DNA of 25,526 nucleotides from Candidatus Fermentibacteraceae bacterium (lineage in GTDB: Bacteria; Fermentibacterota; Fermentibacteria; Fermentibacterales; JCC-6). The notes under the pieces are model-generated. The model was not told the origin of the DNA. It saw only the letters and a list, made by a program, of their open reading frames with translations, and did not search any database. The stretch lies in the NCBI GenBank assembly GCA_041686025.1, contig JAWLEP010000038.1, positions 1 through 25,526 on the forward strand. The letters run 5' to 3'. The position numbers were made by a program, and so were the translations under genes. How positions within the stretch are numbered: the first letter of the stretch is position 1; every line of letters begins with the position of its first letter. Positions 1-25,526 of this stretch are shown in pieces.

Positions 1-584
1 AAGCCCCAGAGCGCTCCGACCGGGACCATGCCGGCCGCGGCAGCGGTTCTCATGTCCACGCCGGAGTCCCCCAGGTAGAGCACCCGCCCGGGCTCGACGC
101 CCATGGCCGCCGCCGCATGGAGCGACCCTGCGGGGTCCGGCTTCAGCGGGAAGCCGGCGTCCGCCCCCACCACCGCCGCGAAATCCCACCTGTCAAGTAA
201 CTCCTTGACACTGCCCTCCGCCGCCCCCTGAGGCTTGTTGGTCACGATGGCCATGGGCAGGCCGGCGCCGGAGACGGCATTCAGCAGCTCCGGGACGCCG
301 TCGTAGGCCCTGGTCCTGCGGTTGCCCCAGACGGCGTATCGTCTCCGTACCTCCCCGGCCAGAGAGTCCATGTCTGTCTCCCGGGCTTCCTCCCCCAGCA
401 GCCTCTCCAGGAGGACGGCGACACCGCTTCCCACCCCCCGCCGGTACTCCTCCAGACCGTAGGGGCCGTAGCCCCGCTCGGCCAGCACGTCGTTCACGGC
501 GTCGCGTATGTCCTCCAGGGTGTAGAGCAGGGTTCCGTCCATGTCCAGCAGCAGGCCGTCGAACGATCCGCCTTCCGATTCCAT
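1..584 (-). CDS. HAD-superfamily hydrolase (phosphoglycolate phosphatase-like), 3' end outside window
   Basis: Not in the ORF track. Hand translation from ATG 584 gives MESEGGSFDGLLLDMDGTLLYT (motif I DxDGT) ... IVTNK (II) ... KPDP (III) ... YLGDSGVDM (IV). The frame is open to the window edge and starts 9 nt after the peroxiredoxin stop. Confidence 0.9.
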   Translation of the reverse strand, partial: MESEGGSFDGLLLDMDGTLLYTLEDIRDAVNDVLAERGYGPYGLEEYRRGVGSGVAVLLERLLGEEARETDMDSLAGEVRRRYAVWGNRRTRAYDGVPELLNAVSGAGLPMAIVTNKPQGAAEGSVKELLDRWDFAAVVGADAGFPLKPDPAGSLHAAAAMGVEPGRVLYLGDSGVDMRTAAAAGMVPVGALWG

Positions 585-593
585 GCCATGGCC

Positions 594-1049
594 TCAGCCG
601 GAGAGCTCGGCCAGCACCTCCTCCAGGTCCGGCAGCTCCTTGATCTCGTAGATCTTCCTCATGATTACCCGGCCCTCCTCGTCCAGGGCGATGTTTCCCC
701 TGCCGGAGAAGCCCAGCTTCTCGATGAAGATGTCGGCGGAGCGGGCCACCTCGCCGTGGGGCCAGAAGTCCGAGAGGATCCGCAGCCTCTCCAGGCCCAT
801 GTCGTCGGCCCAGGCCTTCTTGGTGGGAACGGCGTCCACACTGAGGCCCAGGGGCACGACGCCCAGGCTGTCGAACCGGTCCATGGCCTCCTCCAGGGCC
901 TGCATCTGCTTGGTGCATATGCCGGTCCAGGCCAGGGGATGGAACGAGAGCAGCACCCTCTTCCCCCGGAGGTCCGAGAGCCTGACCTTCTCGCCCTCCT
1001 GGTCGGAGAGCTCGAAGTCCTCCAGCACGTCGCCCATCTCTGCAGCCAT
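594..1049 (-). CDS. Peroxiredoxin (AhpC/TSA family, AhpE/BCP-like, single Cys)
   Basis: PxxxTxxC active site (FHPLAWTGIC), GLSVD and ILSDFWPHGEVA motifs; GGAGGAGA RBS upstream. Confidence 0.9.
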   Translation of the reverse strand: MAAEMGDVLEDFELSDQEGEKVRLSDLRGKRVLLSFHPLAWTGICTKQMQALEEAMDRFDSLGVVPLGLSVDAVPTKKAWADDMGLERLRILSDFWPHGEVARSADIFIEKLGFSGRGNIALDEEGRVIMRKIYEIKELPDLEEVLAELSG

Positions 1050-1059
1050 ATCTCCTCCC

Positions 1060-1920
1060 CTATCCCCGGAAGCTCTCTACGAGCTCCCTCAACTCATCCA
1101 TGTCGGTCTCGCGCTCGTGCAGCGGGCGGGAGTCGTCCTCCCAGGCCGGCTGCTGCTGTTCGAACGTCTTCCTGTCGGGGTTGCGGTAGATCGCGCCCAG
1201 GGGCATCCTCTCGGTCTCCATGGCCTTGCCGAAAGCCGCCTGCCTGTCGGTGGGGTCGTAGCCCTCCTCCAGCTGGTAGGTGTGCTCCTCGAACCACTTG
1301 TAGTCGTTGACCCGGTTGAAGGAGACGCAGGGCTGGAAGATGTCCACCAGGGCGTAGCCCCTGTGGCGTGCCGCCTCCATGATCATGGTCTTGAGGTGCT
1401 CGCCGTGGCCGGCAAAGGACCTGGCCACGAAGGAGGCGTCCAGGGCCACCGCCACCGCGATGGGGTTGAAGGGCTCCAGTATCACTCCCTCCGTCTGCAC
1501 CGGGGTCTGAAAGCCCCTCATGCTGGTGGGCGAGGCCTGCCCCTTGGTGAGGCCGTAGACCATGTTGTTGTGCACCAGGTGGACGATGTCGGGATTGCGG
1601 CGGAGGCAGTGGATGAAGTGGTTGCCGCCCTCGCCGTACATGTCCCCATCGCCGCCCTCGGCTATCACGGTGAGGCCGCGGTTGCAGGCCTTGATGGCAG
1701 TGGCCACCGGGAGTGTGCGGCCGTGCAGGCCGTTGAAGCAGTTGCATCGGAGGTAGTGGGGCATCTTCGGCGCCTGGCCTATGCCGGAGGCGATCACCAG
1801 CTTCTGAGGTGGAACCTCCAGGTCCTCCAGGGCGGCCATCAGCGCCTTGCGTATGGCGAAGTTGCCGCAGCCCGGGCACCATGCGATGTCCAATCCCTCT
1901 ATCTCGTGGATGTAGCTCAT
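1060..1920 (-). CDS. korB: 2-oxoacid:ferredoxin oxidoreductase beta subunit (TPP-binding)
   Basis: WCPGCGN, LHGR, TPP motif GGDGD...[15 protein letters not shown] and QPCVSFN. Overlaps the alpha stop codon (ATGA coupling). The symbol is family-level; substrate not determined. Confidence 0.93.
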
Positions 1921-3644
1921 CTCCGCCCCCCTTCGATTGCCTTCCGCAGCTTCTCTGCCAGGGTGTCCGCCCGGAAGGGCAGACCGTCGTACCGAAGCAC
2001 CTCGTGGTCTGGAGTTATGCCCGCCAGGTCCCCCAGGAGGCGCCCCATCTGCCCGGTGGCGTTGCCCTCCACGGTGATCACCGATTCGGCCGCTTCCAGA
2101 AGCTCCGCCACCCTGTCATGAAGCGGGTAGAGCTGCGACAGGTGCATCACGGAGACGTCGTCCCTGTCCAGCCTCTCCACGGCCTCCATGCATGCGTTTC
2201 GCGAAGAGCCCCAGCAGACCACCATGATGCTGCCGTCTCCTACCAGCTCCGGTTCCAGGGCGTCTTCGGCCAGGCCGGCGAACTTGCCCAGCCTCTTGTC
2301 CACCATTCTTACCCTCAGGTCGAGGTCTTCGGTGATGTGACCCGACTCGTCGTGCTCGTCGCTGTCGAGACAGACCAGCCCGGGCCCGGACCCCGGCACG
2401 GCCATGGGCGAGGGCGGCCCCCCGTCCAGGCTGTACCTCCTGTAGCCCTCGCCGGCGTCCACCAGGAACCTCTCGGTGATCACCCCGTCCAGGTCCAGCT
2501 CGGAGGCCGGGTAGTAGGAGTCCATGATGGACTGGTCGGTGACCACGAAGACCGGCACCTGGTGCTTCTCGGCCAGCCAGAATGCCCTGGCAGCGAGAGA
2601 GAAGGCCTGCTTCAGGCTGCCCGGGGCCAGCACCGCCACCGGAAACTCGCCGTGGCCGGCCCCCAGAACCAGGTCCAGGTCCTCCTGTCCGGTGCGGGTG
2701 GGAAGGCCCGTGGCCGGCCCCGGACGCTGCGCGACGTGGAGCACCAGAGGGGTCTCCACCATGCCCGCCAGGCTGATTCCCTCCGACATCAGGGCCATAC
2801 CGCCCCCGGAGGTGGTTACCATGGACCGGGCACCGGTGTACCACGCTCCCAGACCCATGTTCACCGCGGATATCTCGTCCTCGGCCTGCTCCACCACCAG
2901 ACCGAACCTCCGGGCCTGCCCGGCCAGGAAGGCCAGAACTCCGGTGGAGGGCGACATGGGGTAGGAGCATATGAAGCGAATCCCGCCGGCGATGGCTCCC
3001 AGTCCCACCGCCTGGGCGCCGTTGAGCAGCAGCTGCTCCCCGGAGCTCTCCTCCGGGGCCGGGACGGAGAGGTCCAGGTCCAGGTCCTCCCCGGCCCGGA
3101 AGCCGCTCTCGAAGGCGGTCAGGTTTCCCTTCCTGTCCTCCTCGCCCATCTCCTCGAAGCTGCTCCTCACCTCTTCGAGACAGCGCTGCAGGTCCAGGCC
3201 GAAGGCACCGGCCACCACGCCGGCGGCCACTGTGTTCGAATAGACCTTCCTGCCGGCATCCTCGGCCATCCCGCCGATGGGCACCGGGAAGGGCCTTCCG
3301 GGAAACTCCTCCCCCCCGCTCTCCAGGGAATCCGGGGAGGCGATCACCGCGGTGCCTTCCCCAGACCGGTCCGCCATGTGGTCCAGGGCCCGCGGCCCCA
3401 GGGCCACCAGAAGGTCCACCCTCTCCACGGGGCACTCCACCGGCCGCGGAGACAGCCTGAGGTCGGTGGAGTTGCTCCCCCCGCGGACCCGGGACATGTA
3501 CTCCTTGGTGGAGAATACGTACAGGCCGGACGCCCGCAGCAGAGAGGCCAGCAGGCTCTCCACCGTCTTTATGCCCTGCCCCGCCCCTCCGCAGATGACG
3601 ACGTTCAGGTCTTTCGTCTGCGAATCTCTCCGTTCTCTGGCCAT
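1917..3644 (-). CDS. korA: 2-oxoacid:ferredoxin oxidoreductase alpha subunit (gamma-alpha fusion)
   Basis: [35 protein letters not shown] and [10 protein letters not shown] motifs. Start moved to ATG 3644 because GGGAGG lies just upstream. The symbol is family-level. Confidence 0.93.
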
Positions 3645-3708
3645 GAGACCTCCCGTTTTCATAGTCGGCCGGGCGATTCCCCGTCCTTCAGAATGCCAAT
3701 GTCATCGG

Positions 3709-3738
3709 TGCAGCCGGGATTCCGCCTTCCCGGCTGCA
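3709..3738 (-). terminator. 11-bp GC-rich hairpin just after the kinase gene (no U-tract)
   Basis: TGCAGCCGGGA-N8-TCCCGGCTGCA, 8 nt past the stop at 3747. Confidence 0.5.
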
Positions 3739-3746
3739 GGCAGCGG

Positions 3747-6464
3747 TCAGGACAGTATCTCGCGCAGCATCTTCTCCAGCTCGGAGCTGGAGTACGGTTT
3801 GTGGAGGAAGCCGCAGTAGCAGGGATTGCGGAAACAGTCCTCCGCCGAGTTCCGCGAGAAGCCGCTGGAGAGTATGACGCGCATCCCGGGGTGGTCGCGG
3901 GAGATGCGCTCCAGGACCTCCTGGCCCAGCATCCCCGGCATGGTCAGGTCCAGCAGAACGCAGGAGACCCCCGATTCTCCGGAGGCCAGGATTTCCAGCG
4001 CCTCCCTGCCGCTGGCGCCGGTGAGGGCGCGGTATCCCAGCCTCTCTAACATCTCCCTGGCGGTCTCCCTCACCGTCGCCTCGTCGTCAACGACCAGAAT
4101 GGCTCCCCCTTCTGCAGGCTGCAGCGGCAGCGCAGAAGGCTCTCCCACCGCCTGCTCCGCCTCCAGCGAGGGGGGAAAGCAGAGCCTGAACGCCGACCCG
4201 CCCGGACAGTGGACGTCGATGTCGACGTAACCGCCGTGTGCCCGTACTATGCCCGCCACCGCCGGCATCCAGAGACCGGTACCGGCCGTATCCTCCTCCA
4301 GGAAAGGCTCCAGCAGCCTCCGGGCCTGCGCGGGCTCCAGCCTGAGGCCGCCGCAGAAGAGCTCGGCGCAGACGTATGCCCCGTCCCGGTGCCCTCTTGC
4401 TTCCGCCTCTTCCCCCGGCCCTCCGCATAGGCCCGTGCTCAGCCGGAGGGCTTTCGGGGCCACATGCCTGCGCAGTGCCTCCTCCACCAGGTTCTCCAGG
4501 GCCTGCCTCAGCTGCGAGCGGTCCAGCTCCACGGGGGGAAGATCCTCACCGAGGTCGAGAGGTATCCCCGGAACCGGGAACGACTCGGACTCCACGATCT
4601 CCCGAAGGAGCTCCGAAAGGTCCATGCGGGAGGTTACGAACTTGCCCTTCCCGGAGAAGGCCAGCATCTGCCGGCACAGCTCGGCCGCCCTCTGCGAGCT
4701 CTTCAGGACGATGTCCAGGTTCTCGGAGGCCGCAGAGCGCGGCATCTTCATGGAGGCAAGCTCGACGTTCCCCATGATGCCCAGGAGCAGGTTGTTGAAG
4801 TCGTGGGCCACGGTCCCGGCCAGGTGGCTCAGGCTCTCCAGCCTGCGGGAGCGCTCCCTGTACTCTCGCAGCTGCCTGTGCCTCTCGCCGGCTTCCCTCT
4901 CGGCGGTTACGTCAACGGCGAAGACCACCACACCGTAGACGCCCCCCTCGAGGTCGCGGTAAGGCACGAGGTTCATCACGAAGTGCCGCTCACAGCGGTT
5001 CATGATCACCTTGCGCTCCAGATCCAGCAGTGGCTTTCCGCCGGAGACGACCCGCTCGGACTCCTCGAGGCACTGCAGCCCCATCCCCCCGAAAAGAGCG
5101 CTGTAGTCCTCGCCCACCAGCTCCCTGGGGGCTGCGCCCAGCAGGTCGGCGGCGTAACGGTTCAGCCTGGCGACACGGCCCCTGGAGTCCCGGAAGACTA
5201 TGACCGCCGGTACGTAGTCCAGCAGCAGCTGCAGCTGCTCCTTCTTGGCCGCCAGCATGTCCGAGAGCTCCTTGAGGCGGTCGTTCTTCCGCCTGAGCGC
5301 TCTGGCCTCCCTGGCCTGGTGCTCCGTTTCCAGCAGAGCCCTGGCCTGCGCCAGCTTCTTCCGTTCGCGGCTGGCGTAGTGCCTCCTGGAGGTCTCCAGG
5401 GCTTCCCTGGCGCTCTGGAGCGCCTCGACGGGCCTGCCGGCCGCTTCCAGTACCGAGCAGAGCATCCTCAGGGTCTGTACCCGAATGTCGGGCATGTCCA
5501 TGCTCCGCTGTATGTCCAGGCTGGCCCGCAGGCACAGAAGGGCCCTTTCCGGCCTCTGCATCACAGACCAGGCCTCCCCCAGGTTGAGCAGGGATGAGGC
5601 GATTCCCTTGGCGTGGTTTATCCCCCGCCGGATGCGAAGCGCCTCCTGGTGCTTCTCCACAGCCTCCTGCGTACGCCCCATCCGCAGCAGGAGGTTCCCG
5701 ATGTTGTTAAGCACGTTGGCCAGCCTGCTGTCGCCGCCTATCCGCCTTCTGGTCTTCAGAGACCTGCCGTAGTAGTCCAGCGCTTCGTCGAGGCGGCCCA
5801 TGTCCTTGAGGGTCATGCCGATGTTGCTGAGGGTGTCCGAGGCCCCCCAGCCGTCCCTGATCTCCAGCCTGATGTCCAGGGCCTTCCTGAAGGTCTCCAG
5901 GGCCTGCTCCAGGTCGCCCATGTGGTGGAGGGCCAGGCCCAGGCTGTTCAGCGAGGATGCTTCACGGTCGGAGTCGCCCGAACGCCTGCAGCGCCGCAGG
6001 GCCCTGCGGTGGTGTTCCACCGCCAGGGCGTAGTCCTCCTGGGAACGGGATACTATTCCCAGCCAGTTGGTGGCATCCGCTATGCCCCGGTCGCTGCCCA
6101 GCTCCTCTGCGGCCTCCAGGGCCTCGTAGATCACCTGATAGGCCCTGGACATGCTCCCCATGCCGTGGAAGCTGGCCCCCAGGCCCAGAAGGCACTTGGC
6201 CTCCGAGGAGCGGTCGCCGGCCTCGCGACTGCAGGTGGCGGCGGTCTCGTAAACGTCCGCGGCCCGGCCGAAATCCCCCGACTTCCAGAAGGCCGATGCG
6301 GCCCGGCGCAGGAGGTTGCACCTCTCCGCTCCGGAAAGGCCTTCGGATTGAGTTAGAAAGGCCTCGGCGGCCTCCCGGAACCTCCCCCCTGCCAGTTGCT
6401 CCTCCGCCTCGGATGGAAAGCGCTCTGTTACGGTGCTTCCCTCCGATGGCCCCTTCTCGGACAT
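3747..6464 (-). CDS. Cytoplasmic TPR-PAS-HisKA-(degenerate HATPase)-receiver hybrid signalling protein
   Basis: About 7-8 TPRs (e.g. ASSLNSLG, ANVLNNIG), a coiled coil, PAS (VFRDSRGRVARLN...VFAVDVT), H-box AHDFNNLL and receiver VVDDE/LLDLTMP/SSG/KPY. No TM segment. Start at ATG 6464 with a GGGAGAGG RBS. Confidence 0.88.
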   Translation of the reverse strand: MSEKGPSEGSTVTERFPSEAEEQLAGGRFREAAEAFLTQSEGLSGAERCNLLRRAASAFWKSGDFGRAADVYETAATCSREAGDRSSEAKCLLGLGASFHGMGSMSRAYQVIYEALEAAEELGSDRGIADATNWLGIVSRSQEDYALAVEHHRRALRRCRRSGDSDREASSLNSLGLALHHMGDLEQALETFRKALDIRLEIRDGWGASDTLSNIGMTLKDMGRLDEALDYYGRSLKTRRRIGGDSRLANVLNNIGNLLLRMGRTQEAVEKHQEALRIRRGINHAKGIASSLLNLGEAWSVMQRPERALLCLRASLDIQRSMDMPDIRVQTLRMLCSVLEAAGRPVEALQSAREALETSRRHYASRERKKLAQARALLETEHQAREARALRRKNDRLKELSDMLAAKKEQLQLLLDYVPAVIVFRDSRGRVARLNRYAADLLGAAPRELVGEDYSALFGGMGLQCLEESERVVSGGKPLLDLERKVIMNRCERHFVMNLVPYRDLEGGVYGVVVFAVDVTAEREAGERHRQLREYRERSRRLESLSHLAGTVAHDFNNLLLGIMGNVELASMKMPRSAASENLDIVLKSSQRAAELCRQMLAFSGKGKFVTSRMDLSELLREIVESESFPVPGIPLDLGEDLPPVELDRSQLRQALENLVEEALRRHVAPKALRLSTGLCGGPGEEAEARGHRDGAYVCAELFCGGLRLEPAQARRLLEPFLEEDTAGTGLWMPAVAGIVRAHGGYVDIDVHCPGGSAFRLCFPPSLEAEQAVGEPSALPLQPAEGGAILVVDDEATVRETAREMLERLGYRALTGASGREALEILASGESGVSCVLLDLTMPGMLGQEVLERISRDHPGMRVILSSGFSRNSAEDCFRNPCYCGFLHKPYSSSELEKMLREILS

Positions 6465-6506
6465 TTTTCCTCTCCCAACCGGTGTAATGCGATGTCCGCC
6501 CCGAAG

Positions 6507-6535
6507 AGCATCCCCAAACGGCAATCGGTCGTCAA
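6507..6535 (-). promoter_or_regulatory. Putative sigma70-type promoter for the hybrid kinase
   Basis: TTGACG-N17-GATGCT on the minus strand, about 40 nt upstream of ATG 6464. Confidence 0.45.
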
Positions 6536-6556
6536 TAGTAGTGAGAGGGCCATAGA

Positions 6557-6590
6557 GAAAGGGCCGGAGGCATCAGCCTCCGGCCCTTTC
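6557..6590 (-). terminator. Intrinsic terminator after the FG-GAP gene (possibly bidirectional)
   Basis: Perfect 15-bp inverted repeat GAAAGGGCCGGAGGC-ATCA-GCCTCCGGCCCTTTC, ending in pyrimidine runs on both strands. Confidence 0.8.
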
Positions 6591-6608
6591 CTTCACCCAT
6601 CGTAAGGG

Positions 6609-8456
6609 CTAGCGGATCACCACCAGTGTTCTGGTGTCGACCTCACTGCCAGCCTTGAGCCTGCAAAGGTAGAGGCCGGGCTGAAGACCGCTGACCTCTT
6701 CCTGGTGCGTACCCGCGGACAGCTCGCCGTCCACCAGCGTCCGCACCAGCCTGCCGGAGCAGTCGAAGATCTCCAGCGAGACGGCGGAGCCGCCCGGGAC
6801 GCCGAACCGCAGCATGGAGCTGCCGGTGCTGGGGTTGGGGGCAGGGGTGGAAAGACCGAAGCCTCCCAGCGCGGTTGAGCCCTCGCTCACACCATAGGGA
6901 TCCTGCCAGTTGATGGTGACTTCCTGGAGTGAGGGGGTAGCGGTGTAATCGCTGCTGTTCAGGACCATCTGGTACTGGACGTACCGCGCGATGTCCACAT
7001 CTATCAGACCGCCCGGAGTGTATATGGGATCGGACCATTCACCCATGTTTCCGGGGTTGTTGGAGGTGCGGACCAGGAAATGGATGTCGGTCTCGCTGGG
7101 CTCGCTGGAGGTCCAGTCCAGCGTCGTGTACAGGGAGTACATTCCCGTGTCCAGTATCTTGGAGACCAGGTTTCCTTCGGAGGAGTATCCGACGACCTCC
7201 CACCACTTGAGCTGGTTGGAGTCGCCGCCCGTGGCCACGAGATCGCTGTTTCCGTTGCCGTCGATGTCGGCGATGAACACGCCGCTGGCGCCGCCCATGG
7301 AGCCGCTGGCAGTCCGCTTGGTCCAGACGGTGCCTATCTTGTTCAGGTTCTCGAACCAGGCAACTTCGTCACCGTTGGCGGCCGCGCCGGCCACGTCCAT
7401 GTCGCCGTCGTTGTCAATGTCCGCTATGGCCAGCGATGAGACCTGGTCAAAGCTCGTCTCGATGGTGTGTGAGTCCCAGTTGTAGCCACCGCCCTTGTTC
7501 TCGTAGAAGACCACGTCGTCGGAGTAGTAGGTCCCCACCACCACGTCGATCTCGCCGTCGGCGTCGACGTCACCGGTAGCTACCGCGCAGGCGCCGTCTA
7601 TATCGCCGTCGATGGTGTTCTGAGTCCAGCTGGTCCCGCTGCCTGTGACGTTGCGCCACCAGCATGCCTGGCCGTTGTAGTAGCTCATCCCGACGCCCAC
7701 CACGTCCATTTTGCCGTCGCCGTCGATATCGTCGGCGACAACGCCATAGGCGCTGTTGAAGTTGGCGTTGATGGGCCTCTTGATCCAGTCGCTGCCGCTG
7801 CCGTCCACGTTCTGCCACCAGACGATGTCGTTGTCGGAGTAGGCGGCCCCCACCAGATCGTCGTAGCCGTCGCCGTTTATGTCGGCGGGGTAGATGTCCA
7901 CCCCGCCCGTGAAGGCGTCGTCGATGTCTATGCGGGTCCAGTACTCGCCGCTGCCGTTGAGGTTCAGCCACACCGCGACCAAGTCCTGGGAGCTGGATAC
8001 CGCCGCGATGTCCTTGTCGCCGTCCGCGTCCACATCAAGAGCGCATACCGCCGCGCCGCCCTGGAAATCCGTGGAGAGAAGATCACCCGACCAGGACGTT
8101 CCGTCCCCGTTGTTCTCCCACCAGAAGACCCTGCCGTCGTCCTCGTTCACGGTAATGAGGTCGGGATGACCGTCCCCGTTGATGTCGTCCACCCACACGT
8201 CGCTGGCCCCTTCGAGGCCGCCTATCACCGTGTGCTCGACGGGAGTGGTATGGGATACATCCAGCGTGACCTGCCCCGTCTCGAAATAGGATATGTGTGA
8301 GCAGGTGTGGAAGTCGTCGCCCCAGGCCGAAACCGGACCGGGGCTTCCGCTGCCGCCGCTCCAGTCGGTCTGAGTCTCGCTGTATGCCATCGCCGGAGCC
8401 GCAAATGACATTGCGACAACCGCCGAGAACGCAATAAGGAAACCACCAGTTTTCAT
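6609..8456 (-). CDS. Secreted FG-GAP/VCBS-repeat beta-propeller protein with Ig-like T9SS-type/FlgD-like C-terminal domain
   Basis: Signal peptide (..APAMA|Y), seven DxNGDGxxD-type Ca-binding repeats, a beta-rich linker domain, and CTD PAPNP...IFDCSGRLV...PGLYLCRL...LVVIR. Confidence 0.85.
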   Translation of the reverse strand: MKTGGFLIAFSAVVAMSFAAPAMAYSETQTDWSGGSGSPGPVSAWGDDFHTCSHISYFETGQVTLDVSHTTPVEHTVIGGLEGASDVWVDDINGDGHPDLITVNEDDGRVFWWENNGDGTSWSGDLLSTDFQGGAAVCALDVDADGDKDIAAVSSSQDLVAVWLNLNGSGEYWTRIDIDDAFTGGVDIYPADINGDGYDDLVGAAYSDNDIVWWQNVDGSGSDWIKRPINANFNSAYGVVADDIDGDGKMDVVGVGMSYYNGQACWWRNVTGSGTSWTQNTIDGDIDGACAVATGDVDADGEIDVVVGTYYSDDVVFYENKGGGYNWDSHTIETSFDQVSSLAIADIDNDGDMDVAGAAANGDEVAWFENLNKIGTVWTKRTASGSMGGASGVFIADIDGNGNSDLVATGGDSNQLKWWEVVGYSSEGNLVSKILDTGMYSLYTTLDWTSSEPSETDIHFLVRTSNNPGNMGEWSDPIYTPGGLIDVDIARYVQYQMVLNSSDYTATPSLQEVTINWQDPYGVSEGSTALGGFGLSTPAPNPSTGSSMLRFGVPGGSAVSLEIFDCSGRLVRTLVDGELSAGTHQEEVSGLQPGLYLCRLKAGSEVDTRTLVVIR

Positions 8457-8562
8457 CCGTTACCACCTTGCCAGAGCTGTGCCAACCGTCGCCACCACCA
8501 TAGGGGCCAACCCCAATGATTAAAGCCCAATGCCTACGGCGTCAATAAGGAACACTGCGGGT

Positions 8563-8581
8563 ATTTCATATATTATGAAAT
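8563..8581. promoter_or_regulatory. AT-rich 8-3-8 palindrome, candidate operator upstream of the FG-GAP gene
   Basis: ATTTCATA-TAT-TATGAAAT with perfect arms; a minus-strand TTGACG -35-like hexamer lies at 8540-8545. Confidence 0.55.
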
Positions 8582-8631
8582 TCATGCTTTAGTACGATAG
8601 GCCCCATCGGTCCATCAGATGCACCTGGATA

Positions 8632-10512
8632 CTAGTAGTAATACCATATGGTTCTGTAGTCCCAGGGGTCCTCGCCCCTCTCCACAAGGCGCTGCAGGTA
8701 CTGAAGTACGGGCACGTCCGTGTAGGCATAGCAGGGCACGGCCGCCAGGTTCTTCTCCCAGGGATGGAACTCGTAGACCCTTCTACCGTCGGGGCGGAGC
8801 ATGATCAGCCTGTGGTCCTGCCAGGCCCTGAGGTGGTTCTTGCCCAGGTTGGGGACGTTGAACACCGACTCGTCGGTCCTGTCTAGGCCTGGAAGCAGCC
8901 TGGCCTCCTCCTTGCGCTCCTGCAGTATCCTGGCTATCGGAACGCGAAGGCTGCCCGTCTCCTCCTTGCCCTTCATGTTGAAGTTGTAGTAGGGCTCTAC
9001 GCCTATCCTCCTGAGATCTACGCGAAGCCGTGCCGTTTCGAATCGCCTGGAGTTCTCGACGGTGAAGACCTGCTGGTTGTAGACGCTCATTCCCGCCGTT
9101 CTTATTCGCGCGACAGCGTCACGGGCCTCGGGCGTTATCTCGTAGGGATGCTCGAAATGGGTCACCACCGAGACCTCCCTGACACCGGGAACGTTGAAGC
9201 CCGCCAGCATTTCCACCAGGTCCCCCGTCCACCGCATGGGCAGCACGACGGGAGTTCTCGTGCCGATCCTGATCCTTCTGATGTGATCCATGGATGCGAA
9301 CCCGGCTACGAACTGCCTCAGCTTCGCGTCGCTCATCACGCAGGGGTCTCCTCCGGTGATCAGCACCTCCTCCAGCTCCCGGTGGTCCTCGAACCACCTC
9401 AGGGCGGTCTCCACCCTCTCGGGGGTGGCCAGCGCGTTGGGGGCCATCACCTGGTCGATCTCCCAGTTCCTCTGGCAGTAGACGCAGATCTGCGCGCAGG
9501 TGTTGAAAGGCTTGAAGATGGCGATACTGGGGTATCTGCGGGTAACCAGGTCCACCGGAGAGGTGTTCCGCTCACCCATGAAGTCGAAGAAGTCCGACCG
9601 GTCCTCCTTGTGATCCAGCATCCCCGTCACGTAGTCCAGAGAGGGTATGACCTGGGCCCGCACCGCGTGGTCTAGACCCTCCCGCGGATCCCTGTCCATG
9701 AGGCTCATGTAGTAGGGAGTGACTCCGAACGGAATGCCGTTCTCGCAGGCCAGGGACACGGCCCTGAGCCTGTCCTCGGACAGCTCCACCAGGCTGCTCA
9801 GGGTCTGCGGGTCCCGGACCACGTTGACCAGGTGCCAGCGGTAATCGTCCCAGAGCCCTTCCGCACAGTCCATGGCTTCCATGATCCGTCGGCGGCTGGC
9901 CCGACGGCGCTCCACCACTTCGGGCTCCAGACCGGAACGGTACCTGCGCATCAGGGCGTGCATCTCCGAGGCCTCCCGGTCCAGGGCCCGGGTCCTCTCC
10001 ACGGCCGCCTCCCTGCCGCGGCGCCGGAGAAAGGCGGGTATGTAGTCGGCGGGGACTCCACCTTCCCCATAGATCCCCGAACGTCCCTCCACCGCCCTCA
10101 GCAGATGGATCATCTCCATTACGAAGCAGGCGGAAGCTTCCCCGGTGTCGCCCTTCGCAAGGCGGAGGAGCGTATCCAGAGTGGAGCACCCGGCTCTCTT
10201 CTCGCAGACCCTTCCCAGGAAGTTCTTGAAGGTCTGGATTGCCTCCCTGGAGTTGGCCTTCTCCAGGGGATGCAGCCTGCAGCCCAGCGAGAGCAGGCGG
10301 CGCTCCCGGGCTTCCAGGTAATCGAACAGACCCTCCCTGGCCTCTCCGGGGGTTTCGGCGGAATCAAGAGCCCTGTGGATGTGCGGGCTGTCGTTCCACA
10401 TCAGGCGGACCAGCGGCCCGATATCTTCGTCGATTGACGGGAGGTTCCTGTATACCTCGCGCAGGCTCTCGGGCCCCTCGAGTTCCCTTGTTGTCTCGTA
10501 GCTCAGCTCCAT
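8632..10512 (-). CDS. KamA-family radical SAM PLP-dependent aminomutase, long form (glutamate 2,3-aminomutase-like residues)
   Basis: TRRYP, CAQICVYCQR (CxxxCxxC), LITGGDP, RIGTRTPVVLP, THFEHPYEIT and PLP-lysine region PNLGK. Start at ATG 10512 preferred for RBS spacing (GGGGGTG). Confidence 0.88.
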   Translation of the reverse strand: MELSYETTRELEGPESLREVYRNLPSIDEDIGPLVRLMWNDSPHIHRALDSAETPGEAREGLFDYLEARERRLLSLGCRLHPLEKANSREAIQTFKNFLGRVCEKRAGCSTLDTLLRLAKGDTGEASACFVMEMIHLLRAVEGRSGIYGEGGVPADYIPAFLRRRGREAAVERTRALDREASEMHALMRRYRSGLEPEVVERRRASRRRIMEAMDCAEGLWDDYRWHLVNVVRDPQTLSSLVELSEDRLRAVSLACENGIPFGVTPYYMSLMDRDPREGLDHAVRAQVIPSLDYVTGMLDHKEDRSDFFDFMGERNTSPVDLVTRRYPSIAIFKPFNTCAQICVYCQRNWEIDQVMAPNALATPERVETALRWFEDHRELEEVLITGGDPCVMSDAKLRQFVAGFASMDHIRRIRIGTRTPVVLPMRWTGDLVEMLAGFNVPGVREVSVVTHFEHPYEITPEARDAVARIRTAGMSVYNQQVFTVENSRRFETARLRVDLRRIGVEPYYNFNMKGKEETGSLRVPIARILQERKEEARLLPGLDRTDESVFNVPNLGKNHLRAWQDHRLIMLRPDGRRVYEFHPWEKNLAAVPCYAYTDVPVLQYLQRLVERGEDPWDYRTIWYYY

Positions 10513-10697
10513 AGGATGCATTCACCCCCCAGTTAAAATATCCACATAGCCATGCCGGTTCCCCGGGCCGTCCGCCGAGGCCGTCTCTGTGCCCGGAAGG
10601 GTGCTGCCCGCCGGCGGAAGTCGGCCCGCGGCCGCATCGGCCGTACCGCCGTCGCGAATAGCGGTATTGCTTGCGCTAGGCAGGATCTGCGGTCGGT

Positions 10698-10732
10698 CCA
10701 GGAATGCCGTCGCAACCAGGAATGCCGTCGCA
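10698..10732. repeat. Tandem direct repeat, 2 x 17 bp (period 18)
   Basis: CCAGGAATGCCGTCGCA at 10698-10714 and 10716-10732. Confidence 0.9.
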
Positions 10733-10805
10733 CCCCAGCCAGAAGCGTCTCTACATTACAGGATATGCATCTGAGCGTTCAGATCAAGCCCCCCACAGCA
10801 GACCG

Positions 10806-11231
10806 CTACTCGACGTAGTCGGGATAGATGCTCTCCGGTGGCCATATGTCGTAGTCTATCTCCCGCTGCCGCCCGTGCCCCCACATCCACTTGATCCAGT
10901 CGCCCCGGTCCTCCCAGTACCACACGGATCCGTCGTCGCTGTTGTACAGCCAGACCCTGCCCTCGGACCCCCAGTCCCAGTAGACGTCGAACCTGGCCGG
11001 AAACTCGGACATCCTGTCCTGGTGGACGACGCCCCCGTCGAGGTCGGTAATGGTAACCATCCACACCGGGGTGCCGGCCATCTCGGGGAGGGCGGACTCG
11101 TTCACGGGGACCGTGAGCACGTAGTTGCCGTCGGGGGAGACCAGGGGCTGCTGCTGTCCGCGGGTGGAGGTTGATGAGCATCCCGCAGCTGCAAGGCAGG
11201 CGGCGAGGCGGGCTGCTGTCCAAGCATTCAT
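10806..11231 (-). CDS. Hypothetical lipoprotein (Trp-rich, partial propeller-like)
   Basis: Lipobox LAAAG|C at residue 18, VSPDGNY motif and GGGAGG RBS. Confidence 0.75.
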   Translation of the reverse strand: MNAWTAARLAACLAAAGCSSTSTRGQQQPLVSPDGNYVLTVPVNESALPEMAGTPVWMVTITDLDGGVVHQDRMSEFPARFDVYWDWGSEGRVWLYNSDDGSVWYWEDRGDWIKWMWGHGRQREIDYDIWPPESIYPDYVE

Positions 11232-11397
11232 TTGCGACCTCCCGTTGGAATACCGTTCTCATCGGATGCCGGCGCGGGTCCTCTCGCATGACAATACGCC
11301 AATACCGCTCCCACACAAAGTCGTCCCTTGTCGATACCGGAGCGGCTGATTATTCCATTTGTTCCAGTTGCCCAAACCTCTGAAAGAAAGGTGGAGC

Positions 11398-11937
11398 ATG
11401 GCAGACAAGAGCAGGGAAGAGCGGAAGAAGGCCGTCATCGAAATCCTCAACGAGGCCAGGAAGATGGAGCTGCACGCCATCGTCCAGTACATGAACCAGC
11501 ACTACGCCCTCGACGACATGGACTACGGCGAGCTGGCGGGCAAGATAAAGCTCATCGCCATCGACGAGATGAAGCACGCCGAGGACTTCGCCGAGCGGAT
11601 CAAGGAGCTGGACGGCGAGCCCACCGCCGACCGCGCCGCGGACGTCACCCCCGACCAGGCCGTGGAGCAGATCTACCCCTTCGACAGCGGGCTGGAGGAC
11701 GATACAATCGAGAAGTACAACAGCTTCCAGGCGGTCTGCAGGGAGAACGGCGACAGCATCACGGCCAAGCTCTTCGAGAGGATCATCAAAGAGGAGCAGA
11801 TACACCTGAACTACTTCGACGACATCGGAGAACACATCGAGCAGCTGGGCGCCGCGTTCCTGGCCCAGAAGGCCGGTACCCCCTCCGACACCGGTCTTAC
11901 CATACTGGGATTCGTGGCCCAGGAGGGCGAGGAGTAA
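11398..11937 (+). CDS. bfr: Bacterioferritin (Desulfovibrio-type)
   Basis: Ferroxidase ligands ARKMELHA, IDEMKHAE (with the haem-ligating Met), LEDDTI and EEQIH. Closely resembles D. desulfuricans Bfr as I recall it (QYMNQHY.LDDMDYGELA, AGTPS.TG). ATG 11398 follows AAGGTGGAG. Confidence 0.93.
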   Translation: MADKSREERKKAVIEILNEARKMELHAIVQYMNQHYALDDMDYGELAGKIKLIAIDEMKHAEDFAERIKELDGEPTADRAADVTPDQAVEQIYPFDSGLEDDTIEKYNSFQAVCRENGDSITAKLFERIIKEEQIHLNYFDDIGEHIEQLGAAFLAQKAGTPSDTGLTILGFVAQEGEE

Positions 11938-11947
11938 GGACACCGAT

Positions 11948-11974
11948 AGCGGGGCCGCCGGCGGCGGCCCCGCT
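11948..11974. terminator. 12-bp hairpin between convergent genes
   Basis: AGCGGGGCCGCC-GGC-GGCGGCCCCGCT; no U-tract. Confidence 0.6.
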
Positions 11975-12470
11975 CAGCCCCTGCCCGTAGCCAGGCTTCC
12001 GTCGAAGCTCACCAGGAGCCCCTGGCCGCCGTTGCTCTCCACCCATGCCCTGACCTCGGTTCCCGGCCTGAGACAGTCCTGCGCCTGCATCCCCACGCAG
12101 ACCTTCATGCCGGTCTCATAATCCGGTCTGTCAGGCGGATGCACCTCCAGCGAAACCAGGTATTCGGGTACGCCGTTGATCGAGGTACCGGTAGGTTCGG
12201 CGGCCAGCACCACAGCGCTGCAGGGAATGCCCTCGGACCGAAGCCGCCCCGCCTCGCGGGCCCCGCCGAGAACAGTGCCGGAAAGACGATGAAGAAGACA
12301 CCGAGAAGGTACAGCTCCGTCCTTCGGTCTATCCCGGGAAAGCTGCCTTCTATCCCGGGCGGAACCCCCCGGGCCAGCAGGATGATTCCCCCTCCGGTCA
12401 CGATGAACACGAAAATGGGTATTGCCCATATCCACCATCTGCCCCTGATCGGCGTCCACACAGAGCTCAT
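11974..12470 (-). pseudogene. Frameshifted small membrane protein (2 TM + OB-fold-like domain)
   Basis: The two TM helices are in the 12105-12500 frame. The soluble part (GIPCSAVVLAAEPTGTSINGVPEYLVSLEVHPPDRPDY) is in the 11974-12543 frame. The switch falls near 12260-12285. Confidence 0.65.
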
Positions 12471-12616
12471 GACTTCTGCATCCCCATGGTTGAGGTCCAT
12501 CCAGCGCAGAGGCGCAAGGATGTTTCCAGAAGGCTACCAACACCGCCCGGGAAAGGCAAACGAAGCCTTGCCCGAATCCGCTGGGACGGACCTAGAGGCT
12601 GCGATGAAAGTCCCGG

Positions 12617-13879
12617 TCATTCCGCCGCGGCTTCCTCCTCGCCGGCATCAAGCCGGCCCGCCCTGAGAAGAGAGGGGAACAGCTTCGTCCACCCCGCCAC
12701 CACCAGCAGGGTCCCGATCCCGCCGCTGACCACGGAGACCACCGGGCCGAAGATGTGGGCTACCAGGCCGGACTCGAAGCCTCCCAGCTCGTTGGAGGAG
12801 CCTATGAAGATCATGTTCACCGCAGACACCCTTCCCCGCATCCTGTCCGGCGTTCTCATCTGGACCAGTATGTGCCTCACCACCATGCTGACGTTGTCGA
12901 AGAAGCCGGTGAGGAAAAGGGCCGCCCAGGACAGCCAGAAGTTCCTGGATATCCCGAAGACCACCGTAGCCACGCCGAAGGCGGCCACCGACGCGTACAG
13001 AGACCTGCCGGCCCTCTTCAGGGGAGGGGCGTGGGCCAGGATCAGGGCCATTACTATCGACCCGGCGGCGGGGGCCGCCCGCAGCCACCCCAGCACCTCC
13101 TCCGGGGAGAGGCCCAGGGGCGGGCTGGTGATTATGTCCCTGGCGAAAACGGGCAGCAGGTACACAGCACCGCCGAGGAGGACGGCGAACAGGTCCATGG
13201 AGATGCTTCCCAGTATGAGCCTTCGGCTCCAGACGTAGCGTATCCCCTCCGCCACCTGCCGCAGCATCCTGCCCCGGGGCAGCCGGGGAAGCCTGGGGAT
13301 CTCCATGAGCGAGAGAAGCACTATGTAGACGGCCGTTGTGGCGGCGCTGAACAGGTAGGCGGCCGTGATGCTCCAGGTGATTATGAAGCCTCCGATGGCC
13401 GGGCCCACCACAGAGGAGAGCTGGAAGAGGGTGGTCCGCCACTTCACCGCCGATTCGAACTCACCCGCCGGCACCACCGCCGGCAGGAGCGCCGTCCTGG
13501 CAGGTGCGGCCACCCTGTGGAAGGCGGCGTCCAGAAAGAGCAGCCCGTACATCCACGCCACCGCACCGCCCCGCCAGCTGAACAGGGCCAGCAGCAGCGA
13601 GGTGAGAGTGGTGCCGGCCAGCCCCGCCACCATGACCCTCCTGCGGTCGAAGACGTCGGCCAGGTAGCCGGCGGGAAGCGTGAGCAGCAGCATGGGAACC
13701 GCCTGAACCAGTCCGATAAGGCCCAGGGCCAGGGGCTGGTCGGTCCTCTGGTACATCTCCCAGCCTATGGCCAGACCCTGGGCCGCCGCTCCCACCCGCA
13801 CCAGGACCCCGCCCAGCAGCAGGTTGCGCACCGCCGCCAGCCGGAACACAGCGTAGGGGCCGTATCGGTTTCCCGCCAA
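12617..13879 (-). CDS. MFS transporter (MFS_3 / EntS-DHA3-like exporter)
   Basis: About 12 hydrophobic segments, motif A (AGYLADVFDRRR) and TPDRMRGRVSAV. Start probably TTG 13879 after GGGGGAAGG. A minus-strand TATAAT at 13923-13928 argues against the longer ORF start. Confidence 0.88.
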   Translation of the reverse strand: MAGNRYGPYAVFRLAAVRNLLLGGVLVRVGAAAQGLAIGWEMYQRTDQPLALGLIGLVQAVPMLLLTLPAGYLADVFDRRRVMVAGLAGTTLTSLLLALFSWRGGAVAWMYGLLFLDAAFHRVAAPARTALLPAVVPAGEFESAVKWRTTLFQLSSVVGPAIGGFIITWSITAAYLFSAATTAVYIVLLSLMEIPRLPRLPRGRMLRQVAEGIRYVWSRRLILGSISMDLFAVLLGGAVYLLPVFARDIITSPPLGLSPEEVLGWLRAAPAAGSIVMALILAHAPPLKRAGRSLYASVAAFGVATVVFGISRNFWLSWAALFLTGFFDNVSMVVRHILVQMRTPDRMRGRVSAVNMIFIGSSNELGGFESGLVAHIFGPVVSVVSGGIGTLLVVAGWTKLFPSLLRAGRLDAGEEEAAAE

Positions 13880-14022
13880 TGCAGAACCTTCCCCCAGAGA
13901 GAGTGCCCCGGTCGAAGGGCCAATTATACCTCCGGGCCGCGGAGGCAGCATTGGCGCGCCCCCGGGCATCGGCTAGACTCAGCCCGGAGCATGAGGGCCA
14001 CCACAACCGCATAGGGGGTATC

Positions 14023-14679
14023 ATGAGGCAGACCGGCAGACAGTGCGCAATCGCGGCCGCCGTCCTGGCGGCCATTCTGGCAGCGCCCGAAGCGGTCGCC
14101 GGCGAAGGCAGGCGCCTTCGGGAGGAGCTGGAGTCCCTGAACGGGGCTCTCGAGCATGCGGAGACCGTTGACCCCGACCGGCTGGACAGCCTCTTCGGAA
14201 GGGCGCTGGAGCTGACATTCGGGGGCGCGCTGTCAGCAGAGGTCGACTCACTGGTGGCGGAGGCGTTTCACGGCGGCGACTGGGCCCCTCTCGACAGCCT
14301 CGCCGAAGCGGCGGCTCCCGCGGTCTCCATTCGGGTCATGGGCGAATCGGTGAACACGGGAGTCAGCGCCAAAGCCTTCCTGGCCGCGGCGGAGCCCGGG
14401 ACAGCGGCCTACGAGTTCTTCGACCTGGCGTCGGACGGCTTCTACGTGGGAGAGGCGCCCTTCCACAGGGTGGGCTCCGCGGAGCTTCCGGTCTGGATGG
14501 AGAGGACGGGGTCCAGCGCCCGGGCCTCCGCAGAACCGCAGAAGGCGGCGGAGTGGCTTGCCATATGGCGTCAGCTGTTTCCCCGGCTTGAGGGAAGCTT
14601 CGCAGAGGTGGCCGAGTCCACCGTCTCCGGCCTGGAGAGCGCCGTCGAGACTGATGGGCCGGCTGCCGGGACGGACTGA
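14023..14679 (+). CDS. Secreted hypothetical protein
   Basis: ATG 14023 after AGGGGG; signal peptide MRQTGRQCAIAAAVLAAILAAPEAVA; no recognised domain. Confidence 0.7.
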   Translation: MRQTGRQCAIAAAVLAAILAAPEAVAGEGRRLREELESLNGALEHAETVDPDRLDSLFGRALELTFGGALSAEVDSLVAEAFHGGDWAPLDSLAEAAAPAVSIRVMGESVNTGVSAKAFLAAAEPGTAAYEFFDLASDGFYVGEAPFHRVGSAELPVWMERTGSSARASAEPQKAAEWLAIWRQLFPRLEGSFAEVAESTVSGLESAVETDGPAAGTD

Positions 14680-14699
14680 CGCCTCAGAGCTGCCGCGCG

Positions 14700-14840
14700 G
14701 AGTCCAGCATCCTCTACCTCCGGCTGCGACGCGGGTGGGCAATGCTGGCCGGCTCCGACCCGGACACCACGCCGATGCTGGAGGAGGTAGCCGTCAGCCG
14801 GGACCAGCAGGCGACATCCCGCCGGGAAGAGCCGGCCTGA
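14700..14840 (+). pseudogene. Internally deleted relic of an FG-GAP-family linker domain
   Basis: Reads ESSILYLRLRRGWAMLAGSDPDTTPMLEEVAVSRD, matching the two ends of the linker in the 6609-8456 protein (VSKILDT and MVLNSSDYTATPSLQEVTINWQD). Confidence 0.55.
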
Positions 14841-14914
14841 GGGCATCCACCGTTACTCTGCCGGGGGTCCCTCCGCCGCCTACCTGTGCCGTCTGGTCTG
14901 CGGAGAGAATATCT

Positions 14915-15463
14915 TCACGGAGAGGTTCGTGCTCCTCCGGCAGCGGCCTGGTCGGCGCCTTCGAAACGCTCATCCAGGTCCTCGAACTCCTCCCGCTCCA
15001 GAAGGAACTCGTAGGTCAGCAGACCTTCGGGAGCCGCCTCCCCCTCCGGAACCACGCAGTCCGGGCCAGGAGCTGGCAGCCAGACCGTTCCCCCATCCTC
15101 TTCGCTGCCCCGGGCCATGAGGGCGAACACACTCCCGGAGTCGCTCACCCCCACCCGGAAGGTGCCGTACCGGGCTCCCCCCCTTTCCAGGTCGAACAGC
15201 CCATCGGCGAGCCAACCACCCAGCGGGGCCTCTATCCGCATCAGGCCGCAGAACACGATGTCCTCGGCGCCCATGGCGTACAGCGTGTCCAGGGCGGTGC
15301 CCACCAGAACGGCTGCAGTCGACCCGGGAAGGGCATCGAAGCTCCCGGCCGCCATCGCCTCGGGGTGTACGAAGGCCTCCCAGGGGAGCCCGGACTCCTG
15401 TGCGGACGCCATCGGAAGCAACAGAAGCGCCGCTGCACAGACAGTAATGATCACCGGTCTCAT
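14915..15463 (-). CDS. Secreted acidic hypothetical protein
   Basis: Signal peptide MRPVIITVCAAALLLLPMASA|Q and AGAGAGG RBS; starts 33 nt after the DUF4236 gene, so probably co-transcribed. Confidence 0.72.
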   Translation of the reverse strand: MRPVIITVCAAALLLLPMASAQESGLPWEAFVHPEAMAAGSFDALPGSTAAVLVGTALDTLYAMGAEDIVFCGLMRIEAPLGGWLADGLFDLERGGARYGTFRVGVSDSGSVFALMARGSEEDGGTVWLPAPGPDCVVPEGEAAPEGLLTYEFLLEREEFEDLDERFEGADQAAAGGARTSP

Positions 15464-15496
15464 GGCATTTCCTCTCTGTTTCGGGAGGTCCCCGGG

Positions 15497-16666
15497 CTAG
15501 GCCGCATCCTTCCCTCCGGCCAGCAGCTCCAGCATCCTGGCCAGCTCCACCGGCCGGCTGCTTGAGATCACGGTGGGCCGTCCGGAGCTGGACTTGGAGA
15601 CAAATATGTAGCCCCGGTCCAGGTCCACTTCCAGGTCCTCGATCTCCTCCAGCTTCAGTGTGGTGGTCCCGGAGTCCTCCACCCTGAGCCTTCGGCTGGT
15701 GAGCACGAGGTCGCCGTCGCGCTTCAGGGAGTAGTGCCAGCCGTCGGGCTCGCTCTCGTCGCGGCGGCGGGTGTAGACCTGCCCCGTTCCCACGTGGTGA
15801 AGCGTCTCGTTTCTGGTTACGTGCAGCGGCGAGACCTCCGGGTCCAGCTCCGGCAGGGGAGGCTCCAGCCCCTGAGCCCGCCGGAGGTCCTCCACCACCT
15901 CCATCTCCCGCCGCACTGTGTCCGAGGGTATCTCCAGGCCAGCGGCCAGGTTGTGCAGCCGCTCGTACTCCTCCTCGGTGATGCGTCTGTCGGCCACCGC
16001 GTCGACGTAGGCCGCCTCGAAGACCTCCAGCTTCACGGCGAGGACCACCTCGGCCGGCATTTGGGCCAGACCCTCCAGGGCCCGGAGCCTGCGCCTCTCG
16101 CCTCCGGTGATCACCCCGTCGTCCAGCACCCTGTCCAGCAGCGCCTGGTAGACGTCTCCCTCCGTCCGGGCCAGCCGCTGCCGCCACTTGCCGGACCCGG
16201 GCACTCTCTCGCGGAGCCGGGCCAGGTCACCGATCAGCTCCTCGGAGACGCGCCCCCCGCCGGATACAAGACCCTCCTCCAGGGCGGCCCGGTACTCCCT
16301 GAGGGCGGCCTTCCGCCTGTGACGGACGATCAGCCAGGCCGACAGCCCCCCCAGCAGGCCGGCCCCGATGCCGGCGGCGGCCAGGGGATGGTCACCGACC
16401 CAGCTCACCGCTGCGCTCACCGCGGCAACGACGGCCAGGATCAGCAGAAGCAGCAGGCAGCCGCTTCCGGAGCCTCCCTCCCCGCGGCCGGATGCCCCCA
16501 CCCGCTTCCGGTAGTAGAGGCCGCCCCGGCCGGCGAAGAGATGCAGTCCCCGGGGGCCGGCGCTCAGTCGGGCGCCCCTCACGCCGCCGGATAACCCCAG
16601 CCCCCCCTTGGAGAGGTTCAGCCTCACCGGACCGGAGCTGAACGCCTTGCGCAGGAAGAGGCTCAT
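15497..16666 (-). CDS. DUF4236-domain membrane protein with TerB-like repeats and PH-like C-terminus
   Basis: N-terminal RKAFSSGPVRLNLSKGGLGLSGG...GGLYYRK (DUF4236 signature), two TM helices, two DGxIxxxE-type units (LDDGVITGGE, VADRRITEEE) and GDLVLTSRRL...LEEIEDLEVD. Confidence 0.8.
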   Translation of the reverse strand: MSLFLRKAFSSGPVRLNLSKGGLGLSGGVRGARLSAGPRGLHLFAGRGGLYYRKRVGASGRGEGGSGSGCLLLLLILAVVAAVSAAVSWVGDHPLAAAGIGAGLLGGLSAWLIVRHRRKAALREYRAALEEGLVSGGGRVSEELIGDLARLRERVPGSGKWRQRLARTEGDVYQALLDRVLDDGVITGGERRRLRALEGLAQMPAEVVLAVKLEVFEAAYVDAVADRRITEEEYERLHNLAAGLEIPSDTVRREMEVVEDLRRAQGLEPPLPELDPEVSPLHVTRNETLHHVGTGQVYTRRRDESEPDGWHYSLKRDGDLVLTSRRLRVEDSGTTTLKLEEIEDLEVDLDRGYIFVSKSSSGRPTVISSSRPVELARMLELLAGGKDAA

Positions 16667-16735
16667 TTCAGTCCTTCCAAGGTTGCATTTGCTGCTACAG
16701 TATTTGGGACATCGCCTGCTGGCTGCAAGCCCCGT

Positions 16736-16773
16736 GGACCGTGTGTGGAGCGACGGGCGCTCCCTTACGGTCC
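16736..16773 (-). terminator. Interrupted hairpin after the propeller gene
   Basis: GGACCGT..GGAGCG-ACGGG-CGCTCC..ACGGTCC, 10 nt past the stop at 16784. Confidence 0.4.
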
Positions 16774-16783
16774 GCCGTGCCGG

Positions 16784-18145
16784 CTAGTGGACCACCAGCT
16801 TCTCCACCATGGCCTGCTCACCCGCATCCAGCCTGCACAGATAGACTCCGGGACAGAGCCCCTTCACCATCACTGTGCGGCAGGTTCCTGAGGCCTCTCC
16901 GGCGAAGAGGCTCCTCACCCGCCGGCCGGAAAGGTCGAAGACGGAAAGGTCCAGCGAACGGCCGGCCGGAGCGGAGAACGTTATCTCCGCCGAACCGGAA
17001 GTCGGGTTGGGAGAGGGCCGGGAGAGACTGATGCCCGAGACCGGCAGAACGCTGGCACCTTCGGTGCCCTCGGGGTATTCGAACCATGCGTAGTAGAGGC
17101 TCCCCTCGTTGGAGTTGCAGTAGGAGATGTGTGGCGCCTCCAGGCTGTCCAGCGCCAGGGACGGGTAGGCGCCCACGTCGCCTTCAGAGTCAACGGTGTA
17201 GCTCGCCCATTGGCTGCCTGTCCAGTAGGTGTAGACGAGATCATGCATGTCCGGATCGTAGTGGGCGATCCGGGGCCTGTCCTGGCTGTCAATGGTCAGC
17301 GACGTGTAGTATCCTCCGGGACAGACGTCCTCTACGTGCCATGTGGAGTCCGCGTCCATATAGGCGTAGGACAGGTAGTGGTTGTCGGCATTGTGACAGG
17401 AGATGTGCGGCCTTCCGTAGCTGTCCAGTGCGATGGAGGTGAAGCGGCCCGGACCATCTTCCGTGATGACTTCGCTGTACCATTCGTTGCCGTCCCAGTA
17501 TGCGTACTTGAGCTGTCCCAGGTTCCCCTCGTAGTGTGAGACGTGAACGTTGTTGCCGTCGTCCAGGGCCAGGGAATTGTTCAGACCGTCAGCATCTCCC
17601 CCCAGCCAGGGCTCCTCGTCGCACCACTGGGTCCCGTCCCAGTAGGTCAGGTTCAGACTTGCCCATCCGATGTCCGCGATGTTCCCGTGGGAGATGTAGG
17701 GCATGTCTCCGGTATCCAGGGCAATCGAAGCGTAGAAGCCTGTGCATAGCGACGAATCCGCCACGGAGACTTCCCACCCCGCTCCGGTCAGCACGGCGTA
17801 CTTCAGCATCTCGTTGTCATAATCCTGGTAGGCTATGTGCGGACAGTCGCCGGAGTCTACGACGATGGAAGTGTGGCGACCCACATCGGTGTCCGGCGAG
17901 TCATCCACGAATTCCGTCTGCCAGGAGCTTCCATCGTAGTGGGCGTACTTCAGGTCCCCTTCCAGTATCTCGCTGTTGTAGTAGGCTATGTGCGGCAAGT
18001 CCTGTGAGTCCAGCGCAAGGGAGCTGTACTTCCCTACGTCATCGCCGGGGTCCACAAGCTCTATCTGCCATCCCTCTGCAGGGGACTCCGAAGCCATGAG
18101 AAACAGGGCTGTGAGGATCACGGCGGCCATGGGCACGCATCTCAT
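16784..18145 (-). CDS. Secreted 7-repeat beta-propeller protein with Ig-like T9SS-type CTD
   Basis: Signal peptide, seven SLALD..PHI(A/S)Y...LKYA..W repeats and CTD PSPNP...VFDLSGRRV...PGVYLCRL...KLVVH. Confidence 0.85.
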   Translation of the reverse strand: MRCVPMAAVILTALFLMASESPAEGWQIELVDPGDDVGKYSSLALDSQDLPHIAYYNSEILEGDLKYAHYDGSSWQTEFVDDSPDTDVGRHTSIVVDSGDCPHIAYQDYDNEMLKYAVLTGAGWEVSVADSSLCTGFYASIALDTGDMPYISHGNIADIGWASLNLTYWDGTQWCDEEPWLGGDADGLNNSLALDDGNNVHVSHYEGNLGQLKYAYWDGNEWYSEVITEDGPGRFTSIALDSYGRPHISCHNADNHYLSYAYMDADSTWHVEDVCPGGYYTSLTIDSQDRPRIAHYDPDMHDLVYTYWTGSQWASYTVDSEGDVGAYPSLALDSLEAPHISYCNSNEGSLYYAWFEYPEGTEGASVLPVSGISLSRPSPNPTSGSAEITFSAPAGRSLDLSVFDLSGRRVRSLFAGEASGTCRTVMVKGLCPGVYLCRLDAGEQAMVEKLVVH

Positions 18146-18301
18146 TCCCTTCCTCCATTCATTTTTCCGGTCCCCTTCCTGCCCCGGAAACCGGTGGGGC
18201 AGTCGAATGTCCTGTATGCCCCGGGCATGCTAACTGGGCTGCAATGCAATATTACGGCTTGCTTCGCTCTTTGTCATGCCTGCCGATTTGTATCTGGGCC
18301 A

Positions 18302-18330
18302 TTGACCCCAGGGCCTTCGCCGGCGACAAT
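18302..18330 (+). promoter_or_regulatory. Putative sigma70-type promoter for prolyl oligopeptidase
   Basis: TTGACC-N17-GACAAT, 50 nt upstream of ATG 18381. Confidence 0.5.
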
Positions 18331-18380
18331 CAGTGGTAACGATGCCGAAATCGAATAACAGCATCCCACATGGAGGAAGC

Positions 18381-20450
18381 ATGGCGCAATCGCGGAAGGA
18401 CCGAATGAGCTACCCCCGTACGGAGAAGCGCGAGGTGGTGGACGAGATACACGGAAGGCGGATAGCCGACCCCTACAGGTGGCTGGAGGACGATACCGCC
18501 GACGAGGTGGAGGACTGGGTACGCCGCCAGAACGAGGTAACCTTCGACTACCTCCGACGCATACCGTTCAGAGAATCACTCAGGGACAGGCTGCGTCAGC
18601 TGATGGACTACCGGCGCTACGGCGCCCCCTTCATCGAGGGGGGCTACACCTACTTCTTCATGAACGAGGGCCTGCAGGACCAGCCGGTGCTGTACCGCCA
18701 GCGCCAAGGCGCCGAGCCCGAGGTGTTCCTCGACCCCAACACCTTCTCCGAAGACGGCTCCACCTTCCTGGCCGGCATAGAGTTCACCCGGGACGGCGGC
18801 CTGGCCGCCTACCAGATCTCGGAGGCGGGCTCGGACTGGCGAAAGGTCTTCGTCATGGACACCGAGAGCAGGGAGCTGCTGGAGGACCGCCTGGACAGCG
18901 TGAAGTTCTCCACCCTGGCCTGGAAGGGCAGGGAGGGCTTCTTCTACAGCTCCTACGAGGAGCCGGGAGGGGGCAGCAGGCTCAGCGCCAGGACCGACAG
19001 GCACCGTCTGCTATACCACCGACTGGGCACGCCCCAGAACGCCGACGAGCTGGTGCTGGGAGGCCAGGAGACGCCCCGGCGCTACATCATCGGGCAGACC
19101 AGCGAGGACGGCCGCTGGCTGGTGGTCTCCGCCGCCGTGTCAACCAAGGGCAACGAGGTCTACATCATGGACCTGGCTTCCCCGGACCCTCAGATGGAGC
19201 AGGTGGTGAAGGGCTTCGAGAACACCCACGCCTTCGTGCACAGCATAGGCGACGATCTCTACTTCCTCACCGACATGAACGCCCCCAACCGCCGGCTGGT
19301 GCGCTTCGCAGCCTCCAGCCACGACCCGGAGGGATGGGAGGACGTCATACCGGAGGCCGGGGAGCCGCTGACGGTCTCCGCCGGGGGCGGCAGCTTCTTT
19401 GCCCGATACCTCCGCGACGCCCTGTCGGCCGTGATCCGCTTCTCCCCCGACGGCCGGCGCCTGGAGGAGCTGGACCTGCCCGGAAAGGGAACGGTGCTGG
19501 GACTGTCGGGGAAGTGGGACCAGTCCACGCTCTACTACCTCTACACGGACTACCTTACGCCGCCTTCCATCTACTCCTACGACACCGGCAGCGGCGAGAC
19601 GACTGTCTTCCGGGAGAGCGGCCTGGACTTCGACCCTTCCCGATACGAGTCGCGGCAGGTCTTCTACCGCTCAGGCGACGGCACCCGGGTTCCGATGATG
19701 CTCACCCACCGCAAGGGCCTGGAGCGCGACGGAGAGAACCCGGCGATGATGTACGGGTACGGTGGCTTCAACAACAGCCTGACGCCCGTCTTCAGGACGT
19801 CTGCGGTGGTCTGGCTGGAGAGCGGCGGCATCTACGCCGTCCCCAACATCCGCGGCGGCGGCGAGTACGGAAGGAGCTGGCACGAGGCCGGCACGAAGAT
19901 GAACCGCCAGAACGTCTTCGACGACTTCATCGCGGCAGCGGAGTACCTTGTAGACGAGGGATACACCTCTCCGGGAAGGCTGGCGATATCCGGAGGCTCC
20001 AACGGAGGCCTGCTGGTGGGGGCCTGCATGACGCAGAGGCCGGAGCTGTTTGCAGTAGTGCTCTCTGCAGTGGGGGTCCTGGACATGATCCGCTACCACA
20101 GGTTCACCGCCGGAGCCGGCTGGGCCTACGACTACGGCACCGCCGACGACAGCCCGGAGATGCTGGACTACCTGCTGGGCTACTCCCCCTACCACAACCT
20201 CGAGGAGGGCACATGCTACCCTGCGACCCTGGTGACCACCGCCGACCATGACGACCGGGTGGTGCCCGCCCACTCCTTCAAGTTCGCCGCCAGGCTCCAG
20301 GAGGTTCAGGGCTGCAGCAGGCCGGTGCTCATACGGGTGGAGACCAGATCCGGCCACGGAGCCGGCAAATCCGTCTCCAAGACCATCGAGGAGCAGGCGG
20401 ACCGCTGGGCCTTTACCTTCCACAACATGGGGGTTGAGCCGAAGCGATAG
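18381..20450 (+). CDS. Prolyl oligopeptidase (peptidase S9A), cytoplasmic
   Basis: DPYRWLED, YGYGGF, RGGGEYG and catalytic GGSNGG (Ser), DDRV (Asp), SGHG (His). ATG 18381 follows GGAGG; no signal peptide. Confidence 0.95.
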   Translation: MAQSRKDRMSYPRTEKREVVDEIHGRRIADPYRWLEDDTADEVEDWVRRQNEVTFDYLRRIPFRESLRDRLRQLMDYRRYGAPFIEGGYTYFFMNEGLQDQPVLYRQRQGAEPEVFLDPNTFSEDGSTFLAGIEFTRDGGLAAYQISEAGSDWRKVFVMDTESRELLEDRLDSVKFSTLAWKGREGFFYSSYEEPGGGSRLSARTDRHRLLYHRLGTPQNADELVLGGQETPRRYIIGQTSEDGRWLVVSAAVSTKGNEVYIMDLASPDPQMEQVVKGFENTHAFVHSIGDDLYFLTDMNAPNRRLVRFAASSHDPEGWEDVIPEAGEPLTVSAGGGSFFARYLRDALSAVIRFSPDGRRLEELDLPGKGTVLGLSGKWDQSTLYYLYTDYLTPPSIYSYDTGSGETTVFRESGLDFDPSRYESRQVFYRSGDGTRVPMMLTHRKGLERDGENPAMMYGYGGFNNSLTPVFRTSAVVWLESGGIYAVPNIRGGGEYGRSWHEAGTKMNRQNVFDDFIAAAEYLVDEGYTSPGRLAISGGSNGGLLVGACMTQRPELFAVVLSAVGVLDMIRYHRFTAGAGWAYDYGTADDSPEMLDYLLGYSPYHNLEEGTCYPATLVTTADHDDRVVPAHSFKFAARLQEVQGCSRPVLIRVETRSGHGAGKSVSKTIEEQADRWAFTFHNMGVEPKR

Positions 20451-20688
20451 AATTGGACGGCGGCGAAGCCTCACCGGCCGCACCGACGACTACGCCTTCG
20501 GCATCTCCCAGCTGCAGACCGCCCGGGCTGCAGTGTCGGAACGGCAGGGCATTCGCAAGAGAACGCCACCGTTGGACTCCGCCTAGACCGGCAGAACGGT
20601 CTCCGGCCGCGACACCATTCGGGGCTCATCCTGTATGAACCGGACGAAACCGGTGCAGGCGGCGGCCGTCACTCCCCTTCCGCCCTGG

Positions 20689-20888
20689 TCAGTGCGCTAC
20701 GGTGACCTTGAGCGCTTGGGGCTGGGTCCTGCCGACCGCACCACGTACACGCCTGGGGCAAGCCCTTCGGCATTCAGGGCAACGCTCCCGTTCCATGCCA
20801 GGTAGAGCCCCTCAGGCCCCTCAACGGCATCGACGTAGGCAAGGGAGGCGCTGACCAGCATGCAGAGCAGTAAGAGAGAGCGTCTCCT
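20689..20888 (-). pseudogene. Collapsed relic of a secreted CTD-bearing gene
   Basis: AAGGAG-N6-AGG (in place of ATG), then RRSLLLLCMLVSASLA (signal-like), about 14 residues, VALNAEGLAPGVYVVRS and, after a frameshift, QALKVTVAH-stop. Confidence 0.6.
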
Positions 20889-21047
20889 TTTTGTCTCCTT
20901 GCTCCAACGGACACACTCCGGCCACTCTGCGAACGAAGAAGCGGCTTGCAGGCCGGGCAATGAGGGAGAACTTTTCGGTATGTGGTGTTTGGGGTAGTGT
21001 AGAGGCAGAGATCGATCCCGCTATCCCCCAACGCAAGGATTCTGGCA

Positions 21048-23063
21048 ATGCAGATATCCGCTCTTCTACTGATGGCGCTGGCACTGCAGGCCGGCCCGCT
21101 CTCATTCTCCGCAGATCCCTCCCAGGTCGATATCGTGCCCTTCATGGATGGAGAGGCTGTCACGATGCCCGGCGGGGCGCCTGCCTTCGAGCCCGGCGAC
21201 CCCCATCTGCCGGGGGTTACCTACTCCCTGGCCCTCCCCCAGGGCACGCGGCTGGCAGACGTGGAGGTGGAGGTGCTCTCTTCGGTGGAGCTGCCGGGGG
21301 TGCACAAGATAGCCCCCGTGGTGGCCCATCCTCTGAGCCGGCCCATTCCCGCCGTAGCCTACAGGTCCGACGCCTACGGAAGCGGCACTTTCCCCGGGGA
21401 TATGGTAAGAAGCATCGATACCGGAACCAAGACGGGCTTCAGAGTAGGGTCGTTCTGCTTCACCCCCGTCTCATGGGACCAGGACACCGGCAGGCTGCAT
21501 CTGGTCACGGAGGCCAGGCTGACTCCAGTGATCGCCGCCGACCCGGACGCACCCGTTCTGGAGCTGTCGGAGCTGCAGATACGGACCGCCATGCGGGGTC
21601 TGGAGGAAATGGTGGAGAACCCCGGCATGCTCACGGAGTACGCTCCGATGCAGAGCGGCGTCCGCGGAACACCGTGGGTGGTGATCGCAGACGAGGCCCA
21701 CCAGGAGACCCTGCAGCCGCTGATCGACCTGCGGGAGACCACGCATGGCGCCTCCTTCGTTTCCACGCAGTGGATATACGCCAGCTTCGAGGGCCGGGAC
21801 ACGCAGGAGCAGATCAGGAACTACCTGAAGGACGCCTACGATAACGACGGCCTGGTGTACGCCCTGATAGTGGGCGACTACGGCGAGACAACCCGCCTGT
21901 CGGGCCTGACCCTGAGCGGGAACACCATGAACGCCACCGCCGACCTCTACTACAGCGACCTCGACGGCGACTGGGACCTGGACGGCGACAGCCAGTTCGG
22001 AGAGCTGGAAGACGCGGTGGACTACTACAGCGACATCTACACCGGCCGGTTCAGTACCGACGTGCCATCCCGCCTGGAGACCATGGTGGAGAAGGCGGTT
22101 GCCTACGAGACCGAGTCCCCCGAAGGTCCCTGGGCCACCACCGCCCTGCTGGCCGGCGCCGGCCTGTGGGTGGACGACCCTCCCGGTTACTGGGGCTCCT
22201 TCGTATGCGACTCCATCGACACCAGGATTCCCGACTCGTGGGATGTGCACAAGCTCTACGAGGACTACGAGTCCCACCCCGACAACCAGATAGAGATCTA
22301 CAACCAGGGCGTCTCCTACAGCAGCGTCAACGGACACGGAAACGCCGGAGGGATCTACTGGTACTACCAGCCGTCAACCGGAATCGTCACCAACTCCAAC
22401 TACAGCGATCTGACCAACCAGGACATGCCCGTGGTCTTTCACTCCATCGCCTGCCATCCCGGGCACCTGGAAAACCTGGCCTGCATCGCCGAGAGGCTGA
22501 TGTTCTGGCCCGACGGCGGGGCGATAGCCGTGATGTTCAACGCCCACTGGGGCATAGGAACGCCGCCGGCCTTCGGGCCCAGCGAGTGGCTGGAGCTCTA
22601 CTTCGCCGACGTCCTGTTCGCCCAGCAGCAGTACGAGCTGGGGGTGGCCCACGCCCTCTCCAAGGACCAGTTCAAGGCCGAGGTGAGCATCACCTGGCAG
22701 CGGTGGATACTGCAGGAGAACAACTACCTTGGCGACCCCGCCCTGCGGTTCGTGGCCGGTCAGACGGGGGTCGGCGGAGATGAGCCCGGGCAGGGACCCC
22801 GACGGCTTGCGCTGGGCACGCCTTGCCCCAACCCGGCCACCGGTAGCTGCGCCATCGGCTACAGCGCCCCGCAGGCCGTGCGGGCCAGGCTGGTGGTGTA
22901 CGACGTGGCCGGCAGAGTGGTCTCCGAGGCTTTCAGCGGAGAGCTTGCCGCCGGCGATGGCGCCCTGGGGCTGGACGTGTCGGGCCTGCCCTCCGGCTGC
23001 TACAGAGCCGTACTTGTATCTCCCGAGGGTATGGCCTCCACCCCGCTGCTGGTGCTCCGCTAG
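21048..23063 (+). CDS. C25-family (gingipain-like) cysteine peptidase with propeptide and Ig-like T9SS-type CTD
   Basis: Signal peptide, propeptide (EPGDPHLP), IRNYLKDAY, LIVGD, DLYYSDLDG, GRF, catalytic NGHGN (His) and SIAC (Cys), LGDP, and CTD PCPNP...YDVAGRVV...PSGCY...LLVLR. Confidence 0.9.
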   Translation: MQISALLLMALALQAGPLSFSADPSQVDIVPFMDGEAVTMPGGAPAFEPGDPHLPGVTYSLALPQGTRLADVEVEVLSSVELPGVHKIAPVVAHPLSRPIPAVAYRSDAYGSGTFPGDMVRSIDTGTKTGFRVGSFCFTPVSWDQDTGRLHLVTEARLTPVIAADPDAPVLELSELQIRTAMRGLEEMVENPGMLTEYAPMQSGVRGTPWVVIADEAHQETLQPLIDLRETTHGASFVSTQWIYASFEGRDTQEQIRNYLKDAYDNDGLVYALIVGDYGETTRLSGLTLSGNTMNATADLYYSDLDGDWDLDGDSQFGELEDAVDYYSDIYTGRFSTDVPSRLETMVEKAVAYETESPEGPWATTALLAGAGLWVDDPPGYWGSFVCDSIDTRIPDSWDVHKLYEDYESHPDNQIEIYNQGVSYSSVNGHGNAGGIYWYYQPSTGIVTNSNYSDLTNQDMPVVFHSIACHPGHLENLACIAERLMFWPDGGAIAVMFNAHWGIGTPPAFGPSEWLELYFADVLFAQQQYELGVAHALSKDQFKAEVSITWQRWILQENNYLGDPALRFVAGQTGVGGDEPGQGPRRLALGTPCPNPATGSCAIGYSAPQAVRARLVVYDVAGRVVSEAFSGELAAGDGALGLDVSGLPSGCYRAVLVSPEGMASTPLLVLR

Positions 23064-23080
23064 TCCGATATCGACTGAGT

Positions 23081-23108
23081 CCTGGGCAGGTGGGTCTACC
23101 TGCCCAGG
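23081..23108 (+). terminator. 11-bp hairpin after the C25 gene
   Basis: CCTGGGCAGGT-GGGTCT-ACCTGCCCAGG; weak U-tract. Confidence 0.55.
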
Positions 23109-23563
23109 CTTACGAACTCCGCCACAGCCCGGGCTTCGGGCGTCGGCACTCTGGACTGCAGTCCGCACCTCCCTCCAGAAAAACCTCGACCAGCCCCGTC
23201 AACGACCCGCCGGTTCCCTCCAGGACCTGACGCCATGACAAGACAGGAATCCCTTACGGTGCGTAATGACTACAATCGCCTCTATCCGAACGTGGCCCCC
23301 TTCAAGTCTCATTGCTGGGCCCTGGAGGCATCGGACTTTCCTGCATTCTCCGACTCGGTGGAGTCGCAAAGCCCGCCGGCCCTCACGAGACAGAGACACC
23401 CCCGACTTGTTACGGCCCGTACGGATACGCTTCCCTGCCGGCACCGATAACACCGTTCTTGCATCGACTTGCTTTTCTGCCGCTTTCTTGAATAGTCTGA
23501 GGGGAGCGGCCGATCAGCTTCTGTGGACGTACTGAACCGGTCTAACAGCTGAGAGGAGAGGAC

Positions 23564-24202
23564 ATGGGGCTTTTTGGAGTTGTGCTCGGTTCGGCAGCCA
23601 TGCTGCTGGGCATCCCGGGGACGGTGGCTGCTGATACCCCGGCAACCGCCGACGGGGACACCTGGTCTGTGGAGACAGATGCCGGGGCCGACGGCTGCAA
23701 CAACGTTGTCCCGGAGGTGCTGGCCGACGAGATCGACCAGAACCAGCCCAGCGGTCCGGTCTACATGGCAGCCTTCAGCCAGACCGACCTCGCCCAGTCC
23801 TTCATGCAGGACAACGCCAACATCTCCGGCGCCGGCATTCTCCTGCAACCAGGGGTAGGCAGCTCCGACAACGTCAACATCGCGGTCTGGGACGACCTGC
23901 CCAACCAGGGCGGCACCATGCTGGCGGAGGCCAATACCACCGGCACCGCCGGGGAATGGGTCGACGTGTTCTGGGAAGCGGTAGCCGTGGACCCGGGCAC
24001 CACCTACTTCCTGGTCTTCGACGGAAACACCTCCCTGGGCATCTCCGGCGACCTCAACAATCCCTACCCCGACGGCTGCGTGTACGCCAACCCCGGATAT
24101 TCCGAGTTCCCCGACTACGACTACGCCTTCCGCACCTACTACGACACCGAGTACGCCCTGAACCGGAGCACCTGGGCCGGCATCAAGGCCTGCTCCTTAT
24201 AG
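23564..24202 (+). CDS. Secreted acidic beta-rich protein (DUF4082-like) with C-terminal TWxxIK motif
   Basis: GAGGAGAGG RBS, signal peptide, GEWVDVFW..VAVDPGTTY motif and tail ALNRSTWAGIKACSL. TTGCTT-N18-TAGTCT lies upstream at 23469-23498. Confidence 0.8.
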   Translation: MGLFGVVLGSAAMLLGIPGTVAADTPATADGDTWSVETDAGADGCNNVVPEVLADEIDQNQPSGPVYMAAFSQTDLAQSFMQDNANISGAGILLQPGVGSSDNVNIAVWDDLPNQGGTMLAEANTTGTAGEWVDVFWEAVAVDPGTTYFLVFDGNTSLGISGDLNNPYPDGCVYANPGYSEFPDYDYAFRTYYDTEYALNRSTWAGIKACSL

Positions 24203-24210
24203 ACCTGCAT

Positions 24211-24241
24211 GGGGAAGCCGGGCTGCCGGCCCGGCTTCCCC
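24211..24241 (+). terminator. 13-bp hairpin after the TWxxIK gene
   Basis: GGGGAAGCCGGGC-TGCCG-GCCCGGCTTCCCC; no U-tract. Confidence 0.6.
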
Positions 24242-24415
24242 CTCACGCTGGCTACCAGTCCTGAACCATGCGCCTGCTCAACGGCCCCTGAACCGGGGGC
24301 CAATCGGGACGCTGCAGTCACCGCCAATCAGGCTGTGGTTCTGTTCTGCGTCTTCTCAATCCTCTCCATATGATCCGGGCAGGCTGGCTTGCCGCAAGTA
24401 CGGTGCGCAGAGGAC

Positions 24416-24444
24416 TTGCCGCGCATCAGACCCGCCATTATCCT
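24416..24444 (+). promoter_or_regulatory. Putative sigma70-type promoter
   Basis: TTGCCG-N17-TATCCT immediately before the GGAGG RBS of the 24459 gene. Confidence 0.5.
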
Positions 24445-24458
24445 GACTATGGAGGTTT

Positions 24459-25175
24459 ATGATGCTCACAGTACTCCTCTTGACCATATCGGGGCTGACC
24501 GCTCAGGCACCATCTCTGCAGTGGGCAATGGAGTTCTTTCCAGACCAGCAGTCCCATTTCACCGAGGTTCTGGAGCACAGCAGCGGAGGCTATGTAGTAT
24601 CAGGATGGGCCAACGGGGCCTGTCTCTTCAAGATCAGCCCCGCCGGTGTGATCGTCTGGCAGTGGAGCCTCGACAGCTGCCAGACACAGTACGCCTACTG
24701 GGTCTCCGAGCTGCCCTCGGGGGACCTTGCGGTAACCGGACGCTGCATGCAGCCGGGGGAAACCAACTTCGCTCCCTTTGCCGCCCGGGTCACATCCTCA
24801 GGCGAGACTGCCTGGCAGAGCATCTTCGACATCAACCCCGAACGAGATGAGTGCGGGCTGTCGGTCTCGGCGCTTCCTTTCGGCAGACTGTTGATATGCG
24901 GCTACTACGACTCCTTCAACATGTACAACGGATACGCCTATATCAGGGTGGTGGACGCCTCTGACGGCGGCCTGATCTGGCAGAAGGCATGGGGCAGCAG
25001 CTCCGCCACCAACTTCGCCCTCAGGGGACTCTGGTCCGATGGCGTGATACGCATACTGGCCCACGGCACGGACGGGGGAACCGGCGCCGCCCATGTCCTG
25101 TGGTACGACGATGATGGCTACTACCTCGGGCGTCGCCGCATCAGCGCGTTCGTCTCCTACTACACCGGGCAGGGC
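24459..25175 (+). pseudogene. 5' part of a secreted beta-propeller gene interrupted by an IS
   Basis: Signal peptide and repeats (SGGYVVSG, SGDLAVTG, G..xW). Repeat pattern and codon style break after codon 239, so the rest of the 340-aa ORF is read-through into the IS end. Confidence 0.7.
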
Positions 25176-25526
25176 TGTCCCAACGGCCATGTAGGAGGAC
25201 AGCCTATATTTTGTCTTACGGGACACCCAAGTTCGCGCACTAGCGAGAGGAGCCTGACCACCCGATATTCCCAGAGGTTTTCGAGAGTTACTTCTAAACC
25301 TTGGGAGGTAGCAGGTGGCCAAGCTCCGTATGGAGGATGTTATGGCAGCGAGCATAATGCAAGAGCACGGACGTTCCATTCGTGCGATTGCCCGGGACAT
25401 GGGTGTTCCGGAGAGTACCCTGCGGTACCACGTAAAGCGGCACCGGGAGGGGGCCGAGGACGGCCGCAAGCGGCAGCCTGAGGCATGCGCTCCATGGCAT
25501 GATGTCATCATGTCATGGGCTGAGGC
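25176..25526 (+). mobile_element. IS21-family insertion sequence, left end (partial)
   Basis: Begins TGT at the point where the host gene pattern breaks, with lower GC, two GGACA(G/C)CC subterminal motifs about 24 nt apart and an IstA-like ORF. The exact boundary is inferred. Confidence 0.7.
25315..25526 (+). CDS. istA: IS21-family transposase N-terminal HTH (partial)
   Basis: Not in the ORF track. GGGAGG-GTG start; MAKLRMEDVMAASIMQEHGRSIRAIARDMGVPESTLRYHVKR...CAPWHDVIMSW, i.e. an HTH followed by the P-[FYW]-xxxI-xx-W segment typical of IstA. The DDE domain lies outside the window. Confidence 0.75.
   Translation, partial: MAKLRMEDVMAASIMQEHGRSIRAIARDMGVPESTLRYHVKRHREGAEDGRKRQPEACAPWHDVIMSWAE

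Follow-up and report, generated by a model that had tools for sequence, protein, structure and literature searches.

The closest solved relative of the protein described here is lysine 2,3-aminomutase (KamA/AblA) from C. subterminale (PDB 2A5H), a radical-SAM/PLP enzyme which binds its substrate through two aspartates, Asp293 and a second one which we take to be Asp330. Ruzicka and Frey, in 2007, reportedly used the presence of Lys and Asn at these two positions as the criterion for a glutamate 2,3-aminomutase, the enzyme that turns L-glutamate into beta-glutamate (3-aminoglutarate). A glutamate 2,3-aminomutase with a glutamate-type pocket and an N-terminal extension of ~160 residues is said to have been described from Methanococcus maripaludis C7 by Tunckanat et al. 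in 2022 (Biochemistry 61:1077). Methanogens and a few bacteria use beta-glutamate as an osmolyte, and in bacteria it is seldom reported, according to one review (Roberts 2005, PMC1224877). A second publication (PMC9337991) names 'eam (beta-glutamate)' genes among those linked to Na+ riboswitches.

A long-form KamA-family gene and its domains

The window, by which we mean the whole stretch of DNA that was analysed (25,526 nt), encodes on its reverse strand a long-form KamA-family radical-SAM/PLP aminomutase of 629 aa (8632..10521, stop codon at 8632-8634), as read from the translated open reading frame. The initial annotation had placed this gene at 8632..10512; the gene itself stands, but 10512 is the position of the ATG of Met4, an alternative start which would give a protein of 626 aa, and the full open reading frame reaches 10521. 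The database representative (P0002) has 626 aa and is 100% identical to the aminomutase, and the ESM Atlas record of the protein begins at residue 4. Because a G-rich stretch lies immediately 5' of the first ATG, the start codon is uncertain by three codons. Membership of the KamA family is confirmed: with 307.7 bits the protein is well above the cut-off of the NCBIfam profile TIGR00238 (KamA family), which is 199.2; the match runs from residue 212 to 560 and covers profile positions 2-331 of 331, and the genome search agrees.

The catalytic core, composed of the radical-SAM partial barrel and the PLP site (residues 207-565; 8827..9903, reverse strand), was delimited by superposition on lysine 2,3-aminomutase, whose fold it is predicted to share. 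The AF2 model of the protein (pLDDT 90.9) aligned to 2a5h_A in VIA-align with a Z of 40.5 and an rmsd of 1.9 Å over 338 residues (model 207-592 on chain 3-393), and the core matched PDB 2A5H both in Foldseek (E 1.1e-21) and in phmmer (E 2.8e-36).

Ahead of the core lies an N-terminal extension (residues 1-206; 9904..10521, reverse strand), whose limits follow from the AF2 models and from the superposition of 2A5H, which starts only at residue 207. It had been described as about 200 extra helical residues, in good agreement with the 206 residues that precede the part superposed on 2A5H and with the AF2 model, in which the extension is entirely helical, with helices at 35-144 and then two long helices at 170-217; residues 1-17 are predicted to be disordered. 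Measured against P0207, a short sequence above the glutamate model's cut-off, the extension amounts to 163 residues (the BLASTP alignment starts from residue 166), and its final ~40 residues (166-206) can also be aligned with the beginning of the short glutamate-type enzyme. R62, F133 and G197 do not vary among 48 long-form proteins, nor do R176, L180, R206 and I213 among 31 N-terminal segments. A fold search of the N-terminal domain against 48,161 chains returned generic helical bundles only (best Z 5.9, none with Z ≥ 8), a result that proves neither novelty nor kinship. As a stand-alone protein the domain was found in none of 323 word-sharing short proteins at E ≤ 0.001, in a search that is insensitive at ~35% identity. 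Among 11 longer homologues, TetR_N, DnaJ and Peptidase_M54 occur once each as fusion partners and six of the 11 have no Pfam match; none of the partners is informative, and some of these proteins may be merged gene calls. The bundle of ~165 residues which is unique to the long clade might take over oligomerisation from the Zn/LAM_C domain, or might have a regulatory role.

The protein ends in a clade-specific C-terminal domain (residues 566-629; 8635..8826, reverse strand), which closes with a conserved WYYY and has no cysteine triad. Its mean top-residue frequency is 0.69 over 48 sequences, with W626 and Y628 invariant, and the distance from the first cluster cysteine to the C-terminus is exactly 288 residues in 40 of the 48 long forms. 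Pfam LAM_C (PF12544) has no match in the protein or anywhere in the genome. All three AblA-class sequences carry C-terminal triads (377/380/383, 391/395/398 and 399/403/405), while Cys597 is the only cysteine of the window protein past Cys394. The absence of Zn-binding cysteines from the C-terminus, which had been remarked upon in the initial annotation, is therefore real, but it fails as a distinguishing mark, since P0207 also lacks cysteines after position 323.

Active-site residues and the predicted substrate

The motif CxxxCxxC (CAQICVYC, residues 342-349, with Cys342, Cys346 and Cys349; 9475..9498, reverse strand), read from the translation and invariant in the 48-sequence alignment, would hold the SAM-cleaving [4Fe-4S] cluster. 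Next to it comes Arg351, and C-C-C-R is kept in 73 of 74 long forms taken from genomes. The predicted PLP lysine, which would form the internal aldimine, is Lys561 of an NLGK motif (8839..8841, reverse strand; codon checked), invariant in the 48 sequences and aligned with the G-G-K lysine of AblA-class and glutamate-class sequences.

Two motifs had been singled out at the outset, PYYNFNMK and, 38 residues on, VFNVPNLGK; they occupy residues 510-517 and 553-561, and Lys517 and Asn555 are indeed 38 residues apart. They had been taken to place Lys and Asn at the specificity sites while preserving the PLP lysine, and our alignment bears this out (K517, N555, K561). Lys517 (8971..8973, reverse strand; codon checked) pairs with C. 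subterminale Asp293, opposite which it lies in the HMMER alignment to PDB 2A5H (position counted off the printed alignment), and is predicted to bind the distal carboxylate of the substrate. Asn555 (8857..8859, reverse strand) is invariant in the 48 long forms and falls in the MAFFT column where lysine enzymes have their second Asp; the loop around it is one residue shorter than in those enzymes, and its correspondence to the second Asp comes from the sequence alignment.

In order to compare these two positions across the family, residues were read from a MAFFT alignment of 124 sequences, with classes assigned by NCBIfam model score. D/D was found in all three sequences above the AblA cut-off, in 15 of the 16 whose best match was the AblA model but which scored below its cut-off, in three of three AblA_like_2 sequences and in the EpmB-like row. 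K/N was found in the single sequence above the Glu_2_3_NH3_mut cut-off (P0207) and in all six which matched the glutamate model best, at 488-590 bits, below its cut-off. Within this alignment the K/N pair is limited to glutamate-model sequences and the long clade. For the window protein, the comparison with lysine-, glutamate- and EpmB-type rows suggested in the initial annotation yields K/N, not acidic residues, in the Asp293/Asp330 columns. Long forms are uniform in this respect: the complete pattern C-C-C-R-K-N-K is present in 73 of the 74 full-length long forms taken from genomes, K/N and the PLP lysine included, the remaining one having Q at 517. In the set of 48 diverse long forms, conservation of K517 is 90% or higher.

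Among the equivalog models, the glutamate model (TIGR04368) scored best, with 214.9 bits (216 in the genome search), followed by AblA (TIGR03820, 168.4), the arginine enzyme (160.4) and EpmB (TIGR03821, 126.3); the cut-offs of 650 bits for glutamate, 525.4 for AblA and 369.3 for EpmB were not reached. BLASTP gave 31% identity to P0207 over residues 166-529 (E 3e-49) and 29% to a sequence above the AblA cut-off.

Since Lys/Asn is common to glutamate-model sequences, while lysine-type sequences have D/D, conversion of glutamate to beta-glutamate is the likeliest function, and we consider it probable that the window protein, a member of a widespread long clade, is a glutamate 2,3-aminomutase. The earlier proposal, that a kamA-type label had been wrongly attached to an enzyme for an acidic substrate, probably glutamate, is supported by the K/N pair, the best equivalog score, the BLASTP result and the osmotic neighbours of relatives described below, although the specificity itself is a prediction from sequence. 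Several observations speak against the glutamate assignment, namely the score of 214.9 against 650 bits, a long branch in the tree, charges peculiar to the pocket of the long forms, the shorter loop at Asn555, a window without osmotic or glutamate-related neighbours or an Rfam riboswitch, the patchy occurrence of the gene in its own family and the rarity of reports of beta-glutamate from bacteria.

By the mechanism established for lysine 2,3-aminomutase, the reduced [4Fe-4S] cluster would cleave SAM to give a 5'-deoxyadenosyl radical, which would take the C3 hydrogen from glutamate bound to PLP as an external aldimine. The amino group would then move from C2 to C3 via an azacyclopropylcarbinyl radical and the hydrogen would be given back, with Arg351 holding the alpha-carboxylate and Lys517 and Asn555 holding the gamma-carboxylate.

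JGI names many of the homologues lysine 2,3-aminomutase, which would make beta-lysine the product, and the lysine enzyme is the only relative of solved structure. Against this reading, both lysine-binding aspartates are replaced here by K517 and N555, whereas D/D is retained by sequences of the AblA class and by nearly all AblA-like ones; the AblA score falls far short of its cut-off, LAM_C and the cysteine triad are absent and the genome contains no ablB. We therefore regard a lysine enzyme as very improbable.

A tree of the core domain (quick IQ-TREE, 69 rows) placed all 37 long rows on one side of a branch of length 1.85 with support of 100, and none of them fell among the short rows that have the glutamate model as their best match. 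The tree that had been proposed as a check separated the long forms from all short forms and did not group them with the glutamate-type ones. Near the pocket, K519 (in a KGK motif) and R548 are invariant and T549, D550 and E551 (in an RTDE motif) nearly so, charges which short enzymes do not have and because of which the pocket could differ from theirs. The Lys/Asn pair could then reflect shared ancestry and not identical specificity, the substrate being aspartate, 2-aminoadipate, glutamine or the glutamyl moiety of a larger molecule. The long branch between the long clade and all short forms, a score of only a third of the glutamate cut-off, the pocket-side charges and the two clade-specific domains without an assigned role are all in favour of such a substrate. 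However, Lys/Asn/Lys and Arg351 are exactly as in the sequence above the glutamate cut-off, the only N-terminally extended form to have been studied reportedly makes beta-glutamate, and the 53-59% identity which long forms from different phyla retain, with alignments spanning at least 93% of the length, argues for one conserved small-molecule substrate. On balance we think a substrate other than glutamate quite unlikely.

Distribution and genomic neighbourhoods

Both bacteria and archaea have members of the long clade, which were found in the genomes of at least 589 species in a locus search based on 13 closer sequences, with degenerate paralogs excluded. One carrier is Prolixibacter denitrificans DSM 27267, whose member (L042) is 54% identical. 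The clade includes methanogens (Methanothrix, Methanosarcinales and Methanomassiliicoccales), and no Methanococcales names occur among the 120 matches listed when P0133, an AT-rich representative, was the query for homologues. In the M. jannaschii control genome KamA models were matched and LAM_C was not, and no control genome reached the cut-off of the short glutamate model. In public sources the clade proteins go by no name other than "KamA family" or "lysine 2,3-aminomutase". The initial annotation had also considered a new aminomutase, a suggestion that is not needed given how large the clade is and that an N-terminally extended glutamate enzyme is reportedly on record from Methanococcus maripaludis. 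Nothing sets the window gene apart from the rest of the long clade.

In the genome that carries the window (94.75% complete), neither an AblA-class enzyme nor ablB was found, and no other KamA-family protein exceeds the cut-off. Within its own family the aminomutase gene is patchy, being present in two of 59 other genomes, and the host phylum is a small, candidate-type one, with 70 genomes in the collection. The window holds no ablB, lysine-fermentation, efp or epmA genes, just as the initial annotation had stated, and the search for ablB was equally negative genome-wide. Osmotic or glutamate-related neighbours are likewise missing from the window, in which Rfam riboswitches and other regulatory RNAs had no match at gathering score. 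Between 8300 and 11500, the promoter scan found one promoter-like site, against 0.7 expected, located downstream of the gene, and no terminator-like sites.

We inspected ~25 neighbour clusters in 80 loci fetched from relatives. Genes for MscS are present in nine of these loci, an association noticed post hoc, and lie adjacent to the aminomutase gene (within 1.5 kb) in four, each from a different lineage: Methanosarcinales (L064), Bacteroidales (L070), Methanothrix (L072) and Ignavibacteria (L074). Five of the nine genomes concerned, including all four with adjacent genes, hold just 1-4 MscS genes each. TrkH is encoded in 4/80 loci, and in L072 TrkH, MscS and the aminomutase form one same-strand row. 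This adjacency of MscS and TrkH in relatives fits an osmolyte-making role, in which beta-glutamate would most likely be an anionic compatible solute that balances K+, as in methanogens.

The same chemistry could instead supply a metabolic intermediate, for example in the entry or exit step when glutamate or beta-amino acids are fermented, or else a precursor in secondary metabolism. There are precedents for both: a preprint (10.1101/2025.11.21.689712) has bacterial glutamate 2,3-aminomutase serving glutamate fermentation, and in PMC11284099 the homologue IdnL4 provides beta-glutamate for incednine. Consistent with a metabolic product, the window has no osmotic neighbours and contains a 2-oxoacid:ferredoxin oxidoreductase pair 5 kb downstream, although two genes, one for a histidine kinase and one for a secreted FG-GAP protein, lie between this pair and the aminomutase gene. 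An AlaDh_PNT-type protein and then saccharopine dehydrogenase follow the gene in 11/80 loci, and a class I/II aminotransferase flanks it, within 1.5 kb, in 4/80. However, the 11 loci are all Bacteroidales/Bacteroidetes records and constitute the commonest neighbour cluster, no pathway partner is conserved across lineages in the 80 loci, and the neighbours that lineages do share are MscS and TrkH. An intermediate of this kind is a possibility to be taken seriously, if a minor one beside an osmolyte.

Returning to the osmolyte, it is conceivable but unlikely that beta-glutamate is a far commoner bacterial solute than the literature suggests, made by the long enzyme in hundreds of anaerobic bacterial lineages (among them Bacteroidales, Ignavibacteria, KSB1, Desulfobacterota and the host phylum), with the N-terminal bundle acting as a built-in sensor, for instance of K+ or ionic strength, and activating the enzyme with transcription unchanged. 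Such a sensor, if it exists, would account for the gene being found mostly by itself, with neither regulator nor pathway partners beside it.

Comparison with known aminomutases

Thousands of database proteins of the long clade bear the name KamA family or lysine 2,3-aminomutase, while their pocket residues indicate glutamate, so the present assignment would be a gain for annotation. If it is correct, the capacity to make beta-glutamate would belong not just to methanogens but also to bacteria, in several hundred species at the least (the matches, at least 589, comprise bacteria and archaea), which would bear on the K+ balance of anaerobes in saline sediments. For the N-terminal bundle and the WYYY C-terminal domain this analysis found no structural precedent.

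The window protein shares with lysine 2,3-aminomutase KamA/AblA (C. subterminale, PDB 2A5H) the predicted fold, at 28% identity, the cofactor motifs and presumably the radical mechanism. It differs from it in having Lys/Asn for Asp/Asp and ~206 extra N-terminal residues, and in lacking the Zn-site triad, LAM_C and an accompanying ablB. With the short, clostridial-type Eam (TIGR04368), its best equivalog model, it has in common the radical-SAM/PLP core, CxxxCxxC, the PLP lysine and Lys/Asn, and helices 170-217 align with the Eam N-terminus; in contrast, the score is 214.9 of 650 bits, identity is 31%, 163 N-terminal residues are additional and a long branch sets the long forms apart as a clade of their own. 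The long form also has a C-terminal domain of its own, whereas LAM_C is present in two sequences just below the glutamate cut-off.

The enzyme of M. maripaludis C7 reportedly has the same KamA core and an extension of similar length (~160 residues there, 163 here), and its glutamate-type pocket has its counterpart in the K/N pair of the window protein; the window gene differs in being bacterial and in having no osmotic neighbours. As this type of enzyme is said to have been reported from a methanogen in 2022, the window gene is likely a sound but ordinary find.

Gene, family and active-site residues

The aminomutase is encoded by the single long ORF at its site (8632–10521, reverse strand), 629 aa in length. 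The initial annotation had ended the gene at 10512, which is indeed the position of an ATG, that of Met4, but the ORF itself reaches 10521. A G-rich stretch immediately precedes the first ATG and leaves an uncertainty of three codons in the start; P0002, the public representative of the protein, has 626 aa, and the ESM Atlas record begins at residue 4. Radical_SAM was the sole Pfam match, and the NCBIfam model of the KamA family, TIGR00238, scored 307.7 bits against a cut-off of 199.2. The more specific NCBIfam models all remained far below their cut-offs, namely glutamate 2,3-aminomutase (214.9 of 650 bits), AblA (168.4 of 525.4), arginine 2,3-aminomutase (160.4 of 600) and EpmB (126.3 of 369.3). 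The only solved relative found by sequence was the lysine 2,3-aminomutase of C. subterminale, PDB entry 2A5H (E 2.8e-36).

The translation on the reverse strand contains the radical-SAM motif CAQICVYC (residues 342–349), as well as PYYNFNMK (residues 510–517) and VFNVPNLGK (residues 553–561), both verified at the codon level and placing Lys517 and Asn555 38 residues apart, as first described. Sequence alignment paired Asp293 of 2A5H with Lys517. The equivalence of Asn555 with the second Asp hinges on gap placement, because the Asn555–Lys561 loop has one residue fewer than its counterpart in the lysine enzymes. Ruzicka and Frey reportedly defined Lys and Asn as specificity residues of the glutamate enzyme in 2007. 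We checked this rule empirically by classing short KamA homologues taken from a search of cluster representatives, which lack the N-terminal extension of the long forms, with NCBIfam and aligning them with long forms (124 sequences). Asp occupied both columns in all three sequences over the AblA cut-off, 15 of 16 AblA-like sequences under it, all three AblA_like_2 sequences and the one EpmB-like sequence. Lys/Asn was found in P0207, which alone passed the glutamate cut-off with 693 bits, and in all six sequences with their best match to the glutamate model at 488–590 bits. The Lys/Asn signature is therefore real, non-random and common to the glutamate class, which bears out the earlier observation that Lys and Asn replace the Asp pair and supports its main reading, a KamA homologue for an acidic substrate such as glutamate. 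The complete set Cys-Cys-Cys-Arg-Lys-Asn-Lys was present in this protein and in 73 of 74 full-length long forms from genomes; Gln was found at 517 in one of the 74. The gene is best regarded as encoding a long-form glutamate-type 2,3-aminomutase, and we consider it fairly probable that this enzyme makes beta-glutamate.

Four other full-length members of the long clade kept the length and the C-terminal motif and lost catalytic residues: the CxxxCxxC cysteines in P0135, P0142 and P0190, and the PLP lysine in P0145. These may be non-catalytic paralogs.

Anatomy and placement of the long clade

A confident AlphaFold2 model (pLDDT 90.9, pTM 0.89) was obtained from 48 long forms, and its residues 207–592 superposed on residues 3–393 of 2A5H (Z 40.5, rmsd 1.9 Å, 338 residues aligned), the next structural matches being unrelated radical-SAM chains at Z 13. 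Residues 1–206, ahead of the superposing part, are predicted to be helical, in agreement with the roughly 200 extra helical residues originally noted. About 40 of these (residues 166–206) also align with the N-terminus of a short glutamate-type sequence, and therefore approximately 163–165 residues remain that are specific to the long clade. This part is conserved, with R62, F133 and G197 invariant in the 48 long forms, and modelled alone it reached a pLDDT of 81.9. A search of 48,161 chains returned no structural relative for it at Z ≥ 8, the best matches (Z 5.9) being generic helical bundles only. At the other end, the last 64 residues are clade-specific and well conserved and finish in WYYY, with an invariant W..Y; in 40 of the 48 long forms (alignment A3) the C-terminus lies exactly 288 residues beyond the first cluster cysteine. 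The free C-terminus of the long forms may have a structural or catalytic role. Neither the LAM_C domain nor the cysteine triad was found in the protein, so the reported lack of C-terminal Zn-binding cysteines holds; the short glutamate-type sequence P0207 likewise lacks late cysteines.

Of the 7997 proteins scored in the homologue search, 4782 reached E ≤ 0.001. The best 120 of these (606–682 aa, 53–100% identity, at least 93% query coverage) came from KSB1, Desulfobacterales, Planctomycetota, Eremiobacterota, Bacteroidales and archaea, and were named only "KamA family radical SAM protein" (NCBI) or "lysine 2,3-aminomutase" (JGI). An exhaustive search of representatives at the same threshold matched 3179 clusters, some of them over the full length at as little as 38% identity, and contigs from one genome per species held at least 589 confirmed relatives (589 of 603 among the pattern matches listed).

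We built a maximum-likelihood tree of the core domain (69 rows, 344 columns, quick IQ-TREE setting) with 37 of 91 long rows, omitting four degenerate representatives and the truncated P0217. A branch of length 1.85 (support 100) separated all 37 long rows from the others, and the long clade was not nested among the short glutamate-type sequences in this tree; the branching order is not resolved at the base, where it meets the short forms and where the rows matching the glutamate model best also originate. The EpmB-like row joined the lysine and AblA_like_2 rows, together with two rows scoring weakly to the glutamate model, in a subgroup with support 89. Rows from Methanothrix/Methanosarcinales and Methanomassiliicoccales were interleaved with bacterial ones. 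By BLASTP the protein is 31% identical to P0207 and 29% to the AblA-class P0267. Thus, the long form is a family of its own and, of the characterised classes, lies closest to the glutamate enzyme.

The long form is unevenly distributed across the organism's phylum, of which the collection has 70 genomes: it occurs in two of 59 other genomes of the same family, a genus mate (81% identity) and one other (68%), and in seven of nine genomes of a sister family at E ≤ 1e-100.

Genomic surroundings

The gene is flanked on the same strand by a secreted FG-GAP protein with a type IX sorting domain (6609–8456, reverse) and on the other side by a small ORF without family (10806–11231), beyond which lies a divergent ferritin/bacterioferritin-like gene (11359–11937, forward). 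The latter is the sole neighbour shared with the 81%-identical relative, in whose locus (L003) it is also divergent from the aminomutase (6596–7678, reverse). A BNR-like protein (16784–18145, reverse) and a C25 (gingipain-type) peptidase (21048–23063, forward), both with type IX secretion C-terminal sorting domains, and a prolyl oligopeptidase (18333–20450) are also encoded in the window; the organism seems to be proteolytic and to possess a T9SS. No Rfam elements were found in the window, and a promoter/terminator scan around the gene was uninformative. Approximately 180–210 bases upstream of the start, a 17-base direct repeat occurs in two exact copies one base apart (10698–10732, reverse; about 0.02 matches expected by chance). 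None of the fetched loci from other genomes contained the exact repeat. The pair may be a regulator binding site.

In the genome itself (2.70 Mb, 94.75% complete), this is the only KamA-family gene over the cut-off, and neither an AblA-class enzyme nor ablB was found. The genome does hold a 517-aa ORF for a distant KamA-like radical-SAM protein (locus L002, 967–2520, forward, contig C34), which aligned with TIGR00238 over the central part of the profile only, at 68.6 bits, well short of the cut-off.

ORFs were called and clustered in 80 fetched loci, many of which end early at contig boundaries, and no universal neighbour of the long form emerged in them. The commonest clusters were an AlaDh_PNT-type protein and saccharopine dehydrogenase, each in 11 of the 80 loci. 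The former was found only in Bacteroidales or Bacteroidetes loci, and the latter in ten such loci and one from Ignavibacteriales. The aminomutase is followed by both in L008, L009, L015, L020, L022, L024, L026, L029, L031 and L082, while L010 has the AlaDh_PNT-type protein without the dehydrogenase; this synteny is specific to one lineage and may be linked to lysine or glutamate metabolism. MscS channels are neighbours across lineages (9/80 loci), lying within 1.5 kb in four loci, from Methanosarcinales, Bacteroidales, Methanothrix and Ignavibacteria. Five of the nine MscS-bearing genomes, including all four adjacent cases, carry 1, 2, 2, 4 and 4 MscS genes, and by a rough estimate about 0.2 adjacencies would be expected by chance per 80 loci, for an association picked out post hoc among approximately 25 clusters inspected. 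TrkH and a class I/II aminotransferase were each present in four of the 80 loci. In a Methanothrix MAG (L072, 5245–9773), TrkH, MscS and the long aminomutase form one same-strand row, the MscS and aminomutase ORFs overlapping by 4 bases, which looks like an osmotic-stress gene cluster. The MscS and TrkH neighbours support an osmotic role for the long clade, though not specifically for the gene studied here, and we regard an osmolyte role in this organism as less probable than the proposed chemistry.

Comparison with known beta-glutamate enzymes

According to a 2005 review, methanogens and a few bacteria have beta-glutamate as an anionic osmolyte, and a glutamate aminomutase route to it was then considered excluded (Roberts 2005, PMC1224877). 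A preprint has glutamate 2,3-aminomutase making beta-glutamate as an archaeal osmolyte (10.1101/2025.11.21.689712). Among our 14 control genomes, none reached the short glutamate-model cut-off, and M. jannaschii, one of the named controls, matched the KamA models and not LAM_C. The glutamate 2,3-aminomutase of the methanogen Methanococcus maripaludis C7 (Tunckanat et al. 2022) is reported to carry about 160 extra residues at its N-terminus; its assignment reportedly relied on the residues of the pocket and on beta-glutamate being formed in vivo. The aminomutase studied here appears to belong to a kind already described.
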